Source: Sulfurospirillum sp.
GTDB lineage: Bacteria; Campylobacterota; Campylobacteria; Campylobacterales; Sulfurospirillaceae
NCBI GenBank assembly: GCA_045047115.1
Contig: JASFYR010000005.1
Location: 45,660-109,659 of the forward strand
Length of the DNA: 64,000 nucleotides
Direction: 5' to 3'
Shown here: positions 1 through 64,000 of the stretch, piece after piece
How the letters are laid out: each line of letters starts with the position of its first letter
Numbering within the stretch: position 1 is the first letter of the stretch
Translations under genes and position numbers: made by a program
Notes under the pieces: model-generated
What the model was told of the DNA's origin: nothing
The model's input: only the letters and a program-made list of their open reading frames with translations
The model's database searches: none

Positions 1-64
1 GGCATGATGCTTTTTTGGTAGAGTATGATAAGTTTGATTTTTATATAAGAAAGGCTTTAGAGAA

Positions 65-262
65 ATGAGTAAAGAGATAAGTTTTGAAGATAAGCTAAAA
101 AGTGCAAAAGAGATTTTAGAAAAGCTAAGTGACCCCAGTATCACTCTTAAAGACGGGATGAAAGAGTACAAGAAAGGCATATCTATACTAAATGAAGCAA
201 CGAAGATGATAGAAGATGCCAAGTTGGAATATGAAAAACTCCAACCAAATGAAAATATATAA
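65..262 (+). CDS. xseB: Exodeoxyribonuclease VII small subunit
   Basis: 65 aa, SFEDKL...LEKL...ITLKDGMKEYKKG pattern of XseB. Confidence 0.9.
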   Translation: MSKEISFEDKLKSAKEILEKLSDPSITLKDGMKEYKKGISILNEATKMIEDAKLEYEKLQPNENI

Positions 263-365
263 TGAAATTACACAAAATTTTAAATAGTAACTTCTCTGCG
301 CCAGCAGTAGCTTTAGTCGCGAGGAATTTTTGCGGAATTCACTTCCGTAAAAAGGGGACAATAAT
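262..365 (+). repeat. Dispersed structured intergenic element, copy 1, containing a 35-codon mini-ORF (262-369)
   Basis: 319-349 is identical over 31 bp to 63939-63969. Shares ATGAAATTAC, GCTTYAGTCGCGAGGAATTT and AAAGGGGACAATAA with the 43.6 kb repeat. Hairpin at 327-353. Confidence 0.85.
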
Positions 366-1160
366 ATGAAACTCGCTGCTTTACAGCTTTCTACTCTACC
401 TATGAGTGAAGCAAAGTTGGATTATTACTTTAGGATTTGCGAAAACAAGGGTGTTGAGCTTATATTGCTTAGTGAGTATGCGCTGAACAGTTTTTTTAAA
501 GAGCTTGAAGATATGCCGGTTCTTATGATAAAAGAGCAGACAAACCACAAGATAAGAGTTTTAAAAGAGTTGTGCAAAAGATACAATCTTACAGTTGTTG
601 CGCCGATAATCTTGATAAAAAACAGAAAAATGCTAAAATCAGTAGCAAAGTTTACTCCTAAAAGCGTACACTACTACAATCAACAATTTTTGATAAATTT
701 CAAACACTGGAACGAAGAGAGATTTTTTGATAACCCAATGCAGAGATATACTCCTCAGATATTTGTGTTAAATAGGATAAAATTTGGAATTATCAGTGGT
801 TTTGAAGCTCATTTTGATGTTGCTTGGTTAGAAGCAATGCGTAAAAATGTAGATGTTGTTCTGATGCCATCATCTTCTACATTTGAATCATCTCTAAGGT
901 GGCAAGAGTTGCTGAAAACCAGAGCTTTTTTAAACTCTATGTATATATTAAGAGCCAATAGAGTTGGCACATATACCCAAAAAGATATATCGTGGAAGTT
1001 TTATGGACACAGTAAACTTGTAAATCCTTATGGCGATATTGAGCTTTCTTTAGGACAAAAAGAGGAGATACTTTTGTGTGATATAGACAAAGACGAGGTA
1101 AATGGAGCTAAAAAGTTATGGGGATGGAGAAGAGATTTGAGTAAAAGAGGCATGTTGTGA
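366..1160 (+). CDS. Carbon-nitrogen hydrolase (nitrilase superfamily) protein with degenerate catalytic site
   Basis: MKLAALQL start; LLSEY; RAFLNSMYILRANRVG; FYGHSKLVNPYG. Confidence 0.88.
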   Translation: MKLAALQLSTLPMSEAKLDYYFRICENKGVELILLSEYALNSFFKELEDMPVLMIKEQTNHKIRVLKELCKRYNLTVVAPIILIKNRKMLKSVAKFTPKSVHYYNQQFLINFKHWNEERFFDNPMQRYTPQIFVLNRIKFGIISGFEAHFDVAWLEAMRKNVDVVLMPSSSTFESSLRWQELLKTRAFLNSMYILRANRVGTYTQKDISWKFYGHSKLVNPYGDIELSLGQKEEILLCDIDKDEVNGAKKLWGWRRDLSKRGML

Positions 1161-2287
1161 AATTTGACCTGTATCCTTTTGAAAAATTAACCCGACTGTT
1201 AGATGGCATAGAGCCGTCAACAGATTATAAACCAGCAGTACTGACTATAGGAGAGCCACAATTTGAAACTCCGGATTTTATACAGCTTGCGCTGAGAGAT
1301 GGTAGTGATTTATTGAAAAAATACCCAAAAACAGCAGGTGAGACATATCTAAAAAAGGCTCAATTGGACTTTGTGAAAAAAAGATTTAAAGTTGAGTTGA
1401 AAGACAGTGAGCTTATATCCACATTTGGTACACGAGAAGTGCTTTTTAACTTTCCCCAGTTTTTGCTTTTTGACGAGAAAAATCCAGCCATTGCCTTTAC
1501 AAGCCCTTTTTATCAGATATATAAAGGTGCGGCCCAGGTCAGCAAAGCAGATATTATCTATCTAAATTTGACAAAAGAAAATGGATTTAAGCCGGATATA
1601 AATGACAGCAGGCTCAAAAATGCAAATCTTGTGATTTTAAACTTCCCAAACAATCCGACAGCTTCAGTTATGAGCAAAACAGAGTTGCAAGAGTGGGTGA
1701 AATTGGCTTTAGAGTACGGTTTTATACTCTTAAATGATGAATGCTACAGTGAGATATATTGTGATACTCCTCAGCCATCACTGCTCGAAGCAAGTCTGGC
1801 AGTTGGGAATGATAGTTTTAAAAATATACTTGTTATCAACTCTATCTCCAAAAGAAGCAGTGCACCGGGACTCAGAAGTGGTTTTATAGCCGGCGATAAA
1901 GATATACTCAAAGAGTATCTAAAATACAGAACATATGTAGGTGTTGCGGTTCCTTTGCCTTTGCAAAAAGCAGCTGCTATTGCATGGAGTGATGAAGAGC
2001 ATGTGGCAAAATCAAGAGAAATATACAGACAAAACCAAGAGCTCTCATGTGAGATTTTGGGTGTCAAAAAGAGTGAAGCGACATTTTATGTGTGGCTTGA
2101 AGTTGATGATGATTTGGAGTTTACGAAGAGTCTTTACAGAGAAAAAAATGTCAAAGTTTTGCCGGGAAGTTTTTTGGGATATGAGGGAACAAGAAGTGCT
2201 TATGTTCGTATAGCACTGGTTGAAAACAGTGAAAAGACCAAAGAGATATTGACCAGAATAAAAGATTTTATAAAAGGTACAAAATGA
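1157..2287 (+). CDS. dapC: PLP-dependent class I/II aminotransferase, probable succinyldiaminopimelate transaminase
   Basis: YPFEKL start, LTIGEP, NFPNNPT, DECYSEIY, NSISKRSSAPGLRSG; dapE nearby. Confidence 0.82.
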   Translation: MKFDLYPFEKLTRLLDGIEPSTDYKPAVLTIGEPQFETPDFIQLALRDGSDLLKKYPKTAGETYLKKAQLDFVKKRFKVELKDSELISTFGTREVLFNFPQFLLFDEKNPAIAFTSPFYQIYKGAAQVSKADIIYLNLTKENGFKPDINDSRLKNANLVILNFPNNPTASVMSKTELQEWVKLALEYGFILLNDECYSEIYCDTPQPSLLEASLAVGNDSFKNILVINSISKRSSAPGLRSGFIAGDKDILKEYLKYRTYVGVAVPLPLQKAAAIAWSDEEHVAKSREIYRQNQELSCEILGVKKSEATFYVWLEVDDDLEFTKSLYREKNVKVLPGSFLGYEGTRSAYVRIALVENSEKTKEILTRIKDFIKGTK

Positions 2288-3591
2288 AATATATCCACTT
2301 TGTCGGGGTTGGTGGTATCGGACTATCGGCACTTGCTAGATATTTGAAAAAAGAGGGTTTCTGTGTCAGCGGCTCAGATATAAAAGAGACAAAAATCACA
2401 CAAAAATTAAGAGGTGAAGGCATAGAAGTATCTGTTCCTCACGATAAAAAAAATATCAAAAAACAAGATTTAGTTATATACACTGCAGTTGCAAAAGATG
2501 ACAATGTGGAGCTGGTAGAGGCAAGAAAAAGGGGTATATTGACACTCTCACGCAAAGATGCACTGCCTTTGATACTAAAGGAGCGAAGAGTATTTGCTAC
2601 ATGTGGGGCTCATGGGAAAAGCACTACAAGTGCAATGCTGGCTTCTATGGTTGAGGGTACGGTCATCATAGGAGCTGAAAGTAAACAATTTGATACAAAT
2701 ATGTACTATATGACAAGTAACAATATTATCTTTGAGGCAGACGAGAGTGATGAGAGTTTTTTAAACTCAAATCCATTTGTAGCAGTTGTTACAAATGCAG
2801 AACCGGAACATATGGAGCATTATAATTACGATCTGAAGAGATTTTATGGTGCATATGAGCAGTTTTTAAGAAGCGCAACCATAAGAGTTATAAACGCAGA
2901 AGATAAGTTTCTCTCAACTCTGGATGATATGGATGCAATCAGACTTTACCCAAGCACGGATCTCAAAGATATAAAAACAATCATAAGAAACGATGAGCCT
3001 TTTACCTCTTTTGTCTTGAAAGATTTAGGCAGGTTTGAAGTATGGGGCATAGGAGAACATATAGCCATTGATGCTTCATTGGCGATTTTAGCTAGTCTTT
3101 GCGAGATGGATTTGGAGAGTGCAAGAGAAAAATTGAAAAACTACAGAGGTATCAAGAAGAGATTTGATATACTCCAAAAAAGTGAAAACTTCACTCTTAT
3201 AGATGATTATGGTCATCACCCAACAGAGATAAAAGCCACTATGAATTCGGCTAAAAAATATGCAAAGATGATGGGATTGGATGAGATTACAGCTATATGG
3301 CAACCTCACAAATACACCAGAACCCATGATAATTTAAAGGGTTTTGTGGAGTGTTTTGCCGGTGTGGACAGGTTGATTATACTCCCTGTTTGGAGTGCAG
3401 GAGAGCAGAAAATTGAGATAGATTTTGAAAATGAGTTCAAAAGATATAGTCCGATATTTGCGCATAGTCTGGAAAAAAACAGACAATCCATAAATCTACT
3501 TACAAATGATAAGATCCTGAAAAATATAGACAAAGGGTTGATTATCGGTTTTGGTGCCGGCGATATCACATACCAGTTAAGAGGAGCGTAG
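2284..3591 (+). CDS. murC: UDP-N-acetylmuramate--L-alanine ligase
   Basis: IHFVGVGGIGLS, GAHGKSTT, EADESD, DDYGHHPTEI, QPHKYTRT. Confidence 0.96.
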   Translation: MKYIHFVGVGGIGLSALARYLKKEGFCVSGSDIKETKITQKLRGEGIEVSVPHDKKNIKKQDLVIYTAVAKDDNVELVEARKRGILTLSRKDALPLILKERRVFATCGAHGKSTTSAMLASMVEGTVIIGAESKQFDTNMYYMTSNNIIFEADESDESFLNSNPFVAVVTNAEPEHMEHYNYDLKRFYGAYEQFLRSATIRVINAEDKFLSTLDDMDAIRLYPSTDLKDIKTIIRNDEPFTSFVLKDLGRFEVWGIGEHIAIDASLAILASLCEMDLESAREKLKNYRGIKKRFDILQKSENFTLIDDYGHHPTEIKATMNSAKKYAKMMGLDEITAIWQPHKYTRTHDNLKGFVECFAGVDRLIILPVWSAGEQKIEIDFENEFKRYSPIFAHSLEKNRQSINLLTNDKILKNIDKGLIIGFGAGDITYQLRGA

Positions 3592-3930
3592 ATGCAAATA
3601 GTTCTTTTTCTACTTTTGCTTTTAGCTGTCTTGGTGATTATTGTTTCTAAAAAAGAGTCTCTTTCGTCCAGAACAAAAATATATATTATTCTCTCTCTTA
3701 CTTTAGTGATTATTATCAGTTGGCTCTATACTGTGAACAATCAAAAAACTGCCCAAAATGACAGAGCGATTATCAACGCATATGAACAAGGCAAAACTCT
3801 TAATTGTGGAAACTATAAAGTCAATAGTAACGACTTTATCTTTGTAAGTGGCACTCTAAGCTTTATTGCAAAAGAGAGTGCAAAAAAGTTAAAAGGTGTT
3901 GTGATAGACATCTCTACATGTAGCAAATGA
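3592..3930 (+). CDS. Conserved two-TM membrane protein between murC and mutS2
   Basis: Two hydrophobic N-terminal segments; tightly coupled in the operon. Confidence 0.75.
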   Translation: MQIVLFLLLLLAVLVIIVSKKESLSSRTKIYIILSLTLVIIISWLYTVNNQKTAQNDRAIINAYEQGKTLNCGNYKVNSNDFIFVSGTLSFIAKESAKKLKGVVIDISTCSK

Positions 3931-6125
3931 ATAGACTCCTTTCTAAACTGGATTTAATAGATTTTGCTAACTCTTTTGAGGCTTTTTTGGCGAGGAGTAA
4001 ACCTCTTTTTATGCAGGGTGACTCAAAGATACATCACTCTTTTATAAAAGAGCTTCTCCAAACTCAAGGTATAAAATCGCCTCTTGAAGTGGAAAATCTT
4101 GATACTCAACTTGCTCATCTTGGCAAAAGCGGTATTTTAAAGATTTATGAAATTTACTCTTTTGTAAAAATTATAGACTATTTTATCTATCTCAAAAAAA
4201 CTCTTCTTGAAGGAAGACTTTGCGAATGGATGCAGAAAATCGAGATACCAAATGAGATATTGGAAGTGTGTAGTTATTTTGATGGAAAAGGTGAACTTAA
4301 AAGTAGTATAGATGAGAGTTTTTCAAATATAGAGTATGCACTAAAAAAAATAAAAGAGGAGGCAAATACGACACTAAGACGCCTCATGTCAAATTCAAAA
4401 CTTTCAAATTATTTAGTTGACAGACAGGTTCACTATATAAACAACCAAGAGACTCTTTTGCTAAGAGGCGGATTTAACCATGTCATAAAAGGCAGTGTAG
4501 TCGGACGAAGCAGTGGAGGATTTTTCTATATTTTTCCAGATACTCTGTCCTCCTTGAAATCCAAAGAGAGTGGACTTATTGATAGAAAAGAGGAGTTGAT
4601 ATATAAATACGCAAAAGAGATTTCAAATCTTTTTTCTAAATATGTAAAATTTTTATCCTTTATCAATAGAGAATTTGATAAATTTGATGCCTACCATGCA
4701 AGAGTAGCGTTTGCTAGAAGTAGAGATTTGGACTTTGTTCTTGCAAACAGTGGCCACGAGATAAAACTTAGCAGATTTTCTCATCCGGCATTGAGTGACC
4801 CAAAGCCTATAAGTGTTGATTTTACAAAACATGTTTTGATGATCACAGGCGTAAATGCCGGTGGTAAAACTATATTTTTAAAATCCCTGTTGAGTGCAGC
4901 ATTTTTAGCTAAGTATCTGTTGCCCATGAAGATAGATAGTAAGCATTCAAAAATAGGTTCTTTTAGGGAGATTGTAGCGGTTCTTGATGATCCTCAGAGT
5001 GTAAAAAATGATATATCTACATTTGCAGGCAGGATGAGCGAGTTTAGCAGACTTTTTTCAAAAAAAAGAGCGTTGGTCGGCATAGATGAGATAGAGCTTG
5101 GAACAGATGCAGATGAGGCGGCTAGTCTCTTTAAAGTAATAATCGAAAAGTTAATTCAAAAAGATATAAAGATTGTAATCACAACTCACCACAAAAGACT
5201 CGCTTCACTACTGGCTACAAACGATAGTGTCCAGCTTCTAGCAGCTATATATGATGAGAAAAATCAAAAACCTACATATGAATTTTTAAATGGAACAATT
5301 GGTAAGAGTTATGCTTTTGAGACAGCTCTTAGGTATAGGATTCCAGCTCCTATTATCCAAGAGGCGAGAGAAGTTTATGGTGAGGATAAAGAGAAACTAA
5401 ATGACTTAATTCAAAAAAATATAGATTTAGAGTTGGAGATGAAAAAGCAATCCTTGCTACTTAAAGAGAAGCTTCAAGAAGCAAAGAGAGCAAAAGAGGC
5501 ACTCAAAGATGAAAAAGAGAGAAATAAAAGAGAGTTTGAGCACTCGACTTTAAAGATGCAAAAGAGTTTTAATGAAGCGATAAAACAAGCTAAGGTTGCG
5601 ATAAAAGCAAAAGATGTGCAGGAGGGACACAGAGCACTAAACAGGGCAAATGAGTTTAAGCAAAAAGCAAAAAAAGTACAAGTGATCCAAACAAATGAAA
5701 AATTAAATGTCGGTGATTATGTAAAATATGGAAATTCCAAGGGCTTAATAAGAAGCATAAAAAAAGAGATGGCTTCGATAGATTGTAGTGGCATAACCCT
5801 GAGGGTTCCATTAAATACTCTGAAAAAGAGTGGCAATCCGCCTAAAAAAACAAAGAAGATAGTTATCTCAAAACCGAGTAGCACAAGCTCTGTGACACTT
5901 GACTTACATGGTTTAAGGGCAGATGAAGCGATAGAAAAACTAGATAAGTTTCTCTCAGATGCCCTTATAAACGGCTATGATGAGGTGTTAGTATATCATG
6001 GGATAGGCACAGGGAAACTGGCATATGCTGTCAAAACTTTTCTCTCGACCTATCCGAGCCTGGTATCTTACTGCGATGCACCGATAAATATGGGAGGTTA
6101 TGGAGCAACTTTGATTAGATTATGA
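3927..6125 (+). CDS. mutS2: Endonuclease MutS2
   Basis: Walker A GVNAGGKT, DEIELGTD, coiled coil, C-terminal Smr domain LDLHG...HGIGTG. Confidence 0.95.
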   Translation: MNRLLSKLDLIDFANSFEAFLARSKPLFMQGDSKIHHSFIKELLQTQGIKSPLEVENLDTQLAHLGKSGILKIYEIYSFVKIIDYFIYLKKTLLEGRLCEWMQKIEIPNEILEVCSYFDGKGELKSSIDESFSNIEYALKKIKEEANTTLRRLMSNSKLSNYLVDRQVHYINNQETLLLRGGFNHVIKGSVVGRSSGGFFYIFPDTLSSLKSKESGLIDRKEELIYKYAKEISNLFSKYVKFLSFINREFDKFDAYHARVAFARSRDLDFVLANSGHEIKLSRFSHPALSDPKPISVDFTKHVLMITGVNAGGKTIFLKSLLSAAFLAKYLLPMKIDSKHSKIGSFREIVAVLDDPQSVKNDISTFAGRMSEFSRLFSKKRALVGIDEIELGTDADEAASLFKVIIEKLIQKDIKIVITTHHKRLASLLATNDSVQLLAAIYDEKNQKPTYEFLNGTIGKSYAFETALRYRIPAPIIQEAREVYGEDKEKLNDLIQKNIDLELEMKKQSLLLKEKLQEAKRAKEALKDEKERNKREFEHSTLKMQKSFNEAIKQAKVAIKAKDVQEGHRALNRANEFKQKAKKVQVIQTNEKLNVGDYVKYGNSKGLIRSIKKEMASIDCSGITLRVPLNTLKKSGNPPKKTKKIVISKPSSTSSVTLDLHGLRADEAIEKLDKFLSDALINGYDEVLVYHGIGTGKLAYAVKTFLSTYPSLVSYCDAPINMGGYGATLIRL

Positions 6126-6183
6126 TTAGTTTAATATAATTAATAATATAATAGTGAATAACCGATAAAATATTGGAAGTTTT

Positions 6184-7698
6184 ATGAAAAAAATAGAAAA
6201 AGAATTAAATCAGCTTTTGGTTGTTATGCTTGTTTCTACATTTATTTTTTTTATGGTGGTTTTATTTAATCGGGATATTTGTTATTTTCTTCGCATTAGA
6301 GAGTCAGATTTTGGTTTTTTATTGGCTCTTGTAACCATACTTTTTCTATTTTTTGCATATTTTAAGATACAAATCAGTTCAAAAAAATTTCAACAAGAGT
6401 TCAATAGAGTTGTCTCGGCCAAAGAAAAAGAGTTGATGCTAACAAATGAAGAACTAAGCAAAACAAATCAATATCTAAAGCACTTACTATATGAAGATTC
6501 TTTGACAAATCTACTAAACAGACAGGCTCTAGAGAGAGATATATCTTCGATGAATCACCCTAAGTTAATCATTCTTGATATCGACTCTTTTAAAGAGATA
6601 AACGAATATTACGGCAGCCATGTGGGTGATTTGGTTTTGCATAGTGTTGCCCAGTGGCTAAGGGACCTTGCCGAAAAAGAGAATTTGCACATCTATAGAA
6701 TTGGAGCAGATGAATTTGCTCTGCTTGAGGATGAAGACTTGGATGTGGATAAGTATGAAGAGTTAGCAATAGACTTGATAGATACTTTTAAAAATAAAAA
6801 TATCGAATTAGTTGAAACAGGTGATATGGTTGAGATAAATGTTACCTTGGGATTTTGCTTTGATTCGGACAATACTTTGGAAAAAGCGGGTATGGCACTC
6901 GAAGAAGCTAAACAAAAACAGATAAATTTTTTATGTTATTTTAAAAAAATAGACAGCAAAAATAATTATTTAGAACAGATAAAATGGTCAAAATTCATAA
7001 ACAGTGCATTAAAAGACAGTAGAGTCATACCATACTATCAACCCATATTTAATATAGACAAAGAAGTTATTAAGCATGAGTGTTTAGTGAGAATCTTAGA
7101 TGAAAATGAAGAGGTTTTTCCGCCCGGTCTTTTTTTAGATATTGCAAAAAAAGTCAAAAGATACTCCGCTATAGAGAAACTGCTCATAGAAAAAAGTTTT
7201 CAAATGATCCAAGGAAGTGATGAGATTATATCTGTTAATTTGCTTGCAAGAGATATGAGCGACAGTAATGTTAGTAATTTTGTTATTTCTATGTTGAAAA
7301 AATATGATGTTTCAAAGCAGATAATATTTGAAATACTTGAAAATGAAAATATTAAGAACCTTGAGAGAGTTTCGTCTTTTATCGAAAGAGTCAGAAGAAT
7401 GGGCTGTAAAATAGCAATTGATGATTTTGGTACAGGCTATAGCAATTTTTCATATTTGACTCAATTGAAACCAGATTACATTAAGATAGACGGGTTGTTA
7501 ATCAAAAAATTGGAAAGTGATAAAAATGCTTATGCAATTGTTGATTCAATCATAGCATTTGCAAAAAAATTAGGTATAAAAACCATAGCAGAATTTGTCT
7601 ATAATGAAGAGACTTTTGAGATATGTAAAAATCTTGGAATTGATGAATTTCAAGGTTTTTATCTAGGCGAACCTTCCGCAAAACTACTAAAGAGATAA
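6184..7698 (+). CDS. Membrane-anchored GGDEF/EAL protein, likely c-di-GMP phosphodiesterase
   Basis: Two TM helices; DSLTNLLNR; RIGADEF; ECLVRI; DDFGTGYSNF; IKIDG; QGFY. Confidence 0.9.
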   Translation: MKKIEKELNQLLVVMLVSTFIFFMVVLFNRDICYFLRIRESDFGFLLALVTILFLFFAYFKIQISSKKFQQEFNRVVSAKEKELMLTNEELSKTNQYLKHLLYEDSLTNLLNRQALERDISSMNHPKLIILDIDSFKEINEYYGSHVGDLVLHSVAQWLRDLAEKENLHIYRIGADEFALLEDEDLDVDKYEELAIDLIDTFKNKNIELVETGDMVEINVTLGFCFDSDNTLEKAGMALEEAKQKQINFLCYFKKIDSKNNYLEQIKWSKFINSALKDSRVIPYYQPIFNIDKEVIKHECLVRILDENEEVFPPGLFLDIAKKVKRYSAIEKLLIEKSFQMIQGSDEIISVNLLARDMSDSNVSNFVISMLKKYDVSKQIIFEILENENIKNLERVSSFIERVRRMGCKIAIDDFGTGYSNFSYLTQLKPDYIKIDGLLIKKLESDKNAYAIVDSIIAFAKKLGIKTIAEFVYNEETFEICKNLGIDEFQGFYLGEPSAKLLKR

Positions 7699-7701
7699 TA
7701 C

Positions 7702-8796
7702 ATGAACACACAACAACTTTTTTTGAAGCTATTAAAATACAAATCCATAACTCCTGATGATGCAGGGTCTTTGGATTTTATACAGAATTACATGTCGGGT
7801 TTTTCTGCCCTCAGAATCGATAAAAACAGTACAAAAAACCTATTATTGTATAAGAAGTTTGGTGATGGAGAGCATCTCTGTTTTGCCGGACATGTAGATG
7901 TGGTACCTCAAGGAGACGGTTGGAATAGTGAACCGTTTGATCCGTTTTTGAAAGACGGCTATATCTATGCCAGAGGTGCACAAGATATGAAGAGTGGTGT
8001 TTGTGCCTTTTTGCAAGCCTGTAAGGATGCTAAAAATTTTAATGGAACTATCAGTATTGTGCTTACAAGCGATGAAGAGGGGGATGCTCTTTTTGGTACG
8101 ATTGAAGTTATAAAATATCTAAAAAAAGAGAACTTTTTGCCTGATTTTACTATTGTCGCAGAACCTACATGTGAAGAGGTTTTTGGGGATGCTATCAAGA
8201 TAGGAAGACGAGGGTCTATCAACGGTACTTTGGAGGTTTTTGGGCTGCAAGGACATGCTGCGTATCCCGAAAAATCAACCAACCCTATAAATTTGATATC
8301 TCCTATACTTCCCAAATTGGCGGGTTATCATTTTGATCAAGGAGATGAAAATTTTGCTCCGAGTGAGTTGGTTATTACCGATATAAGAGCCGGCATGGAA
8401 GTGACAAATGTGACTCCGGGATATCTAAAACTAATGTTCAATGTAAGAAATTCTACAAAAACAGATAAAAATGATATAGAAAAGTATATAAAGAGTCTAT
8501 TTAAAGGTCTTGATTTTAAGCTTACACTTTTTCAAGGAGCCAGGCCATTTGTCACACAAAGGGATTCTAAAATTGTGAAAATACTTCAAGATGCCATAGG
8601 TTCAGTTTTGCATGTAGAGTCTAAATTGACAACGAGTGGTGGCACGAGTGATGCGAGACTTTTTGCAGAGTTTGGTGTAAAAACAGTAGAATTAGGTGTC
8701 ATAAATGATAGAATTCATGCTCCAAATGAAAGATGTAAGCTTGAAGAAGTAGAAGATTTAAAGAAAATATTTGATAAAGTTATAGAAAAATTTTAA
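7702..8796 (+). CDS. dapE: Succinyl-diaminopimelate desuccinylase
   Basis: FAGHVDVVP, RGAQDMK, SDEEG, IGRRGS, GGTSDAR, IHAPNE. Confidence 0.95.
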   Translation: MNTQQLFLKLLKYKSITPDDAGSLDFIQNYMSGFSALRIDKNSTKNLLLYKKFGDGEHLCFAGHVDVVPQGDGWNSEPFDPFLKDGYIYARGAQDMKSGVCAFLQACKDAKNFNGTISIVLTSDEEGDALFGTIEVIKYLKKENFLPDFTIVAEPTCEEVFGDAIKIGRRGSINGTLEVFGLQGHAAYPEKSTNPINLISPILPKLAGYHFDQGDENFAPSELVITDIRAGMEVTNVTPGYLKLMFNVRNSTKTDKNDIEKYIKSLFKGLDFKLTLFQGARPFVTQRDSKIVKILQDAIGSVLHVESKLTTSGGTSDARLFAEFGVKTVELGVINDRIHAPNERCKLEEVEDLKKIFDKVIEKF

Positions 8797-8805
8797 GGAT
8801 TTAGT

Positions 8806-9180
8806 ATGGATTATATAGCAACAAAAGATGCACCATCGGCCATAGGACCGTATTCGCAGGCGATTAGTTTTAAAGATATGATATTTACATCCGGACAGAT
8901 AGGTTTGACCTCAGAGGGTTTGTTGGTTGAAGGTGGAGTGGAAGCTCAAACAAGACAGGTGCTTGCAAACTTGACTGAAGTGCTTAAAGAAGCAGGAAGT
9001 TCTTTGTCAAAGGTGGTAAAGACTACGATATTTTTAGCAGACATGGATGATTTTGCAGTTGTTAATAAAATTTATGCAGAGTTTTTCGGCTCTCATAAAC
9101 CGGCCCGCTCAACTGTAGCAGTAAAAACACTCCCTTTAAATGTAAGCATAGAGATAGAAGCGATAGCTATAAAACAGTGA
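8806..9180 (+). CDS. ridA: RidA family enamine/imine deaminase
   Basis: APSAIGPYSQA, SGQIG, PARSTV, IEIEAIA. Confidence 0.92.
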   Translation: MDYIATKDAPSAIGPYSQAISFKDMIFTSGQIGLTSEGLLVEGGVEAQTRQVLANLTEVLKEAGSSLSKVVKTTIFLADMDDFAVVNKIYAEFFGSHKPARSTVAVKTLPLNVSIEIEAIAIKQ

Positions 9181-9854
9181 GAGCACTTGATCTGTATGCC
9201 AAAATAGAACCAATGATTGGCTTTTATGACGAGTATGAAGAGCTTTATGATAAATATCTTGATATTTTAGAAGCTCTGGATGCAAAGCGCATTTTGGATA
9301 TCGGTTGTGGAAACGGTAAGTTTCTGCAAAAGTTAAAGGGGGCAGATTATAGTGCGCTTGGCATAGACAGAAGTGAAGAGATGGTAAAAATCGCCACCTC
9401 TTTGGGTGTAGATGCAAGAGTAAGTGAGCTCAAAGATTTGCAAGAAAAATTTGATTGTACTACAGCAATAGGCGATGTTCTAAACTATATGAGTAAAGCA
9501 GAGTTAAGCGATTTCTTTATTGATTTGAAAAACAGGTTAAGAAAGAACTCCTATTTTATAGCAGATATAAATACCCTGAGTGGTTTTATAGAGGTTGCTG
9601 AAGGTCTTTTGCTTAAAGAGACTAGCAATCAATTCCTGGCCATAGAAGCTGATTTTAAAGATAGAGTGTTGAGTACAAAAATAACACTCTTTGAAAATGA
9701 GAAAAAATACTATAAGAAGTTTTCAGATACGATACTTCAATACTACCATCCTGCAGAACTCTTTAAAAATATAGATGGATTTGAACTTATAAGAAGTTTT
9801 GATATTTCTATGTTTGGAGAAAGAGATAAAACAATTTTGCTCTTTAAGATATAG
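9177..9854 (+). CDS. Class I SAM-dependent methyltransferase
   Basis: ILDIGCGNG motif I; GTG start overlapping the ridA stop. Confidence 0.88.
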   Translation: MRALDLYAKIEPMIGFYDEYEELYDKYLDILEALDAKRILDIGCGNGKFLQKLKGADYSALGIDRSEEMVKIATSLGVDARVSELKDLQEKFDCTTAIGDVLNYMSKAELSDFFIDLKNRLRKNSYFIADINTLSGFIEVAEGLLLKETSNQFLAIEADFKDRVLSTKITLFENEKKYYKKFSDTILQYYHPAELFKNIDGFELIRSFDISMFGERDKTILLFKI

Positions 9855-9871
9855 TTTTTTAAGCAAAAAAT

Positions 9872-9880
9872 TGATACAAT
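9872..9880 (+). promoter_or_regulatory. Extended -10 promoter (TGnTACAAT) for aclBA
   Basis: TGATACAAT about 50 nt upstream of aclB, with SD AAGGA. Confidence 0.5.
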
Positions 9881-9932
9881 AATTAGGTATTCTTAGTAAT
9901 AATAAAATTTAAGAAAAATTAAAGGATTTGCT

Positions 9933-11258
9933 ATGGCTCAAAGAGCGATTCGTGAATATGATGGAAAAGCACTTTTCTCCAAACACTGGGAAAAATACTT
10001 TAGTGGGTTTCATTATGGTTTTAAATCTGTACTGGTAAGCAGTGGAGATGAATTGAGAAAAAAGGCTGAGGAGCACGGCTTTGAGTGGTTGAAGCAAGAG
10101 TCACTTGTTGCAAAACCTGATATGCTTTTTGGAAAAAGAGGAAAAAACGGACTAGTTCTTTTTAAAGATAAAAAACCGGGTGATGTCTCCTTGGATGTTG
10201 CGGCAGATTGGATAGATGAAAAAATTTCCCACCCTGTTACCCTCTTAAGCGGTCAACACGGAACGCTTACGCATTTTATAGTTGAACCATTTACTCCACA
10301 CAATGAAGAGCAGGAGTATTATCTATCTGCAACAACGGTAGGTGAAGATGATGTCTTGTATATGTCAACAGAGGGTGGCATGGAGATAGAAGACGGTTGG
10401 GAGGACAAGGTTACCGAAGTTGTAATTCCAATCAATATGGAAGATGCAAACATAGACCATGTAGTCAGAGCAAATGCTCCTGCTGATCTGCCGGTAGATA
10501 AAAAAGATGCCTTTGTCTCTTTTGCTATAGATTTTTTTAGATTTTACAGAGATTTAAACTTTGCGTATCTCGAGATAAATCCCCTTGTTATGCTTGAGGA
10601 TAATGAGATGGCCATACTTGATCTTGTGGCAAGACTAGACGATACTGCAGGTTACTTGATGGAAGATGATTGGGGTAAGATAGAATTTCCGACAGCTTTT
10701 GGCATGGAAGACCAATCAGAAGAAGAGAAAGCTATAGCGGATGCTGATGCAAAAAGTGGAGCATCTTTGAAACTTACTATTCTAAATCCTATGGGCAGGA
10801 TCTGGACTATGGTAGCAGGTGGTGGAGCGAGTGTTGTATATGCAGATACTATCGCTGATCTTAGCGGAAATGTTAGTGAGCTTGCAAACTATGGTGAGTA
10901 TAGTGGAGGGCCTACTACGGGTGAAACAAAGTTTTATGCAGATACTATTTTTGATCTCATGACAAGATTTAAAGACCCAAAAGGCAGAGGCAAGATTTTG
11001 ATTATCGGAGGAGCTATCGCAAATTTTACTGATGTTGCAAAAACTTTTACAGGCATTATTCAGTCTTTGGAAGAGTATGCAGATAAATTAAAAGATGTTG
11101 GTGTCAAAATATATGTTCGTCGTGGTGGACCTAACTATGAAAAAGGACTTAAAGATATAAAAGAGGCAGCAGATAGACTTGGGCTTTATATGGAGGTTTA
11201 TGGACCAGAGACCCATGTAACAGATATAGTAAGAATGTCTTTAGAAAATGGAGAGTAA
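9933..11258 (+). CDS. aclB: ATP citrate lyase beta subunit
   Basis: MAQRAIREYDGK, KPDMLFGKRGKNGLV, TMVAGGGASVVYADT, NYGEYSG, GGAIANFTDVAKTF, VRRGGPNY. Confidence 0.95.
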   Translation: MAQRAIREYDGKALFSKHWEKYFSGFHYGFKSVLVSSGDELRKKAEEHGFEWLKQESLVAKPDMLFGKRGKNGLVLFKDKKPGDVSLDVAADWIDEKISHPVTLLSGQHGTLTHFIVEPFTPHNEEQEYYLSATTVGEDDVLYMSTEGGMEIEDGWEDKVTEVVIPINMEDANIDHVVRANAPADLPVDKKDAFVSFAIDFFRFYRDLNFAYLEINPLVMLEDNEMAILDLVARLDDTAGYLMEDDWGKIEFPTAFGMEDQSEEEKAIADADAKSGASLKLTILNPMGRIWTMVAGGGASVVYADTIADLSGNVSELANYGEYSGGPTTGETKFYADTIFDLMTRFKDPKGRGKILIIGGAIANFTDVAKTFTGIIQSLEEYADKLKDVGVKIYVRRGGPNYEKGLKDIKEAADRLGLYMEVYGPETHVTDIVRMSLENGE

Positions 11259-11259
11259 G

Positions 11260-13074
11260 ATGAGTAAATTATTTACAAAAGATACACAAGCGATATTTTG
11301 GAACAATAACAGAAGTGCGATCCAAAGAATGTTGGATTATGATTACACGATAGACAGAGAGACTCCTTCTATCGCTGCTATTGTAGCTCCTACAAGCAGT
11401 GCAAAGTTTGATAAATTTTTCTGGGGTGGCGAAGAGATAATGATACCACTTTATAGAAGCACTCCTGAAGCTGTGGAAGTGCACAAAAATGCAAATGTAC
11501 TCCTAAACTTTGGCTCTTTTAGAACAGCTTACGATGTCGTGATGGAAGCTATAGAGCTAGATAGTCAGTTCAAAACCATAATGGTAACAGCCGAGGGTAT
11601 CCCCGAGAGAAGAGCTAGAACTATGAATCAAGCCGCAAGAGACAAGGGTGTGACTGTCATAGGGCCAGCTACTGTTGGTGCTATCGCTCCGGGAGCTTTT
11701 AAGATAGCAAACATCGGTGGAACTATCGAAAATATAGTAAAATCAAAACTAAATAGATGTGGTAGTTGCGGACTGGTTACCAGAAGTGGTGGACTTTTCA
11801 ATGAGATGTCAAATATCATAGCATTAAATGCAGACGGCATAGCCGAGGGTGTTGCAATAGGTGGCGATAGATTTGTAGGTTCTGTTTTTATAGACAATCT
11901 CCTTAGAATGGAAAGCAATCCGGATGTGAAATATATGATTTTGCTAGGTGAAGTTGGTGGAACCGAAGAGTATAAAGTCATAGAAGCTGTAAAAAGCGGG
12001 AAAATTACAAAGCCTATCATATCTTGGTGTATAGGCACAATCGCAAAGCATTTTGAAAGCGGAGTACAGTTTGGACACGCGGGAGCCAGTGCAAATGCCG
12101 ATAGAGAGACGGCTGAAGCCAAAAACAAGGCGATGAAAGAGGCAGGTTTTTATGTTCCTGATTCATTTAATGATATACCAGCAACCATCCATAAGGTATA
12201 TGAAGATCTTTTAGCGAAAGGTATTATAATGCCTATAGTTGAGCCGGAAATAAAATCCATACCAAAAAATAGAAAAGCTAGAAATTTTATCTGTACTATC
12301 AGTGATGATAGAGGTGAAGAAGCGACATATTGTGGCATACCTATATCAAAAGTGGCAACTCCTGATACAGGGTTTTCATTAGGTGATGTTATGAGTCTTC
12401 TTTGGTTTAAGAAGAGATATCCAAAATGGGCAGTTGAGTTTATAGAGACAGTACTTAAAACTGTAGCAGACCATGGTCCTGCAGTCAGTGGCGCTCACAA
12501 TGCAAAAGTAACTGCAAGAGCCGGTAAGGATGTTGTCAGTTCTCTGATAGCTGGACTTTTAACAATAGGACCAAGATTTGGCGGAGCGATAGACGGAGCT
12601 GCAAAATACTTCAAATATGGTTATGATAACAATCTTTCACCAAAAGAATTTTTGGCATATATGAAAAAACAGGGTATCCCGATTCCGGGTATCGGTCATA
12701 GGATAAAATCACTCAGAAATCCGGATTTAAGAGTTTCCGGACTTAAAAAGTATGCAGACGAGTACTTCCCTTCCCATCCTGTTTTAAATTATGCTTTAGA
12801 AATTGAAAAGATGACTACAAGCAAAAAAGATAACTTAATCCTAAATGTTGACGGAACTATCGGTGTTTTAATGGTTGATATGTGGAAAGAGTTGGGATAT
12901 GACGATGATGAAATAGGAACATTTATAGATGCGGGTGCATTAAATGCTTTCTTTATACTGGGAAGATGTATCGGTTTTATCGGACATATTCTCGACGAGA
13001 AGAGGCTAAATATGCCTATGTACAGACATCCTTGGGATGATATACTTTATGATATAGAGACTGCAGAAATATAA
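11260..13074 (+). CDS. aclA: ATP citrate lyase alpha subunit
   Basis: IQRMLDYD, GPATVG, FGHAGA (phospho-His), ADHGPAVSGAHN, IPGIGHRIKS, LNVDG. Start placed at ATG 11260 after SD GGAG. Confidence 0.95.
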   Translation: MSKLFTKDTQAIFWNNNRSAIQRMLDYDYTIDRETPSIAAIVAPTSSAKFDKFFWGGEEIMIPLYRSTPEAVEVHKNANVLLNFGSFRTAYDVVMEAIELDSQFKTIMVTAEGIPERRARTMNQAARDKGVTVIGPATVGAIAPGAFKIANIGGTIENIVKSKLNRCGSCGLVTRSGGLFNEMSNIIALNADGIAEGVAIGGDRFVGSVFIDNLLRMESNPDVKYMILLGEVGGTEEYKVIEAVKSGKITKPIISWCIGTIAKHFESGVQFGHAGASANADRETAEAKNKAMKEAGFYVPDSFNDIPATIHKVYEDLLAKGIIMPIVEPEIKSIPKNRKARNFICTISDDRGEEATYCGIPISKVATPDTGFSLGDVMSLLWFKKRYPKWAVEFIETVLKTVADHGPAVSGAHNAKVTARAGKDVVSSLIAGLLTIGPRFGGAIDGAAKYFKYGYDNNLSPKEFLAYMKKQGIPIPGIGHRIKSLRNPDLRVSGLKKYADEYFPSHPVLNYALEIEKMTTSKKDNLILNVDGTIGVLMVDMWKELGYDDDEIGTFIDAGALNAFFILGRCIGFIGHILDEKRLNMPMYRHPWDDILYDIETAEI

Positions 13075-13082
13075 ACACATAT

Positions 13083-13116
13083 ATACGGGGACAGACAGCC
13101 TTGTCTATCCCCGTAT
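13083..13116 (+). terminator. Stem-loop after aclA, probable intrinsic terminator
   Basis: ATACGGGGACAGACA-GCCT-TGTCTATCCCCGTAT, 15-bp stem with one mismatch. Confidence 0.65.
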
Positions 13117-13137
13117 TATCATTTTGTTACTCCTAAA

Positions 13138-13146
13138 TGGTATAAT
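13138..13146 (+). promoter_or_regulatory. Extended -10 promoter for pyk
   Basis: TGGTATAAT, followed by SD AAGGAG and ATG 13176. Confidence 0.65.
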
Positions 13147-13175
13147 TACAACACAATACATTAAGGAGATAGCAC

Positions 13176-14621
13176 ATGAATAAAAAAACAAAGATTTTAG
13201 CTACTGTCGGACCTGCCAGCGAGAGCGTGGAAGTTTTGGAAGGTTTGATAAATGCCGGTGTAGATGTATTTAGACTAAACTTTAGTCATGGAACTCACGA
13301 GTACCATGAAAATATGCTAAAAAATATAAGAGAAGCAGAAAAAAATATTGGCAAAAGAGTCGGCATACTTCAAGACATCTGTGGTCCAAAGATAAGAGTT
13401 GGCAAACTAAATAATGATTTTAATCTCAAAGCACAAGATAAGTTGATTTTTTTACGAAAAGAGATAGTGGGTAGGCAGGCAGATGAGCATATATATGAGC
13501 TTAGCATCAATCAGCATGATGTTTTAGACATGCTTAAAGTGGGAGAGTATATATATCTGTATGACGGAAATATTAGAGCAAGAGTTAGCAAAGTAGGTGA
13601 AACTATAGAAACTGTTGTCCAAAACAGTGGCAAGCTCTCATCAAACAAAGGTGTGAATTTTCCAAATACTGTGATAAATATAGATGTTATTACAGAAAAA
13701 GACGAGAAAGATTTACAGTGGGGTGCAAAAAATGGAGTTGATTTTGTAGCTGTATCATTTGTGCAGAGTGCAAAAGATATCCTTCACGCAAGAGAGTTAT
13801 TGAGCAAGTTTGGCTCAAGTTCTCGCATAATTGCCAAAATAGAAAAATTTGATGCCGTTGAAAATATAGATGAGATATTAAAGGTTAGTGATGGAGTGAT
13901 GGTTGCAAGAGGCGACCTGGGTATAGAAGTGCCCTATTATAAAGTGCCAAGTATCCAAAAGAGAATCATAAGAAAAGCAAATGCAGCCTCCAAGCCGGTT
14001 ATCACAGCCACACAAATGCTTTTGTCTATGGCAGAAAATGAGATGGCAACAAGGGCGGAGATAAGTGACGTGGCAAATGCGGTTCTGGATGGTACAGATG
14101 CAGTAATGCTCAGTGAAGAGAGCGCGATAGGCAATAATCCCGTAAATGTTGTAGAGGTTATGGCAAATACTATAAAAGAGACAGAAGAGGTATATCCATA
14201 TAATAAATTTGATAGATATAGGTTTTTGGATGAGACAGATATCATATCTTCATCAACCGCAAAATTAGCCCAACAGCTTGATGTAGATGCGATAATATCC
14301 ATAACAACTTCAGGAAAATCAGCAATAAAACTAGCAAGATACAGGATAAAAAATGATATATATGCAGTAACTCACGATGAAAAAACAGCGAGATCATTGA
14401 GTATAGTGTGGGGTCTGAAGCCATTGATGTATATAAAAAACCAAAATCCAAGCTTGATGCTCTCAGATATGTTAAAAGAGGCCATCAATGAAAATGTCAT
14501 CAATGAAGAGGGTACTTATATAGTAACTGCCGGTTTTCCAACAGGATGCGAGGGGAGTACGAACTTTATAAGGATACTCAAAAAAGAGCAGATTGAGTAC
14601 TACAAAAACTTAGTATTTTAG
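13176..14621 (+). CDS. pyk: Pyruvate kinase
   Basis: KTKILATVGPAS, RLNFSHG, AKIEK, MVARGDLGIE, ATQMLLSM. Confidence 0.97.
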   Translation: MNKKTKILATVGPASESVEVLEGLINAGVDVFRLNFSHGTHEYHENMLKNIREAEKNIGKRVGILQDICGPKIRVGKLNNDFNLKAQDKLIFLRKEIVGRQADEHIYELSINQHDVLDMLKVGEYIYLYDGNIRARVSKVGETIETVVQNSGKLSSNKGVNFPNTVINIDVITEKDEKDLQWGAKNGVDFVAVSFVQSAKDILHARELLSKFGSSSRIIAKIEKFDAVENIDEILKVSDGVMVARGDLGIEVPYYKVPSIQKRIIRKANAASKPVITATQMLLSMAENEMATRAEISDVANAVLDGTDAVMLSEESAIGNNPVNVVEVMANTIKETEEVYPYNKFDRYRFLDETDIISSSTAKLAQQLDVDAIISITTSGKSAIKLARYRIKNDIYAVTHDEKTARSLSIVWGLKPLMYIKNQNPSLMLSDMLKEAINENVINEEGTYIVTAGFPTGCEGSTNFIRILKKEQIEYYKNLVF

Positions 14622-14633
14622 CTGGAGGTTTAG

Positions 14634-15383
14634 ATGAATTATATTTTTTTTATTATAGTTGTGGCGGTTTTTTATATATTGACTCGAAATTATAAGAGTG
14701 ACGGGTACAATATAAATATAGATACAAAACAGAAATTTAACGGAAACTTAGAAAATCATGAAGCTGGACTGCTTGTGGCTTTGATGGCAAAAGTAGCAAA
14801 AGCCGATGGGCATGTGAGTGAACTAGAGGCTGAGCTTTTGGGCAATACACTCACTCAACTCTCATCTGTTTTTCAAAATCAGGCTGAAGTCAGAGAAAAA
14901 CTAAAGGTGATATATAAAAAAGAGCTGGATAGTTTTGAAAATACTATAGAGATTGCCAAAAAATACTTCAAACTCACCCAAAGAGACTATCGCAAAAGGG
15001 TCATGACGCTAGAATATCTTTTAAATCTCGCATATATAGACAATGAGTTTACACAAGAAGAGAGAATGATATGCGAAGATATAGCAGATGCCTTGGAGAT
15101 AAAAAAAGCAGATTTTGATGCACTTGTCATAAAATTTAGAAATTTTTACGCTAACCAATACAATAATCAGGTAAATACTCTCCAAAATGCATACAAAGTT
15201 TTAGGTGCCAGTAAAAGCGATGATATGGTGACTATCAAAACCAAATATAAAAAATTAGTAAGAGAAAACCATCCTGATTTACTGATGGGAAAAGGTGCAG
15301 GACAGTCTATCATAGACAAAGCAACTATAAAACTTCAAGAGATAAACGAAGCTTATGAAATCATCAAAAAGAGTAGGTCTTGA
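14634..15383 (+). CDS. djlA: DjlA-like co-chaperone (TerB-like plus J domain)
   Basis: N-terminal TM; AKVAKADGHVS; J domain with HPD and INEAYE. Confidence 0.85.
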   Translation: MNYIFFIIVVAVFYILTRNYKSDGYNINIDTKQKFNGNLENHEAGLLVALMAKVAKADGHVSELEAELLGNTLTQLSSVFQNQAEVREKLKVIYKKELDSFENTIEIAKKYFKLTQRDYRKRVMTLEYLLNLAYIDNEFTQEERMICEDIADALEIKKADFDALVIKFRNFYANQYNNQVNTLQNAYKVLGASKSDDMVTIKTKYKKLVRENHPDLLMGKGAGQSIIDKATIKLQEINEAYEIIKKSRS

Positions 15384-16180
15384 TAAGATTTATGCTGTTT
15401 TTGTTGCCGATAGTTTTGTCTGCATATCAGATAAAAAATGGTGAAGTAAAGCTCATAAATCTGGATAAAAATTCTACAATAATTTTTGGGAGTAAAAAGA
15501 TACCGGCTATAGAAAATCCTGCAAAAAAAGGAAGTTATTTTGCTCTTATTCCTATAAAATACAGAGAAAAACCAGGCCTTTATACTATCTTGGTTGACGG
15601 TAAAAAAAAGGCTCTGCATGTAGAGCTTAAAAAATATAAAAAAGAGTATATAAAAGTAGCAAAATCCAAGGTAAAACCAAATAAAAAAGCACTCGAAAGG
15701 ATATATAAAGAGTATAAAAACGCTATGAAGATTTACTCAAAAATTACGCCAAAAAGATACTGGAGTAAGCCATTTATCCTGCCACTGCACTCAAAATTGA
15801 CAAGTAGTTATGGCAATGCAAGGATCTTTAATCATACGCTAAAAAGTTTTCACAGCGGGGCTGATTTTAGAGCAAAGATGGGCACACAAGTGCGAGCGAC
15901 AAATGACGGTGTAGTAGTGATAGCAAGTAAGAGATACTATGCAGGTGGCTCAGTAGTGATAGATCACGGTGAGGGTCTTTACAGCTGCTACTTTCACCTA
16001 AGCAAGATTTTGGTAAAAATAGGGCAGAAGGTAAGGCAAAAAGAGCTTCTGGGCTTAAGTGGCAAGAGTGGTAGAGTAAATGGACCCCATCTTCATTACG
16101 GTATCAGACTGTATAATTATGCCATAAATCCTCTGCAGTTTACAAAAGAGATAGATACTATATTTGAAATTAAAAAATGA
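15380..16180 (+). CDS. M23 family peptidoglycan metallopeptidase
   Basis: Signal peptide; HSGADF (HxxxD); GPHLHYG (HxH). Confidence 0.9.
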   Translation: MIRFMLFLLPIVLSAYQIKNGEVKLINLDKNSTIIFGSKKIPAIENPAKKGSYFALIPIKYREKPGLYTILVDGKKKALHVELKKYKKEYIKVAKSKVKPNKKALERIYKEYKNAMKIYSKITPKRYWSKPFILPLHSKLTSSYGNARIFNHTLKSFHSGADFRAKMGTQVRATNDGVVVIASKRYYAGGSVVIDHGEGLYSCYFHLSKILVKIGQKVRQKELLGLSGKSGRVNGPHLHYGIRLYNYAINPLQFTKEIDTIFEIKK

Positions 16181-16776
16181 AGTTTGTATATATAATTCTT
16201 TGGGCAAGCATCATGTTGTTTGGCTCAAGCTGTGCCGACCAATACAGTAATGAAAATTACACGACAGCATCACAGAGTTTTGGAGATGAAGTGGGTGGAA
16301 GCTTAAAAAAGTATTTTGGCAAAGATATGCAAGAGTTTAAGGAGTTTGAAAAAACAGGTATCCAAGAAGAGATATACTATCTGAAAAAAGGTTTTTTTGT
16401 AAGAAATGGAGACAACTACTATCCTGTAAAAGATGGAGTCTGGAAGTTGCATGCTGACAAAAATAGCAAGATAGATGCATTAGATATAGCAAAAAATACC
16501 CTATACCAAGATTCTGTAGAGGATATAGCAAATGATTTAAACTCTGATATGGACAATCTTTGGGCAAAATGGGGTGGAGATGCTTACGGACATTATATGG
16601 TTCCTGAGTATGTCCAAATCCACTACAATAATTTTTACATATCACTAAAAGCCAACATATACGGAAGCGAGGGAGATTCAACCGGACTAAAAAAAGCTTT
16701 TTTGGATTTTTATATCATCAATAATACAGATGAGGTAAATAGATATGTAAGATGTTCTAAGAGCATAAAAAAGTAG
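16177..16776 (+). CDS. Hypothetical exported protein, possible lipoprotein
   Basis: Signal-like N-terminus ending FGSSC; ATGA overlap with the upstream gene. Confidence 0.65.
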   Translation: MKFVYIILWASIMLFGSSCADQYSNENYTTASQSFGDEVGGSLKKYFGKDMQEFKEFEKTGIQEEIYYLKKGFFVRNGDNYYPVKDGVWKLHADKNSKIDALDIAKNTLYQDSVEDIANDLNSDMDNLWAKWGGDAYGHYMVPEYVQIHYNNFYISLKANIYGSEGDSTGLKKAFLDFYIINNTDEVNRYVRCSKSIKK

Positions 16777-16815
16777 TCATTAATTGTGAGCGTTAAATAT
16801 TATAAGGAGTTAAAA

Positions 16816-17277
16816 ATGAGAGCAATAGGTAATTTACTGTGGTTTCTTTTGGGTGGTGTTGTTATGGGGCTTGCTTGGTGGTTGGTTGGATTAATTGCTT
16901 TTGCTACAGTAGTTGGAATTCCTTGGGGGCGAGCTTGCTTTGTAATTGGTAACTTTTCATTTTTTCCATTTGGTAAAGAGGCAATAAGCCGCAAAGAACT
17001 AACTGGGCAAGAAGACATAGGTACTGGTAGTTTTGGTGTGTTAGGAAATATAATTTGGTTTTTATTTGCTGGTTTTTGGCTAGCGCTTGGGCATGTGATT
17101 TCAGCTATGTTTAATTTTATAACCATCATTGGTATACCTTTCGGTATTCAGCATTTAAAACTTGCAGGAATCGCAATTTCTCCGATTGGAAAAACTATCG
17201 TTACAAAAGAAGTTGCAGCAGCAGCGCGTTTAGCAAATGCAAAGTCAACAGTAGCTGACATGAGAGACAACACATAG
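16816..17277 (+). CDS. yccF: YccF domain inner membrane protein
   Basis: Two repeats of GN(L/I)(L/I)WF...T(V/I)(V/I)GIP(W/F)G. Start placed at ATG 16816 after SD AAGGAG. Confidence 0.9.
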   Translation: MRAIGNLLWFLLGGVVMGLAWWLVGLIAFATVVGIPWGRACFVIGNFSFFPFGKEAISRKELTGQEDIGTGSFGVLGNIIWFLFAGFWLALGHVISAMFNFITIIGIPFGIQHLKLAGIAISPIGKTIVTKEVAAAARLANAKSTVADMRDNT

Positions 17278-17334
17278 GTTTAAAGCAGATAAAACATATA
17301 AATATTTATATATGTTTGAAAAAGAGATCTGATA

Positions 17335-17371
17335 TTTCCCATTCTGCCCTAGTAGAGCAAAATGGGAAAAA
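17335..17371 (-). terminator. Stem-loop between convergent yccF and the ABM pseudogene
   Basis: Minus strand TTTCCCATTTTGCTCT-ACT-AGGGCAGAATGGGAAA pairs fully when G-U is allowed. Confidence 0.6.
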
Positions 17372-17564
17372 TTAGGCTACAACCTTATATACTTCAACCT
17401 CAGATTTTCCACTAAACCAATCTCTCGAGGGATGTAAAATCTTTGCTTCAACACATCCTGGCTGCTCCAGTATGTTGTGTTTTTTTGGCAGCCTCTAGCA
17501 AGTGTTTTGCATACTCTTTATTGTACTCTTCTTTGATAGGAAATCTTGTGAAAACTACGACCAT
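17372..17564 (-). pseudogene. Frameshifted, shortened ABM (antibiotic biosynthesis monooxygenase / IsdG-like) family gene
   Basis: SD AAGGAG plus ATG. Reads MVVVFTRFPIKEEYNKEYAKHLLEAAKK, then after an A7 run (17480-17486) continues in the shifted frame as HNILEQPGCVEAKILHPSRDWFSGKSEVEVYKVVA*. Confidence 0.6.
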
Positions 17565-17656
17565 GATACCGCTCCTTAAAATTATTTATATTTTTGTAAA
17601 TATCACAAAAATATCATTTGGAATGATACTCTTTATATGTAAATATATTAAAAATT

Positions 17657-17872
17657 TTATCTTTTATTTTTACATCTGGACCCGTTTATGGCAAAATAAA
17701 TCAGATCTTTTATGACTAGTATCAGGCAGTAGAGCCATAGGGTTATAAGTATATAATTACTTTTATATAAACCCTCAAAGTAGAGGTACCCAAAACCAAG
17801 GAAATATGGCCATTTTAGAAAATAGAAGAAAAGTATGCCTGCTCCATATATCTCTTTGAAAAAATGTTTCAT
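17657..17872 (-). CDS. Small hypothetical membrane protein (71 aa)
   Basis: SD AAGGA upstream; two aromatic-rich hydrophobic segments; basic tail. Confidence 0.65.
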   Translation of the reverse strand: MKHFFKEIYGAGILFFYFLKWPYFLGFGYLYFEGLYKSNYILITLWLYCLILVIKDLIYFAINGSRCKNKR

Positions 17873-17908
17873 CTTTTTAGTATCCTTTTTATTTTTTGTA
17901 TGAAATTA

Positions 17909-17917
17909 TGCTAAAAT
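17909..17917 (+). promoter_or_regulatory. Extended -10 promoter for the small ORF at 17946
   Basis: TGCTAAAAT. Confidence 0.55.
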
Positions 17918-17945
17918 AGCAAATAACAAACAAAAGGAGATGGTA

Positions 17946-18032
17946 TTGGAGTATAACATTTTGGGTCTTATTTTTGCCTCAGTAGTGGTTGTGTCGTTTT
18001 TTATGGTAGCACTCACAAAAGAGAAAAAGTAA
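17946..18032 (+). CDS. Small single-TM membrane peptide (28 aa; 30 aa from ATG 17940)
   Basis: Promoter plus SD AAGGAG (17934-17939) plus TTG; MEYNILGLIFASVVVVSFFMVALTKEKK. Confidence 0.6.
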   Translation: MEYNILGLIFASVVVVSFFMVALTKEKK

Positions 18033-18038
18033 TGCCTC

Positions 18039-19277
18039 CTAAACAACTCCTGCGTTAGAAACAGGTTCCACTTTCGGTTTGGTATCTTTTAAAAGCAGGG
18101 TAGGCTCATCAAAAGGTGCCAGTCGCTCCATAAAATCTATTATGCTTAGTAGTGGGGTAGCATAAAAAAATTTTAGTTGATGATTGTATTGCCATAGTTT
18201 GTCAGCATAGATAAGCACAAGATAGGGTATGTCACTAATACCATCACCATTTTTGTCAAATCCTATATACCTATCCCAATAATTTTCCTCTATACTGTTT
18301 TCGTCATGAAACTCTCCACTAACATCCTTTACAACATCTTCCAGGTTTCCTACGATATTGTTATACTTGATGGTGTTGTTTTTTATGGTTGTATAGAAAT
18401 GAAAAGCAACATTGTTATTTATGATACTATTGTACTTTATATATCTTTGCATTCCAATCTCTACCGGGCTTGAGCTTATGTAGATAGCTTGAGCATGTCC
18501 GCTTAGAGTGTTGTGGCTGACATGTATATTTTTGCCACCATCTAACATGATGCCAATACCAGTACTGAGGTGAGTTTTTATGATGATGTTGTTAGCTATG
18601 TTGATATTTTTTCCACCCTTGCATCTTACTCCTACATAATTTGAATATATTTTGTTGGATCTTATAGATATATCGTTACTCATATCGCTTAACACTCCAT
18701 ATCTTCCATTTTTCATAGTGTTGTTTTTTATTTTGTTGTGATTTGATCTGCTTAGGGCTATGTCTCTGCTTAGGGAGAGATTATTGTTTTCTATGAGATT
18801 ATTGCTTGAATTATATAGTCGTATTCCGTCACCTCTGTTGTCAACCACCTTTTCTTTATATGATGTTATTGTATTGTCTATGATTTTAGAGTATTTTGTA
18901 TTGTGAAATACAATTCCAAAGAGCGTTTTGTAAAAGTTGCAGTTTTTTATCTCTACATGTAAAGCATTCTCTACTTTGACGCCACTGTCAAGATTGTATC
19001 TTTGGTGTCCACTCCCCCTTATGGTGAGATTTTCGATATTTACATCAGAGCTTTTAATAGTTATTACTGTACCATTTCCAGAATTTTCTATGATGCTGTC
19101 TTTCCCTGCTCCGGATATTATCAAAGGTTTGTCAATAATAATAGGACCTTTAAATACCCCTTTGGGTAGTTCTATTTTTGAGCCTGGTGTTGCAAGAGTT
19201 ATGATCTGCTTTAAGCTCTGGTTTGCCAGTAGTGGCAGAGTCAAAAAAAGAGTGAAGATTATAAAAGATTTTCTCAT
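18039..19277 (-). CDS. nosD: NosD-like periplasmic beta-helix protein (N2O reductase maturation family)
   Basis: Signal peptide; GPIIIDKPL; RGDGIRLYNS; parallel beta-helix repeats; NYWDRYIGFDKNGDGISDIPY; LLKDTKP. Confidence 0.85.
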   Translation of the reverse strand: MRKSFIIFTLFLTLPLLANQSLKQIITLATPGSKIELPKGVFKGPIIIDKPLIISGAGKDSIIENSGNGTVITIKSSDVNIENLTIRGSGHQRYNLDSGVKVENALHVEIKNCNFYKTLFGIVFHNTKYSKIIDNTITSYKEKVVDNRGDGIRLYNSSNNLIENNNLSLSRDIALSRSNHNKIKNNTMKNGRYGVLSDMSNDISIRSNKIYSNYVGVRCKGGKNINIANNIIIKTHLSTGIGIMLDGGKNIHVSHNTLSGHAQAIYISSSPVEIGMQRYIKYNSIINNNVAFHFYTTIKNNTIKYNNIVGNLEDVVKDVSGEFHDENSIEENYWDRYIGFDKNGDGISDIPYLVLIYADKLWQYNHQLKFFYATPLLSIIDFMERLAPFDEPTLLLKDTKPKVEPVSNAGVV

Positions 19278-19934
19278 CTATGACCTCTTTATGGCAAATT
19301 TTTGAGCTCTTATAGTGATGTCAGTTGTAACAAATGGTGAGTTTATGATCTCTAGCACATTTTTGGCTATATCTTTAGGGTCTATGTAGCTCTGTTTATC
19401 ATCTGTGGGCTCAAACTGTAAGTCATCAAAAAAATCAGTTTTAGTGATGTCTGGATTTATGCTTGTTACTCTCACGCCTGATTTTCTCAACTCTTCAAAC
19501 AAGCAGAGTGAAAAGTCTCTAAGTCCACTTTTTGTTGCGGTATAAAGAGCTGAAAATTTTGAGTGTTTTGTAGCTTCAATCGAGGAGATGTTTATGATGT
19601 GACCTTTTGTCTTTTTTAGGTTTCTTAGGCAGAGATTGCAAAGCAAAATAGGAGCTCTTAGATTTACATCTATCAACTCTTCAATTTTTGAAAGTGAGAT
19701 CTCTTCATGGGGTTGAAATATTCCTACTCCCGCACAGTTTATAAGCAGGTCTATATCTGTTGATTTTAAGAGTTTTTTTATCTCTGTATGTAGAATTTTT
19801 GTGTCTCTTAAATCACATACTATTTCAGAGTCTCTCCTGCCTATGCCAAAAACCCTATATCCGTTTTTTTCAAGCTCCTCTTCTATGGCTTTGCCTATCC
19901 CGCTACTGATTCCACTCATAAGGGCAGTTTTCAT
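19278..19934 (-). CDS. Short-chain dehydrogenase/reductase
   Basis: SGISSGIG, INCAGVG, YTATK (YxxxK). Start placed at ATG 19934, overlapping the radical SAM stop. Confidence 0.9.
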   Translation of the reverse strand: MKTALMSGISSGIGKAIEEELEKNGYRVFGIGRRDSEIVCDLRDTKILHTEIKKLLKSTDIDLLINCAGVGIFQPHEEISLSKIEELIDVNLRAPILLCNLCLRNLKKTKGHIINISSIEATKHSKFSALYTATKSGLRDFSLCLFEELRKSGVRVTSINPDITKTDFFDDLQFEPTDDKQSYIDPKDIAKNVLEIINSPFVTTDITIRAQKFAIKRS

Positions 19935-21175
19935 TTTGATTTTCCGTCTATACAATTTTTATATGAGTTTATCATATCTTTTTCCATCTCTTCGTTTGAG
20001 CTATATTCGTATCCAAATACATCTTTCCACAAACTATAGTCTTCCATGCATAGATAGAAATAAACATCCTTATGCCAAGGTTTAAATGCATCATATACCC
20101 CTTTAAACATCTCTTTTTTTATTTCCATGGGATATGAGAATTTACCGCTTGCATCTATGAGAGGCATCTGTAAAATCTTGCTTTTGAAGCTCCTTTGTCT
20201 TAGTTTTTTTATGACAGGTTTTATAAATGTTAAAGTTCCCATTGAGATGAGTACTACTTCGCTGGGTTTGAACATTTTTATGAGTCTTTGCACTATGCCT
20301 CTATACTCGCTCAAATAGTTCTCATAAACAACTATCGGATGGAAATGAAATCCCACAAGCACACCTTTATCGCTTAAAGCTCTAGCACTTTCTATTCTCT
20401 CATTGAGCGAGGCGCTAAGATGCTCTTCGTTTTCTATGATAGTAGTTGGATTTAGCGACCATGTGCAGAGTATATTTTTAGGCACATCGTTTTCCAAAAG
20501 ATATTTTATGTTTTTTGATTTGCTTTTTAGCTCCAAAATCACATTGGGATTTTTGCTTGCAAACTCAAAAAGCGCCTCCATAATTCCCCCTTTGTTTCCC
20601 CAAAGAAGAGAGTCCGAACTCTGCCCGGTGCCTATATGATAGTTTTTGTTTGGGTCAAGTTTTAGGTTTTTGAGTTTTTCTGCAAAATTTTTATCAAAAG
20701 CGATTTTGTTTTCATTGTAAAATGACTGAATAGAGCAGTAGGAGCAGTCAAATCCGCAACTCTCCACCGCGTCTAGTGTTAAAAGATTGCAACATCTGGT
20801 TTTTGGTGATGCCACAGGGCACTTTCCAAGGCCTAGCTCCTCCTTGCTGTTTTGTATAAAACTAATCTTTCTTGAGTAATTATAAGAGGTGGAGTTAGAA
20901 AACTCTTTATAGCTTTTTGGTCTGCTTTTTAGCTCTTCCCAGATACTCTTAATATGCCCAAATGTCTTTTTGTGGTTCTCTTTGTCCTGCCATACTTCAT
21001 ATACTCTTTTCTCATCCCACATCTCAAAGTCGATGCTTATGTCTATCAACTGTTTTAACTCCTGAAAAGAGAAGCCGTATTTCAAAGCTTTTTGCTCTAT
21101 AAATTCTTTGGTTTTTGAATCTAGTTGCAAAAAGTATGTGTTTTTTATATTTTTTTTAAACTTTTCTTTAAACAT
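19931..21175 (-). CDS. Spore photoproduct lyase (SplB)-like radical SAM protein
   Basis: CGFDCSYC (CxxxCxxC); LELKSKS; WSLNP; ASLNERI; GFHFHPIV; YLCME. Confidence 0.88.
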   Translation of the reverse strand: MFKEKFKKNIKNTYFLQLDSKTKEFIEQKALKYGFSFQELKQLIDISIDFEMWDEKRVYEVWQDKENHKKTFGHIKSIWEELKSRPKSYKEFSNSTSYNYSRKISFIQNSKEELGLGKCPVASPKTRCCNLLTLDAVESCGFDCSYCSIQSFYNENKIAFDKNFAEKLKNLKLDPNKNYHIGTGQSSDSLLWGNKGGIMEALFEFASKNPNVILELKSKSKNIKYLLENDVPKNILCTWSLNPTTIIENEEHLSASLNERIESARALSDKGVLVGFHFHPIVVYENYLSEYRGIVQRLIKMFKPSEVVLISMGTLTFIKPVIKKLRQRSFKSKILQMPLIDASGKFSYPMEIKKEMFKGVYDAFKPWHKDVYFYLCMEDYSLWKDVFGYEYSSNEEMEKDMINSYKNCIDGKSK

Positions 21176-21689
21176 ATCTTTCCCATTTTTTTATACTCTG
21201 CTTTATCAACTCTTCAACAAACTCTTTTTTGGGGATAGTTGTATCCAAGTAGTCTGAAACCACCTTAAAAACAAATATGGAGCCTGAATGTAACTCTTTG
21301 TTGCAAATTTGAAGAAAACTTTTTGCTTCCATGTCTACCAATGTCGTGTTTAGTTTGGCCTGGTCGTTTAGCGGTTTTAAGACAGATGTGATATCGGCAA
21401 AATTTATATCTCTTAATTTTTGATTTACACAAAAAACGGAGCCTATTTTTATATCTGTATTTTTACATCCCGCTATGCCTATATTTATAGCTTTTCGCAC
21501 CTTGAATCTCTCAAAAACAGCTTCTACATGTATAACATTTTTCGCACCCATTCCGCTGACTATAAGCATGATGGTATCTTTTGTGTAGATTCTATATGGT
21601 TTCTTTTGCAAACACCGCATTTTAAAATGCTCAATTATAGCTTTAGCTTCAGCAAAAAGTGCAGTGTGTATCAAAGTGTAACTAGACAT
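21168..21689 (-). CDS. Nucleoside phosphorylase/nucleosidase (PNP_UDP_1)-like protein
   Basis: TALFAEAK, SGMG, INIGIAG, VDMEA, KVVSD. Confidence 0.8.
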   Translation of the reverse strand: MSSYTLIHTALFAEAKAIIEHFKMRCLQKKPYRIYTKDTIMLIVSGMGAKNVIHVEAVFERFKVRKAINIGIAGCKNTDIKIGSVFCVNQKLRDINFADITSVLKPLNDQAKLNTTLVDMEAKSFLQICNKELHSGSIFVFKVVSDYLDTTIPKKEFVEELIKQSIKKWERYV

Positions 21690-21735
21690 AAAAAATTATA
21701 TCTTTATTTAGTTAAATTATTGCTATAAGATTTCT

Positions 21736-22545
21736 CTAATTGTTGACTTTTTGTACATTTTTTGGTTTTTTATTATAAAATAAAACCATCAACAACAAAG
21801 AGCCGATATAAACCGATACTTCAATCAAGGAGGGATTGGCATTGTAGCCAAACAGAGATTTCATAAAACTTCCAAAAGTACCGTTTTCGCTTATTAGATA
21901 GTTAATGCTCCAAACATGCTCAACAAAAACGGGGATGATGCCGACCTCTTGAAATTCGTGAACTCCACGGGCAAACAGTCCTGTTGCAAAGAGAATCAAA
22001 AGTACACTGCTTATATTGAAAAAATATCTTAGGTTTATGCCTTTTAATCCAATATATACAGTGCATCCTGCAAGCAACCCTACTGCTAAACCAAGTATTG
22101 CAAAAAGCATAGAAACAGTACTCTGCTCAGAGGCGATTGCATTTAGAAAAAATGTAGTTTCGACTCCTTCTCGTAAAATTGAGATGAAAACTAAAAATGC
22201 AAGGCCGAAGCCATTGTTTTTTTTCAGTGCGAAATCTACTTTGTTTTTGATTAGTGTTGATGTTTCTCTTTTGTCCGCCATCCAAGCAATCAAATATACA
22301 ATCAAAATTGCACCCAATATCATAGTGATACCTTCAAAAATCTGCTCATACAGACCATCAAAGTTGCCAACCAACAGGTGAAAACCAAGCGCACCCAACA
22401 GGCTTCCTGCTATACCAAAAATTATACCAATATAGACAAATCCTTTTAACGCGCTTTTCCCCGTTTTTTTCAAATAGCTAAATATAATGCCAACAATCAA
22501 AGCAGCCTCTAGAGACTCTCTTAGTGTTATAATAAACTCTTCCAT
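21736..22545 (-). CDS. FTR1 family high-affinity iron permease
   Basis: Two RExxE motifs (LRESLEA, LREGVET); about 7 TM helices. Confidence 0.92.
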   Translation of the reverse strand: MEEFIITLRESLEAALIVGIIFSYLKKTGKSALKGFVYIGIIFGIAGSLLGALGFHLLVGNFDGLYEQIFEGITMILGAILIVYLIAWMADKRETSTLIKNKVDFALKKNNGFGLAFLVFISILREGVETTFFLNAIASEQSTVSMLFAILGLAVGLLAGCTVYIGLKGINLRYFFNISSVLLILFATGLFARGVHEFQEVGIIPVFVEHVWSINYLISENGTFGSFMKSLFGYNANPSLIEVSVYIGSLLLMVLFYNKKPKNVQKVNN

Positions 22546-22561
22546 TTCTTAATCCTTATAT

Positions 22562-22576
22562 TGATAATCAATATCA
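22562..22576. promoter_or_regulatory. Fur box upstream of the FTR1 permease
   Basis: TGATAAT-C-AATATCA, one mismatch from the 7-1-7 Fur consensus TGATAAT-N-ATTATCA. Confidence 0.75.
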
Positions 22577-22717
22577 TAATATAAGGATGCTTAATCTTTA
22601 CTGACGAAATAAATTAGCTTTTTTTAGTTCAATATTCCTATATCGCAACAAGTCTATTGCCAGTATGATATAGAGTTGTTTATCTATTTGGTCAGTGGAG
22701 TAATAACAGCAAAATTT

Positions 22718-22726
22718 TGGTAAAAT
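22718..22726 (+). promoter_or_regulatory. Extended -10 promoter for the AMMECR1/MEMO pair
   Basis: TGGTAAAAT followed by SD AAGGAGG. Confidence 0.55.
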
Positions 22727-22755
22727 AGTAAAAACTGATAGCAAAGGAGGATTTG

Positions 22756-23307
22756 ATGAAAGAGGTACTTCTCGTATTGGCTAGAGCTGCTATAGGTGAA
22801 GCTATTGGAGTCAGACAAGATGTCAGCTTGCAAAATATGTTAGAGAAAAATCCTTGGCTTGAAGAGGAGGGTGCAGTATTTGTAACACTCGCGATAGATG
22901 GTAATCTAAGAGGTTGTATCGGTTCACTTGCTGCACATAGAAAATTATATGAAGATGTAATCTACAATGCAAGAAGTGCTACACTAAATGACCCTCGTTT
23001 CAAACCTTTGAGTAAAGAAGAGTTTGAGCTTATAAGCATAGAAGTATCGATACTCTCAAAGCCTGAACCTTTGATATATGACAGTGTCGATGCCCTAAAA
23101 GCAAGGCTCAGAGTGGGCATAGATGGCGTGGTTTTAAAATCTGGCTCCAATCAGGCGACTTTTTTACCTCAAGTCTGGGAGCAGTTGCCGACATTTGAGC
23201 TCTTTTTTGCCCATCTTTGTCAAAAAGCAGGCTTGGAAGGTGATTGTTTGAAGCATCATCCTGATATATTAACATATCAGGTTCAAGAATACAGTGAGGT
23301 AAAATAA
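22756..23307 (+). CDS. amrA: AMMECR1 domain protein (AmmeMemoRadiSam system protein A)
   Basis: AVFVTL, LRGCIG, DPRFKP, IEVSILS, ATFLPQVW, LCQKAG. Confidence 0.92.
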   Translation: MKEVLLVLARAAIGEAIGVRQDVSLQNMLEKNPWLEEEGAVFVTLAIDGNLRGCIGSLAAHRKLYEDVIYNARSATLNDPRFKPLSKEEFELISIEVSILSKPEPLIYDSVDALKARLRVGIDGVVLKSGSNQATFLPQVWEQLPTFELFFAHLCQKAGLEGDCLKHHPDILTYQVQEYSEVK

Positions 23308-23308
23308 G

Positions 23309-24106
23309 ATGAGAAAAGCAAGTGTAGCGGGAGCTTTTTATCCAAATTCATGTGATGAGATAAAGAAGTATTTTGAGCTCTTTAGTAAAACTTTGGATGA
23401 GCAGATAGAGGAAAATGACAAACTCTATACGCTAAAGCCAAGAGCCATAATATCTCCGCATGCAGGGTATATCTATAGTGGATTTACAGCAAATATCGCT
23501 TACAGAATTCTTAAGAATTCAAATCCAAAAAGAGTCATAGTCATAGGCCCTAGTCACAGAGTCTATCTAAATGGCATCAGTGTAACAAATGAGGATTCCT
23601 ATGAGAGCCCTTGCGGTAAACTGGATATAGATTTGGATTACCTGGAGGATTTGACCAAAAAATTTGATTTGCAAAACATAAAAGAGGCATATGAGCAAGA
23701 ACACAGCACAGAAGTTCAAATGCCTTTTATAAAATACTATATACCAAACGCAAAAATAATAGAGTTGATTTATGGCGATATAGAGTATTCAACTTTAGCA
23801 TCACTTATGGAGTATGTGCTCAAGGATGAGGAAAATGTTGCGGTAATCAGTACTGATTTGAGTCATTTTTATGATCTTAAAAAAGCAAATATGCTTGATA
23901 ATATCTGCCTTAAGGCCATAGCAAATCTTGATATCAATGAGTTTGAACAAGGATGTGAAGCTTGCGGTGCCACTGGAGTAAAAGCCATATTAAAGTGTGC
24001 CAAAAAGATGAAACTAAAATCACTACTTCTGGACTATCGCACAAGTGCTGATGCTAGTAAAGATGAGAGTAGAGTGGTGGGATATATGAGTGGGTTGTTC
24101 TATTAA
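23309..24106 (+). CDS. amrB: MEMO1 family protein (AmmeMemoRadiSam system protein B)
   Basis: RKASVAGAFYP, PHAGYIYSG, GPSH, EHSTEVQMPF, STDLSHF, VVGY. Confidence 0.92.
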   Translation: MRKASVAGAFYPNSCDEIKKYFELFSKTLDEQIEENDKLYTLKPRAIISPHAGYIYSGFTANIAYRILKNSNPKRVIVIGPSHRVYLNGISVTNEDSYESPCGKLDIDLDYLEDLTKKFDLQNIKEAYEQEHSTEVQMPFIKYYIPNAKIIELIYGDIEYSTLASLMEYVLKDEENVAVISTDLSHFYDLKKANMLDNICLKAIANLDINEFEQGCEACGATGVKAILKCAKKMKLKSLLLDYRTSADASKDESRVVGYMSGLFY

Positions 24107-24213
24107 TTTTACTTTAATCTTAGCTTAAAGTAAAATTCGCTAAAATCTCACCCTTAATTGAAAAAACTGTAGATAGCAGTTTAGATTATAAATTCTCAGC
24201 AAAGGACATACTT

Positions 24214-24522
24214 ATGTATGCAATTATCAAAAATGGTGGGAAGCAGTATAAAGTTCAAGAGGGAGATTTTTTAAATCTTGACAGACTTGACGCTTCGCCA
24301 AAAGAGAAGATAGAGGTTACAGAAGTTCTTGCAGTAAATGCAGGTGAACTGAAAGTTGGAGCTCCATTTGTAGATGGTGCAAAAGTAGAATTGGAAGTTG
24401 TAGCTAACGGCAAAGAGAAGAAAGTTATTATTTTCAAAAAGAGAAGAAGAAAAGATTCTAAACTAAAAAGAGGCTTTAGAAGACAATACACAAAAGTGAA
24501 AGTTTTAAGCATTACTGCTTAA
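24214..24522 (+). CDS. rplU: 50S ribosomal protein L21
   Basis: [14 protein letters not shown]...KRGFRRQYT. Confidence 0.98.
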
Positions 24523-24546
24523 AACGCCCGCAATAGGAGTTAAAAT

Positions 24547-24801
24547 ATGGCACATAAAAAAGGTCAGGGTAGTACCCAAAATAACAGAGATTCGGCAGGT
24601 AGAAGACTAGGCGTAAAGAAATTTGGTGGTGAATTTGTAAGAGCCGGGAACATAATAATTCGCCAAAGAGGAACAAAAACACATCCGGGTGACAATGTAG
24701 GCATGGGAAATGACCATACTATATATGCTTTGGTTGACGGGCATGTGGAGTTTGGCAGATATGACAAACTAAGAAAAAAAGTTTCAGTAGTTCCCGCATA
24801 A
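24547..24801 (+). CDS. rpmA: 50S ribosomal protein L27
   Basis: [24 protein letters not shown]. Confidence 0.98.
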
Positions 24802-24806
24802 ATATT

Positions 24807-24830
24807 TTAGGCAGAGTTAGTTCTGCCTAA
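24807..24830 (+). terminator. Intrinsic terminator after rpmA
   Basis: TTAGGCAGA-GTTAGT-TCTGCCTAA followed by CTCTTT. Confidence 0.65.
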
Positions 24831-24915
24831 CTCTTTCAGAAATCAGCACTTTAAGCACTATTTATCCAATTTTATTCTAAAATACAGATTACTTACAATA
24901 TTTAAAGGTTTTTAT

Positions 24916-26771
<1,856 letters not shown>

Positions 26772-27686
26772 ATGCGTATAGTATTTATGGGGACACCCGA
26801 TTATGCTACCCAAATCTTAAAAGGGTTGGTGAACTCTGATATAGAGGTCTCGCTTTTGGTTACTCAACCGGATAAGCCTGTGGGTAGAAAACAGATTTTG
26901 ACACCTCCGCATGTGAAAGCCTGGGTAAAAAAAGAAGATATATGTCTAGACATTTATCAGCCTAAATCTTTAAGAAATGATGAAGCAAAAGAGAGGATAA
27001 GTGCACATAAGCCTGATTTTATAGTTGTGGCGGCTTATGGACAGATACTTCCAGTAGAGATATTAAATATCGCTCCTTGTATAAATCTTCACGCTTCGCT
27101 TTTGCCAAAGTACAGAGGTGCGAGCCCTATCCAATCCTCAATATTAAATGGTGATAAATTTACCGGTGTGACAGCGATGCTTATGGAAGAGGGTTTGGAC
27201 AGTGGAGATATCCTGGCATTTAAATATGTGCAGATGTTTGATTGTAGAGTTGATGAGCTTTTTGACGAACTCTCAATTGCGGCTTCAAAGCTTACGCTTC
27301 TTGTACTCAATAATTTTGAATCCATAGAGCCGATAAAGCAGATTGGTGCAGATGCAACGCATTGTGTTAAAATCAAAAAAAACAACGGACTTTTTAGTTT
27401 TAAGCAGAGTGCAAAAGAGATATATACCAAGTTTAAGGCATATACCCCTTGGCCGGGACTCTTTTTGGAGAATGGTTTGAAAATCAAAAAAATAGAACTC
27501 TTGGATGAAACAAAGCAATTTGAAAAAAGTGCTGTGATTTTGGAGATTTCAAAAGATTATATTGTCATCGCCTGCCAAATTGGATCACTGAAAATTTTAA
27601 AAGTACAAGCACCCTCAAAGAAAGAGATAAGCGCAGTAGAATATGTAAGGGGAAAGAGGATGGAAGTTGGAAGTAGTCTGGTTTAA
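26772..27686 (+). CDS. fmt: Methionyl-tRNA formyltransferase
   Basis: MRIVFMGTP, TQPDKPVGR, INLHASLLPKYRGASPI. Confidence 0.97.
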   Translation: MRIVFMGTPDYATQILKGLVNSDIEVSLLVTQPDKPVGRKQILTPPHVKAWVKKEDICLDIYQPKSLRNDEAKERISAHKPDFIVVAAYGQILPVEILNIAPCINLHASLLPKYRGASPIQSSILNGDKFTGVTAMLMEEGLDSGDILAFKYVQMFDCRVDELFDELSIAASKLTLLVLNNFESIEPIKQIGADATHCVKIKKNNGLFSFKQSAKEIYTKFKAYTPWPGLFLENGLKIKKIELLDETKQFEKSAVILEISKDYIVIACQIGSLKILKVQAPSKKEISAVEYVRGKRMEVGSSLV

Positions 27687-28302
27687 GGAGCTATATTCTA
27701 CCCATAAATATCTGATTAAAGAGATAAAAGAGGGTAATATTTCCAAACCTACTTTAATTGCAGCTGATTTTCAAAGTGATGGAGTTGGAAGTAGAGGAAA
27801 CTCTTGGGAGGGAAAATTTGGCAATCTTTTTTTCTCATTTTGTGTAAAAGAGAAACACTTACCAAAAGATTTACAATTAGCATCAATTTCTATATATTTT
27901 TCCTATCTTTTAAAAGAGGTTTTATGCCTTAAAGGCTCTAAAATATGGATGAAATGGCCAAATGATTTTTATCTGGAAAACAGAAAAATAGGTGGCACGA
28001 TTACAACAAAAACAGGAGAGTATGTCATAGGTTCAATTGGCTTAAATATCGTCGAAGCACCCGAAGAATTCGGTATTTTGGATATACATGTAGAGCCTAA
28101 AAAAATAGTAAAAGACTTTTTGAAGATACTTGAGGAAAATATTTCATGGAAGCAAGTTTTTAGTAAATATAAGATAGAATTTCAAAAAAGCAGAGATTTC
28201 TTTTTTCATATGGGTAGTGAAAAAAAATCATTAAGTGATGCCAAATTGTGCGAAGACGGCTCTATAGAGCTAAATAAAAGAAGGGTGTATAGTCTAAGAT
28301 GA
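27667..28302 (+). CDS. birA: Biotin--[acetyl-CoA carboxylase] ligase
   Basis: QSDGVGSRGNSW, KWPND, KIGG. Confidence 0.92.
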   Translation: MEVVWFKELYSTHKYLIKEIKEGNISKPTLIAADFQSDGVGSRGNSWEGKFGNLFFSFCVKEKHLPKDLQLASISIYFSYLLKEVLCLKGSKIWMKWPNDFYLENRKIGGTITTKTGEYVIGSIGLNIVEAPEEFGILDIHVEPKKIVKDFLKILEENISWKQVFSKYKIEFQKSRDFFFHMGSEKKSLSDAKLCEDGSIELNKRRVYSLR

Positions 28303-29084
28303 GTGAAATAATAGCCATTGCAAATCAAAAAGGCGGAGTCGGCAAAACCACTACCGCGGTAAATCTGGCAGCTTCATTGGCTGTTGCAGAAAAAAGAGTG
28401 CTTCTTATAGATATCGATCCTCAATCAAATGCTACAACTGGTTTGGGTTTTCATAGAAGTGATTATGAGTACAACATATACCATGTTCTAATAGGAAGAA
28501 AGAAACTCTCTCAGGTTATTTTGGAGACATCTTTGCCTACACTTCACATTGCCCCCTCAAACATAGGCTTGGTTGGCGTTGAAAAAGAATTTTATGATGC
28601 AAAAACAAAAGGACGAGAGCTCATCTTGAAAAACAAGATTTCAGAAATAGAAGATCAATACGACTATATCATCATAGACTCTCCGCCTGCTCTTGGAAGC
28701 ATTACTATAAATGCTCTAAGCGCTGCAAACTCTGTGATTATACCCATACAGTGCGAATTTTTTGCATTAGAGGGTTTGGCACAACTTCTAAATACTGTAA
28801 AACTCATCAAAAAAACTATAAATCCAAAACTTGATATAAAAGGTTTTTTGCCGACTATGTACAGCACTCAGAACAATCTTTCAAAGCAGGTCTTTGCAGA
28901 TCTCAAACAGCATTTTAAAAACAAACTTTTTAGAGATGAAAAGTCATCATCGTATGTTGTAATTCCTCGAAACATAAAACTGGCAGAATCTCCAAGCTTT
29001 GGTAAACCGATAATTTTATATGATATAAAATCAGCCGGCTCCTTGGCATATCAAAATTTAGCAAACTCTATACTGGCCAGTTAA
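28299..29084 (+). CDS. parA: Chromosome partitioning ATPase ParA/Soj
   Basis: NQKGGVGKTT, DIDPQSNAT, DSPP, LAESPSFGKP. Confidence 0.96.
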   Translation: MSEIIAIANQKGGVGKTTTAVNLAASLAVAEKRVLLIDIDPQSNATTGLGFHRSDYEYNIYHVLIGRKKLSQVILETSLPTLHIAPSNIGLVGVEKEFYDAKTKGRELILKNKISEIEDQYDYIIIDSPPALGSITINALSAANSVIIPIQCEFFALEGLAQLLNTVKLIKKTINPKLDIKGFLPTMYSTQNNLSKQVFADLKQHFKNKLFRDEKSSSYVVIPRNIKLAESPSFGKPIILYDIKSAGSLAYQNLANSILAS

Positions 29085-29085
29085 A

Positions 29086-29940
29086 ATGTGTGCCAAAAAA
29101 GCTTTAGGCAGGGGACTTAGTGCCATAATTGATGATGTTGAAGAGGCTTACAGGCAAGATATCGATGATTCCAGCGATTTGGTAAGAGAGATAGATGTAG
29201 ATATCATTTCACCCAACCCATATCAGCCAAGGACTTATTTTAATGAAGAAGCACTCGGTGAGTTAAGTGAGTCTATCAAGAAGCACGGGTTGCTTCAGCC
29301 GATTATTGTTATAAAAAAAGATGATAAATTTGTTTTGCTTGCAGGCGAGAGAAGACTTAGAGCAACAAAATTAGCCGGCCTTAAAACCATCAAAGTCATC
29401 ATAGCAGATATTGAATCAAAAAATCTTCGTGAACTGGCTCTTATAGAAAACATCCAAAGAGAAGATTTGAATCCGATAGAGTTAGCTATCTCCTACAAAG
29501 AACTTATAGAAGAGTACAGCATCACACAAGAGGGGCTCTCTGGTATTATACACAAAAGCAGAACCCAGATAACAAATACGATTAGATTATTATCATTAAG
29601 CAATAAGACAAAAAAATTACTTGCAAACGGAAGACTCTCTCAAGGACATGCGAAGATAATAGTAGGATTGTCGCAGAGTGATGAAGAGAGCATAGTAAAT
29701 ACAATATTGGGTCAAAAATTAAGTGTAAGAGATACCGAAATTCTGGTAAAAAAAATAAAGTCAAACAGTAAAGATTTCGATAAACAAAAAAAAGAGACCG
29801 AACCATCCGTAGAGGGCTTAAAAAGTCTGAAAATAAAGCTTCAAGAGATAGGATTTAAGAGTAAAATTGGAAAAAACAGTGTTACAATTGTGCTTGATAA
29901 CGAAGAGAAAATAGATAAATTTTTTAAAATATTGTTATGA
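29086..29940 (+). CDS. parB: Chromosome partitioning protein ParB/Spo0J
   Basis: LGRGL, PNPYQPR, AGERRLRA, ENIQREDLNPIE. Confidence 0.96.
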   Translation: MCAKKALGRGLSAIIDDVEEAYRQDIDDSSDLVREIDVDIISPNPYQPRTYFNEEALGELSESIKKHGLLQPIIVIKKDDKFVLLAGERRLRATKLAGLKTIKVIIADIESKNLRELALIENIQREDLNPIELAISYKELIEEYSITQEGLSGIIHKSRTQITNTIRLLSLSNKTKKLLANGRLSQGHAKIIVGLSQSDEESIVNTILGQKLSVRDTEILVKKIKSNSKDFDKQKKETEPSVEGLKSLKIKLQEIGFKSKIGKNSVTIVLDNEEKIDKFFKILL

Positions 29941-29974
29941 TTTCCTTAATTTAATAAAATAATATATATATTTA

Positions 29975-29983
29975 TGTTAAAAT
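29975..29983 (+). promoter_or_regulatory. Extended -10 promoter of the atp operon
   Basis: TGTTAAAAT in an AT-rich intergenic region. Confidence 0.55.
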
Positions 29984-30068
29984 CTACGCGTTTTTAATTA
30001 TCTGGCTGACATATGTACAAGCATGGTGTAGGTCAGTTGATAAAGATATTCTAAAAAGGAGCAAAAAT

Positions 30069-30491
30069 ATGTTGGATATTGTACCAGCACTTTTACTGGT
30101 AACCGGTGTCATTTTTCTGGTTTTGTTGATTCTTTTAAACAAAACACTCTATAAACCACTTTTGGCTTTTATGGACAATAGGAAAAAATCCATAAGAAGA
30201 GATTTGGACAGTGCCGGAAAAAATAGTGATGAGGTTGTATCTTTTAAAAAAGAGGCAGAAAAAATTATTTTAGAGGCGAAGACAGAAGCTAACAGAATAA
30301 AAGATTCTGCTTTAATGATGGCAAAAGATGAAGCTTTGAAAAAATTGGAAGTCAAAAAAAGTGAACTAGAGAGCAAATATTCTCAATTTTTAAGAGAATT
30401 AGAGGCTCAAAAAGTTGAATTTAAAAGTGCTTTGCAAGAACAGTTACCACAGTTTAGATATAGTGTAAAAGCAAAACTTGATAAGATTTAG
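30069..30491 (+). CDS. atpF': F0F1 ATP synthase subunit b'
   Basis: N-terminal TM, LYKPLLAFMDNR, coiled coil; first gene of the atp operon. Confidence 0.9.
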   Translation: MLDIVPALLLVTGVIFLVLLILLNKTLYKPLLAFMDNRKKSIRRDLDSAGKNSDEVVSFKKEAEKIILEAKTEANRIKDSALMMAKDEALKKLEVKKSELESKYSQFLRELEAQKVEFKSALQEQLPQFRYSVKAKLDKI

Positions 30492-30499
30492 GAGATAAA

Positions 30500-31021
30500 A
30501 TGAAAAAAATATTATATATATCACTTTTAATTCTTCCTGTTTTTATGTTTGGGGCAGGTGGTGAAGAGGCAAATAAAGGTACTGATATAATTCCAAGAAC
30601 AGTGAACTTTCTTATTTTTGCCGGAATCTTATACTATTTGGCAGCGAACCAAATAAAAGAGTTTTTTGTCAACAGAAGAGCTTCTATCGCAGAGAGATTG
30701 AACTCTATACAAGAAAAACTGAAAAACTCAGCTAGGCAAAAAGCAGAAGCAAAAGAGTTGATAGAAAAAGCTAAAATTGAAGCAAAGACAATTATGGAAA
30801 CTTCAAAAGAGGAAACACAAATTTTAAAAGCAAAGATATTTGAAAACCTGGAGTTAGATATGGAAAACCTGGAAAAAGGTTATGAAGATCAAACCTCAAT
30901 AGAGAGAAGGAAGATGACCAGGGCTGCAATCTTAGAAATCTTGGATGATGTATTTGAAAAAGGCTCCTTATCTTTAGAAAAAGACGAGTTGCTAAATATT
31001 GTTATGAAAAAGGTTGCATAA
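30500..31021 (+). CDS. atpF: F0F1 ATP synthase subunit b
   Basis: TDIIPRTVNFLIF; coiled coil. Confidence 0.92.
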   Translation: MKKILYISLLILPVFMFGAGGEEANKGTDIIPRTVNFLIFAGILYYLAANQIKEFFVNRRASIAERLNSIQEKLKNSARQKAEAKELIEKAKIEAKTIMETSKEETQILKAKIFENLELDMENLEKGYEDQTSIERRKMTRAAILEILDDVFEKGSLSLEKDELLNIVMKKVA

Positions 31022-31552
31022 ATGAGTAATCAAATAGCAAGAAAATATGTCAAAGCACTAATGAAAAGTTTTGATGACAAGGAACTAAAAGAGATTTTTT
31101 TATCTTTAGAAGAGTTGTCCTCGGCTTGTAAAATTGACAAATTTAACAATATCATTGAATCTCCGGACATGGATAGCAAGAAAAGAGAGGAGTTTGTGCT
31201 CTCTTTAAACAAAAACAGTAATGCAAAGTTTGTAAATTTCCTAAAACTTTTAAGTCAAAACAATCGTTTGGATTTGATGCCGGAGATTTGTAATGAGTTA
31301 AAATATCAAGAAGCTCTTAAAAACAACCGTTTTAACGGTGTGATTATGAGTGATTTTGAAATTACACAAGATAAGATATCAGCACTTGAAGAGAGTTTTA
31401 GCAAAAAATTTAATTCTCATATAAAATTGACAAAATCAGATGTAGAGTATCCGGGTGTAAAAGTCAAAATAGATGATTTAGGTTTAGAAGTAAGCTTTTC
31501 GCTAGAGCGATTAAAAGCACAAATGTCTGAGTACATTTTAAAAGCAATATAA
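31022..31552 (+). CDS. atpH: F0F1 ATP synthase subunit delta
   Basis: IARKYVKAL, NFLKLL..NNRL; operon position. Confidence 0.92.
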   Translation: MSNQIARKYVKALMKSFDDKELKEIFLSLEELSSACKIDKFNNIIESPDMDSKKREEFVLSLNKNSNAKFVNFLKLLSQNNRLDLMPEICNELKYQEALKNNRFNGVIMSDFEITQDKISALEESFSKKFNSHIKLTKSDVEYPGVKVKIDDLGLEVSFSLERLKAQMSEYILKAI

Positions 31553-31576
31553 ATAAAAGAAGTTAAGGAGTAATTT

Positions 31577-33094
31577 GTGGGAGCAAAAATGAAAGCCGAT
31601 GAGATTAGTTCAATTATTAAAGAGCGTATCGAAAATTTTGAATTAAATGTAGATGTTGAAGAGACAGGAAAAGTTATCTCTATCGCAGATGGTGTTGCAA
31701 ATGTCTATGGTCTTAAAAATGTTATGGCCGGCGAGATGGTCGAGTTTGAAAATGGTGAAAGAGCAATTGCACTAAACCTTGAAGAGTCAAGTGTTGGTGT
31801 TGTTATCATGGGTAATGCAGCTGATATTAAAGAGGGAACATCTGTGAAAAGATTAGGTAAGCTTCTGAGTGTTCCTGTTGGCGACGCTGTTATCGGTCGT
31901 GTTGTGAATCCTCTGGGTGATCCGATAGACGGAAAAGGTCCTATAGAGGCAAGTGAAACTAGATTTGTTGAAGAAAAAGCCCCAGGAATTATGGCTAGAA
32001 AATCAGTTCATGAGCCACTTCAAACCGGTATAAAAGCTATTGATGCTCTAGTTCCGATTGGACGTGGTCAAAGAGAACTTATCATTGGTGACAGACAAAC
32101 AGGTAAGACGACAGTTGCGCTTGATACTATCATAAACCAAAGAGGGCAAGATGTTATCTGTATATATGTTGCTATTGGACAAAAACAATCAACCATAGCT
32201 CAGGTTGTGAAAAAACTAGAAGAGCACGGAGCTATGGAATACACTATCATAGTTGCTGCCGGAGCTGCTGATTCTGCAACACTTCAATATCTTGCACCAT
32301 ATGCTGGTGTGACAATGGGCGAGTATTTCAGGGACAGCTCAAGACATGCTTTGATTATTTATGATGACTTAAGTAAACATGCAGTTGCTTATCGTGAAAT
32401 GTCACTGATTCTTCGCCGTCCTCCTGGTCGTGAAGCGTATCCTGGTGATGTTTTTTACCTTCATTCAAGACTACTTGAGAGAGCTGCAAAATTAAATGAT
32501 GATTTAGGAGCGGGGAGCTTGACTGCTTTACCTATAATTGAGACTCAAGCAGGTGATGTTTCTGCATATATTCCAACAAATGTTATATCTATCACAGATG
32601 GTCAAATTTTTCTCGAAACTGATCTGTTTAACTCAGGTATCAGACCGGCCATCAATGTCGGACTTTCAGTTTCTCGTGTTGGTGGAGCCGCTCAAATTAA
32701 GGCTACTAAGCAGGTTGCGGGAACATTGCGACTTGATCTTGCGCAATATCGTGAACTTCAGGCTTTTGCACAATTTGCAAGTGATTTGGATGAGTCAAGC
32801 AGAAGACAGCTTGAGCGAGGTCAAAGAATGGTCGAGATACTTAAGCAACCTCCATATTCTCCACTTCCTGTTGAAAACGAAGTAGTTGCCATATACGCAG
32901 GAGCGAAAGGCTTTTTGGATGATATAGATGCAAAAGATGTTACAAAATTTGAAGCAGATCTGTTTCCTTTTATCGAGGCTAAGTATCCTCAGATATTAGA
33001 ACAAATCAGAAGCAAAAAAGTTTTAGACAAAGATATAGAAGAATTATTAAACAAAGCACTTAGTGAGTTTAAAGCAACATTTGTTGTTAAGTAA
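31577..33094 (+). CDS. atpA: F0F1 ATP synthase subunit alpha
   Basis: [32 protein letters not shown]. Confidence 0.99.
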
Positions 33095-33103
33095 GGATAA
33101 GCT

Positions 33104-35426
<2,323 letters not shown>

Positions 35427-35446
35427 GCTTTATATAAGGTAAAATT

Positions 35447-35842
35447 ATGGAAACATTGAGATTAGAGATAGTCACACCTGATGGTCAGATATTTGCAAAC
35501 AATGTAAAAAGCGTAACGCTTCCGGGAAGTGAGGGTGAATTTGGAGTTCTCCCTCATCATGCTTCCCTGGTTTCTTTGCTTAAAACAGGTGTGATTGATA
35601 TAGAGCTGGCAAATGGCGAACATGAAGTTGTAGCGATTGATTGGGGACATGCTGAAGTTGATGAAGAGAAAGTGACAATTCTAGCCGATGGAGCTGTTGC
35701 AATAGTTGGTGAGAATGATAGTGAGATAGCAAAATCCATAGACAGAGCCAAAAAACTTATAGAGAGTATGAGTGATTCTGATATAGCTATAGCAATGGCT
35801 GAATCAAAGATTGATGCTATTTTGAAGCATAAAAAATACTAA
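35447..35842 (+). CDS. atpC: F0F1 ATP synthase subunit epsilon
   Basis: LEIVTPDG, GEFGVLPHH. Confidence 0.96.
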   Translation: METLRLEIVTPDGQIFANNVKSVTLPGSEGEFGVLPHHASLVSLLKTGVIDIELANGEHEVVAIDWGHAEVDEEKVTILADGAVAIVGENDSEIAKSIDRAKKLIESMSDSDIAIAMAESKIDAILKHKKY

Positions 35843-35844
35843 TT

Positions 35845-36438
35845 ATGTCAGCAGTTGATTTACTTATAAACTATATATCTAGAAGTAGCTATATCACAAT
35901 ATTTGTTTTGATATGGCTCTCTTTTTATTTTATTACAACTTTTGGTGTTTTAATTGGAAGGTATTTTTATCTTACTTCTTGGTTGAAAATAGAAAGAAAT
36001 TCACTTGAATCAATGCTGATGGGGGCAAAAAATGTCAGGGATGATTCAGTATTAAAAAAATGTACCAGCAGGGTAAAAATATCAATAAATCTACTGAATG
36101 TCTGCAAAAGTGTAGCAGAAAAAAATGCTACAAACGGATTGTGGATACTTTCCATGATTGCTTCTACATCCCCGTTTATTGGACTGTTTGGTACAGTTGT
36201 GTCTATATTGGATACATTCAGCGGTTTGGGTCAAAGTGGTAGTGCTTCACTCGGTGTGATAGCTCCTGCTATAAGTGAGGCGTTAATTGCAACGGCTGCT
36301 GGTATATTTGTGGCAATTCCTGCATATAGTGTGCATCTGTTTTTAAAGAGGAAGGCTTATGAAGTTGTTGTAAGTGTTCAAAGAGAGATTGATTTGCTAC
36401 TTAGCCATGATGAAAAACTTTCAAAAGATACAGACTAA
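35845..36438 (+). CDS. tolQ: MotA/TolQ/ExbB proton channel protein (TolQ by context)
   Basis: IASTSPFIGLFGTV, IAPAISEALIATAAG; upstream of tolB-pal. Confidence 0.88.
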   Translation: MSAVDLLINYISRSSYITIFVLIWLSFYFITTFGVLIGRYFYLTSWLKIERNSLESMLMGAKNVRDDSVLKKCTSRVKISINLLNVCKSVAEKNATNGLWILSMIASTSPFIGLFGTVVSILDTFSGLGQSGSASLGVIAPAISEALIATAAGIFVAIPAYSVHLFLKRKAYEVVVSVQREIDLLLSHDEKLSKDTD

Positions 36439-36441
36439 ACT

Positions 36442-36831
36442 ATGAATGAATGGAATGATACTCCTGAATTAAATATTACACCTTTAGTTGATATTATGCT
36501 TGTATTGTTGGCTATCTTAATGGTCACAACCCCAGCTATGGTCTATCAAGAAAAAATTGTTTTACCCGATGGCTCAAAGTCAGCAGTAGTAAAAAAAATA
36601 CCTGAACTAGAAATCCGCATAAGTAAAGATGGAAAAGTTCATATAAAAAAAGATACATTTATGCTTAGCGAGTTTCCTGATAATTTCACAATGATTAAAA
36701 AAAGATACAATGCAAATACACAAGTCTATATAAAAGCAGACGAGTCTTTGAAATATAAAGATGTCATGTATGTGCTAAAAAGTGTAAAAGAAGCAGGCTT
36801 CACAAAAGTATCATTAGAAACAAATGGATAA
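36442..36831 (+). CDS. tolR: TolR/ExbD family protein
   Basis: ELNITPLVDIMLVLLAILMVTTP. Confidence 0.88.
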   Translation: MNEWNDTPELNITPLVDIMLVLLAILMVTTPAMVYQEKIVLPDGSKSAVVKKIPELEIRISKDGKVHIKKDTFMLSEFPDNFTMIKKRYNANTQVYIKADESLKYKDVMYVLKSVKEAGFTKVSLETNG

Positions 36832-36834
36832 AAG

Positions 36835-37590
36835 ATGCCCAAAAGGAAGCATTATAATTCAATAGGTTTTGCACTTGCTTTTCTTTTATATCTACTGGTT
36901 ATTCTCTCACTTGCATTTTATCTTCAAGACAAAATTAGAAAAAATGTTGATTATACTATTAAAAAAAATAGCATACTAGACATCACGCTTGTTGAAAAAA
37001 AACCAAAAAAAACCATCCGGCATAAAAAAAAGATTGTTAGAAAAATTGTGAAGAAAAAGATAGTCTCATCCAAACCAAAACCAAAAACCGTAGCTAAAAA
37101 AATACAAAAAAAGATCTCTCTGAAGGGAATGTTTAAAAAAATTGATACTAAAAAAATCATAGAGCCAAAACAAGAAGCAGCTGTTCAGAGTAGAAAAAAA
37201 AGAGTTGTGCTAAAAGAAAATATTCAAGTGCCTGTAAAAAAAGAACTTGCCAAAAAATTGGTAGAAACGCTGAGTTTTGAAAAAAGACAAAATTTAAACT
37301 CAAGCAAAAGCGGAGTTTATGATAAATTTAGAGGAGAAATTCAAAAAATACTCTATGAAAATTGGCAAAATACTATTGATACTATCTCGGGAAGCAAGGC
37401 AACAGTAGAAATTTATATAGACAAAAACGGAACTTTTAGTTATAAAATAGTAAAACTTTCATATAATGATGAATTCAATTCAAAATTGATTGATTTCTTG
37501 GAAGAGATGAGAAATAAAGAGTTTCCTCCTTTTAGAGAAGGCGGGATATTTAAACTACAAGTTGAATTTAAGGATATAAGAGATGGTTAA
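36835..37590 (+). CDS. tolA: TolA/TonB C-terminal domain protein
   Basis: N-terminal TM, Lys-rich linker, TonB_2-like C-terminus; lies between tolR and tolB. Confidence 0.75.
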   Translation: MPKRKHYNSIGFALAFLLYLLVILSLAFYLQDKIRKNVDYTIKKNSILDITLVEKKPKKTIRHKKKIVRKIVKKKIVSSKPKPKTVAKKIQKKISLKGMFKKIDTKKIIEPKQEAAVQSRKKRVVLKENIQVPVKKELAKKLVETLSFEKRQNLNSSKSGVYDKFRGEIQKILYENWQNTIDTISGSKATVEIYIDKNGTFSYKIVKLSYNDEFNSKLIDFLEEMRNKEFPPFREGGIFKLQVEFKDIRDG

Positions 37591-38851
37591 AAAACTATTG
37601 TTATTATTGTTTTTCACATATTCGCTATTTGCGTATGATGCTACGGTTGAGATTGTTAAAAAGTTAGATACATTGCCCAAGATTGCTGTGCAAGATGCAA
37701 GTGATTCAAGTGAAGATATAACTCTTAGAAAAAAGTTTTTTAAAATTTTAGTCGGTGATTTGAGAGTAAGTGCACATTTTAGACCATTGGATGATTATCT
37801 GCAAAGCTCTTATGACGGAAATATAGGTGATAATTTTTTAAGTAAAAAAAATGTGGATTTAATTTTAAGATTTAGACTGCAATCAGTACAAAACAGACTT
37901 ATTGCAAATGTAAAACTGATTAATGCCAGTAGCGGTGAAGTTAAAAAAGAGACAAATTATAAAATGCAAAATCTAAGAAGATTTCCATTCTTAGCTCATA
38001 GAATTATCGTGAGCACTAATGATTTGATAGGAGCACCTCCGATAAATTGGATGGAGCAATTTGTAATTTTTTCAAAATACACAGGTAAAAGAGAGTCTGA
38101 AATAGTTGTCTCGGACTATACTTTGAGTTTTCAAAAAACTGTGGTTAAGGGTGGGTTGAATATATTCCCAAAATGGGCAGATACGCTTCAGGATGCATTT
38201 TATTATACATCATATAATGGATATCTTCCGACTCTTTACAGAGTAGATTTGGTAAATGGCGAAAGAAGAAAGATACTTTCTGCCAAAGGCATGTTAGTTT
38301 GCTCGGATGTTTCAAAAGACGGTGATAAACTCCTGCTAACAATGGCTCCAAATGATCAAGCTGATATATATCTTTATAATCTAAGATATAAACAATTAGA
38401 TAGAATTACCAAGTATCCCGGAATTGATGTAAATGGAAATTTTATAGACAATGATAAAAAGATTATATTTATATCTGATAGGTTGGGATATCCAAATATA
38501 TTTTCTAAAACTATAGGTTCAAGTGGAGTAGAGCAGATGGTGTACCATGGTAAAAACAACAATTCTGTTTCCGCACTTGACAACTATATAGTATATTCCA
38601 GTAGAGAAAAACAGAGTGAGTTTGGAGGCAATGTGTTTAATCTGTATTTGATTTCTACGAAGACAGATTATATAAGGCAGTTGACTGCAAATGGCAAAAA
38701 TCTATATCCAAGATTTGCAAAAGATAAAGACACAATTTTATTTATCAAGCATTTTAAAAATCAGAGTTCTTTGGGGGTAATTAGACTAAATGCAAATAAA
38801 AGTTTTTTATTTCCGCTCAAAGTAGGTAAAATCCAATCAATTGATTGGTAA
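37583..38851 (+). CDS. tolB: Tol-Pal system beta-propeller protein TolB
   Basis: Signal peptide; PD40-like repeats (FPKW, SDVSKDG, FISDRLGYPNIF); ends QSIDW. Confidence 0.92.
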   Translation: MVKKLLLLLFFTYSLFAYDATVEIVKKLDTLPKIAVQDASDSSEDITLRKKFFKILVGDLRVSAHFRPLDDYLQSSYDGNIGDNFLSKKNVDLILRFRLQSVQNRLIANVKLINASSGEVKKETNYKMQNLRRFPFLAHRIIVSTNDLIGAPPINWMEQFVIFSKYTGKRESEIVVSDYTLSFQKTVVKGGLNIFPKWADTLQDAFYYTSYNGYLPTLYRVDLVNGERRKILSAKGMLVCSDVSKDGDKLLLTMAPNDQADIYLYNLRYKQLDRITKYPGIDVNGNFIDNDKKIIFISDRLGYPNIFSKTIGSSGVEQMVYHGKNNNSVSALDNYIVYSSREKQSEFGGNVFNLYLISTKTDYIRQLTANGKNLYPRFAKDKDTILFIKHFKNQSSLGVIRLNANKSFLFPLKVGKIQSIDW

Positions 38852-38864
38852 TTTTGAAAAAATA

Positions 38865-38873
38865 TGATAAAAT
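38865..38873 (+). promoter_or_regulatory. Extended -10 promoter for pal
   Basis: TGATAAAAT upstream of pal. Confidence 0.5.
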
Positions 38874-38905
38874 AACGTGAAATATAAATCAATAAGGTGG
38901 TAATG

Positions 38906-39490
38906 ATGAAGAAATTAGTTTTAGTGAGCATGAGCGTAGCAGTTTTACTGTTTACGGGATGTAGCCAAAAGAACCCTGCTGTTGATATGACAACAAAAAA
39001 TAAAAAAATAGAAAAAGTAAACAATGCAAATACAAATGCATCAAACACAAACAGTATGAATTCCAACAATATGGATACAAACAATTTGGGTCAAAATACT
39101 ATGTCTCAAAATGGTCAAAATGCTGTAAAATATTTAATTGCAAATCTAGAAAGTCAGCTGAGACCTATCAATTTTGATTTTGACAAGTATAATATAAGAG
39201 AAGATATGAAGCCAGTTGTCGTAAATAGTGCAACTATCTTGGACGGAGACAAAGCCCAGAAGCTTTCTGTTAAACTAGAGGGAAATTGTGATGAATGGGG
39301 AACTGACGAATACAACTATGCGCTTGGTCTAAAGCGTGCAAAAAGCGTAAAAGATGCCCTAAGTGCTCAAGGAGTTGCAACAGATAGAATGATGATTATA
39401 AGTTATGGCGAAAGCAATCCTGTCTGTACAGCCCAAACAAAAGCATGTTGGGCAAAAAACAGAAGAGTCGATTTTAAATTACTACCGTAA
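38906..39490 (+). CDS. pal: Peptidoglycan-associated lipoprotein Pal (OmpA family)
   Basis: Lipobox LFTGC; INFDFDKY; EGNCDEWGTDEYNYALGLKRA; NRR. Start may be 38897-38906. Confidence 0.94.
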   Translation: MKKLVLVSMSVAVLLFTGCSQKNPAVDMTTKNKKIEKVNNANTNASNTNSMNSNNMDTNNLGQNTMSQNGQNAVKYLIANLESQLRPINFDFDKYNIREDMKPVVVNSATILDGDKAQKLSVKLEGNCDEWGTDEYNYALGLKRAKSVKDALSAQGVATDRMMIISYGESNPVCTAQTKACWAKNRRVDFKLLP

Positions 39491-39500
39491 AAATATAAAA

Positions 39501-39525
39501 AGCCATGTGTTTAAGATGCATGGCT
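39501..39525 (+). terminator. Stem-loop after pal
   Basis: AGCCATGTGTT-TAA-GATGCATGGCT. Confidence 0.55.
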
Positions 39526-39567
39526 ACTCCTTCGATTTTAGACTGACTTCATTTTTTTCTAAAGGGG

Positions 39568-40491
39568 ATGATTGTGAATAAATTATTAGCTTTTTTTCTT
39601 ATATTACCAATGATGTTGTTTTGCGCAGAACCTTCAGTATATGGAGCTGGAAATTTAGACAGTAATAACCCATATGGACTGAGTCCAAGTGAGAAAAAAA
39701 TAGTTCAAAATACAAAAACACTAAAATCCCTTGAAAAACAGTTTAAAATGTTGCAGTTTAAATATGCTAATCTGCAAGAAAAACTTGATGGCACCAGATC
39801 GGTAACACAGGCTATCAGTGATAAGATTGGAAAGATAGACAGTAAAATCCGTGAAGTAAATATTAGAGACAGCAATAAAAGCGATACAATTCAGAGCTTA
39901 AGAGGTGATCTAGAAGCACTCAAACAACAGTTTAATGATAATTTAACTGCACAAAATACAAACCAAGAAAAAATTAAAAGCGTTTTAACAGAATTGAGTT
40001 CACTTATAGACTCTATAAATTCCAACTATATCTCTAAAGAAGATTTTAGTAAATTTGTTTCCGCACAAAATCATTTTAAGGAAAAAATCAATCAACAAAT
40101 AAGCAGTATAAAAAAACAAAATCTTAAAAAGATATTATCAGGCAAAAGTGGTGCCGAGCTTCTCAAAGAAGCCAAAGGTTTTTTCTCTAAGAAGCAATAC
40201 AACAAAGCAAAAATAAGATATGAAAAATTAGTAAGAATGAGATACAAACCCGCTAGAAGTAACTTTAAATTAGGAGAAATTGCTTACTATAAAAAGAGAT
40301 ACAAAACGGCGATAAATTTTTATAAAAAAAGCATCGCTCTATACGAAAATGCGTCTTACACACCCACACTTCTGTATCATACAGGCATATCGCTGAGTAA
40401 GCTAAAGAAAAACAAAGAAGCATCTAAATTTTTTAAAGTACTTAAAACAAACTATCCAAAATCCAAAGAAGCCAAAAGTCTTACAAAATAA
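39568..40491 (+). CDS. cpoB: Tol-Pal associated TPR protein (CpoB/YbgF-like)
   Basis: Signal peptide, EPSVYGAG, coiled coil, C-terminal TPRs ending YPKSKEAK; follows pal. Confidence 0.8.
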   Translation: MIVNKLLAFFLILPMMLFCAEPSVYGAGNLDSNNPYGLSPSEKKIVQNTKTLKSLEKQFKMLQFKYANLQEKLDGTRSVTQAISDKIGKIDSKIREVNIRDSNKSDTIQSLRGDLEALKQQFNDNLTAQNTNQEKIKSVLTELSSLIDSINSNYISKEDFSKFVSAQNHFKEKINQQISSIKKQNLKKILSGKSGAELLKEAKGFFSKKQYNKAKIRYEKLVRMRYKPARSNFKLGEIAYYKKRYKTAINFYKKSIALYENASYTPTLLYHTGISLSKLKKNKEASKFFKVLKTNYPKSKEAKSLTK

Positions 40492-40524
40492 TTTTTATCT
40501 CTAAGGGACTATAAAAAGAAATTA

Positions 40525-40533
40525 TGCTACAAT
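40525..40533 (+). promoter_or_regulatory. Extended -10 promoter for slyD
   Basis: TGCTACAAT followed by SD AAGGAG. Confidence 0.55.
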
Positions 40534-40559
40534 CCTATCTTTTAAGCTAAGGAGATTTT

Positions 40560-41105
40560 ATGGCTATAGATGAAAACCAAGTTGTTTCTATTCAATATGA
40601 ATTAAGAGATGTTGACAACGGTGAGATATTGGATTCCAATATTGAAGCTGCTCCACTCTCTTTTATCGTAGGAAAAGGACAGATAATTCCTGGTTTAGAA
40701 GATGAAATAAAAAAGTTATCTCTAAATGACAGTGAAGAGGTTAGAGTTTCTGCTAAAGATGCATATGGTGAATATGATGAAAAAGCGGTACAAACATTAC
40801 CAAAAGAGCAATTTGCCGGACTTGAACTAAAAGAGGGAATGACTCTTTACGGACAAGGTGAAGATGGTGGAACGGTTCAGGTAACTGTAAAAAGTTTTGA
40901 TGATGAAAATGTAAATGTTGACTTCAACCACCCGTTGGCTGGAAAAGATTTACTTTTTGCTCTTAGTGTTGTTGAAGTCAGAGATGCAACTGCACAAGAG
41001 TTGATTCAGGGCTATGTTGGCGCTCCTGAGGGTGGCGGTTGTGGATGTGGTACAGGTGACAGTTGTCACACAGCAGAAGACGATTCACATTCATGCTCTT
41101 GCTAA
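40560..41105 (+). CDS. slyD: FKBP-type peptidyl-prolyl isomerase SlyD
   Basis: GKGQIIPGLE, AYGE, DFNHPLAGKDL; Cys/His-rich metal-binding tail. Confidence 0.95.
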   Translation: MAIDENQVVSIQYELRDVDNGEILDSNIEAAPLSFIVGKGQIIPGLEDEIKKLSLNDSEEVRVSAKDAYGEYDEKAVQTLPKEQFAGLELKEGMTLYGQGEDGGTVQVTVKSFDDENVNVDFNHPLAGKDLLFALSVVEVRDATAQELIQGYVGAPEGGGCGCGTGDSCHTAEDDSHSCSC

Positions 41106-41120
41106 AAAAGCGTTAATATT

Positions 41121-41885
41121 GTGGCAAAAAACTGCTACATCGCAAAATCTAGGGTTTCACTTGAAGCCCTAAAATCAGCTAATCTATTAAAAAGTTTAAG
41201 TCTAAATGTTATCATTATCGGAGAAGTTGGCGTAGGAAAAAAAAGCCTCGCTAGGTATATATATGAAGATGCATTTGAGGTTGATGCCTCATCTTTGGAA
41301 AAATTAGTTAAAGCAATAGAATCAAATGAAAGATTGATAATTAAAAATTTTGATCAGATAAATAATTTTGATAAAGTTAAAAACTTGTTGAGCAAAAATA
41401 AAAACAGATTTATTGCTACTTCACAAAAAGAATTAAGCACTAAAGTAGAAGACAGTTTTTTTAGCTTAAAGATGTTTATTCCTCCTTTAAGAGAAAGAAG
41501 TGCAGATGTAGTAGCTCTAAGTGAATTTTTTTTGAGTGAAGTTAAAGAAATTTTTGGTGATTTATCTATTGATTTAAACCTAAAAGAAACAGATTTGGAT
41601 TTGAGCCAAAATTGTTACTCTTTAAAAAAATCTATATATAAAGCTTATTTTAAAAGTTTGCTTTCAAAAGATGATATGATGAAAATATTGGAAGATATTT
41701 TATATAAAGAGATAGGTACAGGAAATGATTATAGGGAGTTTTTATATCTTTTTGATATACCTCTTATAAAGAGTGGTTTTAAAAAATTTGGCTCACAACT
41801 CTCTATGAGCAAAGCTTTTGGCTTGAATAGAAATACTTTGAGAAAAAAGATAAATGAATATGGATTAGAGGAGAATAAAAGATGA
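41121..41885 (+). CDS. Degenerate AAA+ (NtrC-like) protein with Fis-type HTH
   Basis: GEVGVGKKSLARYI, IPPLRER, LGLNRNTL-like HTH (FGLNRNTLRKKI); no GAFTGA. Confidence 0.8.
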   Translation: MAKNCYIAKSRVSLEALKSANLLKSLSLNVIIIGEVGVGKKSLARYIYEDAFEVDASSLEKLVKAIESNERLIIKNFDQINNFDKVKNLLSKNKNRFIATSQKELSTKVEDSFFSLKMFIPPLRERSADVVALSEFFLSEVKEIFGDLSIDLNLKETDLDLSQNCYSLKKSIYKAYFKSLLSKDDMMKILEDILYKEIGTGNDYREFLYLFDIPLIKSGFKKFGSQLSMSKAFGLNRNTLRKKINEYGLEENKR

Positions 41886-42805
41886 AATATGTAGCAATAT
41901 TTCCCGGTCAGGGAAGTCAAAAAATAGGCATGGGCAGAGATTTTTTTGATAATTCTAAAATTGCAAGAGAGATGGTAGAAAAAGCTGGCAATAGGCTTGG
42001 TTTTGATTTTAAAGAGATACTTTTTGAAAAAAATGACAAGTTAGAACTTACGCAATTTGCTCAGCCTTCTATTTTGCTTGTTAGCATTATAGCATATAAA
42101 CTTTTTGCAAAAGAGGCTACTCTAAAGCCTGAATTTTTTTTAGGGCATTCTTTGGGTGAATTTTCAGCCATATGTTCGAGTGGAGCATTGAATTATCTTG
42201 ATGCAATAGAGTTGGTTTATAACAGAGGTCTATTTATGGCCAAGGCTTGCGAAGATAAAGATGCCGGTATGATGGTGCTTCTGGGTCTTAGTGATGAAAA
42301 AACCAAAGAGATTGTGAAAAATGCACAAAATGATGGTAAGCAGATTTGGGTAGCAAATTACAATTGTGATGGGCAGATTGTAGTTGCCGGAGATAAAAAA
42401 GATTTAATCAGTATGGAGGGTGAGTTTAAAGGTGCAGGCGCAAAAAGAGCTATGCTCTTAAATATGTCGGTGGCTAGTCATTGCCCGATATTGCAAAGTG
42501 CTCAAGGTAAATTGAGTGTTTATTTGCAAAAATTTATAGATACTGATTTTGCAGCACCTATCATTTCAAATGTGACAGCAGAGCCTTACAATACAAAGGA
42601 GGATGCAATAAAACTCTTAAATGCTCAGTTGGTAAGCCCTGTTTTATATAAACAATCCATAAAAAATATCGAAAGCAAAACCGATAAATTTATAGAATTT
42701 GGTGGAAGTGTATTAAAGGGAATCAATAAAAAAATAACAAAAAAAGATACAATCTCCATAACAGATATGGAATCACTGCAAAAGGCTGTATTGGAGTTTA
42801 GATGA
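41882..42805 (+). CDS. fabD: Malonyl CoA-ACP transacylase
   Basis: FPGQGSQ, GHSLGEF, ANYN, VASHC. Confidence 0.96.
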   Translation: MKYVAIFPGQGSQKIGMGRDFFDNSKIAREMVEKAGNRLGFDFKEILFEKNDKLELTQFAQPSILLVSIIAYKLFAKEATLKPEFFLGHSLGEFSAICSSGALNYLDAIELVYNRGLFMAKACEDKDAGMMVLLGLSDEKTKEIVKNAQNDGKQIWVANYNCDGQIVVAGDKKDLISMEGEFKGAGAKRAMLLNMSVASHCPILQSAQGKLSVYLQKFIDTDFAAPIISNVTAEPYNTKEDAIKLLNAQLVSPVLYKQSIKNIESKTDKFIEFGGSVLKGINKKITKKDTISITDMESLQKAVLEFR

Positions 42806-43563
42806 AGTTAATACTTGCACAAATATCACCAAAACTCAAAAAAATATCACCTGATGAATTTCATATATATCTCAGTGATATTGATAAAAGAGTTGATTTG
42901 GTACTTTTCCCGGAATTGGCACTAAATGGCTACATGTTAAAAGATGCAGTTTTTGAAGATGCTTATACCTTAAATGAAATCAAAGAATTTGCTGGGTTAT
43001 CACAATCTTTTGATTTGGTTTTTGGTGCTGTATTAAAAGAGGATAATAAGTTTTACAATAGTGCATTTTATTGTTCAAATGGAAAAATTTTAAATGTACA
43101 TAAAAAAACTGCACTTCCAAATTATGGACTCTTTCAGGAAGCTCGTTTTTTCTTTAAGGGTGAAGATATAAAGTCATTTGAAACAAAATTTGGAAAAACC
43201 TTTGTTGTTATTTGTGAAGAGTTGTATAATGCTCATATTATCGCTAAAATTGCAGATGAAAAGCCGGATTTTGTGATTGTAATTTCAAATTCTCCATCAA
43301 GAGGTTTTGAGAACGACGGACTTTTAATACAAAAACAGTGGGAATCTTTGCTTTGCTCTACTGCGCTTTTGAGCGGAGCCAATGTTGCATTCGTAAACCG
43401 GGTAGGTTTTGAAGATGGCCTGGGTTTTTGGGGAGGATCTTGTTTGATAAACCCAAAAGCGCAAATCATCAAAAGAGCAAAGCTCTTTGAGAAAGAAGAG
43501 TTGATGGTAGATGTGGATAAAAAACTCTCGGATACTCAAAAATATTTACTCAGAGAGTATTAG
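42802..43563 (+). CDS. Nitrilase-family carbon-nitrogen hydrolase resembling the NadE glutaminase domain
   Basis: FPEL, HKKTALPNYGLFQEARFF, ICEE, VNRVG, FWGGS. Confidence 0.88.
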   Translation: MKLILAQISPKLKKISPDEFHIYLSDIDKRVDLVLFPELALNGYMLKDAVFEDAYTLNEIKEFAGLSQSFDLVFGAVLKEDNKFYNSAFYCSNGKILNVHKKTALPNYGLFQEARFFFKGEDIKSFETKFGKTFVVICEELYNAHIIAKIADEKPDFVIVISNSPSRGFENDGLLIQKQWESLLCSTALLSGANVAFVNRVGFEDGLGFWGGSCLINPKAQIIKRAKLFEKEELMVDVDKKLSDTQKYLLREY

Positions 43564-43571
43564 AAAAGGAC

Positions 43572-43743
43572 ATAAAATGAAATTACAGAGCGTTAGCTCG
43601 TGCTTCAGTCGCGAGGAATTTGTCAGGGGCTTTGCTCCTTACAAAGGGGACAATAAAATGAAATTACAGAGCGTTAGCTCGTGCTTCAGTCGCGAGGAAT
43701 TTGTCAGGGGCTTTGCTCCTTACAAAGGGGATATAAAATGAAA
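43572..43743 (+). repeat. Tandem pair (81 + 80 bp) of the structured intergenic element
   Basis: Units 43572-43652 and 43653-43732 are identical over the first 79 bp. ATAAAATGAAA occurs at 43572, 43653 and 43733. Confidence 0.95.
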
Positions 43744-44439
43744 ATTGCTATTTTAGGAGCTATGCCTGAAGAGGTAGAGCCGTTATTAGATTATTTTGAG
43801 AGTTATAAAACTGTTGAGTATGCTAAAAATAAATTTTATACTCTAACATACAAAGGGTGTGAAATAGTCATTGCTTATAGTAAGATTGGAAAGGTAAATG
43901 CCACCATAACAGCTACAACAATGATAGAAAAATTTGGTTGTGAAAAACTGCTTTTTAGTGGAGTAGCCGGAGCTGTAAGCGATGAGTTGAAAATAGGGGA
44001 TTTGGTAGTAGCTACAAAACTGGCTCAGCATGATTTGGATATATCCGCTTTTGGACATCCTTTTGGATATGTGCCGGAAGGTTCAGTTTATGAAAAAACA
44101 GATAAGTTACTCATAGAGATAGCTAAAGAGGTAGCGTTTGAAAAAAACCTACCCCTAAAAGAGACGGTTATCGCTACTGGAGATCAATTTGTTTGTGATC
44201 CGGATAGAAAAAAATGGATAGAAAAAACTTTTGGAGCCGGTGCTTTAGAGATGGAAGGGGCAGCTGTTGCTCTGGTTTGCAATGCTCTTGATGTACCGTC
44301 TTTTATACTTCGTTCTATCAGTGATGCAGCAGACATGGATGCCGGTTTTGATTTTGACAAATTCTTGGAGTCCTCAGCAAAAATCAGCGCTGGGTTTATA
44401 ATCACTATGGTTGAAAAAATAATTGATAAAACTAAGTAA
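43738..44439 (+). CDS. mtnN: 5'-methylthioadenosine/S-adenosylhomocysteine nucleosidase (Pfs; in this phylum also aminofutalosine nucleosidase)
   Basis: MKIAILGAMPEE, SKIGKVNA, SGVAG, ATGDQF, EMEGAA, RSISD. Start placed at ATG 43738. Confidence 0.95.
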   Translation: MKIAILGAMPEEVEPLLDYFESYKTVEYAKNKFYTLTYKGCEIVIAYSKIGKVNATITATTMIEKFGCEKLLFSGVAGAVSDELKIGDLVVATKLAQHDLDISAFGHPFGYVPEGSVYEKTDKLLIEIAKEVAFEKNLPLKETVIATGDQFVCDPDRKKWIEKTFGAGALEMEGAAVALVCNALDVPSFILRSISDAADMDAGFDFDKFLESSAKISAGFIITMVEKIIDKTK

Positions 44440-45181
44440 AAAACTCCTTAGGATTACGGGTAGAACAAACGCAAGATATAATCTTATAAAAGAGGGAGAC
44501 AGAGTTCTCTTGGGGCTTAGCGGAGGGAAGGATTCGCTGACTCTCGCTCATATATTGAGGCATATACAAAGAGTTGCGCCATTTAAGTTTGAATTCCAAG
44601 CAATAACCATTTCTTATGGCATGGGTGAAAATCTTGAGATACTGCAGGATTATTGCAAAAAAAATGATATCCCTCATTTGGTACACGATACTAAAATATA
44701 TGATTTAGCCAAAGAAAAGATAAGAGAAAATTCATCATTTTGCAGCTTTTTTTCACGTATGAGAAGGGGTGCATTGTATAGTTATGCGCTTGAAAATGGG
44801 TATAACAAGCTAGCTCTTGGTCATCATCTTGATGATGCAGTGGAGAGTTTTTTTATGAACTTTTCTTACAATGGAGCCCTTCGCTCAATACCTCCAATAT
44901 ATAAGGCCAAAAATGGCATAGAAGTAATTCGTCCACTTATACATGTAAGAGAAAGGCAACTCATAGATCAAGCACATGTTGTCGATATGCCTCTTATAAG
45001 TGATGAATCATGCCCTAGCATGAGATTTGATGTCAAAATGCCAACCAGCAGAGCAAAAACAAAAGAGATGCTAAAAAAGATGGAAGAAGACAATCATGCT
45101 CTTTTTACATCTCTCAAGAAAGCATTTGAAAATATAAATTTATCTAGTTTTTGTGAAGAGGAATACTTGGATAGACTTTAG
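44423..45181 (+). CDS. ttcA: TtcA family PP-loop tRNA modification ATPase
   Basis: SGGKDS, SRMRRG, LGHHLDD, IRPL. Confidence 0.8.
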   Translation: MIKLSKKLLRITGRTNARYNLIKEGDRVLLGLSGGKDSLTLAHILRHIQRVAPFKFEFQAITISYGMGENLEILQDYCKKNDIPHLVHDTKIYDLAKEKIRENSSFCSFFSRMRRGALYSYALENGYNKLALGHHLDDAVESFFMNFSYNGALRSIPPIYKAKNGIEVIRPLIHVRERQLIDQAHVVDMPLISDESCPSMRFDVKMPTSRAKTKEMLKKMEEDNHALFTSLKKAFENINLSSFCEEEYLDRL

Positions 45182-45795
45182 AAGCCTTCGCAAACTATCA
45201 TCCATAGTTTCTCTATGTCTGAGTTGTCAAAAAAGAGTGTGCTTTTATTTTTTAAGAGCTCCTCTACATGTAGAGCTTTAAAACTGCTAGTATATACACA
45301 CTCCTTGTGGGCAGTTAAAAATGCTCTAATTAGAGATACTTCATTTTTAATTCTGTTTTCACACTCAAAACAGATAAAGTCATCGTGTAGTCTCCCCTCG
45401 TACTCTAAAAGTTCGATATATCTTTCAATTGCAACTCTTTTAGAGTTTTGTTTATCCCACAGCCAATATGATTTTTCAATCAAATTAAAATAAAAATCAT
45501 CAATATCATCTACATCTTTAAGGTGTTGATAGAAAAGCTTTATAAATTGTTGCCATATATACATCTTTTCTCTATCTGTGACCCATTTTGTTGCCAAGTG
45601 CAGGATATTTCTCAGCTGTGGAATTTTTGACTTGAGAGAGTGTTGTAATTCAAAATCTATTTTATAGCCTATGTTTACAGTGGAGTGTCTCGCACCATAA
45701 AACCTGTAGGCTGTATATTTTTTGTTTTTAGTTAAAATTGTGATGATTAAATCTTCATCTTTAGCTCTGTTTATGTTGATTATATAGCCTTGCAT
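45178..45795 (-). CDS. recO: Recombination protein RecO (Campylobacterota type)
   Basis: MQGYI, YRFYGARHS, GYKIDF, EYEGRLH, CFEC, AHKEC. Confidence 0.88.
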   Translation of the reverse strand: MQGYIININRAKDEDLIITILTKNKKYTAYRFYGARHSTVNIGYKIDFELQHSLKSKIPQLRNILHLATKWVTDREKMYIWQQFIKLFYQHLKDVDDIDDFYFNLIEKSYWLWDKQNSKRVAIERYIELLEYEGRLHDDFICFECENRIKNEVSLIRAFLTAHKECVYTSSFKALHVEELLKNKSTLFFDNSDIEKLWMIVCEGF

Positions 45796-45949
45796 AAGCG
45801 AAATTTTATCGAAAATATCTTTTATTGAAGATTAAGTTTGAAAAAGATAATCAGATGCTTTAAAATGCCTATATAGGGTTATTTACCATATATTAAGTAA
45901 ATTTATTGTATATTCTCTACTCTTAAATCTTAAAATAATATAATAAAAG

Positions 45950-48900
45950 GTGGCTATTTTGGATCTTATAACTAGCTTTAAAGATAATTGTGGTTTTGGG
46001 CTACTGGCAAACATAGATAATATTGCAACTTATCAAAATACAACTGATGCAGTCACTGCATTAGAGCGAATGATGCACAGAGGTGCGATAGCAGCAGACG
46101 GAAAGAGCGGGGATGGAAGTGGGCTTCTTTTTTCTCTCCCGAAAGAGTTTATGAAAAAAGTTGCAAAAAAATTAGGCGTTGATCTACCGAGACAGTTTGC
46201 TGTTGGTATGTTATTTATGCAAAATGAATCCCAAAAAGAGATAATTGATAATATTTGTATGAAAAATGACCTAAAAGTTGTTCTTTACAGAGAAGTGCCG
46301 ATAGATACAGATGCATTGGGAAAGCAGGCACTGGAGCTTTTGCCAAAAATAGTACAGGTTTTTGTTGAGCCGTCATCTTTGATTGCTACAAAAAGATTTG
46401 AATCACTTTTGTATTTAACCAGAAGAGAGATAGAAAACAGGCTAAAAGAAGACAAAGACTTTTACATTGCATCATTTTCAAGTGCAGTTATATCCTATAA
46501 AGGTTTGGTTATGCCAACCCACATAAAAGAGTTTTATCAAGACCTTAACAATAAAAACTTTAAAACAAAATTTGCACTCTTTCACCAAAGATTTTCTACA
46601 AATACTCTACCACAATGGAAACTAGCTCAGCCTTTTAGAACTTTGGCACATAATGGCGAGATAAACTCTATATCTGCAAATCGAGCAAATATCAAAGCAA
46701 GATACAGCACTTTGAAAAGTTCTGTATTTTCCGATAAAGAACTTAGCAAACTATTCCCTATTACAAACGATAGTGTGAGTGATAGTGCAAGCTTGGACAA
46801 TATGTTTGAATTTATGATTGCCAACGGATATGATTTTTTCAAATCAATCAGATCTCTGATACCTATGCCTTGGCAAAATGCACCTTATATTGATAGTGAA
46901 TTAAGATCTTTTTATGAGTATTCTAGTATAAATTTTGATCCTTGGGATGGACCGGCTGCTGTCTCTTTTACTGACGGAAGATATGTAGCATGTGTTTTGG
47001 ACAGAAACGGTTTGAGACCGGCAAAATACATCATAACAAAGGATAACAGGATTGTTATCACAAGTGAATACGGAGTCTTGGATATATCGGATTCAGATAT
47101 AAAAGAGCAGGGAAGACTGCAAAGTGGTCAGATAATTGGCTTGGATCTGAAATACAACAAAGTTTTAAAAAGCAAAGATATAGACAATTATATAAAATCA
47201 TCAAAACCTTATGGAACATGGTTAAATGAAAACCTGATTTATCTTCAAGAGTATGTTGAGATGCCGTTTGAAAAAGTGAGTGATTATGAAAAAGAAGATC
47301 TTGTGTACTCTCAGAGATTTTTCAATGTAACCCAAGAGTTTTTAAATATGGTTATAGCCCCCATGATGAAAGACGCTAAAGAAGGCGTGGGTTCCATGGG
47401 GGATGATACACCTTTAGCTGCATTTAGTAAAAAACAGAGGAGTTTTAGCGACTTTTTTAAGCAAAAGTTTGCACAGGTGACAAACCCACCGATAGATCCG
47501 TTAAGAGAAAAAATTGTTATGAGTCTAAATACGGGTTTTGGAAAATTGAGTAATATATTGGATGAAACCCCAGAACATGCTGTTAGAATCAAAACTATTT
47601 CTCCGATATTGATGCAAGAAAAAATAGAAGTTTTGAAGTCATTTGGAGATAAAAGCAAACCTAGATATATGCCATCTTACAAATCTCAAACTTTTTCAAC
47701 ACTTTTTGAAGACAATCTAAAAGGAAGTTTGGAAGATTTGGCTTATGATGTTGTTGAGGCTGTTAAAAATGATGGTGTCACGATGGTCTATCTTGACGAT
47801 AGAGGTATGGATGACACAAACAAACCGATGCCAATGCTTATGTGCATAGGTAAAATTCATGAAGTCTTGCTTGATGAGGGCATAAGAGATGTTGCCAGTA
47901 TCATAGCAATATCCGGTGAAGCTCTTGATTCGCACTCTTGTGCCTGCATGATAGGATTTGGTGCAAGTGCTATATACCCGTATATGTTATATGCCAGCGT
48001 ACTAGAGGAGGCAAAAAGAAGAGGTTTTGGCAAATATGAGATAAAAACAAGCTTGAAAAATGCCAGTCATGCTATAAATCAGGGTTTACTAAAAATAATC
48101 TCTAAAATGGGAATTGCCACTATATCTTCATACAGAAATTCCGCACTTTTTGACAGCATTGGTCTTGCAAGAGAGATTGTTGAAGACTGTTTTAATGGTG
48201 TACATGCACTGCTTCCGGGACTTGGATATGATGATATAGAAGAGAAGATAAACTTTAATCATAAAAACGCCTTTGATATAGATATAAATAAAAGGCTTTT
48301 TCCTTTGGAAATTGGAGGTTTTTATAAATACCTGGATGGAAACGAGTATCATGATTTTAATCCAAAAGTTGTAAAAGCTATACATAAATTGGCTAAAAAC
48401 GGTCAAAGAGAAGATTATAATGCTTTGGTTGAGCTGGTAAACAATAGAGATAAAAAAGTTATACGAGATTTTCTAGAACTATCATCTGATAGAGATCCAA
48501 TTGATATAGAAGAGGTTGAGCCGATAGAGAGTATATTTAAAAGATTTAATACCGCTGCAATGAGTCTGGGATCTATCTCGCCAGAAGCTCATGAAGCCTT
48601 GGCGGAAGCTATGAATAGATTGGGTGGTATGTCAAACTCAGGAGAAGGGGGAGAGGCAACAGACAGACTCAAGAGCATCAAAAGATCTAAAATAAAACAA
48701 ATAGCAAGCGGTAGATTTGGTGTTACACCAGAATACCTAAGAAGTGCTGAAGAGATACAGATAAAAGTAGCCCAAGGTGCAAAGCCAGGTGAGGGCGGAC
48801 AGCTTCCGGGACACAAAGTTTCATCTCTTATCGCAAGTCTCAGATATACAATTCCTGGAGTTACACTCATCTCTCCCCCTCCTCATCATGATATCTACTC

Positions 48901-50383
48901 TATAGAGGATTTGGCACAGCTGATTTTTGATCTCAAACAGATAAATCCGGATGCCGTCATCACAGTCAAGCTGGTTTCTACTGCCGGAGTCGGAACCATC
49001 GCTGCAGGAGTTGCAAAAGCCTATGCAGATAAGATTATCATCTCCGGAGGTGATGGAGGAACAGGAGCCGCGCCGCTCAGCTCTATAAAATTTGCAGGAA
49101 ATCCTTGGGAGTTAGGTCTAAGTGAAGCACACAATGCTTTAAAGGCAAACCATCTTAGAGGTAAAGTACATCTGCAGACAGATGGTGGTCTAAAAACAGG
49201 TTTGGATGTTATAAAAGCAGCACTTTTGGGAGCTGAAAGTTATGCTTTTGGAACTTTAGCCCTGACGATGCTTGGATGCAAGATTTTAAGGATATGTCAC
49301 CTAAATAAATGTTCTGTTGGCGTAGCTACTCAGGATAAAAAGCTTAGGGAATTTTTTATGGGCAATGTAGATAAACTGATAAATTTCTTTACCTATTTAG
49401 CTCAAGATATTAGAGAGATACTCGCAAGTCTCGGATACAAAAGTATCGAGGAGATAGTCGGCAGAAGTGATCTTTTAAAAGTTATAGAAGAAAAAATGGC
49501 TAAAAAGTTTGACTTTTCATCTGTTCTTATGAGGATAGATGGGGAGGACACTCACTCAAAACTTCCAAATGAACCATATGATAAAAATGAGTATGAAAAG
49601 AAGATTTTAAAAGAGGTCTATAAGGCCATACAAAACCCGGAACAAAAAGTTGTCATACATAAAGATATTCAAAATATCAATAGAAGTTTTGGTACACTTA
49701 TAAGTGGCGAAATTGCAAAATATTATGGAAATGTCGGTCTAAAAGAGGATAGTATAATTTTCAAATTAAAAGGCACAGCAGGGCAGTCTCTTGGGGCGTT
49801 TTTAACAAATGGGATAAAGATAGATTTGAGAGGTTCGGCAAATGATTATATCGGTAAAGGTATGAATGGAGGAAAAATTGTCATAACCCCAACTTTCCAA
49901 AGAGAGGATTACGCCTGTGCCGGAAATACCTGTCTTTACGGAGCAACTGGTGGAAAGCTCTATATCGCAGGTATAGTCGGCGAGAGATTTTGCGTAAGAA
50001 ACTCTGGCGCCACAGTAGTTGTTGAGGGAACAGGAGATAACGCCTGCGAATACATGACGGGAGGAATCGTTGCTATTTTAGGAAGCACTGGAGTTAATTT
50101 TGGTGCAGGTATGACAGGAGGAATTGCTTTTGTATATGATAAAGAGAGAGAATTTATAGACAAACTAAATCAAGAGTTGGTTATAGCTGTTAGAGTAGAT
50201 ATAGACGAGAAGGATGAAGCAAAACACTTTTTAAAAAAATTATTGAGATCTCATATAAATGAGACAGACAGTGTAAAAGCAAAAGCAATACTGGAAGATT
50301 TCAGGCACAATGTGAGAGATTTTTGGATGGTAATGCCAAAAGATATGACTAAGATACCATTAAATCCAGATGAGGGAGACTAA
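45950..50383 (+). CDS. gltB: Glutamate synthase large subunit
   Basis: DNCGFG, HQRFSTNT, AHNGEIN, NSGEGG, QGAKPGEGGQLPG, CHLNKCSVGVATQ. TTG 45959 is an alternative start. Confidence 0.98.
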   Translation: MAILDLITSFKDNCGFGLLANIDNIATYQNTTDAVTALERMMHRGAIAADGKSGDGSGLLFSLPKEFMKKVAKKLGVDLPRQFAVGMLFMQNESQKEIIDNICMKNDLKVVLYREVPIDTDALGKQALELLPKIVQVFVEPSSLIATKRFESLLYLTRREIENRLKEDKDFYIASFSSAVISYKGLVMPTHIKEFYQDLNNKNFKTKFALFHQRFSTNTLPQWKLAQPFRTLAHNGEINSISANRANIKARYSTLKSSVFSDKELSKLFPITNDSVSDSASLDNMFEFMIANGYDFFKSIRSLIPMPWQNAPYIDSELRSFYEYSSINFDPWDGPAAVSFTDGRYVACVLDRNGLRPAKYIITKDNRIVITSEYGVLDISDSDIKEQGRLQSGQIIGLDLKYNKVLKSKDIDNYIKSSKPYGTWLNENLIYLQEYVEMPFEKVSDYEKEDLVYSQRFFNVTQEFLNMVIAPMMKDAKEGVGSMGDDTPLAAFSKKQRSFSDFFKQKFAQVTNPPIDPLREKIVMSLNTGFGKLSNILDETPEHAVRIKTISPILMQEKIEVLKSFGDKSKPRYMPSYKSQTFSTLFEDNLKGSLEDLAYDVVEAVKNDGVTMVYLDDRGMDDTNKPMPMLMCIGKIHEVLLDEGIRDVASIIAISGEALDSHSCACMIGFGASAIYPYMLYASVLEEAKRRGFGKYEIKTSLKNASHAINQGLLKIISKMGIATISSYRNSALFDSIGLAREIVEDCFNGVHALLPGLGYDDIEEKINFNHKNAFDIDINKRLFPLEIGGFYKYLDGNEYHDFNPKVVKAIHKLAKNGQREDYNALVELVNNRDKKVIRDFLELSSDRDPIDIEEVEPIESIFKRFNTAAMSLGSISPEAHEALAEAMNRLGGMSNSGEGGEATDRLKSIKRSKIKQIASGRFGVTPEYLRSAEEIQIKVAQGAKPGEGGQLPGHKVSSLIASLRYTIPGVTLISPPPHHDIYSIEDLAQLIFDLKQINPDAVITVKLVSTAGVGTIAAGVAKAYADKIIISGGDGGTGAAPLSSIKFAGNPWELGLSEAHNALKANHLRGKVHLQTDGGLKTGLDVIKAALLGAESYAFGTLALTMLGCKILRICHLNKCSVGVATQDKKLREFFMGNVDKLINFFTYLAQDIREILASLGYKSIEEIVGRSDLLKVIEEKMAKKFDFSSVLMRIDGEDTHSKLPNEPYDKNEYEKKILKEVYKAIQNPEQKVVIHKDIQNINRSFGTLISGEIAKYYGNVGLKEDSIIFKLKGTAGQSLGAFLTNGIKIDLRGSANDYIGKGMNGGKIVITPTFQREDYACAGNTCLYGATGGKLYIAGIVGERFCVRNSGATVVVEGTGDNACEYMTGGIVAILGSTGVNFGAGMTGGIAFVYDKEREFIDKLNQELVIAVRVDIDEKDEAKHFLKKLLRSHINETDSVKAKAILEDFRHNVRDFWMVMPKDMTKIPLNPDEGD

Positions 50384-50388
50384 TTTAG

Positions 50389-51774
50389 ATGCAAGAATTT
50401 ATAAATGTAGAGAGGGTTAGTGCAAAATGCAGAGAGAGTAGCGATCGCATAGAGGATTTTAGAGAGATATATGATATATTGGGCAAAGAGGATGCATCTG
50501 TCCAGGCAAGTAGATGTATTCAGTGCGGTGATCCATATTGTCACAATAAATGTCCTTTGCACAACTATATACCGTATTGGTTGAAATCAACAGCAAATAT
50601 GGATTTGAACCTCTCTTTTAAACTATCAAATGAATCAAACCCTTTTCCCGAAATCACAGGTAGGATTTGTCCACAAGGAAGATTGTGTGAGGGTGATTGT
50701 ACTCTAAATGATGGTCATGGTGCTATTACAATCGGAAATATCGAGACATTTATCTCTGAAGAGGGTTTCAAAAAGGGTATGAAGCCGGAATTTCCAGGGA
50801 TTACAACCGATAAAAAAGTGGCTATTATCGGCAGTGGGCCTGCTGGAATCTCAGCTGCTACTTATCTTCTAAGGGCTGGAATTAAAGTAAATATGTATGA
50901 GAAAGACGCTAGGGCAGGAGGGCTTTTGACATATGGAATACCAGGATTTAAATTGGATAAAATGGTAGTTAAGAGAAGAATTGATTGGCTGATTGAAGCC
51001 GGTATGAGTCTGTATACTGATACAAGCATAGGCAAAGATATAACTTTTGATGAAATTGTAAGCTCAAATGATAGTGTTTTTATAGGAATAGGGGCGCAAA
51101 AATCAAGAAAAGCAAAAATCAATAATGAAAATGCACAAAATGTTTTTATGGCTATTGATTATCTAAGGTCAATACAAAAAAAACTATTTGGCGAAGAATA
51201 TGACGAAAAGTTTGATGTCAAAAATAAAAATGTTGTAGTTATTGGTGGTGGAGATACGGCTATGGACTGCGTGAGAACTGCTCTGCGGGAAGGAGCAAAA
51301 GAGGTCAGTTGTCTTTATCGTAGAGACAAACACAATATGCCAGGAAGTAAAAAAGAGTTTAAAAACGCCAGAGATGAAGGCGTAAGATTTGTCTATAATG
51401 TAAGTCCAAAAGAGATAATCGTAAACAATAATAACAAGGCTATAGGTATAAGAATGCAAAGAACACTTCTTGGCGAGAAAGACAGTAGTGGAAGAAGCAG
51501 TGTTGAGATTATAAAAGGAAGTGATTTTAGAGTTGATGCAAATATTGTTATATTTGCATTAGGTTTTACACCGACAAAACCAGATTTTTTGGCTTCAAAT
51601 GGCATAGATATAAACAAATGGGGAGAGATAATCGTCGGAGATGATTTTCAAACTACAAAATTGGGAGTTTATGCAGGAGGAGACTGCAAGAGGGGCAGTG
51701 ATTTGGTTGTCACTGCTGCAAAAGAGGGAAAAGATGCGGCTGAGCATATTATAAAGAGTTTATTGGAAGCATGA
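50389..51774 (+). CDS. gltD: Glutamate synthase small subunit
   Basis: RCIQCGDPYC...CP, GRICPQ..LCEG, GSGPAG, GGGDTAMDC. Confidence 0.96.
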   Translation: MQEFINVERVSAKCRESSDRIEDFREIYDILGKEDASVQASRCIQCGDPYCHNKCPLHNYIPYWLKSTANMDLNLSFKLSNESNPFPEITGRICPQGRLCEGDCTLNDGHGAITIGNIETFISEEGFKKGMKPEFPGITTDKKVAIIGSGPAGISAATYLLRAGIKVNMYEKDARAGGLLTYGIPGFKLDKMVVKRRIDWLIEAGMSLYTDTSIGKDITFDEIVSSNDSVFIGIGAQKSRKAKINNENAQNVFMAIDYLRSIQKKLFGEEYDEKFDVKNKNVVVIGGGDTAMDCVRTALREGAKEVSCLYRRDKHNMPGSKKEFKNARDEGVRFVYNVSPKEIIVNNNNKAIGIRMQRTLLGEKDSSGRSSVEIIKGSDFRVDANIVIFALGFTPTKPDFLASNGIDINKWGEIIVGDDFQTTKLGVYAGGDCKRGSDLVVTAAKEGKDAAEHIIKSLLEA

Positions 51775-52496
51775 GAGAGTTTTTAGAAGCGAGTATAGAA
51801 GCAAATAAAGAGATAGCAAAGCTTATAGCCTCTAATAGTCACGAATTTCTTTGCAAAGAGCTGACTTTGGGAGCCGGCGGTGATATAAGCCGTAGAGTAG
51901 ATTTGAAAGCAGAAGAAATTTTTATAAAGTATCTGCAAAAGTTTGGAAATATTCATTCTGAGGAGTGTGGATTTGTACCGGGATTGGCGGAGTTTGATAT
52001 AGTTGTTGATCCGATAGACGGGAGTGATAACTTTGCATCAAATTTTCCCTATTTTGGAACATCGGTAGCTCTAAAATACAAAAACAAATGCATAGCGGCA
52101 GTCATAACAAATCTTGCAAATGGAGATATTTTTTATAAAGACAAAGATCTGTTTCAAAAAGCAAATTTGGATACTCTGATTTTTGAAGATATGAAAAAAA
52201 ACAACATAGCAAAAGTAGGAATTTTTGAACGGGTATATCGCTCGAAAACAATTTTTGGCAAACTTAAAAAAGAGAAGATAAAATTCAGATCCCCCGGAGC
52301 ATTTGCACTCTCTTTAGCCTACGCGCATGATGTAACTTTTGTGGTTTATGAGGGTGATATGAGGGTTTATGATGTAGAAGCCGGACTTTATATGTGTGAT
52401 GATTTATATAAAACTACAGAGAATGGTTTGTTGATTATAAGCAAAGATAAGGAAATTTTCGATAGAATATCCCAATTGTTTAGAAAGGGAGAATAA
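51771..52496 (+). CDS. Inositol monophosphatase / FBPase-like (FIG) family protein
   Basis: GAGGDIS, SEE, VDPIDGSDNF, YDVEAG. Confidence 0.85.
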   Translation: MREFLEASIEANKEIAKLIASNSHEFLCKELTLGAGGDISRRVDLKAEEIFIKYLQKFGNIHSEECGFVPGLAEFDIVVDPIDGSDNFASNFPYFGTSVALKYKNKCIAAVITNLANGDIFYKDKDLFQKANLDTLIFEDMKKNNIAKVGIFERVYRSKTIFGKLKKEKIKFRSPGAFALSLAYAHDVTFVVYEGDMRVYDVEAGLYMCDDLYKTTENGLLIISKDKEIFDRISQLFRKGE

Positions 52497-52502
52497 AATA
52501 TT

Positions 52503-53384
52503 ATGAAATTTGGTGATTTTCTTGGAAATTTTAGAAGAACACAACCCTCCCCAAATGAAGCACCTACGCATTGGGTAAAATGCAAGAGTTGTCAATCTTT
52601 GATGTATTACAAAGAGGTAGAAAATCAACTCAATGTCTGTCCAAAATGCGGTTTTCATTTAAGAATTGATGTGGAAACAAGAATCAAGCAGATAGCAGAT
52701 CACGGTAGTTTTGTAGAGATGGATGCAAATCTTGCTCCTGTAGATCCTCTAAAGTTTGTAGATAAGAAATCTTATAAAAAAAGAATTCAAGAGGGACAAA
52801 ACAAGACAAAGAGAACATCATCTGCAATTGCCGGAGAGTGTGAAATAGATGGAATTAAAACTCAATTAATTATATTTGATTTTAGTTTTATGGGCGGAAG
52901 TCTAGGTTCGGTTGAAGGTGAAAAGATAGTAAGAGCAGTGGGTAGAGCCATGGAAAAAGAGCAGGGCCTGGTTATCGTCAGTGCAAGTGGAGGTGCCAGG
53001 ATGCAGGAGAGTACATTTTCACTTTTACAGATGAGCAAAACCGCAACTGCACTGAAGGAGCTTTCAAATCATAAATTACCGTATATTTCCATTTTGACCG
53101 ATCCGACTATGGGCGGAGTCAGTGCCTCTTTTGCCTGGTTAGGAGATATAATCATAGCGGAACCGGGAGCTTTGATAGGTTTTGCCGGTCAAAGGGTCAT
53201 AAAACAGACTATAGGAGCTGAGTTGCCAGAGGGTTTTCAAAGATCAGAATTTTTGTTGGAGCATGGTTTGATTGATATGATTGTAAAGAGAGCTGATATG
53301 AAACAAACGATTGCGGGTATGTTAAAATTTTTACAAAAAGATAAAAATGGTTTTAAATTAAGACTTAAAGGAGAAGATAATTAA
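52503..53384 (+). CDS. accD: Acetyl-CoA carboxylase carboxyltransferase beta subunit
   Basis: WVKC..C...CPKC zinc finger, FMGGSLGSVEGEK, SGGARMQE, GFAGQRVI. Confidence 0.97.
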   Translation: MKFGDFLGNFRRTQPSPNEAPTHWVKCKSCQSLMYYKEVENQLNVCPKCGFHLRIDVETRIKQIADHGSFVEMDANLAPVDPLKFVDKKSYKKRIQEGQNKTKRTSSAIAGECEIDGIKTQLIIFDFSFMGGSLGSVEGEKIVRAVGRAMEKEQGLVIVSASGGARMQESTFSLLQMSKTATALKELSNHKLPYISILTDPTMGGVSASFAWLGDIIIAEPGALIGFAGQRVIKQTIGAELPEGFQRSEFLLEHGLIDMIVKRADMKQTIAGMLKFLQKDKNGFKLRLKGEDN

Positions 53385-53835
53385 TATAAATATTTTTACC
53401 ATTGAGAAAAGTAAAAGCGAGGGAGTTGAAATTTTGGTCAAAGAGTACCAAAAGATGATACAAAGATTTGCTAAAATAGAAGACATAACTCTTTTTACCA
53501 AAAACATCGCCCAATCTCAACTTAAAGGTGAAAATGAAGCTAAAATATCATACACTAGAGCTTATGAGCCTTTTTTAAAAGGTTACAGTATATCTTTGGA
53601 TGTTAAAGGTAAAAAGATAGATAGTTTTGAGTTTAGTAAGATATTTGAAAACAGTGCCAATATAAATTTTTTTATTGGCGGAGCATATGGCTTTGAAGAA
53701 GAGTTTTTAAAAAAAACACAAAAAGTTATAAGTTTGAGTAATCTGACTTATGCACATAAGATTGCAAAAGTAGTATTATTTGAGCAGATTTATAGAGGGC
53801 TTTGTATAAAAGCAAATCACCCTTATCATAAATAA
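53380..53835 (+). CDS. rlmH: 23S rRNA (pseudouridine-1915-N3)-methyltransferase, probable ATT start
   Basis: LDVKGK, FFIGGAYG, SLSNLT, EQIYRG, HPYHK. The frame is open back to ATT 53380 with SD AAGGAG 6 nt upstream. Confidence 0.92.
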   Translation: MNINIFTIEKSKSEGVEILVKEYQKMIQRFAKIEDITLFTKNIAQSQLKGENEAKISYTRAYEPFLKGYSISLDVKGKKIDSFEFSKIFENSANINFFIGGAYGFEEEFLKKTQKVISLSNLTYAHKIAKVVLFEQIYRGLCIKANHPYHK

Positions 53836-53871
53836 ATATGCTGTAATAATATTATTATTAGGTGGAAATAG

Positions 53872-54231
53872 ATGAGAAAAAATGAATTAAAATTTTTTGA
53901 AGATATGTTGCTTGAAAGAAAAAAACAGATATTGAAAAATATAGAAGAGTCTCTAAAGGGTATATCTTCACTGAAGCATGATGATGTTGGAGATGAAGCT
54001 GATCATGCTGCTGTGAGTACAGATAGAATGATTGAGGAAGCTATAAATCAACAGTTGACAAAAGAACTGCATGAGATAGAGTACTCTTTGGGAAAGATAA
54101 ATGCAGGTACTTATGGCGTATGCGAAATGTGTGAAGAGGATATAAGTTTTCAAAGATTGAAAGTAAAGCCGCATGCAAAATACTGTATAGCATGTAGAGA
54201 GATCATAGAGAAATCAGCAAACAACAAATAA
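53872..54231 (+). CDS. dksA: RNA polymerase-binding protein DksA
   Basis: DEADHA, YGVCEMC, RLKVKPHAKYCIAC. Confidence 0.95.
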   Translation: MRKNELKFFEDMLLERKKQILKNIEESLKGISSLKHDDVGDEADHAAVSTDRMIEEAINQQLTKELHEIEYSLGKINAGTYGVCEMCEEDISFQRLKVKPHAKYCIACREIIEKSANNK

Positions 54232-54238
54232 GGCAAAG

Positions 54239-55267
54239 GTGGGAAAGAAGATGGGAATAAAACGATATGTATTGTTGTCAGTTATTTATATGTTGGCAAT
54301 TGGGCTTTATGTCTATAGTTTTAATGGGGACAGCTATACTTTAAAGATATATACCATGCCTTTGACACTGCCGATAGCTCTATGGATTATAATGCCTGTT
54401 GTTGTTTTATTTCTTGCATCAGTATTTCATCTGGCATATTATAGTTTTAAAGATTTTTTCTACAAAAGAGCTCTTAAGAAGGATTTGGATACCTATGTAA
54501 AGGTGTCAAAAAAGATTATCTTGGGAGAAGAAAGTAGTCTTAAATTTAAAACAGATCTCTTTAAATTGCCTAGTTTTATCTCTAAAACACTTAATTATGT
54601 AAAAAAAGCCGATGTTAAAGATCTTGAAAACGAAGAATTAAAAGAGTGCTACACGCTTGTCGACAGTATCAAAGACGGTAAATATGAAGATTTAAAAAAG
54701 TTTAAATTGTCTCCAACAAATGAACTATTTATAATGAATGAAAAAAACAGATTGAAAGATGAGCCAAAATATGCATATACCATACTGAAAACCTGTGAAA
54801 ACTTAGAGAGTGATTTGTGTCAGGAGGCATACAATAAGCTATTGAGCATGGGAACTTTTAGCGAAATAAAAAAATATAAATTTCCTATAAATAAAAATAT
54901 TTTCAGAAAGATGATGGAGAGATATTTGGATGATGAAGATGATTTTAATATGGATATAGACTCTATCAAAGAGATGCTGGAAACATTTAATGCAAACAGC
55001 GAGGACTATCTTGAGTTGGCTCAAGAGATAAAAGTCAAACTAAACCCTGATGAATTGATTGATCTTTTCAAAAAACTTTATAATGAAAAAGGGCATATCG
55101 CTGCAAATGCGTATCTGTATACTCTTTTTGAACTTGAAATGATAGACAAAGTCAGAGAAATTTTAGAGAATTCTGAAGAAGAAGACTTTTTGAAATTTAA
55201 AACTTTGCTCTTTTTGAGGGATCACGGTAAAAACATAGATATAATTAAATATCTTAGAGAATGTTAG
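54239..55267 (+). CDS. Conserved Campylobacterota membrane protein between dksA and dusB
   Basis: Two N-terminal TMs (LPIALW..P); long helical domain. Start may be ATG 54251. Confidence 0.75.
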   Translation: MGKKMGIKRYVLLSVIYMLAIGLYVYSFNGDSYTLKIYTMPLTLPIALWIIMPVVVLFLASVFHLAYYSFKDFFYKRALKKDLDTYVKVSKKIILGEESSLKFKTDLFKLPSFISKTLNYVKKADVKDLENEELKECYTLVDSIKDGKYEDLKKFKLSPTNELFIMNEKNRLKDEPKYAYTILKTCENLESDLCQEAYNKLLSMGTFSEIKKYKFPINKNIFRKMMERYLDDEDDFNMDIDSIKEMLETFNANSEDYLELAQEIKVKLNPDELIDLFKKLYNEKGHIAANAYLYTLFELEMIDKVREILENSEEEDFLKFKTLLFLRDHGKNIDIIKYLREC

Positions 55268-56187
55268 ATTTTGATAAAGGGATATATGTTTTAGCACCGT
55301 TGGCGGGTTATACTGATCTTCCTTTTAGATCTTTGGTGAAAAAATTTGGTGCTGATTTGACCATATCAGAGATGATAAGTGCCAATGCCCTTGTGCATAA
55401 TTCTGAAAAAACATATGAAATGTTAAAAAAATCTCCGCTCGAAACTCCTTATATTGTGCAAATTGCCGGCTTTGAAACAGAATCAATAAAAAAAGCTGTA
55501 GAGATTTTAAACGGCATAGATGGTATAGATGGTATTGATTTAAATTGTGGATGCCCTGTGCCAAAAGTAGTTTCTCAATGTGCGGGTTCAGCTCTGCTAC
55601 AAGATCTGTCTCAAGTCCAAAGAGTTATTGAGACAATTAAAAAATACTCCAAAAAAAGATATGTTAGTGCAAAGATAAGATTGGGATTCAATGAAAAGAT
55701 TCCGGATAAAATTGCTCAAGCTTGCGAGAGAGCAGGAGCTGATTTTATCAGTATCCACGGGCGCACAAGGGCTGGAAGATACAAAGCAAAGGTTGATTAT
55801 GAAGCGATAGCCTGTGCAAAAGAGGCTGTAAATATACCAGTTATTGCCAATGGAGATATAGTGAGTCTTGAAAAAGCAAACGAGGTTAAAAAAATCACAG
55901 GCTGTAAGTCTTTGATGATTGGCAGAGGTGCGGTTGGCAATCCTTGGATATTTTATCAGTTAAAAAATAATCTTGAAAGTGTAAGCAAAGAGAAGATTGC
56001 TGAGATAGTTTTGGAACATTACGACAATATGCTGAGTTTTTATGGCCAAAAAGGTGCATTTATCTTTAGGAAGCATCTGCATACTTACTCAAAAGGTTTT
56101 CCAGAAGCTGCATCTTTTAGAGACAGAGTGAACAGAATAGAAGATACACAAGAGATGAGATGGGCTATAAAAAACTTTTTTGAATAA
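55261..56187 (+). CDS. dusB: tRNA dihydrouridine synthase
   Basis: LAPLAGYTD, IDLNCGCP, HGRT, ANGDI, MIGRG, RKHLHTY. Confidence 0.92.
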   Translation: MLDFDKGIYVLAPLAGYTDLPFRSLVKKFGADLTISEMISANALVHNSEKTYEMLKKSPLETPYIVQIAGFETESIKKAVEILNGIDGIDGIDLNCGCPVPKVVSQCAGSALLQDLSQVQRVIETIKKYSKKRYVSAKIRLGFNEKIPDKIAQACERAGADFISIHGRTRAGRYKAKVDYEAIACAKEAVNIPVIANGDIVSLEKANEVKKITGCKSLMIGRGAVGNPWIFYQLKNNLESVSKEKIAEIVLEHYDNMLSFYGQKGAFIFRKHLHTYSKGFPEAASFRDRVNRIEDTQEMRWAIKNFFE

Positions 56188-56238
56188 CAGATTTTGCCTT
56201 CTATGAGCGATAAGTACTTATAGTGTACAAGGTCTTTA

Positions 56239-56277
56239 AATTATGAGACCACTCCATTGTGCAGTGGTCTCATAATT
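56239..56277. terminator. Perfect 15-bp inverted repeat between convergent dusB and FNT genes (bidirectional terminator or REP-like element)
   Basis: AATTATGAGACCACT-CCATTGTGC-AGTGGTCTCATAATT. Confidence 0.65.
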
Positions 56278-56294
56278 GTTAAGCACCTAATCAT

Positions 56295-56376
56295 AAATAG
56301 CCCTATTGCTTCGTCGGATTTTATTGAATTAGCTACGGTTAGTCCTGCAGAAATCTGTCTTACACTAGGACTATTT
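56295..56376. repeat. 82-bp imperfect palindromic element (MITE/REP-like)
   Basis: Ends AAATAGCCCTA / TAGGACTATTT match 10 of 11 as inverted repeats; apical TAGC-TACG-GTTA hairpin; single copy in the window. Confidence 0.45.
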
Positions 56377-56419
56377 CCTTATCGCTGATAGTTGGCTTTA
56401 TTTATGGCTGGGTACTTAT

Positions 56420-57220
56420 TTAGCCTTGGCTACATTGAGGTTTTCCATGGGTCATATAGAGCGCGAGCCCGGTAAAAATAACTCCCCCAAGGATATTTCC
56501 GAGTGTTACAGGTATTTCATTGTATATCCACCATTGTGATATGCTGATATTTGCTCCAAGCATCATGCCTGCTGGGATAACAAACATATTTACAACGGCA
56601 TGTTCAAAGCCCTGAGCAAAAAATGTAAGTATTGGTAGCCACATAGCAAATATTTTTCCAATTGTTGATGTCGATGTCAAAGCCATAACAACACCTAGAG
56701 TTACCATCCAATTGCATAGTATAGCCTTTGTAAAGACCGTTATCATTCCGTCTGTTCCTATTTTTTCATAACCCAAAGTTTTAGCTTCGGCAATCTTTTT
56801 AATTGTTTCGATAATCGCTGAGTTTTCAATATGTCCAAATTTTGTTGTAGCTATAACAAACAAAGAAGCGTATATCAGGCTTCCTATTAAATTTCCAATG
56901 AAAACCCAGCTCCAATTACCAAACATTTTTGCAATTCCTATTTTTCTTTCAGCAAGAGAGGTTGGCAACAAAGCAAAACTTCCCGTTACTAATTCAAGCC
57001 CGAGTAGAACAATCATAACAAATCCTACAGGAAATATTAACGCCCCAACTATTGGTATATGCGTTTGTATTGTTGCTGTTATTGCCAAAGTGGTAGCAAA
57101 TCCTAAAAGTGCCCCTGAGAGAGATCCTCTGATAAGTAGATCTTTAACTTCAAGAGATGCTTTGTAAGCACCTGCTGTTACCATTTGATTGACTACGGAT
57201 TCTGGTTTTACATAGCTCAT
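56420..57220 (-). CDS. Formate/nitrite transporter (FNT) family channel
   Basis: GLELVTGSF, GNLIG, AILCNWMV, GFEHAVVNM, VTLGNILGG. Confidence 0.93.
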   Translation of the reverse strand: MSYVKPESVVNQMVTAGAYKASLEVKDLLIRGSLSGALLGFATTLAITATIQTHIPIVGALIFPVGFVMIVLLGLELVTGSFALLPTSLAERKIGIAKMFGNWSWVFIGNLIGSLIYASLFVIATTKFGHIENSAIIETIKKIAEAKTLGYEKIGTDGMITVFTKAILCNWMVTLGVVMALTSTSTIGKIFAMWLPILTFFAQGFEHAVVNMFVIPAGMMLGANISISQWWIYNEIPVTLGNILGGVIFTGLALYMTHGKPQCSQG

Positions 57221-57252
57221 TTGTTCTCCATTTCATCTTGATAATTTGTGTA

Positions 57253-57261
57253 ATTATAGCA
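57253..57261 (-). promoter_or_regulatory. Extended -10 promoter for the FNT gene
   Basis: TGCTATAAT on the minus strand; SD GGAG precedes the ATG. Confidence 0.6.
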
Positions 57262-57368
57262 AAAATAGTATTTTAATATACAAATATATGATTAAAATAT
57301 ATACAATATTATGCATATATTTAATAAAAGTATAGATATACTTCTAAATATATTTGAAAGGTGAAATT

Positions 57369-58205
57369 TTGAAAAAGTTTAGATTAAATCAAAAAAATAG
57401 ATATGTACAGCTAAATAAGATAGAGAGATTAAAAGAGAATAAAGTAGCTCTTGAGGCTTATGAAAAGATACAAGAGTATTCAAAAAGAGGGTATAACTCC
57501 ATACCTCAAGATGAAAAAAACTTTTTTTTGAAATGTTTTGGTATTTTTGATAAGCCAGCAACCCCAAATGAGTTTATGCTTAGAGTTCGTGTGCCAGGAG
57601 GTGTTTTGGATTTTGAACAAGCATCAGTTCTTGGAGAAATTGGTTTTGAAGGTTGTAAGGCAAAAATTGATGGAGTAAGCGAGTATGGTGTACATATATA
57701 TCTTGGTGGAAATACCATAGGGGAATCAAGGATGGGTGAGAGTATATTGAAATCCATACCTCTTAGGTATGCTCATAAATTTATAGAAGAGTTAGTTGGC
57801 GAATACAAAAGATTAAAATATAAAAATGAGAGTTTTGAAGAATTTTATGAGAGAGTTTTAAGAAAAATTTCAAAGTATTCTATAGGTTTTATCCTGAGGT
57901 TCAAAGCTTTTCTCAAAGAGATGAGTTATAACTCAAAGATTGGATTTGACAGTATAAAACAATCAGGAAAAATAGAGAGATATGAAGTATTTGAATTGGG
58001 CGAACAGATATATCTGTCTTTGTTTGGCGAACTACCCTATAGTGGCGTGATTGATTTTGAGCCTATCATAAAAAACCAACTTACTTTTGAAAAAGGGATA
58101 GATGAAAACATCATAGAGTTGTTGAAAAAGATGCTGGATCCAAACAAAAAAACAAGAGCAAAAGTTTTTTCCGAACTAGAGGAGTTGATAAAAATCTATA
58201 ATTAG
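57369..58205 (+). pseudogene. nirA: Ferredoxin-nitrite reductase (NirA-like) with a large in-frame internal deletion
   Basis: N-terminal LNKIERLK...LKCFGIF...FMLRVRVPGG is joined directly to the C-terminal IGFEGCKAK...HIYLGG...ESFEEFY. The Cys ligands for siroheme/[4Fe-4S] are absent. SD AAGGTG precedes TTG 57369. Confidence 0.75.
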
Positions 58206-58210
58206 ATAGA

Positions 58211-58567
58211 TCAGCCATCGTGTTGAATTTTTTTATGTTTTCTTTTTTTGTATATTTTTTTATTTCTGCTTTTATCTATAAGATTCACCTCTTTGAGTAG
58301 CAAGTTTCTCTTCTCGCAGGTTTTCAAGTTATCATTTTGTAGGGTGGACATGGTTAGTTCGGTAAAATTTTGTAAAGATTTAAAGTAGCCAGAGTCAACT
58401 CTGATATCATCTATGTTTTTGATTAAATTATAGATTTTTATAGATCTTTTCTCAAATAGATCATAATTAAAATCTTCTAATTTTAAAATAGTTATTGAGC
58501 TTTTTAAAAATTTTTCCAAAAGTCTCATATATTTGACTCTTTGAGTCTTTTCTACTACTTTTATCAT
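58211..58567 (-). CDS. Conserved hypothetical basic protein downstream of fliO
   Basis: ATGA overlap with fliO; KYMRLLEKF...LLKEVN...YKKRKHK. Confidence 0.7.
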   Translation of the reverse strand: MIKVVEKTQRVKYMRLLEKFLKSSITILKLEDFNYDLFEKRSIKIYNLIKNIDDIRVDSGYFKSLQNFTELTMSTLQNDNLKTCEKRNLLLKEVNLIDKSRNKKIYKKRKHKKIQHDG

Positions 58568-59421
58568 TTGTAAAATTCAAAATCCTTATGAAAATCGCTA
58601 GAGGCCTTTTCTTTGTAATTCTCGAGTTTTTGATCTTGGAGTTTCAGGTATTCATCTAGCTTTTTTCTATTGTCTTCAAACGCTTTTTCAAATTCACTTG
58701 TATCCTGCAATTCACTTTGCCCAAATGTATCTAAAAGTAGATTTGAGTTTCCACTCATAACCAAGTATCTTTTATTTTTAAATTCTAGTAAAATGACAGA
58801 ATTTTTTATATCGACCTGTTTTTTGTAAACTACCTTTATATCGTCAAAATCACCCTCCGATTTTTTAAATAACCATGATTTTTTATTTGAAGAGAAATTT
58901 TTTACAGAGTATTTTTTTCTTATCCAAAACATAATAATCAACATAAAAAACAGTATTGCTACTACAGTGATATATCTTGTGTCGAGAAGTTTTTCATTCC
59001 CATAGACTGTTTTTTTGCTGTTTTGTGATAAAAATGTAGTTGCTGTGCTTTTTTTCTTTGGTTTGTCTATAGATTTTATTCTGATTCTAAGTCCAAATCC
59101 GTCAGTTGTCTTTGAAGCGATTATTCCTATTTGATTTTTACTTTCTATTATAATCATTAAAGAGTTCTTATCTGGTTTTATTGTCAATTTTTGTGCAATT
59201 TTCGAATCTATACTTTTTTTAACAAGTTTATTGAAGCTTAAATTATTGAGCTTTAAAGTTATTGAATTTTTCTTTTTTTCTTGAAAAATTTGACCATCAT
59301 AAGGAGAATCAAAAGAGAGCATTATGTCAATTCTATCACTCCTGTCATAGAGATTGTAGGTTAAAAGATTTGCAGCGAAAATTTGAGAGATGAGGGCTAA
59401 AAACAGTATTATAAGTTTCAT
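58564..59421 (-). CDS. fliO: Flagellar export accessory protein FliO (long Campylobacterota form with AMIN-like N-domain)
   Basis: Signal peptide, NLLTYNLYDRSDRIDIMLSFDSPY, central TM, FliO-like C-domain; follows fliN. Confidence 0.75.
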   Translation of the reverse strand: MKLIILFLALISQIFAANLLTYNLYDRSDRIDIMLSFDSPYDGQIFQEKKKNSITLKLNNLSFNKLVKKSIDSKIAQKLTIKPDKNSLMIIIESKNQIGIIASKTTDGFGLRIRIKSIDKPKKKSTATTFLSQNSKKTVYGNEKLLDTRYITVVAILFFMLIIMFWIRKKYSVKNFSSNKKSWLFKKSEGDFDDIKVVYKKQVDIKNSVILLEFKNKRYLVMSGNSNLLLDTFGQSELQDTSEFEKAFEDNRKKLDEYLKLQDQKLENYKEKASSDFHKDFEFYK

Positions 59422-59425
59422 TGTA

Positions 59426-59734
59426 TTATATCTCTTTTTTAAAGTATTGTATTACACTTTTTGAATCTAGTATTTCATTGATTCTGATGGCAAGATTTTT
59501 CTCATAGACCATAACTTCACCTTTGCCGAAGATTTTCTTGTTTATAAAAAGTTCCACGCTCTCACCTGCTGGTTTTTCCAGATCTACAACAGATCCAACT
59601 TCCAGTTTTAGAATTTTGTCTATTGAGAGAAATGTCGTACCAAGTTCTGCGATAAAATCGACATTTATATCAAGCAGATTTTCATAGCCTGATAGTAGTT
59701 TTTTTTCTAGGTACTCTTTGTCTTCTTGATTCAT
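59426..59734 (-). CDS. fliN: Flagellar motor switch protein FliN
   Basis: LLDINVDFIAELG, GSVVDLEKPAGESV, GKGEVMV. Confidence 0.94.
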   Translation of the reverse strand: MNQEDKEYLEKKLLSGYENLLDINVDFIAELGTTFLSIDKILKLEVGSVVDLEKPAGESVELFINKKIFGKGEVMVYEKNLAIRINEILDSKSVIQYFKKEI

Positions 59735-60186
59735 TTTATCCTGCTTTTTTTAGTATTATAATCTTGGGCTTCCATAGCAACGAGAAAAGTTCTGTTTTCT
59801 ATTTTATAGAGTAAATTACTCTCTAATTTTATGGGAATTGGAGCTGATATATTGCCTAAAAACTCTGGTGTTCCGAGTCTATAAGTAATATTTTGATTTT
59901 TCTCTTCAAGCTTTACTTTTGCCATTCCTATTATTTGATTAGATATCTCTTTGAGAAGATCATTAAACTCATCTTCGCTTAGATTGTCCTCAAAAAGAAG
60001 AATTTGTGCTACCTTTTTAAGGGTTGGTTTTTTGAAAAAAAGAAACCAATTTTGCTCATTTTCATTTTCATATATAGGTATTGATGCAGCGTAAAAGTCA
60101 TTTCCAACTGTTTTTGCATTTTCTACTTCAAGCCCTAGTATATCTTTGCAAAACACTTTTACAGCTTCATTTACAGCTTTTCTCAT
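59731..60186 (-). CDS. CheX-like chemotaxis phosphatase domain protein
   Basis: DLLKEISNQIIG (E-x2-N motif); LGTPEF; upstream of fliN. Confidence 0.7.
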   Translation of the reverse strand: MRKAVNEAVKVFCKDILGLEVENAKTVGNDFYAASIPIYENENEQNWFLFFKKPTLKKVAQILLFEDNLSEDEFNDLLKEISNQIIGMAKVKLEEKNQNITYRLGTPEFLGNISAPIPIKLESNLLYKIENRTFLVAMEAQDYNTKKSRIK

Positions 60187-60298
60187 GAAACCTCTTTATT
60201 TTTAACTTATAAGGTTAGTTTTTAATGGCTATATTATAGTTTAAATTGTTTATTAAGAGCTTAAATAGTAAAATGCCTCTTTTATAAAAGAGGATAAA

Positions 60299-61039
60299 AT
60301 GATTGTAATTTTGATAGTTTTAGGTGCACTCGTTGGGTTTGCTTCCGGATTTTTTGGTATAGGTGGCGGTACGGTTTTGGTGCCAAGTCTTATATATCTT
60401 GGATATGATGTCAAGACTGCTATTGGCATATCTATTATATTGATGGTGTTTAGTTCAATTTTTGGTTCATTTGTAAACTATAAAAATCAAATGCTTAGGC
60501 TCGAAAATGGCATAGTTTTGGGACTGGGAGGCTTTATAGGCGCTCAATTTAGCGGATATATTGTATCATATCTTCCTTCTTATGTCCTGCTTGGTTTTTT
60601 TGCCATATCTCTTCTGGGGTCTTTGTACAAATTTTTAAAATCCCCCGCGGAACCAAATGAGCCTCCAAATGAGTCAAAAATTTTACTTTTTTTAGTTGGT
60701 TTGTTTGTTGGTATGATTGCTATAAGTATCGGTATAGGAGGAGCTCTGTTTTTGACTCCTATCATGGTAGGATTTTTACACTTTGACATCAAAAGAGCAG
60801 TCTCTACCTCGCTTCTTTTTGTGGTTTTTTCCTCAATTTCCGGACTTATCAGCTTTTCTATACATGGTCTTATGGATTATCGCTCAGGTATAATACTTGG
60901 TCTTGGCTCACTTGTTGGGGTCTATTTTGGTGCCAAGCGTTCTCATGTTATTCAAAGAGATTTACAAAAAAAGTTATTGATGATTTTGTATGTTGTACTT
61001 TTCTTACTGACACTAAATAAACTGATAGTGGGAATTTAA
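60299..61039 (+). CDS. Sulfite exporter TauE/SafE family membrane protein
   Basis: Two repeats: GFFGIGGGTVLVP and SIGIGGALFLTP; KRAVSTSL. Confidence 0.9.
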   Translation: MIVILIVLGALVGFASGFFGIGGGTVLVPSLIYLGYDVKTAIGISIILMVFSSIFGSFVNYKNQMLRLENGIVLGLGGFIGAQFSGYIVSYLPSYVLLGFFAISLLGSLYKFLKSPAEPNEPPNESKILLFLVGLFVGMIAISIGIGGALFLTPIMVGFLHFDIKRAVSTSLLFVVFSSISGLISFSIHGLMDYRSGIILGLGSLVGVYFGAKRSHVIQRDLQKKLLMILYVVLFLLTLNKLIVGI

Positions 61040-63846
61040 TGATAAAAATATATGGTGCAAAAGAGCATAATCTTAAAAATATAACCTTACAAATTCCAAA
61101 GAATAAGCTAGTTGTTGTTACCGGTCTTAGTGGGAGTGGAAAGAGCACATTGGCTTTTGATACACTTTATGCAGAGGGACAAAGAAGATATATAGAATCT
61201 CTTTCTTCATATGCAAGACAGTTTTTAGATAGAGTTGGAAAACCCGATGTTGACAAGATAGAAGGGCTTACTCCGGCCATTGCAATAGATCAAAAGACAA
61301 CCAGTAAAAATCCTCGCTCAACTGTAGGAACTATAACAGAGATATACGACTACTTTAGACTTCTGTACGCCAGAGTAGGTACGCAGTATTGTCACAAGTG
61401 CGGAAAACCTATCTCTTCAATGAGTGATGCCGATATAGTTGAACAGATACTAAAACTTCCTCAAAATTCCAAATTGGTACTTATGGCTCCTCTTGTAAGG
61501 GAAAAAAAGGGTTCATTTGCAGATTTGATTGAGTCCCTTAGACATAAAGGATATGTCAGGGCGATGGTCGATGGTGTGATGATCAGGCTTGATGAAGAGA
61601 TGGAGCTCAGTAAAACAAAAAAACATACTATCAAAGTAGTGGTTGATCGAGTTATTCTAAGGCAGGACAATGAAAATAGAATAGCAAGTGATATTGAAAA
61701 AGCACTAAAAGAGAGCTATGGAGAGATAGAGGTTGAGATTTTAAATGCTGATGAGGTAGGGCTAAAAAGCTCTTTGATTCACTACAGTGAGCACAGAGCA
61801 TGTTTTGATTGCAAGATCAGTTTTGATCTTCTTGAGCCACTCTCTTTTTCATTTAACTCACCAAAGGGGGCCTGTCCTGTTTGTGATGGGTTAGGCATTA
61901 GATATACGCTTGATATGAAAAAAATCATTGATGTTGATAGAAGTGTAGATGAGGGTGCTATAAAGATATTTTACGGTTTTAATAAAAGCTACTACGCAAA
62001 ATTTCTGAAAGCTTTTTGCGAAGCAAGTGGCATAGATACCAAGACTCCTTTTGCAAAACTTGAAGAGCATCAAAAAAAAGCAATTTTACACGGTGGTGTA
62101 GAAGACGCGGTTTTTACCTGGAAGAGGCACAGGCTTAGAAAAAAATTTGACGGCGTTATAAAGATAGCATATAATATGCTCAAAGATGAAAAAGATATAG
62201 GTGAATATATGAGTGAAAAAGTTTGTGACAATTGCGGAGGTCATAGACTGAAAAAAGAGCATTTGGCAGTCAAAGTTGGAGGCAAAGATATAGGTGATAT
62301 ATTGGAGATGCCGATTGATAAAACTTTGGAATTTTTCCAAAATGAGAAAAATTTTGAATACTTTAGCGTGCAACAAAAGATGATAGCAGAGCCGATTTTA
62401 AAAGAGGTCAGGGAGAGGCTCTTTTTTCTATACAATGTAGGTTTGGGATATATCTCTCTTGGAAGAGATGCAAGGAGCATCAGTGGTGGAGAGGCTCAAA
62501 GGATAAGGATAGCTTCGCAGATAGGAAGTGGATTGACAGGTGTTATGTATGTGTTGGATGAGCCAAGTATCGGTTTGCACGAGAGAGATACGCTCAAATT
62601 AATAAAGACACTCAGGGATCTGCAGAAAAAAGGCAACAGTGTCATAGTAGTTGAACATGACAAAGAGACGATAGAGGCGGCGGATTTTATAGTCGACATC
62701 GGTCCGGGAGCTGGAAAGTTTGGCGGAGAAATTATATTTAGTGGAAGTTTTAAAGAGTTAAAACAGAGTAATACTCTGACTGCTCAGTATCTAAATGGTG
62801 CTAAAAGTATAGAGTACAAGCACGATACTCCTCAAAACAGATGGATAGAGTTAAAAAATGTAAATATAAACAATATCAAAAATCTAGATGTAAAAATCCC
62901 TTTGGGAAATCTGGTCAGTATAACAGGAGTCAGCGGGAGTGGAAAAAGCTCTCTTATCCTTCAGACTCTTCTCCCTGTTGCCAAAGAGTTGTTGAACAGA
63001 GCAAGAAAAGTAAAAAAAGTCTCAGGCGTAGAGTGTTTAGGGTTAGAGCAACTAGATAAGGTGATATATCTAGACCAAAGTCCCATAGGACGAACTCCAA
63101 GGAGCAACCCGGCTACTTATACAGGCGTGATGGACGAGATAAGAGTGCTTTTTTCAAAGACAAAAGAGGCGCAACTAAGAGGCTATAAGATAGGAAGATT
63201 CTCTTTTAATGTTAAAGGTGGAAGATGTGAAAAGTGCCAAGGTGAGGGTGAAATCAAGATAGAGATGCACTTTTTGCCTGATATTTTGGTGAAATGTGAT
63301 ACATGCAGAGGTAAAAGATACAATGCTCAAACTTTAGAGATACTGTATCGTGGTAAATCCATAGCAGACGTATTGGAGATGAGCGTAGAAGAGGCGTATG
63401 AGTTTTTCAAGCCGATTCCAAAGATAAGACAGATACTCCAAACTCTTTGTGATGTAGGGTTAGGATACATAACACTCGGACAAAATGCAGTAACACTCAG
63501 CGGTGGTGAGGCTCAGAGGATAAAGCTTTCTAAAGAGTTGAGTAAGCGAGATACGGGAAATACTCTGTATATACTAGATGAGCCGACAACAGGATTGCAC
63601 TTTGTAGATATAGACAGACTTACAAAAGTTTTACACCATCTTAGAGATTTAGGCAATAGTGTATTGGTTATTGAGCATAATATGGATATAATAAAAAATA
63701 GTGATTTTGTTATAGATATGGGTCCGGAGGGCGGTAATTACGGTGGAAAGATAGTAGCTGTCGGAACTCCGGAACAGTTGGCAAAAGATTACAAAAAAAC
63801 AAAAAGTTTTACGGGAAAATTTTTAGCAAAAGAGATAATCGTATAA
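61039..63846 (+). CDS. uvrA: Excinuclease ABC subunit A
   Basis: GLSGSGKSTLAFDT, GVSGSGKSSL, two SGGEAQR signatures, zinc fingers. Confidence 0.99.
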   Translation: MIKIYGAKEHNLKNITLQIPKNKLVVVTGLSGSGKSTLAFDTLYAEGQRRYIESLSSYARQFLDRVGKPDVDKIEGLTPAIAIDQKTTSKNPRSTVGTITEIYDYFRLLYARVGTQYCHKCGKPISSMSDADIVEQILKLPQNSKLVLMAPLVREKKGSFADLIESLRHKGYVRAMVDGVMIRLDEEMELSKTKKHTIKVVVDRVILRQDNENRIASDIEKALKESYGEIEVEILNADEVGLKSSLIHYSEHRACFDCKISFDLLEPLSFSFNSPKGACPVCDGLGIRYTLDMKKIIDVDRSVDEGAIKIFYGFNKSYYAKFLKAFCEASGIDTKTPFAKLEEHQKKAILHGGVEDAVFTWKRHRLRKKFDGVIKIAYNMLKDEKDIGEYMSEKVCDNCGGHRLKKEHLAVKVGGKDIGDILEMPIDKTLEFFQNEKNFEYFSVQQKMIAEPILKEVRERLFFLYNVGLGYISLGRDARSISGGEAQRIRIASQIGSGLTGVMYVLDEPSIGLHERDTLKLIKTLRDLQKKGNSVIVVEHDKETIEAADFIVDIGPGAGKFGGEIIFSGSFKELKQSNTLTAQYLNGAKSIEYKHDTPQNRWIELKNVNINNIKNLDVKIPLGNLVSITGVSGSGKSSLILQTLLPVAKELLNRARKVKKVSGVECLGLEQLDKVIYLDQSPIGRTPRSNPATYTGVMDEIRVLFSKTKEAQLRGYKIGRFSFNVKGGRCEKCQGEGEIKIEMHFLPDILVKCDTCRGKRYNAQTLEILYRGKSIADVLEMSVEEAYEFFKPIPKIRQILQTLCDVGLGYITLGQNAVTLSGGEAQRIKLSKELSKRDTGNTLYILDEPTTGLHFVDIDRLTKVLHHLRDLGNSVLVIEHNMDIIKNSDFVIDMGPEGGNYGGKIVAVGTPEQLAKDYKKTKSFTGKFLAKEIIV

Positions 63847-63901
63847 GCTTTAGTGACATATAAATTAGTAGGAAATTTATTTTCTTATTAGGATGGTAAT
63901 A

Positions 63902-64000
63902 AAACAGTAAAATTCTTGGCGATAGCCATAGCAAAAGGGCGAGGAATTTTTGCGGAATTCACTTCCGTATAGGATAAACAGTAAAATTCTTGGCGATAGC
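63902..64000 (+). repeat. Structured intergenic element, tandem copies with 74-bp period, cut by the window end
   Basis: 63902-63926 equals 63976-64000 (25 bp); 63939-63969 equals 319-349 (31 bp). Confidence 0.85.

Follow-up and report, generated by a model that had tools for sequence, protein, structure and literature searches.

A radical SAM enzyme with the fold of spore photoproduct lyase, co-inherited with a nucleosidase, an SDR and a GT2 glycosyltransferase, that probably does not repair spore photoproduct

The 64,000-nucleotide stretch of Sulfurospirillum sp. DNA analysed here (the window) encodes a radical SAM enzyme that has the fold of spore photoproduct lyase (SPL), an intact cluster motif and four additional conserved Cys, and that is co-inherited, and found fused or paired, with a GT2 glycosyltransferase, a nucleosidase and an SDR, and in relatives with a ParB-like protein. 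This enzyme is probably not a spore photoproduct (SP) lyase, because lesion-binding residues, the relay Tyr and the hairpin of SPL have been lost and because of its gene context. The initial annotation had regarded nucleosidase, enzyme and SDR as a conserved functional unit serving a purpose other than SP repair; co-inheritance supports the former view, and the residues and context just named make the latter probable. The best explanation that we can offer, with a probability of about 0.35, is an oxygen-free oxidation of a nucleic-acid base and its glycosylation by GT2, with the nucleosidase and the SDR clearing 5'-deoxyadenosine.

Genes of the locus

The features referred to below are the following.

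19278..19934, minus strand: SDR gene, 218 aa counted from the ATG
19931..21175, minus strand: radical SAM enzyme gene, ORF of 414 aa
20042..20056, minus strand: YLCME (residues 374-378) with Cys376, the fourth extra Cys, at the SPL C-terminal end beside lesion-binding Tyr339
20612..20632, minus strand: GTGQSSD segment (residues 182-188) with Gln185 at the Bacillus H-donor Cys position, by profile alignment
20735..20758, minus strand: CX3CX2C cluster motif, CGFDCSYC (C140, C144, C147; residues 140-147), by motif and profile alignment
20789..20821, minus strand: Cys119 (placed by HHalign) and Cys128-Cys129, kept by 100, 97 and 101, respectively, of the 101 sequences in the alignment
20879..21175, minus strand: N-terminal residues 1-99, a helical module in place of the first part of the SPL alpha/beta domain
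21168..21689, minus strand: nucleosidase gene, ORF of 173 aa
43738..44439, plus strand: ORF of the housekeeping mtnN-type nucleosidase (PF01048, 181 bits)

The longest ORF of the SDR gene begins at TTG 19955; with the start at ATG 19934, the SDR and radical SAM genes overlap by 4 nt (ATGA), and the radical SAM and nucleosidase genes overlap by 8 nt. The three overlapping minus-strand genes are thus as first described, as are the motifs of the radical SAM protein (CGFDCSYC, the upstream Cys, GTGQSSD and YLCME) and the presence in this host of mtnN, of which a housekeeping copy lies within the window. The membership of the module was however too narrow, since GT2 is a fourth gene. The GC content of the locus resembles that of its flanks, and its closest named homologues are from Sulfurospirillaceae and Arcobacteraceae. 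A link to nosD or FTR1 was seen at none of 29 other enzyme loci (1.5-kb flanks), and a PADLOC search for defence systems gave no informative match.

The nucleosidase matches PF01048 (E 9e-10) and belongs to a dedicated clade of the short MTAN/HpnG/MqnB type; against it the NCBIfam models for MtnN, HpnG and MqnB scored 14-33 bits against cut-offs of 74-187 (HpnG, 20 of 187; futalosine hydrolase, 26 of 125). Its best solved relatives are MTANs, of whose middle loop approximately 40-55 residues are deleted. It retains E14, D119-M120-E121, K142 and S145-D146 (conserved in 15-16 of 16). Of these, E14, M120-E121 and D146 align with the MtnN of the same genome and correspond to the catalytic Glu, the Met-Glu ribose motif and the C-terminal Asp of MTANs (E12, E174 and D197 in E. 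coli). It has no C-terminal helical tail. The SDR is a classical one, also of a dedicated clade (356 bits, the second-best SDR in the genome reaching 98), with a TGxxxGIG-type start and an intact triad of S118, Y131 and K135, motif and triad being conserved in 16 of 16; Arg33 suggests NADP(H) as its cofactor. Complex prediction for enzyme and nucleosidase scored 0.00 in two runs, which is informative in neither direction.

The radical SAM enzyme and spore photoproduct lyase

Databases annotate the enzyme as SPL, and it matches the Pfam family PF20903 (SPL) at 41 bits over the cut-off. Its identity to SPL is 18%, and its score against TIGR04070 (SplB) is 54 bits (53.7) versus a curated cut-off of 400. 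The AF2 (AlphaFold) model (pLDDT 95) has as its top structural match the SPL of G. thermodenitrificans (Z 26.4, rmsd 2.4 A, 269 aligned), with model residues 100-377 superimposed on SPL 56-341 and residue 377 aligned with SPL 341. SPL is the sole close solved structure, other radical SAM enzymes scoring far below it (MqnE, Z 14.8). With CX3CX2C on a partial TIM barrel that matches SPL, the enzyme is a member of the radical SAM superfamily with an SPL-like fold. Residues 1-99 are modelled as a helical bundle standing in for SPL residues 1-55, so that, of the 110-residue N-terminal extension proposed earlier, the extra residues ahead of the cluster motif are real, whereas the net gain is only about 50 aa and the segment is a replacement and not an extension. 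No SASP gene was found in the source genome, the B. subtilis control being positive.

The SPL residues named in PMC3467042 were mapped by hand count on the profile alignment and tallied in 101 homologues. Gln185 aligns with Cys140 of G. thermodenitrificans SPL (profile alignment, E 2e-35), as had been seen by eye, and this position is Q in 58 of the homologues, E in 42 and D in 1. However, the enzyme cannot on this account be described as lacking an H-donor Cys, nor does the substitution argue against SP repair, since clostridial SP lyases also have no Cys there and use an upstream one, which PMC3467042 and PMC5368176 name as the H donor. HHalign places Cys119 exactly at this clostridial position (Ca C74, Gt Ser76), and in one clostridial SplB the segment around Cys140 contains Ala instead, a Cys preceding the cluster by 14 residues. 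Cys376 is kept in 101 of 101 sequences, and 15 of 19 enzymes of a shorter type have a Cys at the equivalent position. Cys119, Cys128, Cys129 and Cys376 map near the substrate mouth, and from their conservation and location they may form a metal site, serve as H donor, or both.

Several other residues of SPL are not kept. The relay Tyr98 corresponds to Ser148, and at this position the six commonest residues among the 101 sequences are S, I, F, A, T and V, with no Tyr among them. Arg193, Glu268 and Tyr339 are described as lesion-binding in PMC3467042. By hand count, the first corresponds to Thr238 (Ser, Thr, Ala or Gly across the homologues) and the second to Gly313 (Gly in 99 of 101); the third is probably kept as Tyr374. 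Of the two phosphate-binding residues, Arg273 is replaced by Thr316 (Thr in 54 homologues, Arg in 40) and Lys309 is kept as Lys345 (99 of 101), and the tip of the hairpin that carries the base-flipping Arg304 and Tyr305 falls in a six-residue deletion. Invariant candidates for acid-base chemistry are D188, E215, H277 and E378.

Subtypes and the helical module

The enzymes fall into three subtypes: a long four-Cys type with GTGQ, to which the window enzyme belongs, a four-Cys type with GTGE, and a short type in which Tyr takes the place of Cys140 and the Cys cluster is absent. An unrooted tree of 42 rows sets the long type apart by a 100/100 branch within the GTGE group; in this tree the window subtype lies inside the ParB-partnered four-Cys group (supports 99/93 and 100/100), and SplB is a separate long branch. 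The window subtype thus seems to derive from the ParB-partnered group, which keeps the equivalents of both SPL R273 and K309 (R272 and K302 in 30 of 30 ParB-type enzymes).

Long enzymes are paired with tailless nucleosidases in 28 of 28 shared loci, and in 25 of 25 loci with a short enzyme the nucleosidase has a tail of 80 residues; two further cases are fusions, and some of these loci are duplicates of one genome. The C-terminal domain of the ParB-like protein matches the segments by which some GTGE enzymes are extended at the N-terminus (98%, 1e-14). Its match to residues 14-64 of the window enzyme is weaker (HHalign, prob 41.5, P 2.7e-4), and the match between the helical module of the enzyme and the nucleosidase tails is weak (HHalign, P 0.0045; top score 11.7 versus 8.7 for shuffled sequences). 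From these matches and the complementary distribution, residues 1-99 are likely homologous to the ParB-like C-terminal domain and to the tail of the long nucleosidases, and we infer that the enzyme needs one such module, which may sit on itself, on the nucleosidase or on the ParB-like partner. On the window enzyme it could be a remnant of a ParB-like partner. An atlas structure search with residues 1-100 returned only unnamed matches at 0.80-0.81, in the range of chance.

Co-inheritance of the four genes

Among 301 Campylobacterota genomes, searched with single-protein queries whose thresholds differ between proteins, the enzyme was found in 53, the nucleosidase in 39, the SDR in 49 and GT2 in 26. 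Enzyme-positive genomes had the nucleosidase in 34 of 53 cases, the SDR in 44 and GT2 in 25, as against 5, 5 and 1, respectively, of the 248 others, two of which (L049 and L050) have a short-type enzyme and are therefore negative in name only. The co-occurrence of the trio, put forward initially as something to check, is far above background; related genomes are not independent in these counts, yet presence is patchy inside genera. Within 8 kb of the enzyme, the nucleosidase is encoded in 23 of 34 genomes, the SDR in 28 of 44, and both in 21. Nucleosidase-enzyme fusions were found in six library proteins and at two loci (one Fidelibacterota locus and Fusobacterium), and a GT2-enzyme fusion in one protein of a single record. 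A profile retest of five enzyme-positive Campylobacterota found no GT2 in four and a borderline match in the fifth.

The specific GT2 of the source genome is on contig C13 (392 bits, versus 82 for the next GT2); the assembly has a listed completeness of 100%. The operon order GT2-nucleosidase-enzyme-SDR recurs in marine metagenomes, long and short enzymes occupy the same slot in GT2 operons, and sulfur-oxidising Gammaproteobacteria have orthologues of the nucleosidase in GT2-nucleosidase-SDR operons. In 80 metagenome loci picked by GT2, a sample biased to Gammaproteobacteria and with many short contigs, the nucleosidase was present in 50, the enzyme in 31, an SDR match in 24 (some unrelated) and, by a loose count, all three partners in 20. 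The trio is looser outside Campylobacterota: a nucleosidase is near only 10 of 80 long-type enzymes (nine Campylobacterota and one fusion), and no conserved neighbours of the long enzyme were seen outside Campylobacterota in the 80 loci beyond lineage synteny. Of the genomes with these loci, 47 that are not Campylobacterota and have the enzyme on larger contigs (MAGs whose completeness is not stated) yielded GT2 in 44 cases, an orthologue of the nucleosidase in 21 and a strong SDR match in 12.

Of 121 genomes of Desulfobacterota, sampled as the phylum to which a Desulfococcaceae record belongs, 64 have both enzyme and GT2, 8 the enzyme only, 2 GT2 only and 47 neither. The enzyme is thus present in 64 of 66 GT2-positive genomes, and in 7 of the 8 enzyme-only genomes the match was weak or of another type. 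Of 29 Desulfobacterota loci, 21 have a ParB_N protein with a GxRR-like box next to the enzyme, often after GT2, and 3 have an adjacent MTAN-type gene. The source genome has no ParB-like partner besides its ordinary ParB. An E. coli-type LexA box precedes 1 of 43 GT2 operons; with one mismatch allowed, 2 of 43 have such a box upstream, versus 4.1 expected. Viral scans with alignments of the long, short and ParB-type enzymes found no relative, and a viral GT2 scan found generic GT2s, none with the enzyme nearby. Two unannotated phage records were matched at 20-27% in the course of this scanning.

Proposed function and alternatives

The enzyme is central to this system, GT2 is optional, and the nucleosidase and the SDR are optional as well, each arm being separately dispensable because the nucleosidase is present in 21 and the SDR in 12 of the 47 genomes and because GT2 was not found in four of the five Campylobacterota retested. 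In the reading that we prefer, every chemical step of which is predicted, the substrate would be a pyrimidine in nucleic acid (DNA, possibly tRNA), from whose methyl group the enzyme would abstract hydrogen, oxidising it without oxygen. GT2 would attach a sugar to the new hydroxyl as an optional capping step, and the nucleosidase and the SDR would form an optional arm that disposes of the 5'-deoxyadenosine from each turnover and that the helical module keeps attached to the enzyme. The extra Cys would form a second metal site that takes the electron, and SAM use would be stoichiometric, because the relay Tyr is lost. A nucleic-acid substrate is proposed because SPL binds a thymine dinucleotide and the phosphate-binding K309 is kept, and its odds are raised by the GT2 partner and the ParB-partnered relatives. 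According to PMC13229309, phage thymine dioxygenases need a ParB-like activator or are found with glycosyltransferases.

Several observations weigh against base oxidation. The source genome lacks a ParB-like partner and the homology of the module is weak; the hairpin tip (R304/Y305) is deleted, R273 is Thr, and R193 and E268 are lost; MtnN is present, so that one has to ask why the enzyme should have a further scavenger fused to it; and no relative came out of the viral scans with the three subtypes of the enzyme, and no match out of the defence-system search. We know of no hydroxylase with an SPL fold. It is nevertheless possible, as a tentative elaboration of base oxidation, that a radical SAM enzyme derived from SPL, equipped with another metal site and a ParB-derived targeting module, writes hydroxymethyl and then sugar-bearing pyrimidine (or a polyol derived from the ribose of SAM) into the cell's own chromosome or tRNA, as an oxygen-independent counterpart of TET/JBP and glycosyltransferase in thousands of anaerobic and marine bacteria.

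Alternatively, the 5'-deoxyadenosyl radical might add to an acceptor, the nucleosidase free the adenine, the SDR reduce the ribose and GT2 glycosylate the product. This route along the lines of HpnH/HpnG, already suggested in the initial annotation and extended here by GT2, remains a strong candidate, which we rank close behind base oxidation. It employs the same four kinds of enzyme as HpnH, HpnG, the reductase and HpnB/HpnI (PMC4263297), and ArsS and ArsL (10.1101/2024.02.01.577332) offer parallels for adenosylation and for Cys-based substrate binding, respectively. The gene order GT2-nucleosidase-enzyme-SDR is conserved, and the nucleosidase, which keeps its catalytic residues, is dedicated, without the MTAN middle loop and fused to the enzyme although MtnN is present; such a nucleosidase is better explained by adenosyl transfer than by base oxidation. 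In contrast, GT2 and the enzyme persist without nucleosidase and SDR orthologues in Desulfobacterota and Spirochaetota, where stand-ins would be needed, the MTAN-type gene being adjacent in only 3 of 29 Desulfobacterota loci. Furthermore, short-type enzymes in the same operon slot have no Cys cluster, the structural score of MqnE is 14.8 versus 26 for SPL, no squalene-hopene cyclase was found in the genome, and the ParB-like partner is left unexplained. A hopanoid acceptor was rejected, PF13243 (squalene-hopene cyclase) having no match in the 100% complete assembly with positive controls.

It is unlikely that the system tailors a sugar, such that GT2 makes a glycoside or nucleotide sugar, the enzyme dehydrates it or oxidises it to a ketone, the SDR reduces this and the nucleosidase relieves product inhibition, for which AprD4/AprD3 are analogues of radical sugar tailoring and reduction. 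The tight coupling of GT2 and enzyme, the invariant D188, E215, H277 and E378 and the loss of the DNA hairpin tip would fit, whereas the SDR is missing where GT2 is present and the reverse, and the ParB-like partner is again left unexplained. Next in order, and likewise doubtful, is that the enzyme repairs some DNA lesion different from SP, such as a dihydropyrimidine adduct substituted at C5, through beta-scission of the SPL type, the H donor being Cys119 or Cys376. The SPL fold, Cys119 at the clostridial donor site, the kept K309 and probably kept Y339 and the ParB-like partner are consistent with it, and the Nautilia genome paper (PMC2628731) noted an spl-like homologue next to an SDR and suggested a role in repair for it; direct reversal however gives no role to the co-inherited GT2, and the LexA boxes (1 of 43 operons; 2 of 43 versus 4.1 expected with one mismatch) do not point to it. 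A true clostridial-type SP lyase with unrelated neighbours is very improbable, since, despite SPL being the only close solved structure, the alignment of Cys119 and the database annotation, TIGR04070 gives 54 of 400 bits, R193 is T/S/A/G, E268 is G in 99 of 101, Y98 is lost and the hairpin tip deleted, no SASP gene was found, SplB is on a separate long branch, and the neighbours are co-inherited and fused.

A literature search, with subscription journals largely outside its reach and supplements not covered, returned no description of this set of enzymes; new here are the correction concerning Cys119, the position of the long subtype inside the ParB-partnered group and the complementary placing of the helical module. 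The family is annotated as SPL in many non-sporulating bacteria, and at least one genome paper has built a story of DNA repair at vents on a member (PMC2628731). What is conserved is a multi-enzyme system across many phyla, present in about 60% of the sampled Desulfobacterota genomes and 53 of 301 Campylobacterota. If base oxidation is correct, oxidised and glycosylated pyrimidines of cellular nucleic acid would for the first time have a route that needs no oxygen; if adenosyl transfer is correct, the system would be a new radical adenosylation pathway.

Comparison with known systems

With SplB (EC 4.1.99.14; TIGR04070; G. thermodenitrificans 4FHC-4FHG, 4K9R, 4RH0) the window enzyme shares the fold of residues 100-377, CX3CX2C with the equivalent of Tyr96, the D143/K174 region, K309 and a Cys at the clostridial donor position. 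It differs in that Cys140, Tyr98, Arg193, Glu268, Arg273 and the hairpin tip are not kept, in its three further conserved Cys and helical N-terminal module, and in its non-sporulating hosts and GT2, nucleosidase, SDR or ParB-like partners. The hopanoid side-chain pathway (HpnH, HpnG, HpnA/HpnB/HpnI) likewise combines GT2 and a reductase-type protein with a radical SAM enzyme that has a short nucleosidase dedicated to it, whereas here no squalene-hopene cyclase was found, the HpnG model gives 20 of 187 bits and the enzyme has the SPL fold.

MqnE and MqnB are a pair of radical adenosylation enzyme and nucleosidase in the futalosine pathway, and these and ArsS of arsenosugar synthesis make adenosylation followed by base release a known pairing; the present system differs in the score of the futalosine hydrolase model (26 of 125 bits) and in a short nucleosidase separate from MtnN. 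Base J is synthesised by JBP and JGT through oxidation and then glycosylation. The phage thymine dioxygenases (5mYOX, TET/JBP family; PMC13229309) are O2- and 2-oxoglutarate-dependent iron enzymes of phages, whereas here a radical SAM enzyme with a predicted reaction is found in cellular chromosomes, and the source genome, as distinct from ParB-dependent base oxidation, has no dedicated ParB; common to both are the proposed logic of oxidising a pyrimidine methyl group and then glycosylating it and, in relatives of the window enzyme, a ParB-like helper.

Genomic context of the trio in the window

The genes around the nucleosidase, radical SAM and SDR trio are the following:

18039-19277, minus strand, nosD (TIGR04247 over cut-off)
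21736-22545, minus strand, iron permease of the FTR1/EfeU type; the nucleosidase gene follows 46 nt downstream on the same strand
22753-24106, plus strand, genes for AmmeMemoRadiSam proteins A and B, each scoring above its cut-off

The first base of nosD directly follows the SDR stop codon, and because the two genes abut in this way, nosD may be co-transcribed with the trio. Within the 1.5-kb flanks of the other 29 loci compared, no nosD was seen adjoining the trio, and the permease was not conserved beside it. A second nosD (39% identity) is located on contig C10 of the same genome. The AmmeMemoRadiSam genes are not adjoined by their own radical SAM partner.

Neighbors in related loci

Genes close to the four-Cys SPL-fold enzyme (long enzyme) in relatives include:

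L066:5293-6321, L119:2468-3511, L129:3379-4407, selD-like, directly 3' of the enzyme
L032:4512-5690, L033:4534-5700, L124:7247-8422, NnrS-like membrane protein, after the enzyme
L065:3832-4641, truncated second long-enzyme copy just upstream of the intact gene (Desulfobacterium MAG)

In L032 and L033 (Campylobacterota), selD/selU-like genes lie at most 5 kb upstream of the long enzyme, and Hsp20-like genes precede the enzyme in the Sulfurimonas-type loci L032, L033 and L124. In several Gammaproteobacteria (L147, L150-L154), a TrmO/TsaA-like gene follows the operon of GT2, the fourth member of the enzyme set, with nucleosidase and SDR. These "-like" names were judged from sequence. Since TrmO/TsaA-like and other tRNA-enzyme genes are neighbors, tRNA is kept as a possible substrate.

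Nucleosidase fusions and a further nucleosidase

L304:3095-5895, 624-aa frame joining the nucleosidase to a short-type enzyme (the type with no Cys cluster), then SDR (Fusobacterium vincentii)
C12:76942-77424 of the window's genome (L053:1480-2037), third nucleosidase, short, PNP/MqnB-like, between hisF and rlmN-like genes
L163:298-2055, distinct nucleosidase-radical SAM fusion, 585 aa

No GT2 was found in the F. vincentii fusion locus itself. The L163 fusion looks like MqnB of the futalosine pathway joined to MqnE/MqnC.
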